A DNA stretch of 64,000 nucleotides from Planctomycetaceae bacterium (GCA_041753475.1 JBGSUN010000001.1:46242-110241); one strand, 5' to 3'. Shown: positions 1 through 64,000, counted from the first letter of the stretch. The notes: generated by a model from the letters alone, not told the origin. Made by a program: numbers and translations.

Positions 1-229
1 CGAAGTTGCGGGACAAATACAACGGTCGAAAACGATGATCACGAAGCGAGGTCTCGTCCAGCATGGAATTCGTACGATCGGTGCTGCCGTCGCTGATCAT
101 CAAGAACTCTACTTCGTCAAAGCCAAAGTGCTCGGCGGCAGAGACCAGCCTTCGCGTCATCTCGGGAAGCGTTTCTTCCTCATTGAACACGGGCACAATG
201 ACGGTCAAGCGAGATCGATCTAATGGCAT
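1..229 (-). CDS. Family 2 glycosyltransferase, polyprenyl-phosphate sugar synthase type (DPM1/ArnC/GtrB-like); 5' part only, continues past the window edge
   Basis: Reverse-strand translation from the ATG at 229 reads MPLDRSRLTVIVPVFNEEETLPEM...LMISDGSTDRT...PLYLSRNF, a canonical GT2 N-terminus. It is absent from the ORF track because there is no stop codon inside the window. Confidence 0.75.
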   Translation of the reverse strand, partial: MPLDRSRLTVIVPVFNEEETLPEMTRRLVSAAEHFGFDEVEFLMISDGSTDRTNSMLDETSLRDHRFRPLYLSRNF

Positions 230-330
230 CCCGGTAGTTCCTTTTCGGTCCAGCGAGTCCAGCGATGACACCAGGGATGTGGCCGACAGCAGCGGATTGG
301 ATGGTTTCGCTTCGTCATCGGCGGCGCGGA

Positions 331-1977
331 TCAGGGAGCGTTCGTAGACGTCACTTCGGTAATCCGCCAGAGCGTCCATGCTGGAGAACTCAACAAGCCT
401 TCTGGCGATCCGCCATCGATCCATTTACCCGAGGAAGAGCCCCCCAGATGCTGTGCGAATTCTGAGAGGATCGTATGCCAACGGACGGCCAAAGAATCGG
501 CCAATGGTGTAATGCGTGACACAACTTCCACTTGGAGCTCCGGGAATTCCTTCCGTAAGATGTCGTCGCTGACATGTCCGATAAGCAACGCGCCGGCATG
601 CACTTTCTCGGTCCGCTCGACAGGGACTCCATGAATGGCCGTCCGATTTTGAATCATCGGGCGATACTCTTCCAGATACATCTTGACGAGAATTGCCTGC
701 TCTGTTCGGCGGAGTCCCCAATCGTGTTTCGGACTGATGCCGAAGATCAACACTTCCGTTTGGTTTGCCTCCTCAAGTCGTCGCGAAAAGTCGTTCAGGA
801 ACCGATTCTCTGCTTCGCGGGCATTGGCTTGAAACACAAATTGTTCATTGAATGGGCCGTAGTTTCCCATGCCAATCGCCAGCACGGCCACCACCGCGAG
901 GGCCTCGCTCCAACGAGACCTCGAAAGCATTTGCCATTGTGTCATTCCAATCGCCATCACCACAGTCGCCAACCACATCAACGGTTCGCCGTAGCGTAGC
1001 ACCAGCTTCATTTTCGCGGTCAGCACCAGTAGTCCAACCAGAACCATCAAGAGCATCAGCGCCGACATGCGCATCCGGACCTGCAGCAGATCCCGCAGCA
1101 ATTTCAAGCAGCCGGCGAACAACAGGAGGCTGCACAGTACCGTCAACCAGGAGATCTGCGACGGACCGAGAACAAGGATCTCTGCGGTTTGACGAAGCCG
1201 GTAGTACATCCATCCGAGCTGGAGAGAATTCAATTCGCCCTGTGCTTGAGAGTACGTGTCATTCCGGGCCACGACGATCACCCTATACACGCTTAACCCC
1301 ATTAGAATCAGCATTCCGCCGTTGAGGCCCCAATGGACTTTTCCCCGTTGCCATTGTAAGACCAGATGAATTCCTAACAGCAGAGCGGCAATGAAGACCG
1401 CCGGCTCTTTTGTTCCCGACAACAGCACCAAGAGCACCGCCAGCCGCCAGTCGGCAACACGGTCTGCTACCGGTGAGGGCGTCTGTATGGTCGCGATGAG
1501 CCGATCGATCGCCGCCAGCAAGAACAAGGAGAACAGCGGTTCCTGCAGACCAATTCGAGACTCCGGCACAACCGGAAACAACAAGCCATAAGACAGGCAG
1601 ACCATTGTCGCGGTCAGAGTACAGGAAGTGCGATCGAGATCGCAGTATCGACGCACTACACGGCATGCCAACCACGCGGTCACAAGGCGGTAGACGAACA
1701 TCACGAGATGGTGCGCCGCAAGTTGCGGGCCAAAGAGCATCCATCTGGCGTTCTGCTCTAACTCGTAGAACCACCGAAAGCGCGCTATGTCCGGTGAAAA
1801 GAAGGCCGTATACAGAAATTCGAGCAACCCATGATTGCCGGTTGCCCCCGCGCGCGTTGCACACCAGATGTCATCGATCAGCGCGAGTTGAGTCGTGGCC
1901 GCGAAGTAGCACGCGGGCATTAAGGCGCAGCTAAATGCCATCAACCATACGGACTGCCACCGATGTGATGTGGTCAA
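331..1977 (-). CDS. Polytopic membrane protein of unknown function, possibly a GT-C-type glycosyltransferase
   Basis: 548-aa ORF with many hydrophobic segments over about 380 aa and a soluble C-terminal part. An acidic LIDDIW motif follows the first TM segment. It lies directly upstream of the GT2 gene on the same strand. Confidence 0.6.
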   Translation of the reverse strand: MTTSHRWQSVWLMAFSCALMPACYFAATTQLALIDDIWCATRAGATGNHGLLEFLYTAFFSPDIARFRWFYELEQNARWMLFGPQLAAHHLVMFVYRLVTAWLACRVVRRYCDLDRTSCTLTATMVCLSYGLLFPVVPESRIGLQEPLFSLFLLAAIDRLIATIQTPSPVADRVADWRLAVLLVLLSGTKEPAVFIAALLLGIHLVLQWQRGKVHWGLNGGMLILMGLSVYRVIVVARNDTYSQAQGELNSLQLGWMYYRLRQTAEILVLGPSQISWLTVLCSLLLFAGCLKLLRDLLQVRMRMSALMLLMVLVGLLVLTAKMKLVLRYGEPLMWLATVVMAIGMTQWQMLSRSRWSEALAVVAVLAIGMGNYGPFNEQFVFQANAREAENRFLNDFSRRLEEANQTEVLIFGISPKHDWGLRRTEQAILVKMYLEEYRPMIQNRTAIHGVPVERTEKVHAGALLIGHVSDDILRKEFPELQVEVVSRITPLADSLAVRWHTILSEFAQHLGGSSSGKWIDGGSPEGLLSSPAWTLWRITEVTSTNAP

Positions 1978-2062
1978 ATAAACACCTACGTCGTCGTTAA
2001 AGCCGATGGCGCCATTTGGACAGGCAGCACGCGACCAACAGAGCGTGGATTCCGCTCGGCAA

Positions 2063-2494
2063 TCACAGCGTGATTCTGTTGGACGTACTGCTGCTCAGCG
2101 ATTGAATCGTGTGAAAGCTGATTCCGATCGGCAGCACGATTCTGAGTTGCCACAGAGGCACATCGAACCCGAGACTCCGCAGCCCCAAGGCCGTGGACTC
2201 CGCGAGGAATCCCGCATACTTGAAGAAACCGAGAATCCCCAGGCCGATCACGCAACTGATTGTGACCAGCCATTTCCGATGTGATTCCTGTTCCGTGTGG
2301 GCAAGCAAGCGGCCGATGGTGTAATCGGTGAAAATGGTCACCCAGACCAAACCCAGGTAACGCCAGTCCCAGCAGGCATAGAAGAAGCAAATCGCCAGTA
2401 GGAACACGGCATTCCGCGCGCGGTGCGGCATCCAGAGTTGGATGAACCACACAACCGGAAAGAACACCAGAAAATCGACGGAATTGAAGAGCAA
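2063..2494 (-). pseudogene. Truncated MBOAT (AlgI/DltB-like O-acyltransferase) N-terminal fragment
   Basis: MLFNSVDFLVFFPVVW...LPIGISFHTIQSLS matches the MBOAT N-terminus. The ORF stops after 143 aa, whereas family members are around 450-500 aa, and only about 85 nt remain before the next gene. Confidence 0.65.
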
Positions 2495-2656
2495 AGTAGG
2501 CTTTAGAGCATCGCGAAATGATCTGCGGTCAGAATCGTTATGTATTCGAGATTAGCTGGATTCAAAATGCTGTGAGATCCGGCCATCCCGTGATGATGGC
2601 ATAGCGACCCGACATCCAACGTATTTCGAAGTATCGCGATCCCGAGTATGGTGGTT

Positions 2657-4057
2657 CTACACGGGGACCAATGGGTGTGAAATGCTATGCCCGTGTCGCT
2701 CAGCGATTATCGCGCGGTACAGTTCCACGTATTGCTCGGCGATCACAAGGTTCGAGAACCGTTCTTTTGCTCGTTGTGCGGCATTGATCCCGAACCGCCG
2801 TTGAAGATCGGGGTTAGCAGCCAGCACCCCTAATTGCTTAGCCAGCGTCGAAGCGTCTAACCGCGGTGCCAGCAATCCCGTTTCCCCGTCGATCACGATC
2901 TCAGGGATGCCGCCGGTGTCGAAGGACACGACCGGAACGCCACACATTTGTGCTTCCGCGGGAACGCGACCAAACGTCTCCCACAAAGACGCGACCAGCA
3001 CAATATCCGCCGCGCAGTAATAGTCAGCAAGGAGCATCGGGTCGGTTTGAAAGGGAATAGCCTGTCCAGATTTGCCCCAGCGCTGAAGGATCAATTGAGA
3101 AGAACGACCGACCGCGAGAACGAACAATTCTCGCTCACATTCAGCAAGGGCTTGCAATGCAAAATCGACCGCCCCCTTGCCCTGACCGTATGTCCCTTCG
3201 ACCGACTGACCCGCGAGCATCACAATTGAAGCCTCACGAGGAAGCCCAAGTTTTTCGCGCACGGCAGCACGATCACGAGGGTAAAAGGCCGCTTCATCAA
3301 TGCCGTTATACACCGTATGGATCAGCTTTCCCGCGAAGATCGGGCTGGTTCGGGCTACATCGCCGAGCCAGTTTGAGACGGTCGTTACATGTAGGTTTGA
3401 TCGACTGATGGCCGCCCGTTTGCGTTTCCAATTGAACGCGGTTCCGTCGGTTTTGATTGCGGGCGCGATGCTCAAATCGGGACATTGCCCGCATCCGATC
3501 TTCCAACGATCGCAGCCGATGGCTGGACAAGCGCAATGGCCGGTGACCATCCAAAGATCGTGGAGCGTCATTAAGGACGGATACCGTCGCGTTAACCCCG
3601 GAAGACCGCCCAAGTCGCCAAATCCGTTCTGGCCTCCCCATAGGCTTTGGAAATGAATCACATCCACGTCCGGAGAAAACAATTGATCGAGCTTCCGGAA
3701 CCACGGTTGATAAAGATACTGCCAGCCCGTCTTTCGTTCGACGAACTGAATCGTCCGCAACAATCCGGGAAAGCAACGGTATCTCGGAATCTCCGTGACA
3801 TCCGGGTGATCAGTGAGCTTCGTCCCGACATAGAGAACCGGTTGGTGCCCCAATTGTTTCAGTGCTTGAAGCAACGAAAATGTGCACGCCTCGGCACCCC
3901 CTCCACGGTCCGCAGTATGAACTAGCGCGATCCGTAACGGGCGATCCCATGAATCGGCGTCGGTCGCATTCCGGCTGCGAGGTAACCCATTCATCATGTG
4001 CGACGGCTTCGATCGTTGAGGCTTTGCACGCGCCGAACTTCGCTTTGTTCTTCCCAA
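2657..4057 (-). CDS. GT4-family (GT-B fold) glycosyltransferase
   Basis: RIALVHTADRGGGAE N-terminal motif and a C-terminal ...ETFGRVPAEAQMCGVPVVSFDTGGIPEIV (EX7E-type) motif. Confidence 0.85.
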   Translation of the reverse strand: MGRTKRSSARAKPQRSKPSHMMNGLPRSRNATDADSWDRPLRIALVHTADRGGGAEACTFSLLQALKQLGHQPVLYVGTKLTDHPDVTEIPRYRCFPGLLRTIQFVERKTGWQYLYQPWFRKLDQLFSPDVDVIHFQSLWGGQNGFGDLGGLPGLTRRYPSLMTLHDLWMVTGHCACPAIGCDRWKIGCGQCPDLSIAPAIKTDGTAFNWKRKRAAISRSNLHVTTVSNWLGDVARTSPIFAGKLIHTVYNGIDEAAFYPRDRAAVREKLGLPREASIVMLAGQSVEGTYGQGKGAVDFALQALAECERELFVLAVGRSSQLILQRWGKSGQAIPFQTDPMLLADYYCAADIVLVASLWETFGRVPAEAQMCGVPVVSFDTGGIPEIVIDGETGLLAPRLDASTLAKQLGVLAANPDLQRRFGINAAQRAKERFSNLVIAEQYVELYRAIIAERHGHSISHPLVPV

Positions 4058-4067
4058 TTGATGACTG

Positions 4068-5312
4068 TCAACAGGTCACCAAATACTGGACCGCGGAATC
4101 GAACTGTTTTGGACCGAGAGCGTGCTCGGAAGCCCGAATCACTTCCTCGACCCATGCGGCTGTACGGACATGATTTGCCTGCAAGCCATCGATCACGTGC
4201 GGCAACAAAGTACCGGCATTTCGTGCATGGCTCGCGGGTCCCACGGGATACTGCTGCCAAAAGCCCGTAAGACTGGCATATTCCGGGGCATGCAGCAGAA
4301 TCGGCCGCTGAACAGCGAGATAAGTCGATAGCTTAGTCGGAAACGAAAGCTCAGAAAGCATCCGATTCTCTTCGGTAAACGATTGCGGAAGATACAGCAA
4401 GTCACACTCAGAGAGCCGTGCACAGGTCTCTTCGACAGATCTCCATCCGTAGTATTCGATCCGTTGGGGTTTGCGCGAATCGAGCAGATACCGCGCTCCA
4501 AGAAGCCGCAGAACCACGTCGCGTCCGTTAATCTGCCAAGCGATCGAATCGAGCCCGTCGATCAACATCCGCAAGCAATCGGGAGCCGTAATGGACCCCG
4601 CGAAACCAATACGATACTCGTTTCGCGCCCCTTCACTCGGTGCGTTTGGCCCCATTTGAACTGCGGAGATTCCATGGCGGAGTACGAAACTGTCGATCCC
4701 ATATCTCCGGCGATACTCTGCCTGCATATTTTCACAGATCACAGCGGTCCGTTCGCTCGCCTGCAGGACCCGACCAAACGCCTGCGCGATGCGTGATTGC
4801 GTCCAACGGTCCAGATTCCTTTGTCGACAGAACACATCGACATCATCCCAGACGAGACAACGGACCGGGACGGGCGATGTCTGCTGCAATTGTCGCACCG
4901 TTTCAATAACCGCGGCGGAATCCAGGACGGCGAGGATGAAGTCGGGCTGCGTGTCGCGAATCAAACCGAGCATCGTTTTCCGGGCAGCTTCGATCATCGG
5001 TGCTCGACACACACGCATCGCCAGCGCAGATACCATTTCTCCCAACAATCCGCGAATCGGCCGATAGGCGGTTTCGTATTGACGTCGCTGCACCGTGGTG
5101 GGCAGCTCCGACCAATACGGCTGTTGCGCCCCATATTTCGAAGCCAGCCAGCAGCAATGCCACCGATCAACCCCCGTCTGTCGGATCAGATCCTTTAAGA
5201 TGACGCCGCCGACACCGGGTTCACCCGGCGCCGTCCCCGTAAGCAGCAAGACACGCATCGCTGCTGGAGCCGCCGAGGCTACCTGTTGCTTGGGTTCAAC
5301 CGCCGCCGTCAC
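4068..5312 (-). CDS. Hypothetical protein, GT-B-like glycosyltransferase candidate
   Basis: [20 protein letters not shown]-terminus and [19 protein letters not shown] near the C-terminus resemble GT1/GT4 folds, but no clean catalytic motif is present. The start is either GTG 5312 or ATG 5258. Confidence 0.55.
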
Positions 5313-6378
5313 GCCGAGTCGCTTTCCAGATATCTTCGCAGATGCGATCGAACGACCATTCCAGATTCCATTCCGGATAGTCTGTGCGAAAGCGCGTCAG
5401 GTCGCTGATATAACAAATATGGTCGCCCTTGCGTTCTTGTTCGGCGTAACTCCACTCCAATCGTCGACCGGATAACTGATCGACCCGGTCGATACATTCC
5501 AGCACGCTCGCGGAATTGCCTCGACCACCGCCGAGGTTGTAGACCGCACCGGGACGCGGATTGCGATAGTACGCATGCATCGCACGCACGACATCGTGGC
5601 TATGAATCTGATCGCGGACCTGTTTTCCTTTGTAACCGAAGATCGTGTAGGCCCGCTCTTCGGCAGCCACTCTAAAGAGATAGTTCAAAAACCCGTGCTG
5701 CTGCGCCCCTGAATGTCGCGATCCCGTCAGACATCCGCCGCGAAAGCAGCACGTCTTCAGACCAAAGTAGCGTCCGTACTCCTGCGCTAACACATCCGCG
5801 GCGACTTTGCTGGCACCGAACAGACTGTGCAGCGATTGGTCAATCGACATCGACTCGCCGACTCCAGCGTAGTCTTCCGGACGCGCGTAGTCGAAGCGTT
5901 TCTCCAGTTCCACCAGCGGGATCCGATTCGGCGCATCGCCATAAACTTTGTTCGTGCTCATGTGAATGAACACGGCGTCGCCCGCAAATCGACGCGTAGC
6001 TTCCAACAGGTTCAATGTGCCGACGGCATTGACATCAAAGTCATCAAACGGACGTTCGGCGGCCAGATCGTGCGAGGGCTGTGCGGCGGCATGGACAATC
6101 AAATCCGGCCTCAGCTCATCCATCGTCCGCATGACCGCGGCACGGTCGCGTATATCGACATTGTGATGCACGAAACCGGGGCACTCTTCCTGAAGCCGTG
6201 CCAGGTTCCAGGACGTGTCCCCCGTGGGTCCAAAAAAATCGGCCCGCATGTTGTTGTCGACCCCATGCACACGGGCCTTCAAACCATGAAAGTACGTCAC
6301 GGCTTCCGAGCCAATCAGCCCGCTGGAACCGGTGATCAGAACAGTTTGCGGAGACATCGTTCGAGACAACTTGCTCAC
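5296..6378 (-). CDS. NAD-dependent sugar epimerase/dehydratase (SDR; CDP-paratose 2-epimerase-like)
   Basis: [15 protein letters not shown] Rossmann motif, YGASKVAAD (YxxxK) and a [12 protein letters not shown] segment. Confidence 0.85.
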
Positions 6379-7187
6379 GAGGTTGGTGCTAACGGAAATC
6401 GTGTGTTTTCAAAGAGGCAATCACATTGCAGAATCCGTCCATCGCGCTCGCTACACCATTGGTCGACGTTACCGCGATAGATGAAACCCCATTGACTCAG
6501 CAACGCATGCACCTGATCGAACGTGGCTTCACCACGATAAAGCGGTTGAAGACTCACTTCGGCAACCACAGCGCAGGCCCGTCGAACGGTTTGTTCGCCC
6601 CCGCGAAGAACCGGCTCCGTGTAACCCTGCACGTCGATCTTGATCAACAGCGGGTCGATGATTTGTAAATGTTCGCTCAATCCATCCAGGCGCCGGACTT
6701 GAATTTCCTCGTGAGCGACTTTCCCGGTGTGAGGAAGTTCTTCCTTGTGGAGTTGATCCATCGACAAGAGCGATGAACTGGGCGAGAACTCGTTGTGGTG
6801 CATCACTGTGGTGAGATCCTGCTCACCCAGCGCGATAGGATAGGCCTCGAAAGGACTCAAAGCCGATGTCTGCAATTTCAATTGCTCAAAACATTGACGT
6901 AGCGGTTCAAACGAAATGATCCGAGTCAGGGGAAGCAATTCGCGGGTGAGTTTCGCGAACTGACCCGTATTCGCACCAATATCGAGCACCGTCTGCGGCG
7001 CATAAGTCTGCAACAGTCGCCACTTTGCCAGTTCACGGCGATGCCATTCGTCGCGAGCAGCGGTTTCGTAACTGACTGTGCGCCGTAAATCCCAGCCGCA
7101 TTTCAAGAGCGTGTCTCGAACCCAAGTCCGAAAACTGCGTCGACAAACCGTCTCGATAGGGGCCAAGCCTCTTTTCGTTATTGACAT
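6375..7187 (-). CDS. FkbM-family SAM-dependent methyltransferase
   Basis: [18 protein letters not shown]...[14 protein letters not shown] matches the FkbM family signature. Confidence 0.8.
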
Positions 7188-8170
7188 CTCTGCAGCACCA
7201 CAAAGAGATGATCACGGAGACCAGGCGTGTAGGGTGCCATTGTCTTGTGACGCACGTAGCTTAATCTGGGAATCTTCGACAAAAGGCTCACCAACGGACG
7301 CCACCAGACACGATCACGACGCGCATAGTGCGACAGCGTTTCAAACGCTTCTTTCATCCGAATGGCGAGGGTAGAAGGGCGATGTGAGTGCGTCTCAATC
7401 CTCTCGACGCGACAACCGCCTTCACCGGCGAACAAGGTGAAGTAGCCAGGATTCGCGAACCGAATGTGCTGCAGCGGCTCGCAATACCAGTGATCGCCCC
7501 CAAGGTAATTCCACGTCCAGTGCCGACAGTTGCCCGTCGAGAGCAACAGATGCCCGCCCGGCTTGAGGTATGCCATGACATCGGCCAACGCCGCGCGCGG
7601 ATGCGGCAAGTGCTCGAAGACATCGAACATGGTGACGACGTCAAACCGACCGTCATGCGACGGATCTGGTGTGGTGAGAAACTCGGCGATGCAAGGGATG
7701 CCCGCGTGTTCGAGATCGCGGTGCGCAGCGATGGAAGGTTCAATCGCCCGCCGATCCCATTGGTCTGGTAACAATCTCAAGAACGCACCGTCGAAGGCAC
7801 CAACATCCAGCACACGGACCGGCTCTGTCTCGCGATAACGACGTAGTAACCAGGTTCGCGCCAAAGTCCAGGCGACATTATCGGTTGCGTATTGCCAGCG
7901 CTCAGTCGGCATCGCCGCATACATGCGTTCCAGATCCGAAGCATTGATCGCCGGCTCACGAAAGCCAAGACTGCAATTCTGACAATCATACAACCGTGAA
8001 GTTGTCGTCGATTCCACCAATTGACGCTCTTCCAAGGGCAATCCCTCGAGAAACATCGGCCGTCGACAAGGACCGCGATCTCGAATAACGGCGCTGCCGC
8101 AATCGGGGCAAACCGGTTGGTTCACACTCAGTGTGTACTGCTTCGCGTCGCGTTCCATCAAAGCCGACAT
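7178..8170 (-). CDS. Class I SAM-dependent methyltransferase with an N-terminal Cys4 zinc ribbon
   Basis: CPDCGS...CQNCS pair, then VLDVGAFDGAFLR (motif I) and FDVVTMFDVFEHLPHP...LKPGGHLLLSTGN. Confidence 0.8.
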   Translation of the reverse strand: MSALMERDAKQYTLSVNQPVCPDCGSAVIRDRGPCRRPMFLEGLPLEERQLVESTTTSRLYDCQNCSLGFREPAINASDLERMYAAMPTERWQYATDNVAWTLARTWLLRRYRETEPVRVLDVGAFDGAFLRLLPDQWDRRAIEPSIAAHRDLEHAGIPCIAEFLTTPDPSHDGRFDVVTMFDVFEHLPHPRAALADVMAYLKPGGHLLLSTGNCRHWTWNYLGGDHWYCEPLQHIRFANPGYFTLFAGEGGCRVERIETHSHRPSTLAIRMKEAFETLSHYARRDRVWWRPLVSLLSKIPRLSYVRHKTMAPYTPGLRDHLFVVLQRCQ

Positions 8171-8171
8171 C

Positions 8172-9494
8172 TTACTTCGTGGCTGTTAACAGGTGGGATT
8201 GACGAGGATCGTTGTCGGTCGCAACCGGAATGGGTTGCATCTCGGGAAAACGCAAAGGACCCCAAATCGCGGGCCAATCCAGACTTTGCAGCGGTCCCGG
8301 TTCAATCTCGAACGGTAAGACCTCTGACAGCGAGTCCAACAAACGCCGTCCCTGGCTACGGGCATCGGCGAGGGAGATCGCGCAGCGGTAACGACCCGGT
8401 GCAAGCTGTTGTGTCGGCAAACGGAAGCCGTATTCGACACACTCATTCACCATCGGGGCCGAGACTGCGCCCGAGAACACGCTCCCGACTGGCGATTCGT
8501 CATGACGAAAAATGGTCAAACCGACGACAAAGTCGCCCACCATTCGATGATTGCGAACCCCCATACGGAAGACCACGGTGGCCCCTTCGGTCTGAGGAGA
8601 CGTGGACTCCATTTCCAGCGACTCGAACCGCAGTTCGCCACTCAAGCCTTCGAAGGGCCGATCAAGATCTGCCACGGATGTAAATTGGGATCGAGTGATC
8701 GCATTCTCGTCCACATACCGATCGATCGCCTCCGGTGTGAGCCCATTGTAGAGCGTCTTGCCGTGCGACAGGACGATCGATCGGCTCGTCAGCGCTCGTA
8801 CCGAAGGCATGTTATGACTCACGAAGAGTACCGTCCGGCCCGATGCGGAGACGGACTGCATGCGGCCAAGGCACTTCCGTTGAAATTCGACGTCGCCGAC
8901 GGCCAGGACTTCGTCGATTACCAGGATTTCCGATTCCAGGTAGGCCGCAACGGCAAATGCCAGTCGAACCGTCATCCCCGACGAATACCGTTTGACCGGG
9001 GTATCGATGAACGTATCGACATCCGCGAACGCCACGATTTCATCGAAGCGGCGGCGGACCTGGGCTTTGGTCATGCCGAGGATGGTGCCGTTGAGGTACA
9101 CGTTCTCACGGCCGGTCAATTCGGGGTGAAAACCGGTGCCGACTTCCAGCAGGCTGGCGACGCGGCCGTGGAGTTCGATACGGCCGGTGGTGGGGGCGAC
9201 GATTTGGGATAGGATCTTGAGAAGCGTACTCTTGCCGGCACCATTGCGGCCAATGATGCCCACGACTTCACCAGGTTGAACTTCAAAGGAAACATCTTTC
9301 AAAGCCCAGAAGTCGCTGGCGTTCTTCTCAGGCAGCGTACCCCCGGTCGCGGCACCGTTCTTTTGTTCGGAGTGCGAACCCCGCCCGAACAATCGCGACG
9401 CCGCCGTGTTCACGAGATCGCGTACCGATCGCGCATGGGTTTCGCCCAGGCGGTAATGCTTGCTCAGGTTTTCGACACGGATGGCGGGAGGCAC
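8172..9494 (-). CDS. wzt: Polysaccharide/O-antigen ABC exporter ATP-binding subunit (Wzt/TagH type) with a ~190-aa C-terminal extension
   Basis: Walker A GRNGAGKSTLLK, signature YSSGM, Walker B ILVIDEVLAVGD. An extra C-terminal domain follows the NBD. Confidence 0.9.
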   Translation of the reverse strand: MPPAIRVENLSKHYRLGETHARSVRDLVNTAASRLFGRGSHSEQKNGAATGGTLPEKNASDFWALKDVSFEVQPGEVVGIIGRNGAGKSTLLKILSQIVAPTTGRIELHGRVASLLEVGTGFHPELTGRENVYLNGTILGMTKAQVRRRFDEIVAFADVDTFIDTPVKRYSSGMTVRLAFAVAAYLESEILVIDEVLAVGDVEFQRKCLGRMQSVSASGRTVLFVSHNMPSVRALTSRSIVLSHGKTLYNGLTPEAIDRYVDENAITRSQFTSVADLDRPFEGLSGELRFESLEMESTSPQTEGATVVFRMGVRNHRMVGDFVVGLTIFRHDESPVGSVFSGAVSAPMVNECVEYGFRLPTQQLAPGRYRCAISLADARSQGRRLLDSLSEVLPFEIEPGPLQSLDWPAIWGPLRFPEMQPIPVATDNDPRQSHLLTATK

Positions 9495-9508
9495 GGGACG
9501 GATGACCG

Positions 9509-10396
9509 TTAGATGATGTCAGCGAACGTGGCTTCCTGGCGACGGAAGAAGATCAACCCGCCGACGAGAATCACCAGCATCATGACCAGCGATGAGACGA
9601 AGGAGACCGCATTGGGGGGAATGGCCCCTAGAAGGCACCAGCGAAAGCCTTCGATGACGCCGACCAGCGGATTGAGGGCATACAGGGGGCGCCAGTTGTC
9701 CGGAACCATCGACGAAGAATAGACAATCGGCGAGAGCCACATCCATGTCTGCAGAACGAAGGGAACCGCGTGACCCACGTCGCGATAACGGACATTGAGT
9801 GCCGTCAGCCATAGCCCGAACGCCAGCGAGACGGCAACGGTATACAGCACCAGCAATGGCAACAGCAGCAGCGTCCATCCGGGAGCATACCCGAACCACG
9901 CCATCATGCCGGCCAGGATGGCCAGTTGAATAGCGAGATCGGCCAACCCCGCTCCCAAGCTCGCCAAGGGGAGAATCAGGCGCGGAAAATAGACTTTGGT
10001 AAGCATCCCGGAGGCACCGACCACGCTCGATGAAACACTCGACAGTGTCGACGAGAAATACGTCCAGGGAATGAGCGCGGCGAGCGCGAAGAGCGGATAG
10101 GGAAAGCCATCCGACTCCAGCTTAGCCATTCGTCCGAAGACCACGTCGAATGTCAACACACTGACAATCGGTTTGATGAATGCCCAGCCAAAACCGACGA
10201 CGCTCTGCCGATACCGGGCCGACAAGTCTCGCCAAATAAGCAAGAAGAGCAAATCACGATACCGCCAGACTTCCCCCAAATTGAGCCGCAACCAACCGCG
10301 CGGCGGCTCGATGACCGTTATCACAGGCGAGGGCGTCGATGGGGCATGCGCTACGTTTGGATTAATCGGCAACGGCGACAACTCAGCAGTGGACAT
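9509..10396 (-). CDS. wzm: ABC-2 type polysaccharide exporter permease (Wzm type)
   Basis: Six-TM profile, a conserved LIWRDLSARYRQSVVGFGWAF N-terminal motif, and adjacency to the ATPase gene. Confidence 0.85.
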   Translation of the reverse strand: MSTAELSPLPINPNVAHAPSTPSPVITVIEPPRGWLRLNLGEVWRYRDLLFLLIWRDLSARYRQSVVGFGWAFIKPIVSVLTFDVVFGRMAKLESDGFPYPLFALAALIPWTYFSSTLSSVSSSVVGASGMLTKVYFPRLILPLASLGAGLADLAIQLAILAGMMAWFGYAPGWTLLLLPLLVLYTVAVSLAFGLWLTALNVRYRDVGHAVPFVLQTWMWLSPIVYSSSMVPDNWRPLYALNPLVGVIEGFRWCLLGAIPPNAVSFVSSLVMMLVILVGGLIFFRRQEATFADII

Positions 10397-10397
10397 G

Positions 10398-11594
10398 TTA
10401 TGAGCGCGTCACCGAAGTGGAAGCGGAGGGCACGGACCATTCCCAGCGCGGCCAACCGACGCCGCGCCAAATCATGAACGGCTTTTCAAACAACCAGAAC
10501 AAAACCGCGGAGATCACGAGTACGGCAGGGAGCAGCACGACAACATTGAGTGCCAGCGTCGGCACATATCCGGCATTGGGCCACAGCCCAAGGAGAAATC
10601 GCCCCACCGCGGAAATCAGTGCAAAGTGATAAAGGTAGATCGTGTAACACATGCCCCCAGTCACGACGATAGCGGGCTGCGTCAGAAGCATTTGGCAGTA
10701 ATGTCCCCGGAGCGAGCCAATGAACGCGACGATCGTTGCCAGCGGAAGCCAATGGTAGCCGCCGTTGACCATCTGAGTGGCCAGGACCGCACCCCAACCG
10801 CTGATCGCAACCAAATCCCACAGCCGGTGCACGGAGGGCGCTCCACGCCAATCGCTTGCATAAATGTCGGCGAGCAACAGTCCCACCAGAAAATGATCCA
10901 GATAATTCGGCAACGCGAACGGCCAGGATGTGACGAGCGGCCCGTTGCTCGCAATTTTGCTCCCCATGACCGCACCCAAGGCCAGCACGATCAAGCCGCG
11001 TCGCAACCAACGTGACGGTGCATACAAGACGGCAGTGAGCAGTGGGGCCACCAAGTAAAACTGGACTTCCACCTCGAGCGACCAGGCGACAAAGTTAATC
11101 GTACTCATGGTGCCATAAATCAAACCATGGACGTAACCGGCACTCGCCAGCCAATGCGGCCAGAGTTCCTCGAACGACATACCTTTCACGAGGACCAACA
11201 GCACACTCATGATGGCGAGATTGATCAAATAGGGCGGTTCGAGTCGCGTCAGTCGTCGCCAATAATAGCGGGACAAAGTCACTGTGGGTCGCTGCCCCAG
11301 CCGCGCCTCCATAAATGGCAAGCCAAGGATGAACCCGCTGATCGCAAAGAACAACGGCACACCGCAACCACCAACGTGCATCACGCGATGCAGCCATGTA
11401 GTGGCATAATCGGCCCGGCTCCAGTGCGGGTGCTTATGAACGACGTAATCTTCGAGATGGTAAAGTACGACGGCGAAAATCGCGATGCACCGCAGACCAT
11501 CGATCGCCGGGATGAATCGCCCGCCGGACGTCACGCGACCGAGGGCGTGCTGCACCGTGTTCAGTAAGCTTGCGATGGAACGCGAAACTGTCAT
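10398..11594 (-). CDS. Acyltransferase family 3 (OafA/NolL-like) membrane O-acyltransferase
   Basis: IPAIDGLRCIAIFAVVLYHL motif and about 10 TM segments. The start was moved to ATG 11594, which forms an ATGA overlap with the stop of the upstream GT gene. Confidence 0.8.
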   Translation of the reverse strand: MTVSRSIASLLNTVQHALGRVTSGGRFIPAIDGLRCIAIFAVVLYHLEDYVVHKHPHWSRADYATTWLHRVMHVGGCGVPLFFAISGFILGLPFMEARLGQRPTVTLSRYYWRRLTRLEPPYLINLAIMSVLLVLVKGMSFEELWPHWLASAGYVHGLIYGTMSTINFVAWSLEVEVQFYLVAPLLTAVLYAPSRWLRRGLIVLALGAVMGSKIASNGPLVTSWPFALPNYLDHFLVGLLLADIYASDWRGAPSVHRLWDLVAISGWGAVLATQMVNGGYHWLPLATIVAFIGSLRGHYCQMLLTQPAIVVTGGMCYTIYLYHFALISAVGRFLLGLWPNAGYVPTLALNVVVLLPAVLVISAVLFWLFEKPFMIWRGVGWPRWEWSVPSASTSVTRS

Positions 11595-12739
11595 CAGGCG
11601 GCTGTGCTCACGGCAAGCGGCGAGCACGAAAGCACGTCCAATAGCGGGCGAGAACACTCTTCCCAACGGAAACGGCGAACATTCACCAAGGCTTGCTGGG
11701 AGAGCGAGTTCCACGCGGCAGCACTAGTCAGCAATGGTTCGAGTAGATCCGCTGTCGCGAAGGGGTCGGATGGTGGACAAAAAACACCACCTTTCCCACC
11801 AATTTCCGGCATCGCACAACCCGTCGCTCCGACCACTGGGGTCCCGAATGCCTGAGCTTCGACCGCAGGAATTCCAAACGATTCACAGCGACTCATCAGC
11901 GCAAAAACACGGGCAGACGCATATTCCCGATGCAATTGTTCGACTGTGACTTCACCGACGATGGTCACTTGATTCTTGAGATTCAACCGGTCGATTTCCT
12001 GCCGAACGTGTCGTTCGTAGTCTCGATGCGGCCAGGAACCAACGAGGCGAAGCTGCGCGTCAATGCCGCGTCGTCGCAGATGCTCGATGGCGCTAACAAG
12101 TGTCTCGGCACCTTTCCACCGGGCCATGGTGGAAACGGAGACAATGGTCTGGGGTTGCCGTATGACGTGATTGGCTGCGGACTCTGCCGCGGCAAAGGTC
12201 GCTTCGTTGACGCCTTGATAAGCAATGCACGCCTGGCCTTCGGGCAATCCGGTCGCATTTTGACGATACAGGTCACGCATATGCTGCGAATTGTAGACCA
12301 TCACTGTGGCGTTTTGCCACGCGCTTCGATACGCCGCACGTTGCAGCCGGGCTTTGGCACGTTCGGTCCACGTGTGCGGAATGCCGGGCATCAGGCACCA
12401 CGGATTCTGTGCCAGCGAAATCTGCGGGACTGGACACCGCGGTAAGGCGGTCCCATTCGGTGTGAAGTACAAATCGCAAGCATAGCGGGTCAGCCAGCCG
12501 GGGATCTCCCAAGCTTCCCACAAGCTGCGGGTTGTCCAATGAACCGCGGACTTGGGTGCCGCCTTCCACGTGACGTTGGCATGATTCAGATCTGTGGGAG
12601 GCTGTTCCCCCGGCGCGTGCACAACCAGAAACTCATGCGTTCCGACCGTCCATTTCGCGAGTTGCTTCAGATGACCGTAGAGGACGTGACGGCCACTGAG
12701 GGAACCGATCGACAACGCATTCACCAGCACGCGCATCAC
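11594..12739 (-). CDS. GT4-family glycosyltransferase
   Basis: MRVLVNALSIGSLSGRHV N-terminus and C-terminal ESFGIPAVEAQAFGTPVVGATGCAMPEI. Confidence 0.85.
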   Translation of the reverse strand: MMRVLVNALSIGSLSGRHVLYGHLKQLAKWTVGTHEFLVVHAPGEQPPTDLNHANVTWKAAPKSAVHWTTRSLWEAWEIPGWLTRYACDLYFTPNGTALPRCPVPQISLAQNPWCLMPGIPHTWTERAKARLQRAAYRSAWQNATVMVYNSQHMRDLYRQNATGLPEGQACIAYQGVNEATFAAAESAANHVIRQPQTIVSVSTMARWKGAETLVSAIEHLRRRGIDAQLRLVGSWPHRDYERHVRQEIDRLNLKNQVTIVGEVTVEQLHREYASARVFALMSRCESFGIPAVEAQAFGTPVVGATGCAMPEIGGKGGVFCPPSDPFATADLLEPLLTSAAAWNSLSQQALVNVRRFRWEECSRPLLDVLSCSPLAVSTAA

Positions 12740-14070
12740 ACCCCCTCCGGCTGGCTGATTTCGCCCGGTGTTGGCACGGATGGCGGCATGGTGGGGACGG
12801 GTTTCTCCGGGACTGACGGGGCTTCGACGAGTTCGTGGAGCATGGCCGCGAACCGTGCCGTCTGGATCGAACGATCAAACTCGGCTTCGGCGATGCGGCG
12901 GGCGTTTTGACCGAGGGTGCGGACTTCCTCGGGATTGTCGGCGAGGAAGTTGATGACGTACGCCATCCGCTCAGCACCGGCATCGGGGCTGCTCGGATCG
13001 CAGACATAACCCACTTCCCGCTGCTGGATTAACTCGGCGAGTTCCGATTGCGGATCGGCCAGCGCGATCACTGCCGAGCCGGAAGCGAGGATGCCGTACA
13101 GTTTGCTGGGCATCAACAGGCCTGTGGCCTCGGGTTGCATCGAGATCAGGTGCACATCAGCCGCGCTCAAACTTTGCGCCAGTTGTTCGCGGGGCTGGTA
13201 CGGAAAGAAGCGAACGTTCGTCAGTTGGCGGGCCGCCGTCGCCGCAGCCAGTTCGGAGCGACGGGCCCCGTCACCGACTAAGGCAAAGCAGACCCGGGGA
13301 TGCTCACGCAGGGCCTCGGCGGCGTCCAGGATCGGCGTCAGAGTGTGCGCCAACCCCATGTTCCCGGAATACATGACGACGAAAGCGTCTTCGAGACCAT
13401 GCTCGCGCCGAAAGGCATTGACCTCTTTCTGAGGCTGCATGCGGGCCGTGTCGGCCCAGTTGGGAATCACGCGGAGGGCATCGGCGGAGACACCGTACTC
13501 ACGACAGGTGCGTTCCATGTCGCGACTGAGCACCACGACGCAATCGGCTTTACGATAGACGCCGAAGAGCAGCGACCGCAGGCAGCGACTGATCCAGCCT
13601 TCCCGAAGTTTACCGACGGCCACCGCGATATCGGGATAGATGTCTTGCAGATAGACGATGAACTTCGCCCCGTGTCGCCATTGCAGCCACCGGCCAACAA
13701 ACGCCAGCAGAAACGGGTCGGTTTCCGTGACGACCACGTCCGGTTTCCGCAGAGTGAGGCTGGCCCAGGCCGCGGAGAGCGTGAACGTCACGAGGTTCAA
13801 GACACGCCCGAGGAACGAATGCTTGCGGAACTGGGTGTGCCGCAGCCGCGTGATTCGCACGCCATTGTGCACTTCCGTGCCGGTCGACCGATAGGCCTCC
13901 GACGACGGTACCGCATTGGGTTGCCCGGCCACGACCTCGATCTCGAAGTCCTCACTGAGGTCTTCCAACAACTCAGTCAGCAACTGTCCGGTCGCTTCCA
14001 CATCCGGCCAATAGGACCGGTTGAAGAACACAACGCGGGGTTTCAAAGCGGTGGTCACGAGATCCATCAA
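12736..14070 (-). CDS. GT4-family glycosyltransferase (WcaI-like)
   Basis: VVFFNRSYWPDVEATGQLLTELLEDL N-terminus typical of WcaI-like enzymes, plus a C-terminal GT-B domain. Confidence 0.85.
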   Translation of the reverse strand: MMDLVTTALKPRVVFFNRSYWPDVEATGQLLTELLEDLSEDFEIEVVAGQPNAVPSSEAYRSTGTEVHNGVRITRLRHTQFRKHSFLGRVLNLVTFTLSAAWASLTLRKPDVVVTETDPFLLAFVGRWLQWRHGAKFIVYLQDIYPDIAVAVGKLREGWISRCLRSLLFGVYRKADCVVVLSRDMERTCREYGVSADALRVIPNWADTARMQPQKEVNAFRREHGLEDAFVVMYSGNMGLAHTLTPILDAAEALREHPRVCFALVGDGARRSELAAATAARQLTNVRFFPYQPREQLAQSLSAADVHLISMQPEATGLLMPSKLYGILASGSAVIALADPQSELAELIQQREVGYVCDPSSPDAGAERMAYVINFLADNPEEVRTLGQNARRIAEAEFDRSIQTARFAAMLHELVEAPSVPEKPVPTMPPSVPTPGEISQPEGV

Positions 14071-14102
14071 AAAACAGCGATCACCGGCCGATCACCAGCC
14101 AA

Positions 14103-15170
14103 TCAGTTATGCGCCGCGGTCAAGGTCGCTAAGTCGTGGTTTACCATCATCCGGACGAGGCCCTGGAAATCGACCGTCGGTTCCCAGTTCAACTCCTTCC
14201 GCGCCCGGGTGGCATCTCCCAAGAGCAGGTCGACTTCAGCGGGACGGAAGTAACGGGGATCGACACGCACCAAGACGCGTCCATCCGGGCCCACGCCCTC
14301 TTCTTGTTCACCTTCGCCGCGCCACGTCAACGTCAGCCCGACATGGCCGAAAGCGAGGTCGCAGAATTCCCGCACGGAATGGGTTTCATTCGTGGCGATG
14401 ACGTAATCATCGGGTGTATCCACCTGGAGCATCATCCACATGGCCCGGACGTAATCACCGGCGAAACCCCAGTCCCGCTTGGCGTCGAGGTTCCCCAGGT
14501 ACAACGCTTCCTGCCGGCCGCGTTTGATCGCCGCGACCGCGCGGGAGATCTTGCGAGTCACAAACGTCTCGCCGCGGCGGGGCGATTCGTGATTGAAGAG
14601 AATCCCATTGACCGCAAACATCCCGTACGACTCACGGTAGTTGCGCGTGATGTAGAAAGCATACGCCTTCGCCGCCGCATACGGACTGCGGGGATAAAAC
14701 GGCGTCGTCTCCTTCTGCGGAGTCTCGACGACTTTCCCGTACAGTTCCGATGAGGAGGCCTGATAGAACCGGCAATTGAGTCCGAGTTCGCGGATCCCTT
14801 CCAGCAACCGCAGTGTCCCCATCCCGGTGACATCCCCCGTGTATTCAGGGATTTCGAACGACACCTTCACATGCGACTGGGCACCGAGGTTGTAGACCTC
14901 GTGGGGCTTGACCCGTTCCAGCATCGTATGCACGGACGACCCATCGCTGAGATCGCCGTAGAAGAGCCGCAATCGGAGATCCGCATCGTGTGGATCCTGG
15001 TAGATATGATTGATGCGCGCGGTGTTGAATGAGGATGACCGGCGGACCATTCCCCAGACTTCGTACCCCTTGGTGAGCAGCAGCTCCGCCAGGTACGAAC
15101 CGTCCTGTCCGGTGATACCGGTGAGCATCGCGGTCTTGCCGTTACGAGGCGGTAGTGACCGTGCGGTCAT
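14103..15170 (-). CDS. gmd: GDP-mannose 4,6-dehydratase
   Basis: [43 protein letters not shown] and [20 protein letters not shown]. The preferred start is ATG 15170, preceded by AGGA; the track ORF begins at TTG 15215. Confidence 0.95.
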
Positions 15171-15196
15171 CAATTCAATTCCTGTGGTCGCGGGAC

Positions 15197-15236
15197 AAAG
15201 ATGTCGGCAAGCCAACTAAAGATGTCGGCAAGCCAA
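15197..15236. repeat. Tandem direct repeat, two perfect 19-nt copies (AAAGATGTCGGCAAGCCAA) with a 21-nt period
   Basis: The copies lie at 15197-15215 and 15218-15236, in the short spacer between the fcl stop and the gmd start. Confidence 0.9.
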
Positions 15237-15242
15237 TTTGGA

Positions 15243-16205
15243 TCAGACAGCCAGGGAGCCCTGCGCGAGATACCAATCGTAGGTCTGACGCAGCCCCTCA
15301 TCGAGGTGGCGTTGGTGCTTCCAGCCGAGGTTGTGCAGCCGACCGACATCGAGCAGTTTCCGCGGCGTGCCGTCGGGTTTCGTCGTGTCGAAGTTGAGTT
15401 CCGCCGCAGGGTACACGATGCTCCCAACCAAGTGGGCGAGTTCCCGGATCGTCACTTCTTCACCGGTGCCGACGTTGATCGTTTCCGGAGCATCGTAGTG
15501 CTCCAGCAGAAACAGGCAGGCGTCGGCGAGATCGTCCACGTGCAGGAATTCCCGCCGCGGTGTTCCGGTGCCCCAAATCGTGACGGCGCGATCGCCACGC
15601 AGCTTTGCTTCGTGAAACTTGCGGATCAGGGCCGGCACGACGTGCGAACCTTCGAGATCGAAATTGTCATAGGGACCGTAGAGATTCGTCGGCATCGCGG
15701 AGATGAACCGGCAGCCGTACTGTTCGCGGTAGGCCTGACACGACAGCAGACCCGCGATCTTGGCAATCGCATAGCCGTAGTTCGACTTCTCGAGTGGCCC
15801 CGTCAACAGAGACTCTTCGCGAATCGGTTGCGGGCATTCCCGTGGATAGATACAGGAACTACCGAGATACAACAGCTTTTCGACACGGTGGTCGCAGGCG
15901 GCCCGGAGCACCGTGGCGTGAATCAGGAGATTGTCGTACAGGAAATCGGCCTGGGCGCGGGAGTTGGCCAGAATGCCACCGACTTTGCCCGCCACGTGAA
16001 TCACATACTGCGGCTGGTGATCCCGCACCCACCCGCTGACAGCCGCTTGATCGCGAAGATCCAACTCCGCATGGGTCGCCGTCAGCAGCGATGTGAATCC
16101 CGCCGTTTGCAAGCGGCGGACCACCGCGGAACCGACTAAGCCACGATGTCCCGTCACCCACACGCGGGCCGAACGGGGGATTGCCGATGATTCCATCGTC
16201 GTCAT
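15243..16205 (-). CDS. fcl: GDP-L-fucose synthase (GDP-4-keto-6-deoxymannose 3,5-epimerase/4-reductase)
   Basis: [26 protein letters not shown] (YxxxK) and [11 protein letters not shown]. It lies directly upstream of gmd. Confidence 0.93.
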
Positions 16206-16208
16206 GGT

Positions 16209-16793
16209 CTAAACGACTTCTTCGAGTTCATAGTCGCCGAGTTCCATCGATGCGCCGCGCTGGATGAAATTCACCATCACCAGCAGTTTGCGGGCTCCAT
16301 GCCGCTTGAGGACGACTCCTTCCACACCGGCGAACGGCCCGGTCTTCACACGGACCCGCATTCCCGGCTGGAGGCGTTCTTCCGGAGTGAGCGGCACTCC
16401 CAACGCGATGAGCTGGTGCAGTTGCCGCAGCTCGGCGACGAATGCGGTGGGATCGGCCACGGCCAAGGCACGGCTGACGCACCCCGTGGAGACCGAGTCA
16501 TACCGCGCTTCGTTGTCGCCGCGCAGGAAGACATAATTGGGAAACAGCGGCAGAAAGCTGGACCGCGGGCGTCCTCCCGCCGATCGGTATCGTTTTTCAA
16601 TGATCGGGCAGTAGAACCCGTGCCCGGCGGCCAGCAGGTGCCGGCAGAGTTGCTTCTCTTGCCGTGCCAGGGTGTAAAGCACCCACCACGGTTCCCCCGC
16701 CGTGGGTTCCCCGGAGGCCTGTTCCCCACCCGTCGGTTCGATGTCGAACAGACTTTCGGGGTAAATGATTGGTTCAGCACGAAGGAGTGGCAT
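16209..16793 (-). CDS. NusG-family transcription antiterminator paralogue (UpxY/RfaH-like)
   Basis: NGN-like WWVLYTLARQEKQ...LPLFPNYVFL and a KOW motif GMRVRVKTGPFAGVEGVV. It is the first gene of the long minus-strand glycan operon. Confidence 0.8.
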   Translation of the reverse strand: MPLLRAEPIIYPESLFDIEPTGGEQASGEPTAGEPWWVLYTLARQEKQLCRHLLAAGHGFYCPIIEKRYRSAGGRPRSSFLPLFPNYVFLRGDNEARYDSVSTGCVSRALAVADPTAFVAELRQLHQLIALGVPLTPEERLQPGMRVRVKTGPFAGVEGVVLKRHGARKLLVMVNFIQRGASMELGDYELEEVV

Positions 16794-17365
16794 GGGAATG
16801 CGACCTGATGGCCTCTCACCAATAACTCATCAACACGATTTCAGGAGCGCGGCTTCGGCAACACGTTTGTCAGGTTCCGCGCGGACTTCGTCCCCGTGGG
16901 TGACGGATCGTGTTCGAAACCATCCCGCTTCACGATGAGCCTTCCGTGCTCAGCGAATCGCAGACCGCTTCTCGTGCGAGAAGAAACCTGCGCTTCGAAT
17001 GGCATCCTGCCGTCCTACTTACCTTACCGGACCGATGAACCGCGCATCACTTTGCAGTTCGCTGAATACGGTCGAATTACAGAGACTCCGGACACCGGGG
17101 CGATTTTCCCGGTCATTCCATACGCACATTCTGTGCAGATCACGCGAAACTTGTCACTCCGCAGGGTGTTCTCACACGAAATTGTCGCCGTTTCTCTGTT
17201 TTCGCTCACGCAGTCTACGGAGTTTCTCTCCGTTGACCGTTGCGAGCCGGGTTGCGAGTCATCTAGCTTCCCAGTGCTGTGGTTTCTTCGGCCATCCTGC
17301 GGGACCCGGTGCTCTGCCGAGGGTGTTGTTCCACCGGCGAACAGGGTGAAGACCGGGACACGAGC

Positions 17366-18865
17366 TCACGAAACCGAGAGTGACATGTGCTTGTCCGACT
17401 CCGGCTCGGCTGCGGTCCCGAGAATGTCCATCACCTGCGTCTCAAACGGCTTCAGCGACTCCATGAGTTCGCTGCTCCAGAGAAACGGACTGACGCCGTT
17501 GGGCACCACGCCCGAAACTTTCAGCCGCCCGATTTCGTGCCGCCCCCACATCAGCGGGATGTCCGAGGCCCAGTGCATGCGGTAGGTCCCCAGGCTGCGG
17601 CGTTGCCAACTGGCATGGTAAACCTCACCGAGCATCGGGGCATTCACATTGAAATTCAGCTCGGACAGATCAAACCGCTCGGCAAATTGCACCAGCGATT
17701 CCCAGGATTGCTCAAACTCCCGGTTGCCGTGAAAGCGTGAAAGATGCGGTTCGTTTGCCACAGGATGGTGGGGCAATCGCCAGCAGGAATTGAGAAATGA
17801 CCGCACGCGACGCCACAACAATCCACACTCGGCGTGACCGAAGGAGCGAGTCAGCACCATCAGCGACACGACAGCGGCGCAGACGATGATCGCCATCGCC
17901 TCGCTCTTCCAGAAGACAGACGCCAAGGCTCCGGCACCGCAAATCAGGCTCATCGCGGCGATCACCAGCACGGTGCCGACGTGTCCCAAGCCGTAGCGTT
18001 GGAGGACATGGTGCAGATGCCCGCGATCCGTCGCATACAGGCTTTGTCCGGTCAGTTTCCGGCGGAGAATCGCGATTCCGACATCAAAAATGGGAATCGC
18101 CCAGATGGCGGCCGGGGCGATGAGTGCCACCGTCGCCGGCCCTTTCAACGAGCCGCGAATTGCCAGAACACCCAGTGAGAACCCAATAAACATGCTTCCC
18201 GCATCACCGAGAAAAATCTTGGCCGGAGCCCAGTTGTAGGGCAAGAATCCCAGCAAAGCCCCGGCGATCATCGCGGCGACGGCCGCCTCGCCGACGTTAC
18301 CCATCATGGCGGCGAGGATGCTGATGGCGACGCTCTGCAGAATACCGACGCTGGTGGCCAAGCCATCCACGCCGTCGATCAGGTTCAAGGCATTCACGGC
18401 CCCCAGCAGCCAGAACATGGTCAGCGGGACGGACAAGAGCCCCAAGTGAATCTTATAGCCGAATAAATCGACTTCGCTGATGAGCACGCCCCCCGCAATC
18501 GCGACGGCGGCGGCAGCAATCTGGCCCAGTAATTTCTGGCGTCCGCGCAGCTGCCAACGGTCGTCGACCAGACCAACGAAGCAGATGAGGACCGTGGCAA
18601 ACGCTCCACCGCACAAGACCAGCGGTTGGTTTAACAGATTCCGGGCCCATGGGAGGCCGGCCAGGAGGGCGAAGGCAAAGGCACCCGCCACCGAAAGCAA
18701 GATCGCCACGCCGCCGCCGAGGGCCACGGTTCGCCCGTGGAGTTTGCGGTAGCCGTCCGGGGCATCGACAATGCTGGCCCAAATCGCCACGCGCCGGACG
18801 ATGGGGGTCAGCGCAAGCCCCAAACCGATGCTAATCAGGGCGGGAAGGACACAGTTAATCCACAT
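17366..18865 (-). CDS. Undecaprenyl-phosphate sugar-1-phosphate transferase (WecA/MraY family) with a ~150-aa C-terminal extension
   Basis: FVGLVDDRWQLRGRQK, NALNLIDGVDGLA and FLGDAGSMFIGF motifs of the MraY/WecA family. About 10 TM segments are followed by a non-membrane tail. Confidence 0.85.
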   Translation of the reverse strand: MWINCVLPALISIGLGLALTPIVRRVAIWASIVDAPDGYRKLHGRTVALGGGVAILLSVAGAFAFALLAGLPWARNLLNQPLVLCGGAFATVLICFVGLVDDRWQLRGRQKLLGQIAAAAVAIAGGVLISEVDLFGYKIHLGLLSVPLTMFWLLGAVNALNLIDGVDGLATSVGILQSVAISILAAMMGNVGEAAVAAMIAGALLGFLPYNWAPAKIFLGDAGSMFIGFSLGVLAIRGSLKGPATVALIAPAAIWAIPIFDVGIAILRRKLTGQSLYATDRGHLHHVLQRYGLGHVGTVLVIAAMSLICGAGALASVFWKSEAMAIIVCAAVVSLMVLTRSFGHAECGLLWRRVRSFLNSCWRLPHHPVANEPHLSRFHGNREFEQSWESLVQFAERFDLSELNFNVNAPMLGEVYHASWQRRSLGTYRMHWASDIPLMWGRHEIGRLKVSGVVPNGVSPFLWSSELMESLKPFETQVMDILGTAAEPESDKHMSLSVS

Positions 18866-19338
18866 ACGGAACGTTCGGCCTCAAACGCGGTATTGGCGAA
18901 TCAACCCAAAGCACCTGTCAATCCATGAGAATGCATCGTCCAGCGAGCGTAGCCCCGGCAAAGACCTCGGTCAATCAAGAAATGACTAAAGATTTCGATC
19001 CACACCGTCTTTTAATGGACCTCTCCATCCTCAACTCAGTAGAACTCCTCGTAGCCCCCTTCTGAATGCTCATTTCGCATCAATCCGGCTTAAAATGAGC
19101 GATCGCTGATGCCTTCCGCGATCGAGGTCAGGAACTTTGCAGCACGCGAACCCAGATGCTCGGAATTGGGCGGTGACTGCAGCTTGCCGGCTTGCTCAAG
19201 AACCACTGCCGGTCGTCAATCCCGAGGAACTTCGCTATCCTCAGTGTGGCCTCACTGAGGACAGCCCAGCCGGCGAAAACGAGCATGACCAGGGCATCGC
19301 AAAACTCTTATCAATAATGGGATACGAAAGACACGCCG

Positions 19339-20448
19339 GTGCAGAACACCTCGAAACCCACATCCGCCTGGGAGCGAGTTCGCGGCCATGAACGTCCCCG
19401 GACGGCGTTCGAACATGCGATTCGGACCGGCCGACTGACGCAGGGCTATGTCCTCTCCGGTCCAGAAGGCATCGGCAAGCAACTCTTTGCCCGGGGGCTG
19501 GCGCAGGTCCTGCTCTGCCAAGAACCGGCCCGGAACACACTCACGCCGTGTGGAGAATGTCCGGGCTGCCGATCGTTTCTCGGCGGAGCGCATCCCGACT
19601 TTCACTTCGTGCAGCGTGATCCGGGCAAGCGCGAGGTCACCATCGAAAAAATGCTCGGCCCCAAGGAGCAGCGAGGGCGGGCGGGGCTGTGTCACGATTT
19701 GTCATTGCGGCCCCACGAAGGGTCGCGCAAGATCGCCGTCATCAACGACGCTGATTCCATGAACGACGAAGCGGCGAATGCCCTGCTCAAGACATTGGAA
19801 GAGCCGCCGGAACGGGCGGTGATCTTGCTGATCGCCAGTAATTATGACGCTCTCTTACCCACGATCCGGTCGCGGTGCCAAGTGGTTCGGTTTGATCCAC
19901 TGCCGGACGACATCCTCGCCGCCCTGATCATCGAGCAAGGCTTGGCAACCACTCCGGAGGAAGCCGCCGCGCTGACGGCGCTGGCCAATGGCAGCCTGGC
20001 CGTGGCGAAACATCTGGCGGCCCCCGCGTGTCGGGATTTGCGGCGGAAGTTGCTCACGGCGTTGTCACAGCGGCAATGGAATGGGATCGGTGTCGCCCGC
20101 GATCTGGCAGCTGCGGTCGAAGAGGCGGCCGGTGATGTTCCCGAACAGCGGTTGCTCGCCACCTGGTTGCTCCGCGCGGCCATCGAGTTTTACCGCACCG
20201 CATTATGGCGCGTGGTCCACCCGGCGGTGGCGGCGCCAGGCGGTATTGTGGAAGCGGTGGGATGGGTCGATTCCCAGCGAGCGGACACTGAATCGGTGGT
20301 CGACTGGCTCGGCACGCTCATTGAGCGGTGCCTGCAGGCCGTCGGACATCTGGAGCAAAACGTCGGCGTCGCCCTCTGTCTCGAAGCCGCCTTGGCCGAT
20401 CTTGCGCGCCCGATGCCCGGCACGACGCCTTCCCCCGCACGACGGTAG
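19339..20448 (+). CDS. holB: DNA polymerase III delta-prime subunit
   Basis: RLTQGYVLSGPEGIGKQLFARGLAQVLLC, the CGECPGCR zinc module, HPDFHFV, and ANALLKTLEEPP. Confidence 0.85.
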   Translation: MQNTSKPTSAWERVRGHERPRTAFEHAIRTGRLTQGYVLSGPEGIGKQLFARGLAQVLLCQEPARNTLTPCGECPGCRSFLGGAHPDFHFVQRDPGKREVTIEKMLGPKEQRGRAGLCHDLSLRPHEGSRKIAVINDADSMNDEAANALLKTLEEPPERAVILLIASNYDALLPTIRSRCQVVRFDPLPDDILAALIIEQGLATTPEEAAALTALANGSLAVAKHLAAPACRDLRRKLLTALSQRQWNGIGVARDLAAAVEEAAGDVPEQRLLATWLLRAAIEFYRTALWRVVHPAVAAPGGIVEAVGWVDSQRADTESVVDWLGTLIERCLQAVGHLEQNVGVALCLEAALADLARPMPGTTPSPARR

Positions 20449-20460
20449 GGGCAGCGCCAC

Positions 20461-21195
20461 TCAGTATTGCGAGAACTGCCGAAAGGGGTTCTCGGTGTCC
20501 GCGGGAACCGGGGCCGACTCAACGGCCGTGAACTCGGCTGACGACGGTGGGTCGACCGGCACGATTTTGTCGCTTGGTTCGTCCGCGCGCTCGGGATTGA
20601 GCTCCGGTTCTGTCGGAAGAAAGGGGACCGGGGTCGATTTGGACGCGGGCTTACTTTCCCGCCGAAACAGGCCGAACAGCGACCCTGTCCGCTGCGGCCG
20701 CGCTTCAATCCGCGGCGCCCCGGACTCGGCCCGGCCGCGTTGGATGGCGGGCTCAGGCCCCTCTTCCGCGGAATTCGCCGCCAACGCGGCTTTCATTTCC
20801 GCCAACGGGATGTTGGTTGTCTCCACCTCGGGCGACGGATCCGGGCGGCGTTCGGCTGCCGGCGGGGTGGCCCCTAATTCCGGCTGATGCACGGTGGAGG
20901 TCCGATAATCGATGACGAACGTGGCCGGACCGATCACCAACTGGGAACCGGCTGGGGCATACGTCAGTTGATTGGGGAGCAACCGCTTGCCATCAAGATA
21001 GGTGCCGTTGGAGCTGCACAGGTCCTCGACGTAGACACCCAAGCCGTTGATCGCGATCCGGCAGTGCCGACGGCTCACCTGGGTCGAGGCGATCTTCAGG
21101 TTACAGTCCAGACTCCGACCGATCACCGTATCGGCAAGTAAGCGAACTTGTTGCACGTTCGCCTGTTTCTGCACAACTCGCAGCAGGACTTGCAT
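20461..21195 (-). CDS. FHA-domain protein with a Pro-rich disordered tail
   Basis: VIGRSLDCNLKIASTQVSRRHCRI...VEDLCSSNGTYLDGKRL is an FHA signature. The preferred start is ATG 21195 (MQVLLRVV); the track ORF extends to 21336. Confidence 0.75.
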   Translation of the reverse strand: MQVLLRVVQKQANVQQVRLLADTVIGRSLDCNLKIASTQVSRRHCRIAINGLGVYVEDLCSSNGTYLDGKRLLPNQLTYAPAGSQLVIGPATFVIDYRTSTVHQPELGATPPAAERRPDPSPEVETTNIPLAEMKAALAANSAEEGPEPAIQRGRAESGAPRIEARPQRTGSLFGLFRRESKPASKSTPVPFLPTEPELNPERADEPSDKIVPVDPPSSAEFTAVESAPVPADTENPFRQFSQY

Positions 21196-21296
21196 CGAGC
21201 GGTCCGGGGGTGGACGGGAAATCAACTCCTGAAAATCGTCACTTGACCTAATCTTAACTCTCGGCGGGCTGCGCACACAATCTTCACCCGGCGGCA

Positions 21297-21343
21297 GAAA
21301 AACGAAAAAACGCCTCTTGCTGAAAGAATTCAGCAAGAGGCGT
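21297..21343 (-). terminator. Rho-independent terminator of clpX
   Basis: A perfect inverted repeat ACGCCTCTTGCTGAA-agaa-TTCAGCAAGAGGCGT is followed, on the minus strand, by TTTTTTCGTTTTTC. It begins 36 nt after the clpX stop. Confidence 0.8.
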
Positions 21344-21378
21344 GAAGTGGAGGCAGGACCGAAGCGAACCGTTGGCGA

Positions 21379-22680
21379 TCACGCCGCCGCAGAATCGGTG
21401 GACGGCAGCAACCGCTGCTGTCCGCGGATGACTTCCGGGGTGAGCACGTACTTCTTGCCGGGTTCGAGGTCGGGCAGTTCAAACATCACTTCGAACATCG
21501 ATTCTTCCACCACCGACCGCAACCCGCGGGCGCCGGTGTCCTTCTCGATGGCGATCTTCGCGATCTCCCGCAACGCTCCCTCGGTAAATTCGAGCGTAGC
21601 GTTTTCCATCTGGAAGAACTTCTGGTACTGCTTCATCAGCGAGTTCTTCGGCTCGGTGATGATCTTGACCAGATCCGCTTCCGACAACGGCGCCAGCGAA
21701 CTGACGATCGGCAACCGACCGACGAGTTCGGGAATCATCCCGTACTCGATCACGTCGTCAGTGCAGGCGTGCTGCAGCAGCGACCCGGTCCGCAGCTTCG
21801 AAGTATCGACCGTCACCGTGGAGCTGTTGGCACTCGTCCCGAAGCCGATTGTCCGCTTGCCCATCCGGCGAGCGATGATGTCTTCGAGGCCGACGAACGT
21901 TCCGCCGCAGATAAAGAGGATGTTCGTCGTGTCGATCTGAATGTACTGCTGCTCGGGATGCTTGCGGCCCCCTTGCGGCGGAACATTGGCGACCGTCCCT
22001 TCGAGCATCTTCAGCAACGCTTGCTGAACACCTTCGCCGGAAACATCGCGGGTGATCGACACGTTCTGGCTCGTCTTGCCGATCTTGTCGATCTCGTCGA
22101 TGAAGACGATGCCCCGCTGCGCGGCTTCGATATCGAAGTCGGCGGCGTGGAGCAGTTTCAGCAGCAGGTTTTCGACGTCTTCGCCGACGTAACCCGCTTC
22201 GGTGAGGGTCGTTGCGTCACCAATGGCGAACGGCACCTGCAGCAGCCGGGCCATCGTCTTGGCGAGCAACGTCTTGCCGGAGCCCGTGGGGCCGATCAGC
22301 AGGATGTTCGACTTTTCAATTTCAATTTCGTTGTCGGCATCGGCCGTGGCCATCAACCGCTTGTAGTGGTTGTGGACCGCGACCGCGAGCACCTTTTTCG
22401 TGCGCTCCTGGCCGATGACGTACTCATCGAGATACTTGACGATCTCCCGCGGGCTGGGCACACGGTTGAAGAGCTTCGCCGGGGTTCCCCGCCGACGTTT
22501 CTCTTGGTCCAGGATCGACTGGCACAACTCGATGCATTCGCCGCAGATGTAGACCTCTTCCGGGCCTTCGACCAAAGGGCCGACCTCCCGGTAGCTCTTG
22601 CGACAGAATGAGCAGTTGGCGTTTTTCTTGCCGGTAGGACCACGTTTGCTGGTAGACATAAAATCGCGACCGGAGGGCAT
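21379..22680 (-). CDS. clpX: ATP-dependent Clp protease ATP-binding subunit ClpX
   Basis: Zinc finger CSFCRKS...CGECIELC, Walker [22 protein letters not shown] and GARGLRSV. The start may be the internal MSTSKRG (22659). Confidence 0.95.
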
Positions 22681-22732
22681 CAGTTTTCCTTCAGCGCAGC
22701 CGTGTGTGGAGGTGCGGGAAAGTCTCAGGGTG

Positions 22733-23170
22733 TCAGGTCAGGGTGTTTCCCGGGCTTGCATCACCGTCGGATGCCGGTGACTCTGCCGCAAACGTCTCTG
22801 TCTTACCGCTGCCTCCATGAAGCGGACTGGTCACGGCTGGCGTGGGAACCACCGGGGTTACCCCCCGTTGATGACCGGCAGTTCTTGCTGATTTCGGCGT
22901 ACCGACATTCGCCACAACTGCTTTCGCTAACCGCGATTTAATCAATCGGAACTCCTCATCGGTGAGGCCATCTTCGCGGCGCATTTCTTCCAGCTCGGAG
23001 AGCAAATGAACCGGATTCTCGTCACGCGCCTCATCGTCGCGAAACCATGCCTTGATCCGCAAAGTCACCCAGATGAGTACGATCACACCGACCGACATTC
23101 CCAGAAATTCGAGCGCGCCGGGCGCAGCAGGCCCGAGCACATCCTTCAAAACATTCCATTTCGATCCCAT
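22733..23170 (-). CDS. Small membrane protein with a SHOCT-like segment
   Basis: One TM segment ([13 protein letters not shown]) followed by [17 protein letters not shown] 23170 is preceded by GGAG. Confidence 0.5.
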
Positions 23171-23655
23171 CACCACTCTCCGCTGATGCTGCCCGCATCC
23201 CCCATCCCATGGATTATCAGGGCGTTGCGTCAGATCGGCAAGCGGCTTGGGGATCACATGCCTTCGGAATACGCACTCCGCGCGCCAAACCGCGTGAGAA
23301 TTTCATAACACGGTTCGCCGTCGTGCCGCGGCAAAAACCGCTGCACGGGCCCTGCCCCAGCGGCAATTTCCGCCGAATCCGCGTGATGCGGGATCCGCGC
23401 ACGGCTCCGCACGGTTCTTGATCTGGTAGATCCTACTTTTTCCAGATTGTAGAGGTTACATCTCCTCCTCTGTGCACAAGACCGGTCGCGGTTGCCAAAT
23501 CGGGGAGGGAGTCCCGGCACTTTTCCCTCCCCGCAGACTCACCGACCAGAACCCGCGTAAATTTCGCGTGGTGGTCGGTGATTCCCGCGGGGAGTAGAAT
23601 CGGGCATCGCCCACCCGTGGTGCTTCACCGCCCATCGCCTCGGAGAACTGTGCCC

Positions 23656-24138
23656 ATGGATTTTAACGAACGCCTGCAGCGCGCTGTCGAGCGCGGACAG
23701 TCGCGCCGGGATGCCGAACTGCAAGCACAGTCCCAAGCCCGGATGACAGAAGAGCAGTTCCGCGCACTCCATTCCCAATCGCGGCTGGAACTCTCGGACC
23801 ACATTGACGCCGGGCTGCACAAACTCGCCGACACGTTTCCGGGCTTCGAGTTTCAAACGGTCGCGACTCCCGACGGCTTCGGAGCGAAAATCGCCCGGGA
23901 CGACCTGCGGTCCCGTGGCGGCAAACCGCTCGGCCATGAATACAGTCACCTCGAACTCATCATCCGCAGTTATTCCCCCCGGCACCTGCTCGAAATCGGT
24001 TGCCGCGGGGCGATTGCCAATAAAGAAGTCTTGCAGCGTACGCACTATCAGGTGCTCGACCGCCTCGACATCGACACGTTGCGCGAGCAGATCGACCACT
24101 GGATTCTGGAATACGCCGAGAAGTTTGCCGCCGCCTAA
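23656..24138 (+). CDS. Hypothetical protein
   Basis: The coding-looking frame begins at MDFNERLQRAVERG, and GGAGA lies 9 nt upstream. No family was recognised. A 186-aa ORF of equal length lies antisense to it. Confidence 0.5.
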   Translation: MDFNERLQRAVERGQSRRDAELQAQSQARMTEEQFRALHSQSRLELSDHIDAGLHKLADTFPGFEFQTVATPDGFGAKIARDDLRSRGGKPLGHEYSHLELIIRSYSPRHLLEIGCRGAIANKEVLQRTHYQVLDRLDIDTLREQIDHWILEYAEKFAAA

Positions 24139-24198
24139 AAGCCTAGGGATTCTGCTCCCTGGGACGCCTTTTCCTCATCCTCTTCGATAAGAATCTCT

Positions 24199-24843
24199 AT
24201 GAGCCGACATGAAGATTTGCAGCGCGTGCTGAACACCGGCATGGTCGCCATCATCCGCGCGAATTCCGGTGAACAACTCGTTTCCGTGGCGCGGGCGCTG
24301 TATGAGGGGGGCATCGACGTTATTGAGGTAACGTTCACCGTTCCCAATGCGGTCGATGTGCTCGCCGCTGTGCGGAAAGACCTCGGGAAAAAGATCCTGC
24401 TGGGAGCGGGAACGGTGCTTGATCCCGAAACCGCCCGGACGGCACTTCTTGCCGGTGCGGAGTTTCTGGTCTCGCCGGTGGTCAATCTCGACGTCATCAA
24501 GCTGGCCACGCGGTACGACAAACTGATCATGCCGGGAGCTTACACACCCACGGAGATCCTGACCGCCTGGGAAGCCGGGGCGGACGTCATTAAGGTTTTT
24601 CCGGCGGACATCGGCGGGCCTCCGTATCTGAAGGCCATTCAAGGTCCCCTGCCGCAAGTCCGCTTGATGCCCACCGGCGGCGTGAATTTGAACACTTTGG
24701 AAGCGTTCATCAAAGCCGGCGCGTGTGCCGTGGGACTGGGCAGTTCGCTGGTCGAAAAAGACGCCGTCGAACGGGGCGACATGCAGCGTATCCGCGATCT
24801 GGCTCAGCAATACGTTGCGTTGCTGAAGAAAATCCGCGGGTGA
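24199..24843 (+). CDS. eda: KDPG / 4-hydroxy-2-oxoglutarate aldolase
   Basis: VAIIRANS...GGIDVIEVTFTVPNA...LLGAGTVLD...AGAEFLVSP...PGAYTPTEI...GADVIKVFPA, collinear with Eda. Confidence 0.9.
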   Translation: MSRHEDLQRVLNTGMVAIIRANSGEQLVSVARALYEGGIDVIEVTFTVPNAVDVLAAVRKDLGKKILLGAGTVLDPETARTALLAGAEFLVSPVVNLDVIKLATRYDKLIMPGAYTPTEILTAWEAGADVIKVFPADIGGPPYLKAIQGPLPQVRLMPTGGVNLNTLEAFIKAGACAVGLGSSLVEKDAVERGDMQRIRDLAQQYVALLKKIRG

Positions 24844-24961
24844 GGCTTTGTTCGCCGTCCATGACGGGGGGATTGGCAGCATTCATGACATCGTTTTCCT
24901 CGGTTATTGACGGGGTGCTCAGACGTTCGTGGCAGAGCGCGTTCACCGAGGAGCGACGGCC

Positions 24962-26389
24962 ATGCTGATCTCCCTTCTGCTCACGCTGGCGATGGCTCCC
25001 GATCCGACGGAAGCCTGGTCGGAGACACTCGGCCGCAATGACGAAGCGATCGGCATCCGCGGTGCCGACACTCTCATCGTTCCCAACGAGATCACGCCGA
25101 GCCGGACCGTCCCCGCCGGGCGTCTTGACGGTCCGCGGGCGTTTGTCATCTGGCCGGAAGGGGCGGTCACCACCACGCAATTAACGCTCCTGGATTTGAC
25201 GACCCATCAGTTGGTCTGGCGGCAGGAATTGTCGCCCCGTACCGAAACTTTGCTGTTTCCTCCGGGCGGGATCATTGCCGTTGAAACCTTGCATGAAGCG
25301 GAGTCCAAGCTGAAACTCCGCTGGTTTGATCGTGCCGACGGAACTCCCGGTCGAGAATTGCTGTTGGGCAATTCGAACCACTGCCGGCTGCTCGGCGGTC
25401 GCTGGCTGCTGTTCCAATCCGGCGAACTTCGCGATGCCACAACCGGCGACCTGAAAGCCACGATGACGGATCCCCGGTACGGATCCGGACTCGTGGTGAA
25501 GCAAACGCTGATCGATATTGTCCCCCAAAACGCCGGGGGCGTCCTGCAAATGTGGCTGCGACAGTTTGATCTCGTGTCGGGCCAACGCGTTGCCAATTTT
25601 CCCCTGAAACTCAGAGACGCATTCCCCCTCGGCTCGATCCTTGCGGCCGATGAGCATCACGCCGTCGTGCTGTATGCCCATTCCTTTGCGCCGGAACGGA
25701 TGCTGGTCAGTCTCAATCTTGCCGACGGAACCGTGAACTGGGAGACACCGATTCCGTCGTTTGCTCCCCTCCGATTGATCGCCTGTCCTGCCGGAGTGGT
25801 CACCAGTCGCGATCGGCAAGCGGTGCTGGCCGAGGCCACGGGGCTCGATATCAACTGGAATGATGGAACGGTGGTGCTGCACACCGAAAGACGGTCGCCG
25901 CGATCGTTTTTTGATTGGTATGTCGATCATCGCTCGGAGTTGCTGGAACTGCGTCTGGCGAAGCAAGGCTTGCTGGGATGGTTTACCATTCCCGGTGAGG
26001 AGACCGCCGTGCTCCGCATCGATCCGCGGTCGGGAGAGCAAGTGTGGTCCACCGCGATTCCGTCGAATCGATCCGGGGCCACGTGGATGAAGGAACTGAG
26101 CGAAACGCCGGAATTCGCCGTCTTTCTGCATCCAGCCGAAATTCATGTCGTTGACGCCCAAACGGGCGTGCTCCAGACGATCACGCCCGAGACGCTCGGG
26201 CTGCCACATGAAGACAGCCGTCCACCTGTGTCGTCGTGGGAGCCGACAGCCACGCCTGTGGCGTCGACTCCGACACCGGTGAACACCACGCTCTCGGCCC
26301 TGCGGCGCGGCTTTTTGCTGCTGACCGGTGCCGCCGTGCTGTTGCTGGGGTCTGTGCAACTTTTCCTGAAACTGCATCGACAAGAATGA
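24962..26389 (+). CDS. Exported beta-propeller-like (PQQ/BamB-like) protein with a C-terminal TM anchor
   Basis: Signal-like MLISLLLTLAMA, recurrent ...G..vW... strand motifs (QLVWRQE, GTVNWET, GEQVWST) and a terminal hydrophobic helix LLLTGAAVLLLGSV. Confidence 0.5.
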   Translation: MLISLLLTLAMAPDPTEAWSETLGRNDEAIGIRGADTLIVPNEITPSRTVPAGRLDGPRAFVIWPEGAVTTTQLTLLDLTTHQLVWRQELSPRTETLLFPPGGIIAVETLHEAESKLKLRWFDRADGTPGRELLLGNSNHCRLLGGRWLLFQSGELRDATTGDLKATMTDPRYGSGLVVKQTLIDIVPQNAGGVLQMWLRQFDLVSGQRVANFPLKLRDAFPLGSILAADEHHAVVLYAHSFAPERMLVSLNLADGTVNWETPIPSFAPLRLIACPAGVVTSRDRQAVLAEATGLDINWNDGTVVLHTERRSPRSFFDWYVDHRSELLELRLAKQGLLGWFTIPGEETAVLRIDPRSGEQVWSTAIPSNRSGATWMKELSETPEFAVFLHPAEIHVVDAQTGVLQTITPETLGLPHEDSRPPVSSWEPTATPVASTPTPVNTTLSALRRGFLLLTGAAVLLLGSVQLFLKLHRQE

Positions 26390-26417
26390 CGCCGCCGGCC
26401 CGTGTGTCTGCACAGAA

Positions 26418-29282
26418 ATGAGGATGTGGATGATCGATCGAGGCCTGTTCGGGATCGCGCTTGGGTGCAGCCTTCTCTGCGTTCACGGAACGGTAGGTGC
26501 CGACGAACCTGCACTCACGGCGGCGTTCGAAAAGTCGGTGCAGCCGTTCCTGAAATCGTATTGCTTGTCGTGTCACGGCTTGGAAAAGCAGGAAGCCAAG
26601 CTCGATTTGAGCGGTGCGACCTCGGTTGCCGCGGTGGTGCAGCAGCATCAAATCTGGAATGAGGTGCTGACCCGGTTGACGGCCAAAGACATGCCGCCGG
26701 AAACCTCGACGAAGCAGCCGACCGAACAGGAACGCAGCGCCATCATCGCGTGGATTAAAGCCCTGCAACAACACGAGGCAGAACGAAACGCCGGAGACCC
26801 CGGACCCGTGCTGGCACGGCGACTCAGTCACGCCGAGTACAACAATGCGATCCGTGATCTGACGGGCTTTGATCTGCGACCAACGCAGGAATTCCCCGTG
26901 GACCCCGCCAATGAAGCCGGGTTCGACAACTCCGGGGAGTCCCTCACGATGTCCCCGGCGCTGCTGAAAAAGTATCTCGCCGCCGCCCGGCGCGTGGCGG
27001 AGCACCTGGCGTTTCAACCCGACGGATTGAGTTTCGCGCCGCATCCGATGATTTCGGAAACCGATCGCGACAAGTTCTGCGTGCAGCGGATCGTGGCCTT
27101 CTATGAGCGTCATCGGGTCGACCTGGCGGACTACTTCGAAGCGGCAGCGCATTTTCGTCAGCACCAGGGCAAGCCCGGAGTGACGTTGGAAACCGTCGCC
27201 ACCGCAAGGCAGTTGAGTCCGAAGTATCTGACAACCATCTGGACGGCCCTCAACACCGCCGAAGCACTCGACCCGCTGGCTGAACTCCAAGCCGAATGGC
27301 AGACGATCTTGGTCGAGCCGGAACCGACCGCCGTGCGTCAGCGCTGTGAGAAACTGCGTGATCTGGTTCTCCGACGCCGTCAAAAACTAGTGGTACCGGT
27401 CGAAAAACTCCACATGAAAGGCAATTCCGACGGCAGCCAACCGCTGGTGCTGTGGTGGAATCGTGAACAAGCAGCCCAGCGGATGCGGTCTGCCGCCAAG
27501 AGTGACAGTCCGGAGTTGGATGCCGCGCGAAATCGCTTTTGCAGGGTCTTTCCGGATGCCTTTGCCGTGTCGAGCCGGGGACATTATGCCGACGCCAAAC
27601 TCGGGGCCCAGGTCCGCTTGTTGACCGCCGGCTTTCATCTCATGCAAGGGTATTTCCGCGACGATGCCCCGCTGTGCGAACTCGTGTTAAGCGACACGCA
27701 GCGGCAGGAAATCGACCGGTTGTGGCAGGAGTTGAACTTCATCACGTTGGCCCCGCACCGGCAATACAAAGACTTCCTCTTCTTTGAACGGGCCGAACCG
27801 CCGCGGTTTGCCGGGGGCCCGGAGTTCGATTTCGCGCGGCCGGAAGACAAATCGGTCACCACGGCGGCGATGCTCAACCGCATGAAAGACGCCTACCTGG
27901 CGAAGTCCAAACGGATGGGAGCCAGCGACGCGATTCTGGGAGCGGTGGAAACCTACTTCGATCAGATGCTCGCCGACACGCGCTGGATCGAACAAAGACA
28001 GGTCGCCGCGGGGCCGATCCATCTCGATGCCGTGCTCGCCTTGGCCGAGCGGGCTTATCGTCGACCGCTGAGTGACGACGAACGGCAGGATCTCCGCGCG
28101 TTCTATCACCAGGCCCGCGATCAGGAACGGCTCAGCCATGAGGATGCGATTCGGGATACACTGGCCACCATCCTCCTGTCGCCGCACTTCTGCTATCGGT
28201 TTGATCAAGCCGCGGAAGGAACCGCCGCGCGGCCGTTGACGGACTACGAACTGGCCAGTCGGCTGAGCTTTTTCCTCTGGTCGAGTTTACCGGATGCGGA
28301 GTTATTGAAGCTCGCTGCCGCCGAGCAACTGCACGAACCCAGCGTGTTGGCGGCACAAGCTCACCGGATGCTGCGTGACGCGCGGGTGCGGGGACTGGCC
28401 AGCGAATTTCTCGGGAACTGGCTGGGGTTCCGGCGGTTCGAGGACCACACCGGTGTGGATCGTGATCGCTTCGCCACGTTTACCAACGAACTCCGCGACG
28501 CCATGGCCGAGGAACCACAGCGGTTCTTCATCGATCTGGTGCAGCGCGATGGTTCCATGTTCGATTTGTTGGAGGCGCACCACACGTTCGTCAATCCGGT
28601 CCTGGCCAGGCACTATGGGATGACGATCCCCGCCACACGGAGCGAGGAATGGGTTCGGGTGGACAACGCCGCGCACTACGGCCGCGGCGGCATTCTGCCG
28701 ATGGCCGTCTTTCTGACGAAGAACTCGCCAGGGCTGCGCACGAGTCCGGTGCAGCGCGGGTATTGGGTGGTGCGGCGGGTCCTCGGGGAACACATTCCGC
28801 CCCCGCCGCCGACGGTGCCCGAACTTCCGAAAGATGAAGCCGAACTCGGTGAGCTGACTTTGCCGCAACTCCTGGCCCGGCATCGCGACCATGTGGCCTG
28901 TGCAGCGTGCCATCAACGCTTTGATTCCATCGGCCTCGTCTTTGAGGGTTACGGCCCGATTGGCGAGCAACGGAAGCACGATCTCGGCGGCAAACCGGTC
29001 CATGTGCAAGCCGTCTTTCCCGATGGGACCGAACGATCCGGTCTCAATGGCCTGCGGCGTTATCTCACGGAAGTCCGCCGGGACGAGTACGTCGAGACTC
29101 TTTGTCGCAAGCTGCTGACTTTCGCCTTGGGACGAAGTCTGCTGCTGTCGGACAACGCCACCATCGAGCTCATGCAGACGAATCTTCGCCGCGACGAGAA
29201 CCGCATTGGCAGCCTTGTGGAAACCATCGTCACCAGCCCGCAATTCTTGAAGAAGCGCGGACGTGATGATCCACGCCCATAA
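26418..29282 (+). CDS. Planctomycete-type cytochrome-c-motif protein with DUF1587/DUF1592/DUF1595/DUF1588/DUF1585 domains
   Basis: Heme-binding-type motif CLSCHG, RRLSHAEYNNAIRDLTG (DUF1587), GILPMAVFLTKNS...TSPVQRGYWV...PPPPPTVPEL (DUF1588) and CAACHQRFDSIGLVFEGYGPIG (DUF1585). Confidence 0.85.
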   Translation: MRMWMIDRGLFGIALGCSLLCVHGTVGADEPALTAAFEKSVQPFLKSYCLSCHGLEKQEAKLDLSGATSVAAVVQQHQIWNEVLTRLTAKDMPPETSTKQPTEQERSAIIAWIKALQQHEAERNAGDPGPVLARRLSHAEYNNAIRDLTGFDLRPTQEFPVDPANEAGFDNSGESLTMSPALLKKYLAAARRVAEHLAFQPDGLSFAPHPMISETDRDKFCVQRIVAFYERHRVDLADYFEAAAHFRQHQGKPGVTLETVATARQLSPKYLTTIWTALNTAEALDPLAELQAEWQTILVEPEPTAVRQRCEKLRDLVLRRRQKLVVPVEKLHMKGNSDGSQPLVLWWNREQAAQRMRSAAKSDSPELDAARNRFCRVFPDAFAVSSRGHYADAKLGAQVRLLTAGFHLMQGYFRDDAPLCELVLSDTQRQEIDRLWQELNFITLAPHRQYKDFLFFERAEPPRFAGGPEFDFARPEDKSVTTAAMLNRMKDAYLAKSKRMGASDAILGAVETYFDQMLADTRWIEQRQVAAGPIHLDAVLALAERAYRRPLSDDERQDLRAFYHQARDQERLSHEDAIRDTLATILLSPHFCYRFDQAAEGTAARPLTDYELASRLSFFLWSSLPDAELLKLAAAEQLHEPSVLAAQAHRMLRDARVRGLASEFLGNWLGFRRFEDHTGVDRDRFATFTNELRDAMAEEPQRFFIDLVQRDGSMFDLLEAHHTFVNPVLARHYGMTIPATRSEEWVRVDNAAHYGRGGILPMAVFLTKNSPGLRTSPVQRGYWVVRRVLGEHIPPPPPTVPELPKDEAELGELTLPQLLARHRDHVACAACHQRFDSIGLVFEGYGPIGEQRKHDLGGKPVHVQAVFPDGTERSGLNGLRRYLTEVRRDEYVETLCRKLLTFALGRSLLLSDNATIELMQTNLRRDENRIGSLVETIVTSPQFLKKRGRDDPRP

Positions 29283-29378
29283 GCCAAAGACCCGGAATCC
29301 GTGGTTCCGGTCCGTGTCATCGGGCATTACAATCAGCCCGCCAGTTCACCGATCCTGTTTCTCTGCGAGGCCCGTTTC

Positions 29379-30713
29379 ATGAGCAATCGCCGTACTCGGA
29401 TTTCTCGACGGACGCTTTTGCAGGGGGTTGGTGTTGCGATGGCGCTGCCGTGGCTAGAATCACTGCCGGTGTGGGGTGAAGCCACGCCGACGAACGATGC
29501 CGTCGCGCCGAAATTCCCGCAACGATTTGCCGCGTTGTTCATGGGCAACGGCATCAATTCCCAGCACTGGTGGGCCAACGGGGCCGGTGCCGAGATGGAA
29601 CTGAGCCGCAGTCTGGCACCGCTGGAACCGGTCAAGACAAAGCTCAACGTCATTCAGGGGCTGTTCAACAAACAGGCGACCGGCGTGGGCATTCACCCCG
29701 GACAAACCGGCAACATTCTCTCCGGAGCGGCCCTGCAAAAAGGGGCGGTGCTCCGCGGCGGCGTGAGCATCGATCAAGTCCTGGGCCAGCACTGGAGTGA
29801 AGACACCGCCGTGCCAAGCCTTGTGCTGGGTTGCGAGCAACCGATCACGGGGTATCACGAGACGAATTTTTCGATGGCCTACAGTTCCCACATTTCGTGG
29901 CTCGATGCGAATTCGCCGGTGCCGATGGAAGTTTATCCGTCACTGGCTTTCGACAGTCTGTTTGACAACCAGGGAAGCCAGCGGGCCACCAGCATTCTGG
30001 ACCGCGTGAAAGACCATGCCGAACATGTGAAGCGGCAAGTCAGCCGCGCCGATCAGGCCAAGCTCAACGAATACTTTGCCAGCGTCCGTGATGTGGAACG
30101 GCAGATTTCCCGGACCCGCACCGACAAAGACAAAGCGGAAGCTCGGGCCGAAAACCGGGGCCGATCGCTGGCCAGCATGCCTCGGCCCGATAACGGCCTG
30201 CCGGAAGACCTGCGCGATCACATGCGGTTAATGACCGACATCATTGCCATGGCCTTTCAGACGGACAAAACCCGCGTGGCCACCTTGCTGCTGTGCCGTG
30301 ATCTGTCGGGGCTGATCTATCCCTTTCTTGATGTCCGCACGGCCCATCACCCGGCCTCGCATGATGACGAATCGGAGGCGTACGAACGGATTTCGCGGTA
30401 CCACGTCAGCCAGTTGGCGTACCTGGCCCAACGCCTCGATGCCATGCCCGAAGGGGACCGTACGGTTCTCGACAATTCCTGCCTGATGTTCCTCTCGAAC
30501 ATGTGGTCGGGCAGCCGGCATGATTCCAGCAAAGTCCCGCTGCTGCTTGTCGGCGGATTGGGAAGCACGCTGCCCACGGGTCGAACACTCGATTTCACCG
30601 GCCAAGAGGACGGCGACCGGAAACTGTGCAGTCTGTATCTGTCCCTCGCCGAGCGGATGAATCTGAAGCTGAAACAATTCGGGGACGCCGACGCCCCCTT
30701 GAGCGGACTGTAA
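29379..30713 (+). CDS. DUF1552-family protein with a twin-arginine signal
   Basis: MSNRRTRISRRTLLQGVGVAMALPWLESL is the typical DUF1552 N-terminus. It lies immediately downstream of the DUF1592-family gene. Confidence 0.85.
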   Translation: MSNRRTRISRRTLLQGVGVAMALPWLESLPVWGEATPTNDAVAPKFPQRFAALFMGNGINSQHWWANGAGAEMELSRSLAPLEPVKTKLNVIQGLFNKQATGVGIHPGQTGNILSGAALQKGAVLRGGVSIDQVLGQHWSEDTAVPSLVLGCEQPITGYHETNFSMAYSSHISWLDANSPVPMEVYPSLAFDSLFDNQGSQRATSILDRVKDHAEHVKRQVSRADQAKLNEYFASVRDVERQISRTRTDKDKAEARAENRGRSLASMPRPDNGLPEDLRDHMRLMTDIIAMAFQTDKTRVATLLLCRDLSGLIYPFLDVRTAHHPASHDDESEAYERISRYHVSQLAYLAQRLDAMPEGDRTVLDNSCLMFLSNMWSGSRHDSSKVPLLLVGGLGSTLPTGRTLDFTGQEDGDRKLCSLYLSLAERMNLKLKQFGDADAPLSGL

Positions 30714-31214
30714 TTGGCCATGGGCGATCTCACGCATTTCGATGACAGCGGGGCAAGCCGGATGGTGGACGTCGGCGGCAAAGCCGTCACCGTGCGGATG
30801 GCCCGCGCAGAATCATTCGTGCAGATGGAACCAGCGACGCTCGCGCTCATCCGTAACCGCCAGCTCTCTAAAGGGGATGTGTTGGAAGTCGCACGGCTGG
30901 CGGGAATCATGGCCACCAAACGGACGGCGGATCTGATTCCGCTGTGCCATCCGTTGGGAATCGACGCCGTGGAAGTCGATCTGCAGCCCGTGGATGACCG
31001 CACGATTCGCATTGAGGCCACGGTCCGCATGCAAGGCCGGACCGGTGTGGAAATGGAAGCCCTCACTGCGGTAACCATCTCTGGATTAACGGTTTACGAC
31101 ATGTGCAAAGCGGTCGACCGCGGCATGACGCTCGGCCCCACACGGCTCCTGGAGAAATCCGGCGGTAAAAGCGGTCACTTCCTCGCCAACGGGGCGATTA
31201 CGACGTCAGAATGA
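30714..31214 (+). CDS. moaC: Cyclic pyranopterin monophosphate synthase MoaC
   Basis: [18 protein letters not shown]...[29 protein letters not shown]...[11 protein letters not shown]. Confidence 0.92.
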
Positions 31215-31618
31215 CGAGCTTGCGGAAACCACAAAGACTGCACTGCTGGCGGCAACTGGGAAAAAATGGTGAGTGGTCGGGTGATCGCCGCCGTGACTCC
31301 GTCATCGTCGTGATCGAAACACCGCAAATCGGCGACGCATTTTTCCATGTCGCTGACGCCGCAAATCAACGCTTCCCACTCACCACAATCCATTCCAGGG
31401 ATAGGATTTACGGTGTTTCACCGACTCCCGCATCCGCGACGCTCACGGTTACGTTGCATGGCGAAAATGCTTGGCGGACGTTAACCTGCGTTAAACGAAC
31501 ACACTCGGCGACGGTTCCCTCTGCGGAGACAGTGGGAACTTGGGAGTGATTCGGCCAGGTTCCGCGGCGCTCACTCCGGCCCGATGGGCCCTCCGCCTCG
31601 TGGGAAAAGCGACTCGAT

Positions 31619-32629
31619 ATGATCGATCAAACGGCTGGCGATCCGACCACCAAGTCGGTTCCTGTGTTGGGACTCGTCGAAGAAGCCATCGGAACGGACT
31701 TGCTGGCGGCGGAACAGGTTCTCGCCACGGAACTGGATTCGACCAACCCCTATGTCAGCGACATCCTGCAGCACGTGACCCGCTTCCGCGGAAAGCGCCT
31801 GCGGCCGATGTTGCTCCTGCTGACCGCGGACGCCAGCGGCGGCATTCGTGCCGACCATCATACCCTCGCCGCGGTGGTGGAAATGATCCACCTTGCCACG
31901 CTGGTGCATGACGACGTCCTCGACGAAGCCGCCACCCGGCGGCATGTCGCCACGATCAATGCCCGTTGGAACAACGAAACCAGCGTTCTCTTCGGCGATT
32001 ACCTGTTCACCCACTCGTTCCATCTCGCGAGTTCGCTGGAAACCACACATGCCTGCCGGGCCATCGGCCGGGCAACCAACATCGTGTGTGAAGGCGAACT
32101 GTCGCAGATCAAGGAACGGGGCAACCTCGATCTGTCCGAAGAAAGTTACTTCAAGATTATCGACGGCAAGACCGCCGAACTGACGGCGCTCTGCGGATAT
32201 CTCGGTGCCCATTACGCCGGAGCCGACAGCCGCGTCGTCACCGCGATGGAACGCTACGGCCGTCAGTTGGGACTGGCATTCCAGATTGCCGACGACGTCC
32301 TGGATCTGGTGGGCAATGAGCGGAAGACGGGCAAATCACTTGGTTCCGACTTACAGAAGCAGAAGCTCACCCTGCCGCTGATCCGGCTGTTAGCCACGGC
32401 GACAGAAGCTGATGCGTGTGCGATTCGCCAGTTGCTGCTCCATCCCGACGAAACCACGCGGGCTAAGCTGCAACCATTCCTCGATCGCAGTGATGCGATG
32501 AAGTACGCCCACCAGAAAGCGCTGCAACTCGCGCAAGACGCCCGGCAGCAACTCGACGCCGTGCCACCGTCCCGCTCACGCCGCATCCTTGCCGAAATCG
32601 CCGAATTCGCGGTCCAGCGGACGTTCTGA
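31619..32629 (+). CDS. Long-chain polyprenyl diphosphate synthase (IspB-like)
   Basis: First and second Asp-rich motifs LVHDDVLDE and FQIADDVLD, plus GKRLRP. Confidence 0.9.
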   Translation: MIDQTAGDPTTKSVPVLGLVEEAIGTDLLAAEQVLATELDSTNPYVSDILQHVTRFRGKRLRPMLLLLTADASGGIRADHHTLAAVVEMIHLATLVHDDVLDEAATRRHVATINARWNNETSVLFGDYLFTHSFHLASSLETTHACRAIGRATNIVCEGELSQIKERGNLDLSEESYFKIIDGKTAELTALCGYLGAHYAGADSRVVTAMERYGRQLGLAFQIADDVLDLVGNERKTGKSLGSDLQKQKLTLPLIRLLATATEADACAIRQLLLHPDETTRAKLQPFLDRSDAMKYAHQKALQLAQDARQQLDAVPPSRSRRILAEIAEFAVQRTF

Positions 32630-32660
32630 CAACACCAGGCCGTAGCGTTTCCGCTCAGCA

Positions 32661-32688
32661 CAGATGTACCGGGACAGATGTACCGGGA
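32661..32688. repeat. Perfect 14-nt tandem duplication (CAGATGTACCGGGA x2)
   Basis: Copies at 32661-32674 and 32675-32688, between the convergent stops of the polyprenyl synthase gene and the lipoyl-like gene. Confidence 0.9.
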
Positions 32689-32700
32689 TCGTGCAGAGAG

Positions 32701-32958
32701 TTACTTCTTCGCTCGGCGGGCCGGGGCGGTGATCCAACCGAGGACATCCCCGGCGACGACGGAAGACGAAACCGGAACCGTCCCCTTGTGCACCTTCCCG
32801 GCACACGGCGCGGTGGCGTAACCGATGATGCCCGGGCGTCCCACCTCGGCGACGTTTTCCCCGGCGGTAACGGACTCGCCTTCGTCAACCAGCCAGGCGA
32901 GCAACCGCACCGGGGATTCGCCCCACTCGGCGTCCGGAATCGAAAATGTGACGTCCAA
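32701..32958 (-). CDS. Small single-domain lipoyl/biotinyl-attachment-like (hybrid motif) protein lacking the acceptor Lys
   Basis: WLVDEGESVTAGENVAEVGRPGIIGYATAPCAGKV...VVAGDVLGWI follows the lipoyl-domain pattern, but GRPG replaces the (E/M)-x-D/M-K-A/M turn. The GC3 bias is strong, which supports a real gene. Confidence 0.6.
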   Translation of the reverse strand: MDVTFSIPDAEWGESPVRLLAWLVDEGESVTAGENVAEVGRPGIIGYATAPCAGKVHKGTVPVSSSVVAGDVLGWITAPARRAKK

Positions 32959-33011
32959 TTCTACCTCGCTTCGATCGGGAACCGCAGTTATGACTTCGAC
33001 GATTCCATTCT

Positions 33012-33101
33012 GTGTGCCACTGGCTCCGCCAGTGTCTTCTCATCCCTTGCCGAGCGTGTGCTCTTGCGGCGAGCAAGCCACTGGCAGAGCCAGTGGCACA
33101 C
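33012..33101. repeat. Family A palindromic element: 23-nt inverted arms (22/23 match), each arm itself a small hairpin ending in GTGGCACAC
   Basis: GTGTGCCACTGGCTCCGCCAGTG (33012-33034) and CACTGGCAGAGCCAGTGGCACAC (33079-33101). Confidence 0.85.
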
Positions 33102-33114
33102 ACCTCTTCTCTGC

Positions 33115-34029
33115 TCAAGCCGCGCCAGCTTCTTGAGCCATTTCCCCGGCGTGATAACTGGACCGCACGAATGGCCCGCTGGCAACCATGCTGAAGCCCA
33201 GCTTGCGGACCAAGTCGCCGATTTCGTCGAACTCTTCCGGCGGGACGTAACGCTCCACCGGGAGATGTTGCAGCGATGGCTGCAGGTACTGGCCGAGCGT
33301 CAGCATGTCACAACCAACCGATCGCAGGTCCGCACAGACTTGCAGCAATTCCTCACGAGTTTCGCCGAGCCCGAGCATCAACCCACTCTTGGTGGGCATG
33401 TCCGGGGCTTCCCGCTTCACCTGGGCGAGCAGATCGAGCGTCCGTTGATATTCGGCGTTCCGTCGGACCCGGTGATACAACCGCGGCACGGTCTCGGTGT
33501 TGTGGTTGAAAACGTCCGGCTTGGAGGCAATCACGCGGGAAATGGCGGCGGCGTTACCACCAAAATCCGGAGTGAGAACTTCCACCTTGGCCCCGGTCCG
33601 TTCGCGCACCGCGAGCACACAGCGATAAAAATGGTCGGCCCCACCGTCGGCGAGATCGTCGCGCGTCACCGATGTAATCACGACATACGACAGCTTTAAC
33701 CGTTCCGCGGCCTCCGCTACCCGGTCTGGTTCATCGAGTTCCAGGGCTTCGGTTTTCCCTTTCGGCACCGAGCAGAACCCGCACGGCCGGGTGCAGACAT
33801 TACCGAGGATCATGAATGTCGCCGTCTGTTGCGACCAGCACTCGGTCCGATTGGGACACTTCGCGCTTTCGCAGACGGTTTCCAAACGCAAATCGGCAAT
33901 GACGTCGGTGGTATACCGCATGCCGGATTGCGGCGCGGGGCGGCGCAACCATGCCGGGAGGCGTTGACGGCTCGGCTCGGCAGTTTCGGTCACTTCCGGC
34001 GGGAGAATTTCAAGTTTCAGCGAAGACAT
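33115..34029 (-). CDS. lipA: Lipoyl synthase
   Basis: CESAKCPNRTECW and the radical-SAM motif CTRPCGFCSV. Confidence 0.95.
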   Translation of the reverse strand: MSSLKLEILPPEVTETAEPSRQRLPAWLRRPAPQSGMRYTTDVIADLRLETVCESAKCPNRTECWSQQTATFMILGNVCTRPCGFCSVPKGKTEALELDEPDRVAEAAERLKLSYVVITSVTRDDLADGGADHFYRCVLAVRERTGAKVEVLTPDFGGNAAAISRVIASKPDVFNHNTETVPRLYHRVRRNAEYQRTLDLLAQVKREAPDMPTKSGLMLGLGETREELLQVCADLRSVGCDMLTLGQYLQPSLQHLPVERYVPPEEFDEIGDLVRKLGFSMVASGPFVRSSYHAGEMAQEAGAA

Positions 34030-34765
34030 ATCCGGGTTGCTCAGTCCGTTTCAACCGGGGATGACCGGTCCACAAATGAAAGCGTTCGTAACCGGCCTGC
34101 GCCGCAAGGTGGCGAATCCAGCCCTCGCGCACCGAAGCCATCGCCGTCGGCCGCATCCGTTCGGCAGAGATCGTGGACGGCCGGACGTTCGGTCCCCAAT
34201 GGGCCATCTGCAGCACATCGCGCGGGACGGCGACGTTCAGACATCCGCCGAACAAGGTGACTCCCTGACGAATGGAGGCACCGATGAACGCAAACTGTCC
34301 GGTTCGGCCGCTGACACTGGGAAGCGGGATGGCCGGTTCGATCAACACGCCCAATTCCTGGGCAGTTTCACTCGCCGAGGCCGCCAGCCGTTCGCACCAT
34401 TCTTCAGCGGTGATCCCCATCCGGGTGATGGGAGCCATGAAGTAAGCCGACAATTGGCCGGGATGATGGACCCAGGCACGGCCGCCACGGGGGTACCAAT
34501 TCACCGCAATGCCACGACGATCGAAATCATCCCGATCGACCCGAATGTCTTCGGCGGCGGCTTCCCGTCCGACCGAGAGGCCGAACGGATGCTCACAGAT
34601 CAGCAATGTGCCGAAAGTGTCGGGGCGACCCGCAATCTCGCGGACGAGTTCCTCCTGCAAGCGGACGACGGAACTCTGTTCGGCGAGACCGAGAAGGTGA
34701 ACATGCAAGGCAGCCGACTTGCGGCGTCCGGGCGTCCAATCAACCGCTGGCGCTGGCATCCGCAA
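34010..34765 (-). CDS. lipB: Octanoyltransferase (lipoyl(octanoyl) transferase)
   Basis: LLICEHPFGLSVGR, RGGRAWVHHPGQL, and an overlap with the lipA start. Confidence 0.85.
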   Translation of the reverse strand: MRMPAPAVDWTPGRRKSAALHVHLLGLAEQSSVVRLQEELVREIAGRPDTFGTLLICEHPFGLSVGREAAAEDIRVDRDDFDRRGIAVNWYPRGGRAWVHHPGQLSAYFMAPITRMGITAEEWCERLAASASETAQELGVLIEPAIPLPSVSGRTGQFAFIGASIRQGVTLFGGCLNVAVPRDVLQMAHWGPNVRPSTISAERMRPTAMASVREGWIRHLAAQAGYERFHLWTGHPRLKRTEQPGYVFAET

Positions 34766-35034
34766 TCTCTGTCCTGTGTAAGAGGCGAACCGACGTGGTT
34801 TCCCGGTGTCGGTCAGAAAGATTCATCGCGTCTGAGAGACAGCATACACGATTTTGCCGCTCAAAACAACGGGGTGAGGCTTCGCGTGGATGAGAACACC
34901 GCGTAGAATCATCAATCAAGACGTTGGGCAAGCTCCCGCATGTCGTTCAAGAACGTCGTGTGATTGCCGAGTTCGTCGCTGATTTTTTGACGGCAGGCGG
35001 GAGCCTGTCCAACCCATCTCGAAACCCAGTCCGC

Positions 35035-35526
35035 ATGTCGAAACCCGCTCCCCAAGACGATCCCAACTCCCGCGTGGTGTGCCGCAACCGCCGCGCCAAG
35101 CATGAGTACGACCTGCTGCAACAGTTGGAATGCGGCATCGTCCTGATGGGAAGCGAAGTCAAAAGCATCCGCGCGAACAAGATCTCGATCGAAGAAGCCT
35201 ACGTCAAAGTGAGCAAGGGCGAAGTCTGGCTCCTCAACTGCGACATTTCGGAATACCCGCAAGCCACATACATGAATCATGAGCCGCGGCGGCCGCGCAA
35301 GCTGCTGCTGAAGTCGCGGGAAGTCGCCAAGTTTGCGGAAGCTTCGTCCCAGCGCGGGTTGACGTTGATCCCGGTGGATGTGCATCTCGTCCGCGGCTTC
35401 GTCAAGCTGACCGTCTGCGTGGCGAAGGGACGTCAACTGCACGACAAGCGGGAAAAGATCAAACAGCAGGACGCGAAGAAGACCATCCAGCAAGCCGTGC
35501 GCCGCGATGTGAAGCGGACGCCGTAA
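35035..35526 (+). CDS. smpB: SsrA-binding protein
   Basis: NRRAKHEYDLLQQLECGIVLMGSEVKSIR...RPRKLLL...LTLIPVDVH...VKLTVCVAKGRQLHDKRE. The start was set at MSKPAP (35035). Confidence 0.92.
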   Translation: MSKPAPQDDPNSRVVCRNRRAKHEYDLLQQLECGIVLMGSEVKSIRANKISIEEAYVKVSKGEVWLLNCDISEYPQATYMNHEPRRPRKLLLKSREVAKFAEASSQRGLTLIPVDVHLVRGFVKLTVCVAKGRQLHDKREKIKQQDAKKTIQQAVRRDVKRTP

Positions 35527-35531
35527 GCAAA

Positions 35532-35563
35532 GCATCCCGGCCGCTTCCTCGCAGCCGGGGGGC
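35532..35563. repeat. Family B hairpin (imperfect copy)
   Basis: GCATCCCGGCCGC-ttcctc-GCAGCCGGGGGGC, 6 nt after the smpB stop. Confidence 0.8.
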
Positions 35564-35571
35564 GGCGTAGC

Positions 35572-36780
35572 TCAAATCCGTACAAAGATCCGTTGGCGAT
35601 AGAGCCAGTAGACTAACAGCCAGAACGCCAGCATCACCGCGGACGATGTCACCAACGGTTCGTATTCCGGACCGAAAAATTTTGGCCAGCTTTCGCCGAA
35701 GTGACGAATCAAAGTGTCTTTGGTCCAGCCGCGAACGAGTTGCCCCATCAGGTAGAGCAGGATCGAATTCATCCCGGCGACCACGAGCGGAAACGACCAA
35801 GACCGCCAGCCGAGCACGTCGATCACGCCGTAGAACCCGCAAAGCAGCAGCAGCGTCCAGCCAGTGCTGAAGAGCGTCCAACTCGGCGTCCAGATCCGTT
35901 TCACCAGCGGGCATCCGCCGAAGTAGGACCACGCCCACCCGGCCGCCAGTAGCACCACGCCGGCCGCGATCAATCCGGTGAGTGTGGTCGTTCGGGATTT
36001 CGTCTCCCGGATGAATGTCCCGGCCATCAATCCGAACAGCATCGTCACCAGCGAGGGGACGAAGTTCAGCGTCTGATAGCCCCCCTTGTTAAAGACGAAC
36101 GGAGTCGCGCGGGGGAAGAGATTGAGAAACCACCGGTCCACTTCGGCTGCGGGGTTGGTGTGAATCTGCCAATGGGCTTCGAATCCGGTGAGGTACGTCC
36201 AGGTGGCGGGCATCGAGTACTGTGACCAATCGAAATCCGCCGGAGGCAACGTTGACTGGGCAAACCAGCCCCAATACCCGGCCAGAATCCCCACCGCCGC
36301 CAATGTCTGCACGAACAGCGGCCGGTTCCACAACAGAAAGAGAACGACGTAACCCAGGCCAATCTGCGTCAACACATTCATGAACGTGAACTCGGTCTGT
36401 TTGGACCAGTTGGACGACAGGAAAATGCCAAGCAGAATCAACACGATCGATCGCACCACCGCATGCAGCAGCAGACGGCCGTAGGAATCCCCGGCGGCGT
36501 ACCGCTTGCCATACGAATACGGCAACGAAACCCCCACCATGAACATGAACGACGGCTGGATCAGGTCCCAGAACGCGCAACCGGTCCACGGGACATGTTC
36601 AAACTGGAAATGAACCGCCTTCCAGAACGGACTCTCGGGGGAAGCTTCCAGAAAATTCTTCGCCGTCGCGGCCAGCCCGAAACCGTTGGCGGCCAGCGCA
36701 ATCATCACGAAACCGCGATAGGCGTCCAACGACACGAGTCGGGGTTCGGACGGGTTTTCCGCACGGGGCAAGGCCGACAT
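35572..36780 (-). CDS. DUF5009/DUF1624-type membrane acyltransferase (heparan-alpha-glucosaminide N-acetyltransferase-like)
   Basis: RLVSLDAYRGFVMIALA motif and a profile of about 10 TM segments. Confidence 0.7.
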   Translation of the reverse strand: MSALPRAENPSEPRLVSLDAYRGFVMIALAANGFGLAATAKNFLEASPESPFWKAVHFQFEHVPWTGCAFWDLIQPSFMFMVGVSLPYSYGKRYAAGDSYGRLLLHAVVRSIVLILLGIFLSSNWSKQTEFTFMNVLTQIGLGYVVLFLLWNRPLFVQTLAAVGILAGYWGWFAQSTLPPADFDWSQYSMPATWTYLTGFEAHWQIHTNPAAEVDRWFLNLFPRATPFVFNKGGYQTLNFVPSLVTMLFGLMAGTFIRETKSRTTTLTGLIAAGVVLLAAGWAWSYFGGCPLVKRIWTPSWTLFSTGWTLLLLCGFYGVIDVLGWRSWSFPLVVAGMNSILLYLMGQLVRGWTKDTLIRHFGESWPKFFGPEYEPLVTSSAVMLAFWLLVYWLYRQRIFVRI

Positions 36781-36961
36781 GGAGAGGCGATCCTCGGAGT
36801 TCACAGGCGGAAACCACAATCGTGGTGCAGTTTACGCCACCGACACAGCGGGCGTCCAGAATCGAAGATCGGGCCAGGCACCGATTCCGAACTGGACGCG
36901 GGCTCTGTTTTTGCGACAATATCCCGTCTGGCTGATTGGCTCATTTTTCGGGAATCCGGGC

Positions 36962-38245
36962 ATGCTTCCACGTCGTGATTTTCTGCACGCCACTGCGGGT
37001 GCCCTGACCCTCGGCACGATCGCCCCCACGCTCCGGGCCGAGGAACAGGACAGCGCCGTTCCGCTGCCGCGCGGCAAAGCGGAACACTGCGTAGTGATTT
37101 GGCTGGGCGGCGGGGCCGGGCAGATGGATACGTGGGACCCGAAAGCCCTCGGCGATCCCCAGACGAAGAAAGCCGGTTCGTACTACCCGGCGATTGATAC
37201 GGCCGTCCCCGGCACACAGGTCTGCCAGCATCTGCGACGTTGTGCGCCACTCATGGACCGCTTCAACCTGGTGCGGACCGTCCATCATGACGTGATCGAT
37301 GAACATGCTTCCGCGGTCAATCGGCTGCATACGGGACGTCCCGTGAGTGAGACGGTCACCTATCCGTCCCTCGGTTCGGTGATCGTTGACCAGCGCGGCC
37401 CGGCCGGTGAAGCAGTGCCGCCGTACATTCTCATCGGTTACCCCAGCGCGACCCGCGGCCCGGGTTTTCTCGGGGCGAAGTGTGGGTATGTCTATCTCAC
37501 CGACACGACTTCCGGTCCCGCAGGGTTATCCCGTCCGCCGGAGATTGCCGCCGAACGGCAAGCCCGCCGCGAAGCGCTGCTGGCGCGGGTGCGGAGTGAA
37601 GCCACCGCGAACGTTGCACGGAAAAACTACGACGCCATGATCAGCGAGGCGCTCCGCTACGGCGGGCCACAGTTCCAGAAGTTGTTCCAACTCGATACCG
37701 AACCCGCCGATCTCCGCAACAGCTACGGCGGAGAATTCGGCCAACGCTGCCTGCTCACACGCCGGTTGTTGCAGGCCGGTGTGCGGACAGTGGAAGTCGC
37801 CCATAATCTCAACTTCCTCAACGGCACCGGCTGGGATGTGCACAACGAAGGCATTCTCAACCAGTTCAAACTTATCGAAGAACTGGACATGGCCCTCTCG
37901 GCGTTCATTCTCGATCTGGAACGAAATCAACTGCTCGACAAAACGCTGGTGGTGGTCGCCACCGAGTTCGGTCGCCCGGCGGGTTTTGATGGCGGCGGCG
38001 GACGCGGACATCACGGCAAGTGTTTCAGCGTCGCGCTCGCCGGCGGCGGCCTGAAAAACGGCCGGACGATCGGCACCACGGACGACCTCGCCATGAGCAT
38101 CGTCGACCGCCCGGTCTCTGTACCCGATCTGCACGCCACGATCTACGCCGCGCTCGGTATCAACCCGCGTGAAAACCTCTACGCCGGTGACCGTCCCGTT
38201 CCGATCACGGACGGCGGGACCCCGATTGCAGAGCTGTTTGGATAG
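36962..38245 (+). CDS. DUF1501-family (sulfatase-fold-like) protein with a twin-arginine signal
   Basis: MLPRRDFLHATAGALTLG TAT signal and C-terminal ATEFGRPAGFDGGGGRGHHGKCFSVALAGGGLKNGRTIGTTDD. Confidence 0.85.
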   Translation: MLPRRDFLHATAGALTLGTIAPTLRAEEQDSAVPLPRGKAEHCVVIWLGGGAGQMDTWDPKALGDPQTKKAGSYYPAIDTAVPGTQVCQHLRRCAPLMDRFNLVRTVHHDVIDEHASAVNRLHTGRPVSETVTYPSLGSVIVDQRGPAGEAVPPYILIGYPSATRGPGFLGAKCGYVYLTDTTSGPAGLSRPPEIAAERQARREALLARVRSEATANVARKNYDAMISEALRYGGPQFQKLFQLDTEPADLRNSYGGEFGQRCLLTRRLLQAGVRTVEVAHNLNFLNGTGWDVHNEGILNQFKLIEELDMALSAFILDLERNQLLDKTLVVVATEFGRPAGFDGGGGRGHHGKCFSVALAGGGLKNGRTIGTTDDLAMSIVDRPVSVPDLHATIYAALGINPRENLYAGDRPVPITDGGTPIAELFG

Positions 38246-38312
38246 GGCATCGTCGCGACAGATTTACGAGGCACCAGTACGATATGACGTGAGGTTGCAA
38301 TCGCACAAAAGA

Positions 38313-38340
38313 CACTGGCAGGGCCAGTGGCACACACCTC
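38313..38340. repeat. Family A element, single well-preserved arm
   Basis: CACTGGCAGGGCCAGTGGCACACACCTC matches 33079-33106 at 27 of 28 positions. It is flanked by a weaker outer inverted repeat (GCACCAGTACG / CGTACTGGCAC). Confidence 0.8.
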
Positions 38341-38382
38341 GTACTGGCACGCATGGCTTGTTTGCAAAGACAGCCACTGCGC

Positions 38383-39126
38383 TTACAGTGTGGAGATCGC
38401 CTGCTGCAGCGGCCGCAGCACTTGATCAATCACGTGCCGTTCGAGCAGTTGCTCGCAAGTGATCTTGAGCTGTTGCAATGTCGCTTCGTAGGTGGTGTTG
38501 GGTTCCAGGCTGCCGTACTGCCGGACGGTGAAGTAGACGCTGATCTGATCTTCGGGAAACTCTCCACGGCGGACCTGATAGGCATTGGTGCGGGTTTCGA
38601 TCATCAACCGGGCTTGCCGTCGACAGGATTCATCAAGGCTGATCGTGATCGAGGGTTCGAAGTTGAGCACTTGGGCTCCAGGAATCTCGACGAGGCTTTC
38701 CATGGAGGAACTTGACCCGAGGGCTTCCATCACAATGGCATCGTGATTGCCGCGGTAGTTGAAATCGAAGCCCATCACGTAATCGAGCGCTTCGCAATCC
38801 AGCGAACTGACCGAGAGCATGAACGGCACAAGATCGAGAATCAGCGAGTGTTGATCCAACGCCTGATCGACGGTGTCGGGATTGATGTGTCCGCTGCAGA
38901 TGCGTCGGGGTTCGAGCGTCACCCACCGCTGGTGCCCCATGTCCTTGTCTTCTTCAAGAACGAAGTCGCCGTTGTCGCGGGTGTAAAAATTCCGCATGGT
39001 CGGGTATTGTTTCTGAACCCGTTCAAAGAAACCGAGCACCGTTTCGCGAGCGGCGGGGAGTTGCATCTCCGTGTTCAGGTTCATGTTGACGTAAAAATCG
39101 TCCGCCAGAGATGCGTACGGGTTCAT
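38383..39126 (-). CDS. Hypothetical protein
   Basis: Start set at MNPYASLADDFYV (ATG 39126, AAGGAAAG upstream). The codon bias is good, but no family was recognised. Confidence 0.55.
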   Translation of the reverse strand: MNPYASLADDFYVNMNLNTEMQLPAARETVLGFFERVQKQYPTMRNFYTRDNGDFVLEEDKDMGHQRWVTLEPRRICSGHINPDTVDQALDQHSLILDLVPFMLSVSSLDCEALDYVMGFDFNYRGNHDAIVMEALGSSSSMESLVEIPGAQVLNFEPSITISLDESCRRQARLMIETRTNAYQVRRGEFPEDQISVYFTVRQYGSLEPNTTYEATLQQLKITCEQLLERHVIDQVLRPLQQAISTL

Positions 39127-39268
39127 TGAGCTTTCCTTGAGGTCCCAATCACCGGCCGGATCGCTGCGAAAATCCTCCGCAGCGGCGAACCGTTTCCGTT
39201 TGATCGGGAAAGGGTTCCAAATCAGACCGTCGCCGACCGGCAACCTGCATTCTATCGAGGCAACCTCC

Positions 39269-39871
39269 ATGCGACCAGCACCCGTTCGCTCTGTGAACCG
39301 GACTGCCCCCCAAGCCTGGCGACGGTTTTCCACGTCGATCGGCTGGGTGGGCATCGGCTGGACGGCTGACGGACTGGCAGGGGTCCGCATGGGCTATGCG
39401 ACTGTCGCCGACCTGAATTCTGTGATTGGAGATGAAACGGTCACGGAAATCCCGACGTGGGTCCAGCGATTGGAAGACCGGTTGCAGGCCTACTGCGCCG
39501 GAGCGACGGATGATTTTCAGGACGTTCCCGTTGCAACACTGTGGTCCACGGAATTCCAACGGGCGGTCATCACCGCACTGCGGTCCGTGCCGTATGGGGC
39601 CACGACAACCTACCGGGAACTCGCAGCCCAGGCCGGCAGCCCCGGGGCGTCGCGCGCTGTGGGACAGGTGATGGCGACGAACCCCGTGCCCCTGGTGGTG
39701 CCGTGTCATCGGGTGCTCGGTTCCGGTGGCAAACTCGGCGGGTTCTCGGCACCGACAGGCACCGCATTGAAACAGCAACTGCTCCACATGGAAGCCGCTC
39801 ACATCGTTCCCGCCGCGGAAAGCGCCCCGACTTCATCACGCCGTCCGACGGCAGGAAAGAGAGTGCGGTGA
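39269..39871 (+). CDS. ogt: Methylated-DNA--protein-cysteine methyltransferase
   Basis: Active site VPCHRVLGSGGKLGGF and YGATTTYRELA. The start was set at MRPAPV. Confidence 0.85.
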   Translation: MRPAPVRSVNRTAPQAWRRFSTSIGWVGIGWTADGLAGVRMGYATVADLNSVIGDETVTEIPTWVQRLEDRLQAYCAGATDDFQDVPVATLWSTEFQRAVITALRSVPYGATTTYRELAAQAGSPGASRAVGQVMATNPVPLVVPCHRVLGSGGKLGGFSAPTGTALKQQLLHMEAAHIVPAAESAPTSSRRPTAGKRVR

Positions 39872-40194
39872 TGGCGACGTCCACGCGTGGGCCGGGGTGG
39901 TTGTTTCATGTGACCGCCGGCGCGACCACCGCGTTCATCATTTCGGTGCTGGCAATTGTCGCCACGCTGTTCGGCGACCCCGCGGCCCCGATCAACGGGT
40001 GGATCAACCAATACGGCGCGTACGTGTTGATCGTAGAGATTGTCGCCATCGGCGTGTTCGGGTTCGCGGCAATGGCGAATGATGCGCGCGTGACGCGATT
40101 GGAGCAAAGGGAAGTTGGAGGGCACCCGGCGGGATCAGCGCGGGGCGCGAAACCGCAAGCGGAGGATGGGGGCTCACGGACAACGGACAACTGA
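39871..40194 (+). CDS. Small two-TM membrane protein; the C-terminus is encoded by a family C repeat
   Basis: ATGA overlap with the ogt stop and two hydrophobic helices. The last ~25 codons (GGHPAGSARGAKPQ...) lie inside repeat C1. Confidence 0.4.
   Translation: MATSTRGPGWLFHVTAGATTAFIISVLAIVATLFGDPAAPINGWINQYGAYVLIVEIVAIGVFGFAAMANDARVTRLEQREVGGHPAGSARGAKPQAEDGGSRTTDN
40117..40162. repeat. Family C repeat, copy 1
   Basis: GGAGGGCACCCGGCGGGATCAGCGCGGGGCGCGAAACCGCAAGCGG. The core GCGCGGGGCGCGAAACCGCAA recurs at 42763-42783 and, inverted, at 46713-46733. Confidence 0.85.
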
Positions 40195-41001
40195 CTACGG
40201 ACCGATCCAGCGCCGAATCAGTTGCCGTGACGTCCACTCCCGAAACACCGATTCAATGGCGTCCGGAGTTGTTTCATCAATGATCGTGGCGAGCGCCTCA
40301 GCAATCGTTTCGCCGGACAGCAATCGTTCCAGCACGGCGGACTGCCACGCCGGAATTACCCAGCGGCGGACGATAAACTCTTGCCGGGCGATCAGCACGT
40401 GGGTTGCGCCTGGCTCCGGCAACGGCGGCGATTCATCACGGCGGACGGCCGAGCGGTATTCGTGGACCGGAAAATCACACCGCAACAATCGCACACACGG
40501 ATAAAACTCAATCCGCCCGGCGGCGAATTCCGCGGGATCACGCACGGCCATGCGCTCTTCTGGTGGCGTGCAGTCGGTCTCTGGTCCCTCGGCGTCAAAC
40601 GCTTCCGCAATGGTCCGTTCATAGCGGGCGAGATCCACCAGAAAGTCACCGAAGTCCGGGGCATCGTCGGTCTTCGGCGGTCTGAGTTCCTCGAGAAACT
40701 CCGGAAAGCGGCGGCCGAGTTCCCCCAGCGTGTAACTCCCCGGCGGATAGCGTTCGATGTACGCCACCGCGAACTCATTGAAGGTGTCGTCTCCCACCGC
40801 GGCGACCACGGCGGGGAACTCGCCACGGAGACATTCGCCGAGCCGGGCAAGATAAGCCGATTGATAAACCCGCAACCGTTCTTCAGCGGACAATCGTTGT
40901 GAAGGCAACAGGACGTTGGTGGAAAGCGGTGTGTCAGAGGGTGATCGTGTGATGGCCCCCAACATCCACTGTTGCACGTTCGCCAAGTGCGAAGCGGTCA
41001 T
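40195..41001 (-). CDS. DUF2063-family protein (HvfC/BufC-type partner of MNIO enzymes)
   Basis: RLRVYQSAYLARLGECLRGEFPAVVAAVGDDTFNEFAVAYIERYPPGSYTL...FLVDLARYERTIAEAF follows the DUF2063 pattern. ATG 41001 lies 5 nt after the stop of the DUF692 gene. Confidence 0.8.
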   Translation of the reverse strand: MTASHLANVQQWMLGAITRSPSDTPLSTNVLLPSQRLSAEERLRVYQSAYLARLGECLRGEFPAVVAAVGDDTFNEFAVAYIERYPPGSYTLGELGRRFPEFLEELRPPKTDDAPDFGDFLVDLARYERTIAEAFDAEGPETDCTPPEERMAVRDPAEFAAGRIEFYPCVRLLRCDFPVHEYRSAVRRDESPPLPEPGATHVLIARQEFIVRRWVIPAWQSAVLERLLSGETIAEALATIIDETTPDAIESVFREWTSRQLIRRWIGP

Positions 41002-41005
41002 GGTG

Positions 41006-41974
41006 TCACTCCGCATCGATGGTGACGAGGACGGCAGGCTGCGGGATGTGTTCCGCCGACATGTGTTGGGAGGGCGAAGCTCCCACTGAGCCGCTGATTG
41101 TCCCAGCGTCAGGGAGCCAGTGCCGCTCGGCAGCGACCACCCGCCATCCCTCAGGAGACACACAATCACGGGCGCGTTGCACTTCGGCTTCCAACCGGGC
41201 GAACGGCGGAATGTTCGCGTCCCATTCAATGAGCGTGGCGGCTTGCGGCGAACGGGCATGGGCCACGCGGAACAACTCCCACACGGCGTCGACCACCGGC
41301 CCGTCGTGTGTGTCGATCACATGCGTGTCGAGATCCGTGTGTCCCGCCAGATGAAACTGTACCACGCGCTCGGCAGGGATATTCGCCAGGTATTCGCGTG
41401 GATCGAAATCATGATTTCGTGACGACACATAAACATTGTTGACATCGAGCAGCAGTCCGCAGTCTGCTTCCACCGCCATCCGTGTGAGAAACTCCCATTC
41501 GGTCATGGTCGAATCGCGGAACGTCACATAACTGCTCGGGTTTTCCAACACGAGCGGACGTTCGAGAATGTCCTGAACAGTGCGGATGCGGTCAACAACG
41601 TGGCGTAGTGATTCCTCGGTGAACGGGATCGGCAGCAGATCGTGTGTGTTCCGACCGAGCACGCCGGTCCAGCAGACGTGATCCGACACCCACGCGGCCC
41701 GCACCCGATCCGCGAGCATTTTCAGCTTGCCGAGATATTCCCGATTCAGCGGATCGGTGCTGCCAATGGACAAACTCACGCCGTGCAAGACCACCGGAAA
41801 TCGTTCGGCGACTTGTTCGAGGACATAGCGCGGTCGGCCATGCGAATCGAGAAAGTTTTCGGAGATCGCTTCGAACCAGTCGACGCTCACCTCGTTACCA
41901 AGAATGTGGCCGAAATGGGTCGACCGCAGCCCCACGCCCCAGCCCAACGCAGGGAGACCTAGGCGGGGGGGCAT
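41006..41974 (-). CDS. DUF692-family multinuclear non-heme iron oxidase (MNIO; MbnB/HvfB/BufB/TglH family)
   Basis: [11 protein letters not shown]...[12 protein letters not shown]...[15 protein letters not shown]...[10 protein letters not shown]...[11 protein letters not shown]...[10 protein letters not shown]...[12 protein letters not shown]...VVQFHLAGH. The start was set at MPPRLG (41974). Confidence 0.88.
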
Positions 41975-42009
41975 GGGATGGTTCCTGTTGAGGAAGAAAA
42001 GAGAATCAC

Positions 42010-42168
42010 AGCCCGGAGCGCGAGCGACGGAAGACGATTGGAAAATGGAGAATGAGGAATTCAGAGTGAAGAATGGGGAATTGCATTCGTCATTTTGAAT
42101 TCTCCATTCGTCATTCTCCATTCTCGCGAATCCCTATTTCCATCCGCCGTCGCTGTCGCTCCGGGCTG
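42010..42168 (-). promoter_or_regulatory. Nested hairpin in the spacer between precursor and MNIO genes: family D arms enclosing an AT-rich imperfect palindrome
   Basis: The outer arms AGCCCGGAGCGCGAGCGACGG (42010-42030) and CCGTCGCTGTCGCTCCGGGCT (42147-42167) are complementary at 19 of 21 positions. The inner pair is GGAGAATGAGGAATTCA (42047-42063) and TGAATTC-n8-TCATTCTCC (42096-42119). Confidence 0.7.
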
Positions 42169-42180
42169 AGACAGCGGGAA

Positions 42181-42660
42181 TCAACTCTTCGCCGGGGCGG
42201 AGCCGACTTCTTTGCCCTTCTTTTTCATCGCGGTTTCGAATGCCGTGCGGGCTTTCTGCCAGACTTCATCCATCAACGGCACGTGGCAGCCGCCCTCGGC
42301 TTTGCACGCGTTTTGTCCCGGGAGTTCGCCGCATCCCGCCTGGCCTTTGCATTCGTGAGCACCGCCGCAGGCATGATCGGCGACGCTGGCACAGGTTCCC
42401 TGACCGGCACACTCGTTTTCCTTGCTGCGGCCGAGTCCCTTACAGGTGTTGAGCCCGCGGCAGACGTGCAGGTCATCGACGAGCAACTCTTCCTGCGGCG
42501 TGAGCGCGGACGCATCACCCGCCGGTGGCGCTGTGATCATCGGGCCCGGTCCCCTCCCCATCGGCTTCCCACAGCCGAGCGCCCCGCCTGCCGCAAATCC
42601 GGCGAACGCTGCCAGAGTCCATTTCTGAAAATCACGGCGGTCCAGTTGTTCTCGATCCAT
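42181..42660 (-). CDS. Exported Cys-rich protein, candidate MNIO substrate (bufferin/HvfA-like precursor)
   Basis: N-terminal RRDFQKW plus a hydrophobic stretch ending in LGCG. The core holds nine Cys, mostly as C-x5-C pairs within Gly/Lys-rich CKGxGxC-like motifs. It lies directly upstream of the DUF692 and DUF2063 genes. Confidence 0.75.
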   Translation of the reverse strand: MDREQLDRRDFQKWTLAAFAGFAAGGALGCGKPMGRGPGPMITAPPAGDASALTPQEELLVDDLHVCRGLNTCKGLGRSKENECAGQGTCASVADHACGGAHECKGQAGCGELPGQNACKAEGGCHVPLMDEVWQKARTAFETAMKKKGKEVGSAPAKS

Positions 42661-42741
42661 CGCGCTGTGTCCTTAGAGAATTGAACGAAGCTTCGTTTGC
42701 GAATTGTAGCGGGGAGGTCGCGAAAATGCGTGAGTGACGTC

Positions 42742-42820
42742 GGAGGGCACGCGGCGGAATCAGCGCGGGGCGCGAAACCGCAACGCGTGGATCGTCCGCT
42801 TGCGGTTTCGCGCCTCGCGC
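42742..42820. repeat. Family C repeat, copy 2: two inverted core copies forming a ~24-bp stem
   Basis: GCGCGGGGCGCGAAACCGCAACGCG-tggatcgtc-CGCTTGCGGTTTCGCGCCTCGCGC, preceded by GGAGGGCACGCGGCGGAATCA as in copy 1. Confidence 0.85.
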
Positions 42821-42954
42821 CGAACGCTCGCCAGTGTTCCCCCACATCCACCATTTCTCTGCCAGATCGTCCTTGTCAGGCTTGTATCGTGGTGGGATAA
42901 TGCTGTGACCTGCCTGAAACGCCTCGGATCGCTCCCGCCGCGTGAGATCCCACC

Positions 42955-45246
42955 ATGACGAAAATCTCTTCCCGCTTCCTCGCTGTGACACTCATCGCTG
43001 TCGGCGCTTCGGTCTCCGCAGCAGAGCGGACCGGTGCAATCGTCTATCGTGAAATGTGTGCTTCCTGCCACGGACCGAACGGTGAGGGCACTCCGAAGGC
43101 GTACCCGGAACCGTTGCTCGGGGATAAATCGGTCAAGGAACTGGCGGTCGTCATTGCCAAGACGATGCCGGAGAACCAGCCCACGAAGTGCAGCCCGGAA
43201 GACGCTCAACTCGTTGCGGAGTACATTCACGAAGCGTTCTACTCCCCACTGGCCCAGGCCCGCATCAAACCGGCACGGGTAGCCCTTTCGCGACTGACAG
43301 TCCGGCAGTATCGGGAATCGATTGCGGACTTGTTCGCCGAACTGCGACCATCGGAATCGCCGAATGGTGAACTCGGTCTGCGGGGGAATTATTCGCCGAA
43401 CCGCCGTTCCCGCGACCGGGACCGGAACCGTGACGCCACCCTCGACCGCCTCGATTCCGTAGTCCAGTTTGATTTTGGTGAAGGAAAGCCCATCGACGAT
43501 GAGCGTTTGAAGGCGGACGAATTCTCCATCCAGTGGAGTGGCTCGGTCTTCATCCCCGAAACCGGGAACTACGAGTTCGTGGTGAAGACGGCCAACGGCA
43601 TGAAGTTGTGGGTCAACGACAACAACGTCCCCTTGATCGACGGCAGTGTCCGTTCGGGGAACGATGTCGAGCATCGGGAATCGCGTTTCCTGCTCGGCGG
43701 CCGGTACTATCCCCTCCGGCTGGAATTCTTCAAATCGAACAAGGCCAAGGAAAAGAAAGCGGCCATCGCGCTGCACTGGACGCGGCCGAATCACACGACC
43801 GAATTGATCGACACGCGGTATCTTTCGCCACACCGGTCACGCGAAACGCTGGTGGTCCAGACGCCGTTCCCCGCCGATGACCGCAGCGTCGGTTATGAGC
43901 GGGGGACGTCGGTTTCCAAGGAGTGGGACCAGGCGACCACTGATGGCGCACTGGAAGTGGCCGCGATGCTGTTGCGTGAGGTGAACCCACTTGCCGGGAC
44001 GAAACCCGACGCCGAGGATCGGAAACAGAAGGTGCAGGACTTCACGCTGCAACTCGCCGCGAGGGCGTTTCGCCGACCGCTGAATGAGGAAACCCAGGCC
44101 CTGTTCGTGAAGCAGTTCGCGGACAACGCGGATGTCGACACGGCGTTCCAGCGCTGCGTGCTGTTTCTGTTGAAGTCGCCACGGTTTCTGTATCGCGAAG
44201 TGGAGGGAACCCCGACCGATCCGTGGAATGTGGCGTCCCGGATCGCGTTCACGTTGTGGGATTCCTTGCCGGACAAACCGCTGCGACAGGCCGCCGCGAA
44301 TGGGCAGTTGGCGAATCAGGACCAGATTCGTTCGCAGGTGGAGCGGATGGCCGCCGATCCCCGCGCCCAAGCGAAATTGAACGCCTTCCTGCGACAGTGG
44401 ACCCGGATGGATGCGCTGATCGACATCGCCAAGGATTCCAAACTCTATCCGGAGTTCGATCCCGCCGCCGTGTCCGATCTGCGCACGTCACTGGAACTCG
44501 CCCTTAGTGATGTCGCGACCCAGCCGCAGGCGACGTATCGCCAGTTGATTCTCGACGATCAACTCTACCTCAACGATCGCCTCGCGAGGTTGTATGGTGG
44601 TGAGCTGCCCGCGGACGCGCTGTTGCCGTCGTCCACCACATTCCGGAAATGGAAGCTTCCAGGGGAATCTCGTGTCGGTGTGGTCACGCATCCGTTCCTG
44701 ATGGCGGGTTTTGCGTACACGGCATCGAGTTCGCCGATTCATCGTGGCGTGTATTTGTCGCGCACGATGCTGGGCCGCAGTCTGAAACCGCCGCCGGTGG
44801 CCATTGCACCGGAAATTGCGGATCTGCATCCCGACTTGACCACCCGACAGCGGGTGGAATTGCAGACCGAACCTGAGTTCTGCCAGGGCTGCCACGTCAT
44901 GATCAATTCGCTCGGGTTCACTCTCGAAAGTTTCGACGCCCTTGGTCGCTGGCGCAAGGAAGAAAAGGGGAAGCCGATCGACGACACCGGTTTGTACATC
45001 ACCCGCGACGGTGAAGAGCGTCGGATTCAGGGAGCCCTCGAAATGGGGGCGTACCTGGTTGACAGTCCCGAAAGCCGGCAGGCATTTGTTCAGCAGATGT
45101 TTCACTTTCTGGCGAAGCAGCCGATCCGGGCCTACGGGGCTGATGTCCCCACCGCCCTCGGCCGATCTTTCTTGCAGAACGATCAACAAATTCGCATGCT
45201 AATGATTGATATAGCGACCACCGTCGCCGCGACGGGGTTGAATTGA
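42955..45246 (+). CDS. Planctomycete-type cytochrome-c-motif protein with a PA14-like insert and DUF1592/DUF1588/DUF1585 domains
   Basis: CASCHG heme-type motif, PA14-like [50 protein letters not shown]...KPPP (DUF1588) and [25 protein letters not shown] (DUF1585). Confidence 0.85.
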
Positions 45247-45259
45247 AGAGGCACGCAAC

Positions 45260-45291
45260 GCAACCCGGCCGCTTCCGGGCAGCCGGGTTGC
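45260..45291. repeat. Family B hairpin (variant)
   Basis: GCAACCCGGCCGC-ttccgg-GCAGCCGGGTTGC, 14 nt after the stop at 45246. Confidence 0.85.
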
Positions 45292-45312
45292 TGAGAATAC
45301 GACACCGATCAA

Positions 45313-45344
45313 GCATCCCGGCTGCGAAGAAGCAGCCGGGATGC
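45313..45344. repeat. Family B hairpin (perfect 13-bp stem)
   Basis: GCATCCCGGCTGC-gaagaa-GCAGCCGGGATGC. Confidence 0.9.
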
Positions 45345-45379
45345 GACGAGTCCATCCCGCCGAAAACGGAATCCCACTC

Positions 45380-46696
45380 ATGACCTACCGATCCTCCCGC
45401 CGCGAATTTCTGCGTGATCTCGGCCTCAGTGCTGCGGCGTTGCCGTTTGTGTGCAATCTGCCGAGCCTGGGGTTCGCGAACCAGACGCAGCGGAAGCAGC
45501 GGCTGATCGTCATGTTCAGTCCGAACGGCATCGTGCCCGATCAATTCTGGCCGGACGAAGAAGGGGCGGACTTCAAGCTCAAAACGATTCTCTCACCGCT
45601 GGAATCGCTGAAGAATCGCACGCTGGTTTTGAACGGCGTCTGCGACAAAATCCGTGGCGACGGCGACAGCCACATGCGCGGCATGGGTTGCCTTCTCACC
45701 GGCTGCGAACTCTTCCCCGGCAACATCCAAGGTGGTTCCGACACCCCCGCCGGTTGGGCCAGTGGCCTGTCGATCGATCAGGAAATCAAGAATTTTCTGC
45801 AAGCCGATGCTGCCACGCGCACACGGTTCGGTTCCCTCGAATTCGGCGTGATGGTGCCCGACCGGGCCGATACGTGGACCCGGATGGTTTACTCGGGTCC
45901 GAATAAGCCGGTCGCACCGATCGATGATCCATACCAGATGTTCAACAAGCTCTACGGTCAGAAAAAGAATCAGGAAAGCCTCCGCAGCATCGTCGACGCA
46001 TTGAAGGACGACTTCCGTAAGCTCGAACCGCACGTCAGCGGGGAAGATCGCGCTCTGTTAGACGAACACGCCACGCTGGTCCGTGATTTTGAACGCGAAC
46101 TGCAAGCCAACCCGGACGGACTGAACCATCCCGAGCCCGTGCTGGAACAGGGCATCAAGGAAGAGAACGACAATATCCCGAAGATCAGCAAGATGCAGAT
46201 TGACCTGCTGGTCCAAAGTTTCCAGGCCGACTTCGCCCGCCTCGCCACGTTCCAGATCACGAACTCCGTGGGCGGTGCGAAGATGCGGTGGCTCGGCATC
46301 GAAGAAGGTCACCACGAACTGTCGCACGAGCCGGACAAGAATGAATCCGCGCAGGACAAGCTCACGCGAATCAACAAGTGGTACTGTGAGCAACTGGCCT
46401 ATCTCGCCGAACGGTTGGCCGCGACGCCGGAACCGGGCGGGCAAGGGAGCCTGCTCGATAACACACTGATCATCTGGACGAACGAACTTGGCAAGGGGAA
46501 CTCGCACACCCTCAACAACATCCCGTTCGTGCTCGTCGGCAACGGCCTCGATTTCCAGATGGGCCGTTCAGTCAAGTTTGACAAGGTCGCCCACAACCGC
46601 CTGCTGATGTCGCTCGCTCACGGCTTCGGTCACCGCCTCACGAAGTTCGGCAACCCCGACTTCTGCGGCGACGGGCCGTTGTCGAATCTGACGTAA
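45380..46696 (+). CDS. DUF1552-family protein with a twin-arginine signal
   Basis: [24 protein letters not shown]. It is collinear with the 29379-30713 paralogue (e.g. [36 protein letters not shown]). Confidence 0.85.
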
Positions 46697-46709
46697 CGCA
46701 CCGATCTCA

Positions 46710-46741
46710 CGTTTGCGGTTTCGCGCCCCGCGCCGATCCGG
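46710..46741. repeat. Family C repeat, copy 3 (inverted orientation)
   Basis: CGTTTGCGGTTTCGCGCCCCGCGCCGATCCGG is the reverse complement of ...GATCGGCGCGGGGCGCGAAACCGCAAACG. Confidence 0.85.
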
Positions 46742-46770
46742 ATCGATCACCGCAACCTTCTCAACGTCGC

Positions 46771-48870
46771 CTACTTCACCGGACTCGGCCGGTCGTCGGC
46801 AGTCACCGGGACAAACTGCACGGCGTCGAGAATCACGTGGCCGTCGGTGCCGGTGTTGCTGATCGTCACGCGGAGTCCGTTTCCGGCGTCGGCATTGAAG
46901 GCTCCCACGGAGGCATACCCGCCCACACGCGGGGCTTTGCGCTGGTCGAGCGTCACCATTTTGGAGTCTTTCCGTGTGCTGATCGTCACCGGCACGTTGG
47001 TCGCGCGGTTGGGGTTGGCGGTGTAATAGATGCGGATCTCGTAGAGTCCCGGCCGCGGCAATTTGGGTGTGAAAGCGCCTTTCTTTTCACCTTTGGCTTC
47101 GTTGCCGTCGTGGATGTAGTCGCCGCCGACAAAGCCGCCGATCGACGCGCTGGAGGCCCAGTGTCCTTCGAGTTGCGCGTCGATATTGTCGACCACCACG
47201 CCTTCCATCTTCGCGGGATCCAGACCGGTCGCAGCGACGGCGTTCCGCACCGGGCCGGTCCATTCGAGCACCTGACCTTCCGCCAGCAACCGTTCACGGA
47301 GCTTGGCGTAGTCGACATCTTGCACAGCACCGCCGGCGTCGATGGCCATCACCGCGGCCGTGGCGGACGATTGTCCCAGCACCATAAAGACTGGTTCCAT
47401 CCGAATCGAACCGTAGGCAATGTGTGACGCCGCCAGGCAGACGGGAACCAGCAGGTTTTCGCAATCGGTCTTCTTCGGACGAATCGAACGGTAACTGATG
47501 CGGTACGGTGAGACGCCGACCTGGATGTCCCCTTCGTTGCGGACCAAGCCATCCGCCGTGACATAGCGCTGGCAGTTGTGCGAATCCATGTTGTACGCCC
47601 CGAGACCGACCGGGTCTTCGGGAATGACCTTTTGCTGGCAATGCTGTTGCGACATGACATATTCCGAGATCATCCGGCGGGCTTCACGGACATACATCTG
47701 ATGCGGCCAGTTGTCGCTGTCGACGAACTCGTCTTTTGCCAATCCCAACTTGGTGAACTCGCCCCGAATCTTCTCGGGAACCCGTGGGTGATTGGCCAGC
47801 GTGTACATCAGCCCGAGTTGATACCGCTTGTGTTCTTCAAAGATGCGGTCGCGTGTGGCGTAATCGGCGTCAGGATAGGCATAGTTCGCGCCGATGAAGT
47901 CGGTGCTGATCGCAAAATTGTTGTTCGTATCAGTCTTCCGGTTCGGCATGAAAATCGGATTCCACGGCGAGCGCATGTCCCCGGCGTCGCAGTTCCGCAG
48001 CACGAGTTCGTACGTCTTTTCGTCGTATCCCTCGGGCTTCCACCACGCGCGGCGGTTTTCGGCGACATCGGTCGTACACATGCGGAAGTTGTAAGCCTGC
48101 ACGCGATGGTCGCCATCGCCATCACTACCGGGCGGTTCGGCCTGGACGAGGGGTAGCAACCCACTGCTACGGTCGCCGGGTTTGACGAACGGATCGACCG
48201 GCTTGATGAACTGGTGCGCACGCGCATGAGCAACCTGAATGCCGTTGAGCGTCTCGCCGTAGACTTTGTTGGCTTCACGACCGACGTGATACGGCACACC
48301 CGCTTTCGCCATCAGATCGCCTTCGTAGGTCGCGTCGATAAACATTTTCCCAGCGTAAGTCTTGCCAGACTCCATGCGGATGGACGCAATCCGTTTGCCG
48401 GCCATCGTGATACCCTTTTTTAGATCAAGCCGTTCGTTGAAGACGACTTCAATGTTCGCTTCCTTGAGCCAGTCGCGATATACCTGCTCGGCAACATGCG
48501 GTTCAAACATCCATTGCTCGGGTTCGCCGGGGGTGCTGCGACGCCCTTTGTAGTCGGCTTTCTTTTCCCGAGTCCACGCGGCGTCGTTTTCATAGTGCTT
48601 GCCGATGCGGCGGTAAAACTCGCGCGAGAGCCCGCCGATTGCGGCCTTGTTGCCGATGTCGGTGGCTCCCAACCCGCCGGACGTCAGCCCGCCGATGTGG
48701 CGACCGGGTTCGATCAAGACGACGGACTTCCCCATCCGCTTGGCCTGAATTGCGGCGATCGCGCCGCCGGAAGTAGCTCCGTAAACCACCACATCAGTGT
48801 TCACCTCTTGAGCCGTCATGGGTGTGGCCAGGCTGACAACCGCCGTGAACAACAAGCCGCGTGAGAACAT
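46771..48870 (-). CDS. Exported FAD-dependent oxidoreductase (FAD_oxidored family, often annotated xanthan-lyase-like) with a C-terminal beta-sandwich domain
   Basis: VVVYGATSGGAIAAIQAKRMGKSVVLIEPGRHIGGLTSGGLG dinucleotide-binding motif. A signal peptide starts at MFSRGLLFTAVV (ATG 48870, GGAG upstream). Confidence 0.8.
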   Translation of the reverse strand: MFSRGLLFTAVVSLATPMTAQEVNTDVVVYGATSGGAIAAIQAKRMGKSVVLIEPGRHIGGLTSGGLGATDIGNKAAIGGLSREFYRRIGKHYENDAAWTREKKADYKGRRSTPGEPEQWMFEPHVAEQVYRDWLKEANIEVVFNERLDLKKGITMAGKRIASIRMESGKTYAGKMFIDATYEGDLMAKAGVPYHVGREANKVYGETLNGIQVAHARAHQFIKPVDPFVKPGDRSSGLLPLVQAEPPGSDGDGDHRVQAYNFRMCTTDVAENRRAWWKPEGYDEKTYELVLRNCDAGDMRSPWNPIFMPNRKTDTNNNFAISTDFIGANYAYPDADYATRDRIFEEHKRYQLGLMYTLANHPRVPEKIRGEFTKLGLAKDEFVDSDNWPHQMYVREARRMISEYVMSQQHCQQKVIPEDPVGLGAYNMDSHNCQRYVTADGLVRNEGDIQVGVSPYRISYRSIRPKKTDCENLLVPVCLAASHIAYGSIRMEPVFMVLGQSSATAAVMAIDAGGAVQDVDYAKLRERLLAEGQVLEWTGPVRNAVAATGLDPAKMEGVVVDNIDAQLEGHWASSASIGGFVGGDYIHDGNEAKGEKKGAFTPKLPRPGLYEIRIYYTANPNRATNVPVTISTRKDSKMVTLDQRKAPRVGGYASVGAFNADAGNGLRVTISNTGTDGHVILDAVQFVPVTADDRPSPVK

Positions 48871-48994
48871 GGAGGCTGTCTCCGAATCATGGTGAGCGAA
48901 GGTCCGTTGCGGCATGATACCATCCGCCAGTGAAATCGTCTCAACCCGGAAGCCCAGGGATTCCGATCCCGGAGTCTCGGTCATTGGATTGCTG

Positions 48995-51175
48995 ATGGAC
49001 GTTCTGAACCCGTGGATGCTCGCTGGATTGGCGGGGGTGCTGCTCCCCCTGTTGATCCACCTGCTCGCGCGGCGACGGTTGCCGATCATCGATTGGGGAG
49101 CGATGCAGTTCCTGCAAACGTCGCCCTATTCCCGGCGTTCGTTCGCCATCGACGACTGGTTCCTGTTGTTGCTTCGGATGTCGGCGCTCGCGCTACTGGC
49201 ACTCGCACTGGCCCGCCCATGGATCGCTGGAAATCGGCTGGGATGGTCACGGTGGATCGGGGCGCGTGATGTGGCTGTAGTGCTGGATGGCTCGTTCAGC
49301 ACCGCGGTGCTCCATCAAGGAAGGCCGGTGCAGGAAGCCTTGCGGGATGAGGTACGAGCCTTGCTTGCCGGTTTGTCCGCCGGTTCCACGGTGCAAATCT
49401 TTGATGCGCGCGAAGCCGTGATTCCGTTGCTGCCGCGGCGCAGTGCCGTCACCGGCCCCGCCACGGCTTCTTTGCAGGATTTGCGACCACCGACAGGAAG
49501 TTCTCATCTTCCCGCGGCGATCCTCACCGCCTGCCGGGATCTGCTCGACACACCGCAAATCCACCGTGAGGTCATCGTCTTCGCCGATCACCAAGTGCGG
49601 GCCTGGCGGCCAGATGATGCCGCGGCCTGGGCAGCGGTCGATGGACAGCTTCGCCAATCTGCAGTTCCGCCCCGGATTTCGGTGATCGGGCAGAGACCGC
49701 AGAACGAGGCCGTTGACGACGTGGGTTGGGAGAAGGTCCGTTTGTCGCGGGAACGCCTGGTGCCAGGGCAGTCGGTCACGATCCACGGGCAATTGAAAAA
49801 CTGGGGGCCGACGCCACAGCAACGCCGGGTCTGGTGCGTGCTCAACGGCCGGCCGATTGCCGAACATCAAACCACGGTGCGGTTGCCGCCGGGATACACG
49901 GCACCGGTTTCGTTTGAAGTTCAACTTCCCGGCACCGGCCCACAGGCACTCTCGCTCCGATCCGAAGCAGACGCGCTGCCTGGCAATGATCACACGGAAT
50001 TCATTGCGGAGGTGGTCACCGGCGTGAAAGTTTTGCTCGTCGATGGCACGCCGTCCGATGACCCACTCCGCAGCGAGATCTTCTTTGCCAAGGCGGCCCT
50101 TGAAAACACGGGCGAATCCGGTGGTTGGGTGGCTCTAACCACAGTCCCAATCTCGGCATTCACCGCGGAAATGCTGGCCGCGCAGGATGTTGTCGTGCTG
50201 GCCAATGTCCCGCCATTGGGAAAGGAAACCGTCGCCGGACTGGAACAATTCGTCACCCGCGGCGGGGCGGTGCTCGTCACCCTCGGCGATCAAAGTTCAA
50301 CGGGGGAAGCCCAAGAACACACCGAATGGCAAGCCTGGTTGCCGGTGGCATTGAGCGCATGGCACGATCCGACCGACGCCACCATCACACCGACCCATAT
50401 CGCAGCGGAGAGCCTGACCCAACCGTGGTTGGAACGGTTTCGTCCGGAACGCGGTGGTGAGTTATGCGAGGCCACGTTTCGCGGATGGTGGACGACGGCC
50501 ATGCCTCCCCGTGGTCCGAGAGAGGAATCGTTAGTCATCGCGCGCTTCACGAATGGTGACCCGTGGCTGGTCTCGGCGCGGCATGGGAAAGGAACGGTAG
50601 TCGTGGCCACATCGACGCTGGATGCCGATGGCAACACGCTCCCCGCGCGGCCGGACTATGTCGCCTGGCTCCACGAACTGCTGCTCGCCATGTCGGAACC
50701 ACCCCAGCGGCGCAACATCGCTGCGGGAGAAAGCATCCCCTGGCCGCCGTTGAAGCCGAAGATGCAGATGGAATTTCTCGACCCGTGGGGTACCTCGCTG
50801 GCAACGGAGGATGCACAACGGCCGACATGGTCCACCGCCCGCTGGCCCGGAGTGTATGTCGCAACGACAAGGGATGAGCAACGACCGCGTGGCAGTGATC
50901 CGACACTTTTCTGCGGGACGGCAGAGATCGAAGCCTTTGCCGCTCAGATCGACGGACAGGAAGCCGATCGGACTCCACTCACCGACGCCGAGCAGGCCAC
51001 TCTCACCGCAGGGCAGCGTCTCCGTTTCTACGACAGCGTCGAAGACTGGCAACGCCATCAGGCCACCGACGCCCCGCATAGCGAACTCGGCTGGTCCATC
51101 CTCTGGTGTGTCCTCGGGCTCTTGATGCTCGAAAGCCTCATCACTCACCGCCGCGCGAGTCACCCCGCCACCTGA
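48995..51175 (+). CDS. BatA-like protein: N-terminal double-TM anchor plus a vWA-like domain
   Basis: MDVLNPWMLAGLAGVLLPLLIHLLARRR...FLLLLRMSALALLALALARP matches the double-transmembrane N-terminal domain, followed by DVAVVLDGSFS (vWA MIDAS-like). Confidence 0.7.
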   Translation: MDVLNPWMLAGLAGVLLPLLIHLLARRRLPIIDWGAMQFLQTSPYSRRSFAIDDWFLLLLRMSALALLALALARPWIAGNRLGWSRWIGARDVAVVLDGSFSTAVLHQGRPVQEALRDEVRALLAGLSAGSTVQIFDAREAVIPLLPRRSAVTGPATASLQDLRPPTGSSHLPAAILTACRDLLDTPQIHREVIVFADHQVRAWRPDDAAAWAAVDGQLRQSAVPPRISVIGQRPQNEAVDDVGWEKVRLSRERLVPGQSVTIHGQLKNWGPTPQQRRVWCVLNGRPIAEHQTTVRLPPGYTAPVSFEVQLPGTGPQALSLRSEADALPGNDHTEFIAEVVTGVKVLLVDGTPSDDPLRSEIFFAKAALENTGESGGWVALTTVPISAFTAEMLAAQDVVVLANVPPLGKETVAGLEQFVTRGGAVLVTLGDQSSTGEAQEHTEWQAWLPVALSAWHDPTDATITPTHIAAESLTQPWLERFRPERGGELCEATFRGWWTTAMPPRGPREESLVIARFTNGDPWLVSARHGKGTVVVATSTLDADGNTLPARPDYVAWLHELLLAMSEPPQRRNIAAGESIPWPPLKPKMQMEFLDPWGTSLATEDAQRPTWSTARWPGVYVATTRDEQRPRGSDPTLFCGTAEIEAFAAQIDGQEADRTPLTDAEQATLTAGQRLRFYDSVEDWQRHQATDAPHSELGWSILWCVLGLLMLESLITHRRASHPAT

Positions 51176-51253
51176 ATTCGAATTCAGGTCGTTGATGCGG
51201 TGGCCCGACTCCCGTTTCTAGGGACATGGCAGCCCGTCGTTTTATTCGATTTC

Positions 51254-51331
51254 GTGTGCCACGGCCGTGTCGGCCGTGCGATTTTTCCGAGCGTTTTGCC
51301 ACCTTTCACGGCCGACACGGCCGTGGCACAC
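51254..51331. repeat. Family A-prime palindromic element with perfect 25-nt inverted arms
   Basis: GTGTGCCACGGCCGTGTCGGCCGTG (51254-51278) and CACGGCCGACACGGCCGTGGCACAC (51307-51331), separated by a 28-nt T-rich spacer. Confidence 0.9.
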
Positions 51332-51488
51332 AACAGATCCACATGCTGATGGGCGAAACCTTTCATCAATTCCATGCGGTCTGATTTTTCGCCAACGAGT
51401 TTCATCCCCGCTTCAGGTTGTCCTCTCTATGATCACCGGTCTTGCTTGGTACACCACTTCCATCATTCGGCCTGTCGGAAAACGTGTC

Positions 51489-52652
51489 ATGCGTTCACTC
51501 TTGTTGTTCGTCGCCGCCGTTGGATGGACTTTGCCGCTGTGGGGGGCTGATGCTCCGACCGAATTGAGGCCGATTGGCGGGCGCTGGTATCTCAAGACGG
51601 GCGAGAAGCCCGTTTACTACTATCGTGATGCCGAGCGCTATGTCGATCTGTTCTCGTACCACACGAAAGACTCGAACAAGGACGGCATCGACAACGTCCG
51701 GCTGAGCCATGACAGCGACTTCATCATCATGGACAGCCAGGGCTACCCGAATCATCCGACGGCGGTCTTTCCGAATAGCGGCAACCCGAACACGATCCGT
51801 GTGCAGAATTTCCGCTTCAAACTGCCGCTGGTACCGAAGAAAGCGCAGGAGATTACGACACTGCCGATGGGGCCGATCGGGACCGCCATCAATGGGGTGG
51901 TCTTCTTCAATCCGTTTGAAGCCGGCGGCATGAACGCGGTGGAGGGCTATTCCGAAGTCTGGCTCGATTCCTGCTGCGGACATCCTCAACAGTCGGGGGT
52001 CTATCACTACCATAAGTATCCGAGTTGCGTGAAATCGCCGTTCGCCGATGACGGCAAACAGCACTCACCGATTGTGGGCTTTGCCTTCGATGGTTTTCCG
52101 GTTTATGGCCCGTATGACGCCCCCGGAGTGATGGCGCGTGATCTCAAGGACCATCGCGCCCTGGATGTCTGCAACGGCCACGAAGACACGGAGCGCGGGT
52201 ACCACTACCACGTCACCCCCGGCCGCTTTCCTTACATCATCGGCGGGTATGCGGGTGTGGTGGAACGCTCCAACATTCGCGGACCGGGGCGGATGCAAAT
52301 CGGCGCGATTCAGAACAATGCCGAAGGAGAAAGTCGCATCGAAAACGTCCTCACGACGGTCCGCCCCGGCACGGCCTCCCGCGGCAAGACACACACCGTG
52401 CAGTTTGAACTCACACCGGAGAATGTCCGCCGGCAGACACTACCTAAAGACAAACCGATCTGGGTGCAGATTGGTCCGTTCGAGGCGAGCAAGATTGTTC
52501 GTCAGGGAAACATGGTGACGGCCGAAATCACGATTCCCGACGACGCCCCGGTCGGAATTCTGCTCGATTGCCACATCGAGTTCGACGACCCAAGCGGTCG
52601 TCCTGGTTCCATGGTGTTCAAGAAGAACGATGCGTTCCGAGTCATTGAGTAA
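51489..52652 (+). CDS. YHYH-domain exported protein
   Basis: Signal MRSLLLFVAAVGWTLPLWGA; CCGHPQQSGVYHYHKYPSC and CNGHEDTERGYHYHVTPGRFPY. Confidence 0.75.
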   Translation: MRSLLLFVAAVGWTLPLWGADAPTELRPIGGRWYLKTGEKPVYYYRDAERYVDLFSYHTKDSNKDGIDNVRLSHDSDFIIMDSQGYPNHPTAVFPNSGNPNTIRVQNFRFKLPLVPKKAQEITTLPMGPIGTAINGVVFFNPFEAGGMNAVEGYSEVWLDSCCGHPQQSGVYHYHKYPSCVKSPFADDGKQHSPIVGFAFDGFPVYGPYDAPGVMARDLKDHRALDVCNGHEDTERGYHYHVTPGRFPYIIGGYAGVVERSNIRGPGRMQIGAIQNNAEGESRIENVLTTVRPGTASRGKTHTVQFELTPENVRRQTLPKDKPIWVQIGPFEASKIVRQGNMVTAEITIPDDAPVGILLDCHIEFDDPSGRPGSMVFKKNDAFRVIE

Positions 52653-52687
52653 CAAGAACAAAGCCTCAAACCCTGGGAGATACTTTC

Positions 52688-53368
52688 ATGAAACGCGTGA
52701 TGTGGACATGGACCTTATTGACGGTCGCCGGAGCAACGGCAGTGCTGGCACAGCCTCCGGGTGGTCGCGGTCCGGGGGGACCCGGCGGTGGTCCGGGAGG
52801 GCCGGGGGGTGGACGTCCCCCGCAACCGGTGATCGAAGCCCTCGACACCGACCATGATGGCGTGATCTCTGCGGACGAACTCAAGAATTCCGCCACGACC
52901 TTGGCAGCCCTCGACAAGAACAAAGACGGCAAGCTCACCGAAGACGAACTTCGCCCGATGGGCCGCGGCCCCGGTGGACAGTTCGGCCCAGGCGGACCCG
53001 GATTCGGTGGTCCCGGCGGACGTGGTCCACAAGAAGGGGGACCTGGCGCACGCGGCGGGAATGCTCCAGGGCGTCGGCCCGAAGGCGAACGTGGTCCAGG
53101 CGGTCCCGGTGGTGGACCGCAAGGACGTGGTCCGCAAGGCGAGGGCCCCCAGGGTCCACCTCCCCCACCGAATCCTGAGCGCATGCTCGAACATGCCCTG
53201 GAATTCGACACGGATAAAGATGGCAAACTCAGTAAAGAAGAACTGAAGAAGTTCGTTGAAGACTTCACTTCACACCACGCCGGTCCTCCGGGTGGTCCGG
53301 GTCGACAAGGTGGCCCCGGCGGACGTCCCGAAAGCGAACGCCCCGAACGTCCCCGCCGTCCGGAATAA
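52688..53368 (+). CDS. Secreted EF-hand calcium-binding protein with Gly/Pro-rich low-complexity linkers
   Basis: Signal peptide, then three EF-hand loops (DTDHDGVISADE, DKNKDGKLTEDE, DTDKDGKLSKEE) separated by GPGG-type repeats. Confidence 0.8.
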   Translation: MKRVMWTWTLLTVAGATAVLAQPPGGRGPGGPGGGPGGPGGGRPPQPVIEALDTDHDGVISADELKNSATTLAALDKNKDGKLTEDELRPMGRGPGGQFGPGGPGFGGPGGRGPQEGGPGARGGNAPGRRPEGERGPGGPGGGPQGRGPQGEGPQGPPPPPNPERMLEHALEFDTDKDGKLSKEELKKFVEDFTSHHAGPPGGPGRQGGPGGRPESERPERPRRPE

Positions 53369-53383
53369 CAGTCGCACCCCGGC

Positions 53384-53415
53384 TGCTTCCTCGCAGCCGG
53401 GGTGCTCGGTGATGA
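53384..53415. repeat. Family B hairpin (variant, perfect stem)
   Basis: GCACCCCGGCTGC-ttcctc-GCAGCCGGGGTGC, 16 nt after the stop at 53368. Confidence 0.9.
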
Positions 53416-53447
53416 CGCGCGCTGGCTGCCAACTCCAGCATCCCGGC

Positions 53448-53479
53448 TGCCAGGAAGCAGCCGGGATGCAACTCTTCCT
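53448..53479. repeat. Family B hairpin (perfect)
   Basis: GCATCCCGGCTGC-caggaa-GCAGCCGGGATGC. Confidence 0.9.
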
Positions 53480-53539
53480 TGACGCGCTTCGATGCCCCCT
53501 TCACGATACCCCACACACGGGGTGACATCGTGAAGGGGA

Positions 53540-54526
53540 TTGTGCATGACCGGCGTGCGGTTTGCGATACTCGGCTGCGGCCGCATGGGGCGACATCACA
53601 GCGAACAATTGCTCGCCGACGGGCGCGGACAGGTCACGGCCTTATTGGATGCCGTTCATCCCACAGCGGTGGCGTTACAACAATCCCTGTGGCCGAACGC
53701 GCGCGTCTGCCATGACTTCGCTGAATTACTCCACTGCGACAACGTCGATGCTGCCATCATCTGCACACCGACTGCGGAGCATTTCACTCAAGTGAACGGC
53801 TGCCTTGACCGGGGTTGGCATGTCCTCTGCGAAAAGCCGTTGGCATCGAATCGCGGACAGATTCTCGCCCTTATTGCCGCGGGTGAACGTGCCGCCGCCA
53901 AGAAGCAGGCATTCTCGCTCGGGTATCAACGCCGGCACACGGCACTCTATCGCACCTTGCGACGGGAGGTGCGCTCCGGAAAATGGGGCGGAATTCGCGC
54001 GATTGTGTCGCACAATGTGGAGAACTGGCAGCCGACCATCCCCGGCACGTGGCGCAATGACCCGCAGCAAAACCCCGGCGGCTTCCTCACCGACGCCGGC
54101 AGTCACAAACTGGACCAATTGTTCTACGTCACCGGACTCGCGCCGCGCGAAGTCTTTGCCCGCAGCCAGACCTGGGGCAGCCATGTCGAGATCGTGACCA
54201 GTGCCTCGGCTCTGCTCGAACACGACGTGACCGCCACGATCGACTTCATCGGCCACGCCCAGTATCTCGGCGAAGACCTCGCCATTCACTGCGAACGCGC
54301 CGATCTGATGATCCGCCACGGGGAACTCTGGCTCGGTCGCTCCGCGAAAATGGAACGCCTGCCCGTGGATGAACCGGACTCCACTCCCGTTTCGAGTTTG
54401 CTCGACACAATTCTCACCGGCGCGGCAGACCGCTCGCCGCCGAGCGCAGCACTGCCTGTGTATGATCTGACACAGGCCATGCTGCAATCGAGCCGGACGA
54501 AAACGTTGGTCGTCGTCGAGTCCTGA
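53540..54526 (+). CDS. Gfo/Idh/MocA-family NAD(P)-dependent oxidoreductase
   Basis: VRFAILGCGRMGRHH Rossmann motif and HVLCEKPLA. Confidence 0.85.
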   Translation: MCMTGVRFAILGCGRMGRHHSEQLLADGRGQVTALLDAVHPTAVALQQSLWPNARVCHDFAELLHCDNVDAAIICTPTAEHFTQVNGCLDRGWHVLCEKPLASNRGQILALIAAGERAAAKKQAFSLGYQRRHTALYRTLRREVRSGKWGGIRAIVSHNVENWQPTIPGTWRNDPQQNPGGFLTDAGSHKLDQLFYVTGLAPREVFARSQTWGSHVEIVTSASALLEHDVTATIDFIGHAQYLGEDLAIHCERADLMIRHGELWLGRSAKMERLPVDEPDSTPVSSLLDTILTGAADRSPPSAALPVYDLTQAMLQSSRTKTLVVVES

Positions 54527-54533
54527 ACCCAGA

Positions 54534-54590
54534 CCGGAGCGCAAGCGACGGGAGTCGCTTCGGAGAGAACTCCCGTCGCTTGCGCTCCGG
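54534..54590. terminator. Family D hairpin: perfect 22-bp stem between convergent genes (a candidate bidirectional terminator or RNA stabiliser, no U-tract)
   Basis: CCGGAGCGCAAGCGACGGGAGT-cgcttcggagaga-ACTCCCGTCGCTTGCGCTCCGG. Confidence 0.6.
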
Positions 54591-54607
54591 GCTGGGAAAC
54601 GCTTTGA

Positions 54608-55831
54608 TCAGGTGATGTGCGCGCCGCGGGCTTCCACATAGACGGCGTAGACCGACGTGCTGGCCGTCATGAAGAGGCGGTTGCGTTTCGAACCGCCGAA
54701 GCAGACGTTGCTGCAAATCTCCGGTAGCTTGATCTGACCAATGCGCACACCTTCCTTCGGCTCGAAGACGTGAACGCCGTCGTAACCATCACCCACCCAA
54801 CCGGCGCTCGCCCAGATGTTGCCATCGACATCGCAACGAATGCCGTCCGCGAACCCGGCTTTGTCCTCATGGGCATGCGTGAGTGTGGAATCCTTGTCGA
54901 GCACACCGCGTTTTTTGGCGTCGAGGAGTTGCTGTTCCGTGAGTTTCACGGGCATCGATAACTTCATTGACGCGAACTCTTTTCCATTGGCGAGCTTCTT
55001 CTCATCAACGATGTCCCACACTTTGATGTTCTTCGGCGCGTCTTCGTAGTGTGACGCCCCCGTGTCGGCGACATAGAGCTTCTTGTAATCCGGCGAAAAG
55101 CACAGGCCGTTCGGTTTGAAGATTTCGTCGGTCACCTTTTCGATCTTCAACGTCTTGCCGTCAATGCGGTAGACCGCTTCCTTTTGATACGGCTGTTTCG
55201 AGTTGTTCGACGCTTTTTCGCCTTCGTAGTTCATCAGGCTGCCGTAGCCGGGATCAGTGAACCAGATGTCGCCGTTGGGATGAACCGCACCGTCGTTGGG
55301 AGCATTGAACGGCTTGCCGTCAAACTTGTCGGCGAGGACGGTGATGCTGCCATCGTACTCATAACGGACCACGCGGCGGTTGCCGTGTTCGAAGGAGATC
55401 TGCCGTCCCTGGAAGTCGAACGTGTTGCCGTTGCTGTTGCCGGCGGGGTGACGGAACGTGCTGACGTGGCCGTCGTCTTCGAGCCACCGCATCTGGACGT
55501 TGTTGGGGATATCGCTCCAGAGCAGGTACTTGCCGACACCGTTCCACGCAGGACCTTCGGCCCAGAGCATTTGCTCGCTGTGGTAGATCCGTTGGATGGG
55601 TGTGTTGCCAATCGCGTATTTTTTGAACCGGGGGTCGAGCGTCACAATGTCCGGGTCGGGATACCTCACGGGTTGCGCGGTGGGGCCGTAGTCTCGTGCC
55701 AGCGCCGACGCTGCGGTCATCCCCAGAGCCCCCGCCGCCGCAGCGAGAAAGGCACGTCGCGGCATGCCGTTGGCCATGGCGAGTTGCTGCTGCTGATCAT
55801 TCGCCGACGGCGCGGATTGGGATTCAGTCAT
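54608..55831 (-). CDS. SMP-30/gluconolactonase/LRE-family protein with a twin-arginine signal
   Basis: RRAFLAAAAGALGMTA signal; EGPAWNGVGKYLLWSDIPNN and NGLCFSPDYKKLYVADTG. Confidence 0.8.
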   Translation of the reverse strand: MTESQSAPSANDQQQQLAMANGMPRRAFLAAAAGALGMTAASALARDYGPTAQPVRYPDPDIVTLDPRFKKYAIGNTPIQRIYHSEQMLWAEGPAWNGVGKYLLWSDIPNNVQMRWLEDDGHVSTFRHPAGNSNGNTFDFQGRQISFEHGNRRVVRYEYDGSITVLADKFDGKPFNAPNDGAVHPNGDIWFTDPGYGSLMNYEGEKASNNSKQPYQKEAVYRIDGKTLKIEKVTDEIFKPNGLCFSPDYKKLYVADTGASHYEDAPKNIKVWDIVDEKKLANGKEFASMKLSMPVKLTEQQLLDAKKRGVLDKDSTLTHAHEDKAGFADGIRCDVDGNIWASAGWVGDGYDGVHVFEPKEGVRIGQIKLPEICSNVCFGGSKRNRLFMTASTSVYAVYVEARGAHIT

Positions 55832-56257
55832 GCTGTTGCCTCAGAGGTAGTCAGAATTGTGTTGGTCCCGCAGCGATATCGGGGACACCTGTGAATCGAG
55901 GCACAGTAACACACCGGCCGCGCGGAGAAAACGCATCGACTTCAACCGATTTTTCACGATGCGAGACGGACGATGCCGATCGTGAGTCACCGAATTCCAG
56001 AAAACGAGCACCCACCTCCCCGGACCGTCGGTTTTCGGCATCCCAGATGCAGCATTGGTCTTGGGACGGCTCAAACCGAAGCGATCTGCTTACAAAGCAG
56101 GCACGGCAGCGCGTTTTGCGCGCTGAAGCATGTTGTCATTAGGGAAAACACCTGTTGCCCTGACGGAGAGGGAGCTAGAATTCCTGAATTGATTCGGCCT
56201 TGTGACGCACCAACTGCTGATGCACACCGCAGTACCTGTTTTCGGAGATGAATTGTC

Positions 56258-57364
56258 GTGCAGACACGGACGCTGCCCCCGACTTCCTTGCGAGACCCCA
56301 TGACTTCGCCCGCCGCGACCTCCGCCCGCCCCGGATCTCAGATTCTCGACGGTATGATCGGACAGTCTCCGGCCATGGCGGAAGTCTATCGGCTCACGCA
56401 CCAGGTCGCCGCCACGCCGGCAACGGTGTTGCTGCTGGGCGAGACCGGCACCGGCAAAGAACTGGTGGCGCGGGCGTTGCACGAACTCAGCGCACGCAGT
56501 TCCGGCCCGTTCATCCGCGTCAACTGCGGTGCCCTCAGCGAAAGCCTTCTCGAAAGTGAACTCTTCGGCCACGTGAAAGGGGCGTTTACCAACGCCTTTG
56601 AGAATCGGACGGGCCGGTTTGAAGCCGCGCACGGGGGAACCATTTTCCTCGATGAAATCAACTCGATGAGCTTCACGCTGCAAGTGAAGTTGCTCCGCGT
56701 GCTGCAAGAACAGGAATTCGAGCGCGTGGGCGACTCGAAAACGATTCGTGTCGACTGCCGCATCGTGGCTGCAACCAATCGCGATCTCACCGATGAAATC
56801 GAAGCCGGTCGGTTCCGCGAAGATTTGTATTACCGGCTCAACGTCGTGCCGATTTATCTGCCTCCCCTGAGGGAACGGGTCGACGATATTCCGTTGCTGG
56901 TCCAGCACTTTACGAGACGATACGCCGTGGCGATGGGGCGCAACGTCCCCAAAATTATGGACGATGTCTTCACGCTGCTGAAGTCGTACGCTTGGCCGGG
57001 CAATGTTCGTGAACTGCAAAACTACGTCGAACGCTCGCTCGTCCTGTGCAGCGGCGAGACCGTGACGTCCGACCTTTACCCGCCTCACACACGCGGACTG
57101 GCCCCCATTCGCCTGGGGCGCACCAAGGGAGGCTCGTTGCAAACCATGTGCAGCGAGTTGGTCACGCTCGGCATCACGGAAGCTGGCGAAGACTCGTCAG
57201 ACGTTCACGAACGCGTAGTCTCGCTCATCGAACGGGAGCTCATCCTGCAAGTGCTGCGGTCTTGCCAGGGGATCCAAACGAAGGCTGCCACCCGGCTGGG
57301 GATCAACCGGAACACCCTGCACAAGAAGATTGAGGACTACCACCTCGAAGGCGAAGCCCGATAA
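56258..57364 (+). CDS. Sigma-54-dependent transcriptional activator (AAA+ plus Fis-type HTH) without a sensor/receiver domain
   Basis: [47 protein letters not shown], and C-terminal [18 protein letters not shown]. Only about 30 aa precede the AAA+ core. Confidence 0.9.
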
Positions 57365-57617
57365 ACGAAGTTGTGCATTCTGGCAGTCGATCAGCGAATG
57401 CCAATTTGAATGAACTCCGGCTTCGCTTCGAATCTCCACCGTCGTTCGGTTTCGCAACATTCACTCTTCGGCTAGAATGCGGTTCTTCCGCCGACAGCCA
57501 GCGGAACCAGCCTTCCCATCAACAAGGAAGGCAGCGGGTCGATTCGCGAAGGATTCGATGAACCATCGATTTTCGCGAACGCCACATCCACCGTAAACCA
57601 TGTCAGTGAAATCACTT

Positions 57618-57690
<73 letters not shown>

Positions 57691-58148
57691 TTTGCCGCAC
57701 CCTGCGGCACCGCGTCGCATAAGTTCGCAATGGAAGCCAACTTATCGCCGCTTTCTATCGGCCCGGCGGGGTCGCTTTCGTGGCACGGTGTCGCAACTTC
57801 TCGCACCGAATCGTGCCGCGACTGCTGTAAACCACGCTGCAAGTCGTTCGGCAACTTGGACCGGTCCAGAGCATCGAACAATCGGCCGATTCGGTCGACC
57901 AACTTTGGTTGCTCATCCGGGAACAGATGCCCGTCTTCAAGATCATTCTCGATTTGCAGGACGCCGGAACAGCAATCACGCGGCCGTCGATTCAGGATCA
58001 AGTCGACAGGTGGACGGGCAAACGCGAGAAGCCCGAATTCCAATTCGATAAGGTGGATGAGACCATCACGCACATGGTCCGACAGAAATAGTTCGCTTTG
58101 AGTTGAAAACATGGACTTCACACAATGGGGACTCACGGAGGTCACGGC

Positions 58149-58370
58149 ATGACCACCGCACGGTCGCAGTTTGAAATCATCGACGATCAGATGGCCGACA
58201 TCATGCGGCAGAAGACCGAAATCGAACGGCTCGACATCGCCGCTCGGTTGTGGCAGTCCGCACGGGAGATTGTGCAGTGAGCACTCAAGACCGATCATCC
58301 CGATTGGAGCGAGGAGCGGGTCGACCGCGAAATCGCCTACCGGATGAGTCACGGAGTGGTTCCGCGATGA
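58149..58370 (+). pseudogene. Small antitoxin-like gene interrupted by an in-frame TGA
   Basis: MTTARSQFEIIDDQMADIMRQKTEIERLDIAARLWQSAREIVQ-TGA(58278)-ALKTDHPDWSEERVDREIAYRMSHGVVPR. Both halves are in one frame, and the second stop overlaps the next ATG (ATGA). Confidence 0.5.
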
Positions 58371-58949
58371 ATTCCGCCATCCAGTCCCCCAACGATCTCA
58401 TGCAGCGGGTCGCGGATTTCTGCGAAGCCCAAGCCATCCCTTACCGTGTGGTGGGATCGATGGCGAGCATCGCCTACGGGGAACCGCGGCTGACAATCGA
58501 TATCGTGGCCGAATTCAAGTTGCAGGACATCGCCGCCCTGACGACGGCCTTTCCGTTCCCTGAGTATTACTTTTCCGAAGATGCCGCCCGCGAAGCAATT
58601 TTGCAGCAGCGACAATTCAACATCATTCACCCCGCGTCAGGCTTGAAGGTCGATCTGTTCGTTCCCGCGGCGACGGAATACGCCCGCACCGAAGCCCAGC
58701 GGGTCCGTCGGATCACGAATCCCGGCAAGTATTCGGCATGGTTCGGTTCTCCCGAAGACATCGTGCTCAACAAGCTGCTGTACTATCAGATGAGCGACGG
58801 CGTGAGCGAAAAACATCTGCGGGACATCGCCGGGATGATGAAGCTGCTGCGGGAAAAACTGGATCGCGACTATACAGTGGGCCGTGAAACTGGGAGTCGC
58901 GGCCGAGTGGGAAAAAGTGCGTCAACGGGTCGATGAAGCGACGCCATAA
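58367..58949 (+). pseudogene. Nucleotidyltransferase-fold-like protein with a frameshift near the C-terminus
   Basis: PYRVVGSMASIAYGEPRLTIDIV resembles a minimal NTase GS...D.D motif. Around 58872-58876 the coding signal moves to another frame, which reads QWAVKLGVAAEWEKVRQRVDEATP-stop (58949). The track frame ends at 58936. Confidence 0.5.
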
Positions 58950-59122
58950 CCAGCGACGATCCTTCCACCTTGGCCGTTCATCGTCCCGACAGAAGCCAGC
59001 TTTGTCGAGCCGTGCCGTACTTCGCTCCGGTGCCGGAAACCGCATAGCTGGATGTAACTCGGCAGCATGATCTGATGTACAGAATTTGCGATTTTGAGCC
59101 ATCGAGCTGACAATCCCAGACC

Positions 59123-60964
59123 GTGCGCTCAGAATCGCATCGTGAAGAATTGCGACCGAACGGGAGTGGGTCTTTGTCTGCGGTGACGAACATTTCGGCC
59201 TATCGATTCGCCGCGTTGGAGAATCTGCAGTCCCTGCGCGATCGGTTGACGGCCGCGTGCCGTGAGTGGCGTCTGAAAGGAACCATCCTTCTCAGCACCG
59301 AAGGCATCAATCTGTTCGTGGCTGGGGGAACGGCAGAGATCGACCAATTGCTGGGATTGCTGCGCGCGGTGCCAGGATTGGAAGCGTTACCGGCGAAGTT
59401 CAGTGAAAGCCGCGAGCAACCCTTCACACGGATGCTGGTGAAGATCAAGAAGGAAATCATCGCCTTTGGTGTGTCCGGGATTGATCCGGTCCGGAATCCT
59501 GCGCCGCGGTTAAGTCCCCTGGAATTGAAACGCTGGCTGGATGAGGGCCGGCCGGTCACATTGCTGGATACCCGGAACGACTTTGAAGTCGACATGGGGA
59601 CGTTTCGCGATGCGGTGCCCATCCACATTCAGCATTTTCGCGATTTCCCGAACGCTGCGGACAAACTTTTGCCCGCGGAACAGCAACACCCAATTGTGAC
59701 CTTCTGCACGGGGGGAATTCGCTGCGAAAAAGCCGCTCCGTATCTCATCCAGAGGGGTTTTGAGCAGGTCTATCAACTCGATGGTGGCATTCTCAAATAT
59801 TTTGAGGAGTGCGGCGGTGACCATTTTCAGGGCGAGTGTTTTGTCTTCGACAAGCGCGTCGGACTGGCCGCCGATCTGGATGAATCGAGCCACGGATTCT
59901 GTTTTGCGTGTCAAAGCGTGCTGACCCCAGAAGAGGTACAGGATCCGTTGACGGTCGAAGGGGTTTCTTGTCCGCGGTGTTATCGCTCCCCTGAGGAACT
60001 GCAAGCTCGCAACTTGGCGGCGCATCGCTTGAAGTTGCGGGAAGTCACGTCGCCGTTGCCCGGGAAGCAGCCGCAAGACAACTATCGCCCCCTTAAAGTC
60101 AGTGCGAGGCATGCTGGCCTCACGGTGCTCGATTTTCTCGGCGAGGTTTTCCCCCACATTCCTCGCGAGCATTGGCAAATGCGCTGCGCTCAAGGGGATG
60201 TGATGAATGCTGAACGTGCTCCGGTCCTGGCGTCCCACACCGTCAAGCCGGGAGAGCGCTACTTCACCTGTGAGCGGCTGGAGAGCGAACCGGACGTCAG
60301 CACGGAGATCGAGATTCTTTACGAAGACGCGGCACTGATCGTCGTCAACAAGCCTGCCCCGCTGCCGATGCACCCCAGTGGCCGGTTCAATCGCAATACC
60401 TTGCAGTCGTTTCTCTGCGACGTGTATGCACCGCAGAAACCGCGCCCGGCACATCGGCTCGATGCCAACACGACGGGATTGGCGGTCTTTACCCGTACGG
60501 CGGCATTTGCCCGTGTTCTGCAACCGCAATTTGAGCGGGGGGAAGTCACCAAACGTTATCTGGCACGCGTGCTTGGTCATCCGCCGCAAGAGGCATTTCG
60601 GTGTGAGACGCCCATCGCAAACAGCCCGGTGCAACACGGCGCTCGTGAGGTGAATGAAGCGACAGGCCTCTCCGCCTGCACGGAATTTGAGGTCCTTTCA
60701 CGCGCACCGGACGGAACGGCACTTCTGCTCGTCACGCCGAAGACCGGGCGCACAAATCAGATCCGCGTGCATCTGTGGCACCTCGGCTGGCCGATTGTCG
60801 GTGATGCGATGTACCTGCCGGGCCATCAATTGGGTGACGTGCAGACGCTGTCGGTCGGTGAAACTCCGCTCTGCCTGCATGCCTGGCAATTGACGTTTTC
60901 GCACCCTCAACACGGCGGGACCATGACATTCGAGACGCCGAAGCCCGGCTGGGCTTTAGGTTGA
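59123..60964 (+). CDS. Fusion protein: TrhO/YceA-type rhodanese-domain tRNA U34 hydroxylase plus RluA-family pseudouridine synthase
   Basis: N-terminal half: ISAYRFAALENLQ...GTILLSTEGINLFVAG, VTFCTGGIRCEKAAPYL, GGILKYFEE and a Cys cluster. C-terminal half: ILYEDAALIVVNKPAPLPMHP, HRLDANTTGLAVFTRT, GRTNQIRVHL. It is a single uninterrupted 613-codon ORF (GTG start). Confidence 0.85.
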   Translation: MRSESHREELRPNGSGSLSAVTNISAYRFAALENLQSLRDRLTAACREWRLKGTILLSTEGINLFVAGGTAEIDQLLGLLRAVPGLEALPAKFSESREQPFTRMLVKIKKEIIAFGVSGIDPVRNPAPRLSPLELKRWLDEGRPVTLLDTRNDFEVDMGTFRDAVPIHIQHFRDFPNAADKLLPAEQQHPIVTFCTGGIRCEKAAPYLIQRGFEQVYQLDGGILKYFEECGGDHFQGECFVFDKRVGLAADLDESSHGFCFACQSVLTPEEVQDPLTVEGVSCPRCYRSPEELQARNLAAHRLKLREVTSPLPGKQPQDNYRPLKVSARHAGLTVLDFLGEVFPHIPREHWQMRCAQGDVMNAERAPVLASHTVKPGERYFTCERLESEPDVSTEIEILYEDAALIVVNKPAPLPMHPSGRFNRNTLQSFLCDVYAPQKPRPAHRLDANTTGLAVFTRTAAFARVLQPQFERGEVTKRYLARVLGHPPQEAFRCETPIANSPVQHGAREVNEATGLSACTEFEVLSRAPDGTALLLVTPKTGRTNQIRVHLWHLGWPIVGDAMYLPGHQLGDVQTLSVGETPLCLHAWQLTFSHPQHGGTMTFETPKPGWALG

Positions 60965-60984
60965 TTGTTCTCGATGCGGCACCG

Positions 60985-62307
60985 TCAAGCGGCGTAGAGA
61001 TCCGCGCGCGTCGGGGGCAATTCTGCCTGGCCTTTGGAGGCGTGCTTTGAGGCCACGACCTGGAAGATCCGCAGCGATCCATCCAGGAATGCGAATGATA
61101 CCCCGGCAAGGTACGCTACCCAGAGGCGATACTTTTCGGGTCCGACCATCGCGATTGCTTCGTCCTTACGGGCCGAAAGCCGCTGGCACCAGTGCCGTGT
61201 GGTCATAGCGTAGTGTTCGCGCCAGCCTTCAACATCGTGGACTTCGAATTTGCTGGCTTCCATCAGTTCGACTGAATGACCGATGTGATCGAGTTCGGCA
61301 CCGGGGAAGATGTATTTGGCAATCAGCCGGTGTTCTGGACGGAGCTTGCGAAACCCTTTGCGATCCGGCTTGGCCCCGCGGGCAATGCCGTGATTCAGGA
61401 GAATGCCTTTATCACGCAACAGGGAATATAGCTTCTTGAAGTACGCCGGGAGATTGGCAATCCCCACGTGCTCGAACATCCCGATGCTGGCGATTTTGTC
61501 GTAGGTCCCTTCGAGTGTCGAATAATCCCGCAGTTCGACCAGCACGCGGTCTTCGAGGCCGAGGCGTTTGATCTTCGCCTGTACGAAATCGTACTGCGTC
61601 TGGGAGAGCGTGACGCCATGTGCTGCGACGCCGTAATGCTTGGCCGCATGACAGATCAGGCCGCCCCAGCCGCAACCGATGTCGAGGAATGTTTCGTCGG
61701 GTTTGAGCCGCAGTTTGCGGCAGATCATGTCCAGTTTGTCGTGTTGCGCCTGATCGATGGTATTGTTCCAGTCGGTGAAATAGGCGCAGGAATACTGCAT
61801 CTCTTCGCCGAGGAACAAGGCGTAGAAATCGTTGCCCAGGTCGTAATGGAACTGGATGTAGTCCTGGTTCTGGGCCGTTTCCCCCACTTTGCGCTGGGTG
61901 TCACCCCCGGCATATTCATGGGCGATATCCGCTCGATCGGCTCCGGCGAACACAAAGGGCAACATCTGGCGGAACAGGTACCACTTGCTGAGTTTCTTCA
62001 GCCGGGCCTTGGAATTTGGCACACGGGCAGTGTCGCCGAACTGAATCAGGTCGCCCCCTTCGATTTCGAGCCGACCGCAGGCATAGTGTCTGAGGACGTT
62101 TTCCAGTGTTGGCTTGCGAATCAGCGAACCAATGGTCCCGGGACCGTTGACCGCGATGGAAAACGGCGATTCCGCCTCACCAAGAGGGACACGGGAACCG
62201 TCCCACAGCTTGACCGACACTGGCACATTAAGCGCCGTCCGGACGTGTTCCAGTGCCTTTTGTGCCGACTTGAGCTGACGTTTCCGGCTGGGAATCAGTG
62301 AGAACAT
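60985..62307 (-). CDS. cfa: Cyclopropane-fatty-acyl-phospholipid synthase
   Basis: HYDLGNDFY, YSCAYF, LDIGCGWGGL, SIGMFEHVG. The start was set at MFSLIPSRKR; the track ORF extends to 62373. Confidence 0.9.
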   Translation of the reverse strand: MFSLIPSRKRQLKSAQKALEHVRTALNVPVSVKLWDGSRVPLGEAESPFSIAVNGPGTIGSLIRKPTLENVLRHYACGRLEIEGGDLIQFGDTARVPNSKARLKKLSKWYLFRQMLPFVFAGADRADIAHEYAGGDTQRKVGETAQNQDYIQFHYDLGNDFYALFLGEEMQYSCAYFTDWNNTIDQAQHDKLDMICRKLRLKPDETFLDIGCGWGGLICHAAKHYGVAAHGVTLSQTQYDFVQAKIKRLGLEDRVLVELRDYSTLEGTYDKIASIGMFEHVGIANLPAYFKKLYSLLRDKGILLNHGIARGAKPDRKGFRKLRPEHRLIAKYIFPGAELDHIGHSVELMEASKFEVHDVEGWREHYAMTTRHWCQRLSARKDEAIAMVGPEKYRLWVAYLAGVSFAFLDGSLRIFQVVASKHASKGQAELPPTRADLYAA

Positions 62308-62459
62308 TGCAGCTTTTCCACCGAGGAGGGCATTTCCGGCGAAGCTCATACCCCTCGGCGGAGGAACGGTCAAGACGAATCCCGATGGGTCACGAGATCG
62401 TCAGGCTGCCCTCGCCTGCCGTCATGCGGTATAAAACGAAAGCAACTTGAGTCCGAGTC

Positions 62460-62618
62460 GTGTGCCACGGCCGTTTCGGCCGTGCGACTGAGGGAAACGA
62501 ATCGTTGCCCGGATTCTCGCAAGTGAAGCGTTCCGTTCATCACGCGGAGCGTGATGAGCGGATTGACAACGAGCGTGACGATTTTAGAACATGCACGGCC
62601 GACACAGCCGAAGCCCGC
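62460..62618. repeat. Family A-prime element with one intact and one decayed arm and a long spacer
   Basis: GTGTGCCACGGCCGTTTCGGCCGTG (62460-62484) matches the 51254 arm at 24 of 25 positions. The degenerate partner is CACGGCCGACACAGCCGAAGC at 62594-62614. The spacer holds the hairpin TCATCACGC-gga-GCGTGATGA (62537-62557). Confidence 0.75.
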
Positions 62619-62654
62619 AGATCATTGTTGGTGATGTAACAGATAGGCAAGCAC

Positions 62655-63494
62655 ATGATGACATCGATGCGATTCGCAGCCGTGATGGCCGTGGGATTTC
62701 TTTTCGTCGATCAGACGGCCCTTGCGGCCGACGGCATGCAGTATCCGTTGGCACTTGCGGTTGGCAAAGACGGGCGGATTTTCATCGCCGATCGTGATCT
62801 ACCAGGGGTCTGGCAGTTCGCCGAAGGAAAGCTTTCGATCTACTACCAGGGCGAGAAGAAATTCCGGACGCCGCTGAATGCCGTGCGGTGTCTGGCCATG
62901 GATGCCGAAGGAAAATTGCTCGCCGGTGACTCCTCGACGCGCGAAATCTATCGCTTCGATGACGCGGGGAAGCCGGAACCGCTCACGAAAGGAAACGTCG
63001 GCATTCCAATGACGCTCGCCGTCACCGCCGACGGTTTGATTTTGTCTTCAGACATCGAAATTCAGCGGATCGTGAAGATCCCGGCGGCCGGTGGTGAACC
63101 GCAGATCATGACGGAACTCGCTGCGGTGCGGGGCATGGGTGTGGACAAGGACGGCCGCATTTGGGCGGTCTGTCACGGGAAAGATGCGGTCATCCGGTTC
63201 TCACCCGATTTTGCCCAGCGGGAGGTCATTGTCAGCGGACGCCCGTTCCAGTTCTCGCATCATCTGGCATTCGATGGGGCCGGCATTCCTTACGTCATTG
63301 ACGGCTATGCCAAGACGCTCTGGAAGATCGACGGTAGCGAAGCCAAGAAAGTTGCGGCAGGAGAACCGTGGAAAAATCCTGTCGGGCTGGCGTGGAGCGA
63401 AGCCACCGGCTTGATCGTCGCTGATCCGCATCAGAAAGCGGTTTACAAGGTCAGCGATGATGGAAAAGTCACACAGATCATTCCCGTGCCGTAA
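62655..63494 (+). CDS. Exported NHL/SMP-30-like beta-propeller repeat protein
   Basis: A signal peptide is followed by recurrent ...DGRIFIAD / GKLLAGD / DGLILSSD / DGRIWAV / GLIVADP blade motifs. Confidence 0.6.
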   Translation: MMTSMRFAAVMAVGFLFVDQTALAADGMQYPLALAVGKDGRIFIADRDLPGVWQFAEGKLSIYYQGEKKFRTPLNAVRCLAMDAEGKLLAGDSSTREIYRFDDAGKPEPLTKGNVGIPMTLAVTADGLILSSDIEIQRIVKIPAAGGEPQIMTELAAVRGMGVDKDGRIWAVCHGKDAVIRFSPDFAQREVIVSGRPFQFSHHLAFDGAGIPYVIDGYAKTLWKIDGSEAKKVAAGEPWKNPVGLAWSEATGLIVADPHQKAVYKVSDDGKVTQIIPVP

Positions 63495-63545
63495 TTGCCG
63501 ATTCAGCAGCAGCGATGCTTGGATCGGGGCGGATCTCACAATCGA

Positions 63546-63577
63546 GCATCCCGGCTGCCCGGAAGCAGCCGGGATGC
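63546..63577. repeat. Family B hairpin (perfect)
   Basis: GCATCCCGGCTGC-ccggaa-GCAGCCGGGATGC, between convergent stops at 63494 and 63621. Confidence 0.9.
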
Positions 63578-63620
63578 GAGCGTTTTTGGCGCGGAGCGAC
63601 GGGGCTTTCAGCAAGAGCCG

Positions 63621-64000
63621 TCATGTCCGTTGCTGCGGCATCATCGGCCGAGCCGTTTCCGTAAACGGCGGCAGCCGCGTTGAAGAGCTGCGACGGATGA
63701 TCGAAGACGATGGCGGTGGTGCTTCGCAATACGGGCAGACTTCGCTGTAGATGATCTTCCGACACTTCGAGCACTCATGGACGCCGTGGATCGGTTCGCT
63801 GGTGCGCAGCCGCATCACCGAAATGTAGGCAAAGGTCAACAGGGTGAAGCCGCTGATGAGGATTGCCGAGAGGAGATTTCGGTTCCCGAGGAACACCATC
63901 GCGGCGGCAACGATGGTCAATCCGCAAAAGCCATAGACGGCGACTTCGAACCAGCGCGCACGATTGAGCTTGGCGCGCCGGACATCATCGGAAACCTGAC
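63621..64000 (-). CDS. Small membrane protein with a C-terminal Cys4 zinc ribbon; the 5' end lies beyond the window
   Basis: The frame stays open to the window edge (QVSDDVRRAKLNRARWFEVAVYGFCGLTIVAAAMVFLG...). It has two TM segments and then CSKCRKIIYSEVCPYC. Confidence 0.45.
   Translation of the reverse strand, partial: QVSDDVRRAKLNRARWFEVAVYGFCGLTIVAAAMVFLGNRNLLSAILISGFTLLTFAYISVMRLRTSEPIHGVHECSKCRKIIYSEVCPYCEAPPPSSSIIRRSSSTRLPPFTETARPMMPQQRT

Follow-up and report, generated by a model that had tools for sequence, protein, structure and literature searches.

The three genes lying between positions 40195 and 42660 of the window, by which we mean the whole 64-kb stretch of planctomycete DNA analysed here, most likely constitute a Buf2-type bufferin biosynthetic operon (bufA-bufB-bufC) within the 'captophorin' class of thiooxazole metallophores. 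Since this class is already published, the operon would be a lineage-specific version of something known and not a new system. Bufferins, which were recognised only recently, are a very widespread means by which bacteria respond to copper stress; we know of no characterised bufferin from outside the Pseudomonadota. ORF calling placed three co-directional genes on the minus strand, as an earlier note on this DNA had described them:

42181..42660, minus strand: bufA-like precursor gene, an ORF of 159 aa with a putative Tat-type lipoprotein signal, a variable linker, a nine-Cys core and a C-terminal helix.
41006..41974, minus strand: bufB-like MNIO (DUF692) enzyme gene, 322 aa counting from the chosen ATG; the ORF extends to 42121.
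40195..41001, minus strand: bufC-like DUF2063 partner gene, 268 aa counting from the chosen ATG; the ORF extends to 41259.

The bufB stop (TGA, 41008-41006) is separated by 4 nt (cacc) from the bufC ATG at 41001, which agrees with the 5-nt offset noted earlier, and the strict bufABC order is a published signature of bufferin clusters. Domain annotation revealed no copper-related, DoxX, sigma or anti-sigma genes within about 6 kb of the operon. The entire window is devoid of DoxX genes, of the thioredoxin-like and MogA-like neighbours present at related loci, and of a second precursor copy or any other Cys-rich ORF.

Profile searches and alignment identify the enzyme as a BufB-family MNIO with a complete predicted iron site. 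It matches PF05114 with an E-value of 1.2e-107 and NF050167 (MNIO_BufB) with 360.1 bits (E 5.9e-108), over the 310 cut-off, and falls under the cut-offs of the HvfB (263.6 bits, cut-off 360), MbnB (TIGR04159; 57.6 bits, cut-off 325), ApyH and ChrH models. All nine iron ligands listed for MbnB (PMC9060507) have counterparts: H64, H99, E144, D177 and N180 align to MbnB H54, H90, E133, D163 and N166, and H208, D221, H223 and E250 to H192, D208, H210 and E239, which bears out the DUF692 assignment of the earlier note. D252, within E-W-D, occupies the position of the Asp in ERDF/ERDD, the proposed catalytic base in FonB. The clade-specific EWDA motif puts Ala at a published substrate-specificity site; there, two of three BufA2-associated enzymes that we examined have Asp (ERDD in those from Legionella and Asticcacaulis, and ERDD or ERDG across the three), and the Haemophilus somnus homologue, whose structure (3BWW) is the closest solved one, has Phe. 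Because EWDA stands in place of ERDD, the site selectivity of the enzyme may differ. A planctomycete homologue that is 72% identical (P0218) carries the PGAP name 'MNIO family bufferin maturase', and the sole 'Schlesneria paludicola' MNIO found (P0227), from a MAG, has its own precursor gene adjacent.

The partner protein matches PF09836 (E 1.6e-19) and, weakly, NGO1945_C; against HvfC (NF050145) it reaches 49.9 bits, under the 142 cut-off. A phmmer search of the PDB with it gave nothing real. Its AlphaFold2 model (pLDDT 86.8) retrieved NGO1945 (3DEE; E 1.1e-6, TM 0.74) and TglI (8HCI_A; E 1.6e-6) in Foldseek, and the predicted structure is of the NGO1945/TglI fold.

The precursor is divided into a signal region, a Cys-rich core and a C-terminal extension, with a linker between the first two:

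42571..42660, minus strand: signal region, residues 1-30, with a DRRDFQKW twin-arginine motif, a Gly/Ala-rich h-region and the lipobox A-L-G-C30.
42283..42468, minus strand: Cys-rich core, residues 65-126, with H65, nine invariant Cys in C-x5-C pairs, and H126.
42184..42282, minus strand: C-terminal extension, residues 127-159, a conserved amphipathic, Lys-rich predicted helix.

We found 385 homologues of this protein, and relatives in 445 species genomes, mostly of Planctomycetota; the RR-x-F motif, the G-C lipobox, nine core Cys in C-x5-C pairs and the C-terminal helix are conserved across the family. The signal is inferred to be of the Tat type with a lipobox. The window protein reads D-R-R-D-F-Q-K against the Tat consensus (S/T)-R-R-x-F-L-K, an assignment by motif only, and RR.F is kept in all 119 homologues of at least 140 aa, in keeping with the twin-arginine-like signal that had been pointed out before. 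In an alignment of 112 sequences R8, R9 and F11 are invariant and G29 and C30 are conserved at 90% or more. A lipobox-like pattern occurs in at least 111 of the 119; its position -3 is Ala in the window protein, not Leu, Val or Ile, and a paralogue at locus L074 lacks the lipobox Cys and has an A-x-A site in its place. The TAT_signal model TIGR01409 is matched by 12 of 20 relatives (best E 0.0013), two of which (P0043 and P0059) attain the 16.7-bit cut-off; the window protein is not among the reported matches. A literature search for MNIO enzymes combined with twin-arginine signals gave nothing relevant.

Ten Cys are present in total, C30 in the signal and nine in the core (67, 73, 84, 90, 98, 104, 110, 119 and 125), with C-x5-C spacings at 67/73, 84/90, 98/104/110 and 119/125 and with three Cys-Lys dyads and one Cys-Arg dyad. 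Exactly nine core Cys are found in 116 of the 119 homologues, and all nine are invariant in the 112-sequence alignment, as are two His that flank the core; the paired arrangement described in the earlier note recurs throughout the family, beyond what chance would give. The Lys-rich helical tail of that description reappears in the AlphaFold2 model as a helix at residues 131-147 (pLDDT 78-84), in an extension where W134, R138, E142, G153 and P156 are invariant. The model as a whole, built on the same 112 sequences, has a mean pLDDT of 56 and is unreliable in the core (<50), unlike BufA1 and BufA2, which are reported as modelling well.

Profile comparison marks the precursor as a divergent relative of BufA2. 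Domain searches matched the two downstream proteins to DUF692 and DUF2063, as had been anticipated, but left the precursor at 21.3 bits (E 2.3e-4) against NCBIfam BufA2 (NF050166), under the curated 60-bit cut-off; 19 of 20 relatives match this model (best E 2.6e-6), none at the cut-off among the matches listed. Family-to-family comparison with canonical BufA2 by hhalign gave 95% probability (E 3.8e-8) over 33 columns. In the BufA2 proteins of Legionella, Asticcacaulis and Thiothrix plasmids, the region aligned with the core reads HC-G-N-CKG...CKGQN-CKG. Six of the nine core Cys have an equivalent in BufA2 and the other three do not; which three depends on the alignment register. Canonical BufA2 stops shortly after its last Cys and has no C-terminal extension. 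Table S1 of Antoine et al. 2025 (PMC12452194) already counts as Buf2 a Planctomicrobium piriforme homologue that is 56% identical to the window precursor, WP_092048714.1; it is the second entry in two-entry rows of sheet Fig1C, the second column being headed Buf2. Pfam has no model for BufA2. Its DUF7640, tried as the precursor family, was weak in 2 of 20 relatives and did not match canonical BufA2. We put the NCBIfam 'invert_tail' matches, located in the signal and linker, down to composition, and the precursor profile, when searched against PDB sequences, returned a chance EGFR match only.

The intergenic regions contain a terminator-like element and several repeats:

42006-42171, minus strand: long nested hairpin in the bufA-bufB spacer (inverted repeats I1 and I4).
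About 41990-42005, minus strand: U/C-rich tract after the hairpin, the whole terminator-like element being 41990..42171.
40108..40167, no strand assigned: REP-like repeat copy just 3′ of bufC (direct repeat D1, inverted repeat I2).
42733..42823, no strand assigned: REP-like copies found by repeat search, an inverted pair in the divergent region upstream of bufA.

The spacer is 206 nt long, contains an AGGAA Shine-Dalgarno-like motif upstream of the bufB ATG, and is predicted to fold as RNA at -94.5 kcal/mol (z -6.1), a stability equalled in none of 200 shuffles. Structured A-B spacers (z <= -3) occur in 12 of the 31 related loci whose spacer is at least 30 nt. The element probably acts as an attenuating, terminator-like structure. 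It is present once only in the window, which rules out a repeated mobile element. The window has 4 copies of the REP-like core GCGGGGCGCGAAACCGCAA, where 0.11 would be expected. A scan for sigma-70 promoters gave no site on the operon strand.

Comparison of 73 informative related loci places the operon in a wider context. Among them, 32 have the order A-B-C and 4 have A'-B-DoxX-A-C, and at all 36 of these MNIO-containing loci the enzyme lies directly beside a member of the precursor family. Together with the BufB model, the partner fold and the BufA2 homology, this recurrence supports the proposal of the earlier note that an MNIO-DUF2063 pair acts on a signal-bearing, Cys-rich protein, in the manner of bufferins and HvfABC. 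The expectation that the precursor is conserved beside MNIO genes holds for only these 36 loci, however, as the other 37 have a precursor without any MNIO within 2 kb or more. Two sister loci, L005 in assembly DASRYX01 and L007 in assembly CAZAGI01, are fully syntenic with the window, with neighbouring genes 70-96% identical, and are missing exactly the 2.08-kb segment comprising hairpin, bufB and bufC. The family thus displays a presence/absence polymorphism, in which about half of the related loci keep the precursor without an adjacent enzyme pair. The REP-like copy on the bufC side lies within the missing segment; we rejected REP-mediated deletion as the cause of the indel, since the repeat copies bracket the entire operon and not that segment.

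This distribution raises the possibility that the putative nine-Cys Tat-lipoprotein works on its own without MNIO chemistry, in thiolate-based metal binding or in a disulfide-rich structural or redox role, and that bufBC is an optional accessory cassette that is gained and lost. Stand-alone precursors are no less conserved than linked ones in RR.F, the lipobox, the helix and the nine Cys (these last in 35 of 37), and a published survey likewise found many precursor genes unlinked to MNIO genes (PMC12452194). On the other hand, the enzymes may act in trans, as Pirellula staleyi has a Buf2 gene and a single MNIO-DUF2063 pair at separate loci (PMC12452194); where enzymes are present, the A-B-C order and tight spacing are strict; and BufA2, to which the precursor is homologous, is a proven MNIO substrate. 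We therefore consider an independent role unlikely, and hold to the same low expectation the related idea that an autonomous metal handler has its thiolates 'upgraded' to thiooxazoles by the bufBC cassette in some lineages only. Were the latter true, near-identical syntenic loci that differ in having the 2.08-kb cassette would amount to a natural experiment on the benefit of thiooxazoles. On that view, a switch from Sec to Tat would mean export of a folded protein, possibly with metal already loaded, in which case metal would be removed from the cytoplasm as well as buffered in the periplasm.

We favor a model in which the operon makes a modified, membrane-anchored bufferin. Published work credits BufBC with forming 5-thiooxazoles and bufferins with protecting against copper (PMC11626156). 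In the cytoplasm, a BufB-BufC complex using O2 and a mixed-valent di-iron centre would oxidise several core Cys to 5-thiooxazoles (-4 Da each), the likeliest targets being the Cys-Lys and Cys-Arg sites C67, C73, C104 and C119 and their neighbours; some of the remaining core Cys would probably form disulfides once exported. The modified precursor would be exported post-translationally through the Tat pathway, C30 would be diacylglycerylated and the signal cut by LspA, leaving a membrane-anchored metallophore of 130 residues that may serve as a periplasmic buffer for copper or another soft metal. The hairpin after bufA would stop most transcripts, so that the precursor would be produced in excess over its two enzymes.

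The product could also belong to the same peptide class with other chemistry (another group formed from Cys, or modification at a different set of them), or with another use, in handling Hg, Au or Zn or in redox reactions. The Ala at the enzyme specificity site, the three extra conserved Cys and the two flanking His would fit such a divergence, as would the lack of copper genes close to the operon; one related locus (L088) adjoins MerR and MerT/HMA genes, and MerC-Buf2 fusions are published (PMC12452194). We nevertheless regard this as quite improbable: the enzyme scores over the BufB cut-off and under those of all other MNIO subfamilies, recent work converges on 5-thiooxazole for bufferins and oxazolin, with HvfB now assigned thiooxazole chemistry, induction of bufferin operons has been shown for copper alone, and copper is the metal that bufferins have been shown to bind (PMC11626156). 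That the Cys-rich gene is a mere neighbour, and the MNIO pair modifies some other, unannotated substrate, might be argued from its score under the curated BufA2 threshold and its frequent occurrence without enzymes, but is highly improbable given the significant BufA2 homology, the signature gene order, the pairing at all 36 MNIO-containing loci and the lack of any alternative Cys-rich ORF in the operon or the window.

The operon is nothing categorically new, and the novelty first claimed for it was overstated. Among the features singled out as unusual, precursor size, the lipid anchor and the missing DoxX and sigma genes already had published parallels: Buf2 precursors range from 51 to 367 residues and about 16% have lipoprotein signals, sigma/anti-sigma genes were not found in Buf2 clusters (PMC12452194), the Caulobacter vibrioides buf2 operon is without DoxX (PMC11626156), and lipidated bufferins have been discussed (PMC13056109) as well as predicted (PMC12452194). 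The putative Tat-type signal, with a twin-arginine motif invariant in the family, and the nine Cys, rather than 6 or 12, stood as undescribed: we did not find them in the literature consulted, nor the helical tail, EWDA at the enzyme specificity site, a terminator-like hairpin between precursor and enzyme, or a precursor-only presence/absence polymorphism. The operon defines a coherent planctomycete subfamily, marked by a putative twin-arginine lipoprotein signal, nine core Cys, a helical tail and the EWDA motif, and this subfamily would be a useful test case for how an MNIO comes to modify one Cys and not another, for whether the route of export makes a difference to a modified precursor, and for whether precursors without a neighbouring enzyme gene are still modified. 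Syntenic genome pairs with and without the enzyme cassette make this last question directly approachable.

Comparison with known systems places the operon nearest to Buf2. As in the bufA2-bufB2-bufC2 operon of C. vibrioides, the order is precursor-MNIO-DUF2063 with neither DoxX nor a sigma/anti-sigma gene, the enzyme passes the BufB model, and the precursor has an N-terminal export signal and an H-x-C-x-G-x-N-x-C-K-G ... C-K-G-Q-x-x-C-(K/G)-G core. In contrast to Buf2 (Buf_6/12Cys), with 6 or 12 Cys, a Sec-type signal and ERDD/ERDG in the associated enzymes examined, the window family has nine invariant Cys, a putative twin-arginine signal plus lipobox, EWDA, a linker of ~35 residues and, at the C terminus, a conserved helix of ~30. 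The Planctopirus limnophila-type cluster (Buf2-MNIO-DoxX-Buf2-DUF2063; Table S2, PMC12452194), whose layout we find at L063, L074 and L078, shares precursor family, enzyme clade and bacterial family with the window; it has two precursors, soluble and lipoprotein paralogues, plus DoxX, whereas the window has one precursor and no DoxX. Lipidated MNIO RiPPs (DybA-type chryseobasin relatives, and predicted lipo-bufferins and lipo-oxazolins) carry a lipobox Cys in the precursor signal and undergo cytoplasmic MNIO modification followed by the general lipoprotein pathway (PMC13056109), as is proposed for the window precursor, but their signals are of the Sec-type SPII kind, against the invariant RR-x-F here. 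The HvfABC/oxazolin system of Haemophilus influenzae, with EGKCG repeats and Lys-Cys captophorins, likewise pairs an MNIO with a DUF2063 partner, and there copper-binding heterocycles are formed from the Cys of an exported protein, as we propose for the window; the window precursor has no EGKCG motif, its enzyme and partner are under the HvfB and HvfC cut-offs, and the specificity site is Ala and not the Phe of the HvfABC side. Set against methanobactin (MbnABC), the window enzyme lies far under the MbnB equivalog cut-off. ChrH-type chemistry yields a macrocycle and hydantoin, whereas the window enzyme is of the BufB type.

Our analysis bears out the reading in the earlier note of 40195-42660 as an MNIO-DUF2063-Cys-rich protein operon of the bufferin/HvfABC-like class. 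Its three genes are co-directional on the minus strand, with 206 nt between the first two, and none has a second copy within the window:

42181-42660, minus strand: precursor gene bufA, first gene, an ORF of 159 aa
41006-41974, minus strand: bufB, the MNIO (DUF692) enzyme gene, second gene, 322 aa
40195-41001, minus strand: bufC, the DUF2063 partner gene, third gene, starting 4 nt past the bufB stop

The bufB product matches Pfam MbnB_TglH_ChrH (PF05114, E 1.2e-107) and, among NCBIfam models, exceeds only the curated cut-off of MNIO_BufB, "bufferin maturase" (360.1 vs 310), falling under those of HvfB (263.6 vs 360), ApyH, MbnB and ChrH. A planctomycete homologue from Tautonia sociabilis, 72% identical, carries the NCBI name "MNIO family bufferin maturase", and among solved structures the nearest is 3BWW, a DUF692 protein of H. 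somnus (E 1.7e-50). When aligned to Methylosinus MbnB (7TCR), H64, H99, E144, D177, N180, H208, D221, H223 and E250 of the bufB product correspond to His54, His90, Glu133, Asp163, Asn166, His192, Asp208, His210 and Glu239, the ligands of the three iron sites (PMC9060507). The residue following the catalytic Asp is one determinant of what an MNIO accepts next to the Cys it targets, as with Phe250 of FonB and Asp251 of BufB2 (PMC13097082). Here the H. somnus homologue has Phe (ERDF), the BufA2-linked enzymes of Legionella and Asticcacaulis have Asp (ERDD) and the Thiothrix enzyme has Gly (ERDG). Of the 120 MNIO proteins that best match the window enzyme, 118 have Ala, within an E-W-D-A motif; these 120 are its closest relatives, and not all are demonstrably linked to the precursor family. 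We found no published description of this motif.

The bufC product has an N-terminal DUF2063 domain (E 1.6e-19), a weak NGO1945_C match and a full-length resemblance to HvfC that scores under the cut-off (49.9 vs 142). A PDB sequence search with it returned nothing real. Its AlphaFold2 model, built with 26 homologues, is confident (pLDDT 86.8, pTM 0.83) and is best matched by NGO1945 (3DEE, E 1.1e-6, TM 0.74) and by TglI (8HCI_A, 8HI7_A), the partner of the MNIO TglH; its C-terminal part weakly matches the RiPP recognition element TbiB1.

The precursor has no Pfam match, and its match to the NCBIfam BufA2 model is weak (21.3 bits, E 2.3e-4, under the cut-off of 60), as it is in 19 of 20 relatives. 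Of its ten Cys, C30 closes a signal-like segment, MDREQLDRRDFQKWTLAAFAGFAAGGALGC, and nine lie within residues 67-125 in C-x5-C spacing (67/73, 84/90, 98/104/110, 119/125). Three genuine BufA2 genes on Legionella, Asticcacaulis and Thiothrix plasmids, each ahead of an MNIO-DUF2063 pair, score 80-100 bits and share the core V-H-C-x-G-(I/V)-N-x-C-K-G ... C-K-G-Q-N-x-C-K-G ... C; the window sequence, HVCRGLNTCKG ... HECKGQAGCG ... NACKAEGG, is visibly the same motif. Profile-profile comparison of the precursor family with BufA2 gave 95% probability (E 3.8e-8). Together, the common motif and this match identify the precursor, at the level of sequence, as a divergent BufA2 relative, one set apart by three additional Cys, a ~35-residue linker and a further ~30 residues at the C terminus. 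Its relatives make up a large, coherent family, with 385 cluster representatives and members in 445 of the scanned species genomes; nearly all of the best 80 loci come from Planctomycetota (Schlesneria, Planctomicrobium, Gimesia, Pirellulaceae), and a few bear the label Verrucomicrobiota or Binatia. In 112 aligned precursors R8, R9, F11, H65, the nine core Cys, W134, R138, E142, G153 and P156 are invariant, and conservation is 90% or more at G29, C30 and H126; across the family, the nine Cys are present in 116 of 119 members. AlphaFold2 predicts helices at the signal and at residues 131-147, and its model of the core is unreliable (pLDDT <50). We found no published description of this set of nine Cys or of the C-terminal helix, both of them conserved features.

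Motifs and conservation also suggest how the precursor may be exported. The invariant RR-x-F (RR.F in 119/119 family members), a Gly/Ala-rich h-region and TIGR01409 matches in 12 of 20 relatives point to a Tat-type signal, and the near-invariant G-C that closes it suggests processing as a lipoprotein. In contrast, the canonical BufA2 signals of Legionella, Asticcacaulis and Thiothrix are Lys-rich and Sec-type. Neither "Tat" nor "twin-arginine" occurs in the survey of the class (PMC12452194), and a literature search combining MNIO with twin-arginine found no mention of Tat signals for bufferins. RR-x-F signals are also present on the neighbouring DUF1501 and DUF1552 proteins, so this organism may use twin-arginine signals on many of the proteins that it exports.

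The spacer between bufA and bufB folds into a long hairpin with nested stems (42006-42171; z -6.1 at -94.5 kcal/mol, a stability that no shuffle reached), unique in the window and directly followed by UUCUCUUUUCUUCCUC and then an AGGAA motif ahead of the bufB start. Among the 31 related loci whose spacer measures 30 nt or more, 12 have one with z <= -3 by mononucleotide shuffles, and these differ in sequence. We infer that the hairpin is an attenuating terminator that keeps the precursor well in excess of the enzymes, as is common in RiPP operons. A separate GC-rich, REP-like repeat with the core GCGGGGCGCGAAACCGCAA has four intergenic copies in the window, against 0.11 expected:

40140-40158, plus strand: REP-like repeat
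42765-42783, plus strand: REP-like repeat
42800-42818, minus strand: REP-like repeat
46713-46731, minus strand: REP-like repeat

Upstream of bufA, two copies in inverted orientation make up a hairpin, one copy lies downstream of bufC, and copies also flank the homologous operon in the related locus L006. Since the C-terminal part of the 217-aa ORF at 39541-40194 (plus strand) is merely translated repeat, that ORF as listed is probably not the real gene; ORFs 42632-42991 and 46568-46750 contain similar peptide strings.

The operon's neighbours belong to the usual planctomycete families (DUF1501, DUF1552, PSD/PSCyt with a cytochrome c domain, an MGMT-like methyltransferase), and a Pfam domain search found no metal-related gene among them. 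The planctomycete-specific DUF1501, PSD/PSCyt (DUF1592/DUF1588/PA14/cytochrome c) and DUF1552 genes lie at 36779-38245, 42955-45246 and 45341-46696. A 335-aa protein without a Pfam match (38383-39390, minus strand; 79-96% identity in loci L005-L007) is encoded opposite a long upstream extension of the MGMT-like ORF (39137-39871, plus strand), whose gene probably starts near 39400, and the same loci also conserve a small membrane protein of two helices, with its start near 39871.

The enzyme pair is not a constant companion of the precursor. Among the 73 of 80 loci with flanking DNA sufficient to judge, an MNIO gene is directly downstream in 32, just upstream in 4 (a two-precursor layout) and missing from the locus in 37. 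L005 and L007, whose precursors are ~80% identical to that of the window, retain synteny on both sides at 70-96% identity (DUF1552 and PSD genes in L005; the small membrane ORF, MGMT and the 335-aa protein in both) and an intact precursor gene, and lack exactly 2.08 kb containing the hairpin, bufB, bufC and one repeat copy, a segment present in L006:

Window 40106-42186, corresponding to L005:6481-6533 and L007:6453-6587: indel site

The segment is a clean insertion/deletion polymorphism. Stand-alone precursors are as conserved as MNIO-linked ones. Many precursor genes without linked MNIO genes are on record (PMC12452194); of presence/absence of the pair beside the precursor we found no published description. 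In 19 of the loci without the enzymes, many of which carry the label Schlesneria, the precursor gene is followed within a few bases by an ORF that by eye looks MogA/MoaB-like (L015:4855-5394, for example), and in 14 loci an exported thioredoxin-like protein is encoded beside the precursor (for example L073:805-1617); neither has a homologue in the window.

The chemistry, modified sites and metal that we infer for the window operon are drawn by homology with the Caulobacter system (PMC11626156). A BufB-BufC complex would convert core Cys to 5-thiooxazoles in the cytoplasm; the signal would then direct export, here probably via Tat; C30 would be lipidated and the signal removed; and the anchored 130-residue product (pI ~7, 20 Gly, 11 Lys, 4 His) would chelate a soft metal, either copper or another one. 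In Buf2 of C. vibrioides the modification falls on the four central Cys, and the outermost two, the first and the last, are joined in a disulfide (PMC11626156). By motif reading C67 and C119 could be the counterparts of the outer pair, an uncertain assignment as the hhalign register differs.

Comparable clusters have been described. The survey of ~14,000 MNIO clusters by Antoine et al. 2025 lists, in Table S1, sheet Fig1C, WP_092048714.1 (PMC12452194), a Planctomicrobium piriforme protein that shares 56% identity with the window precursor and whose gene precedes MNIO and HvfC_N genes; we read it as a Buf2-column entry because its rows have two entries each and the column headers are Buf1 and Buf2. 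For Planctopirus limnophila, Table S2 gives a pair of Buf2 genes together with single MNIO, DoxX and DUF2063 genes, all with consecutive accessions (PMC12452194), a layout also found in L063, L074 and L078. In L074 the MNIO and DoxX genes lie between two paralogous precursors, one with a twin-arginine signal that has an A-x-A cleavage site instead of the lipobox Cys, the other with a lipobox, and the DUF2063 gene is last:

L074:3887-4327, 4444-5430, 5450-6007, 6001-6492 and 6489-7373: Planctopirus-type genes

In a hot-spring MAG labelled Schlesneria paludicola (L088:1108-7571), a non-lipobox family member, MNIO and HvfC_N come first and the genes after them encode Crp, an anti-sigma protein of the zf-HC2 type, MerR and a MerT/HMA protein, which may connect the locus with the handling of mercury or copper.

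Against this background, most of the features that the earlier note called unusual fall within the published range: Buf2 precursors span 51-367 residues, their clusters lack sigma/anti-sigma genes and ~16% of Buf2 proteins have lipoprotein signals (PMC12452194), which are also discussed for bufferins in PMC13056109, and the C. vibrioides buf2 operon lacks DoxX (PMC11626156). The Tat-like leader and the nine Cys do stand apart from what we found described. Such lineage-specific details are of note to specialists and leave the overall picture unchanged: the window operon is a member of an already published class.
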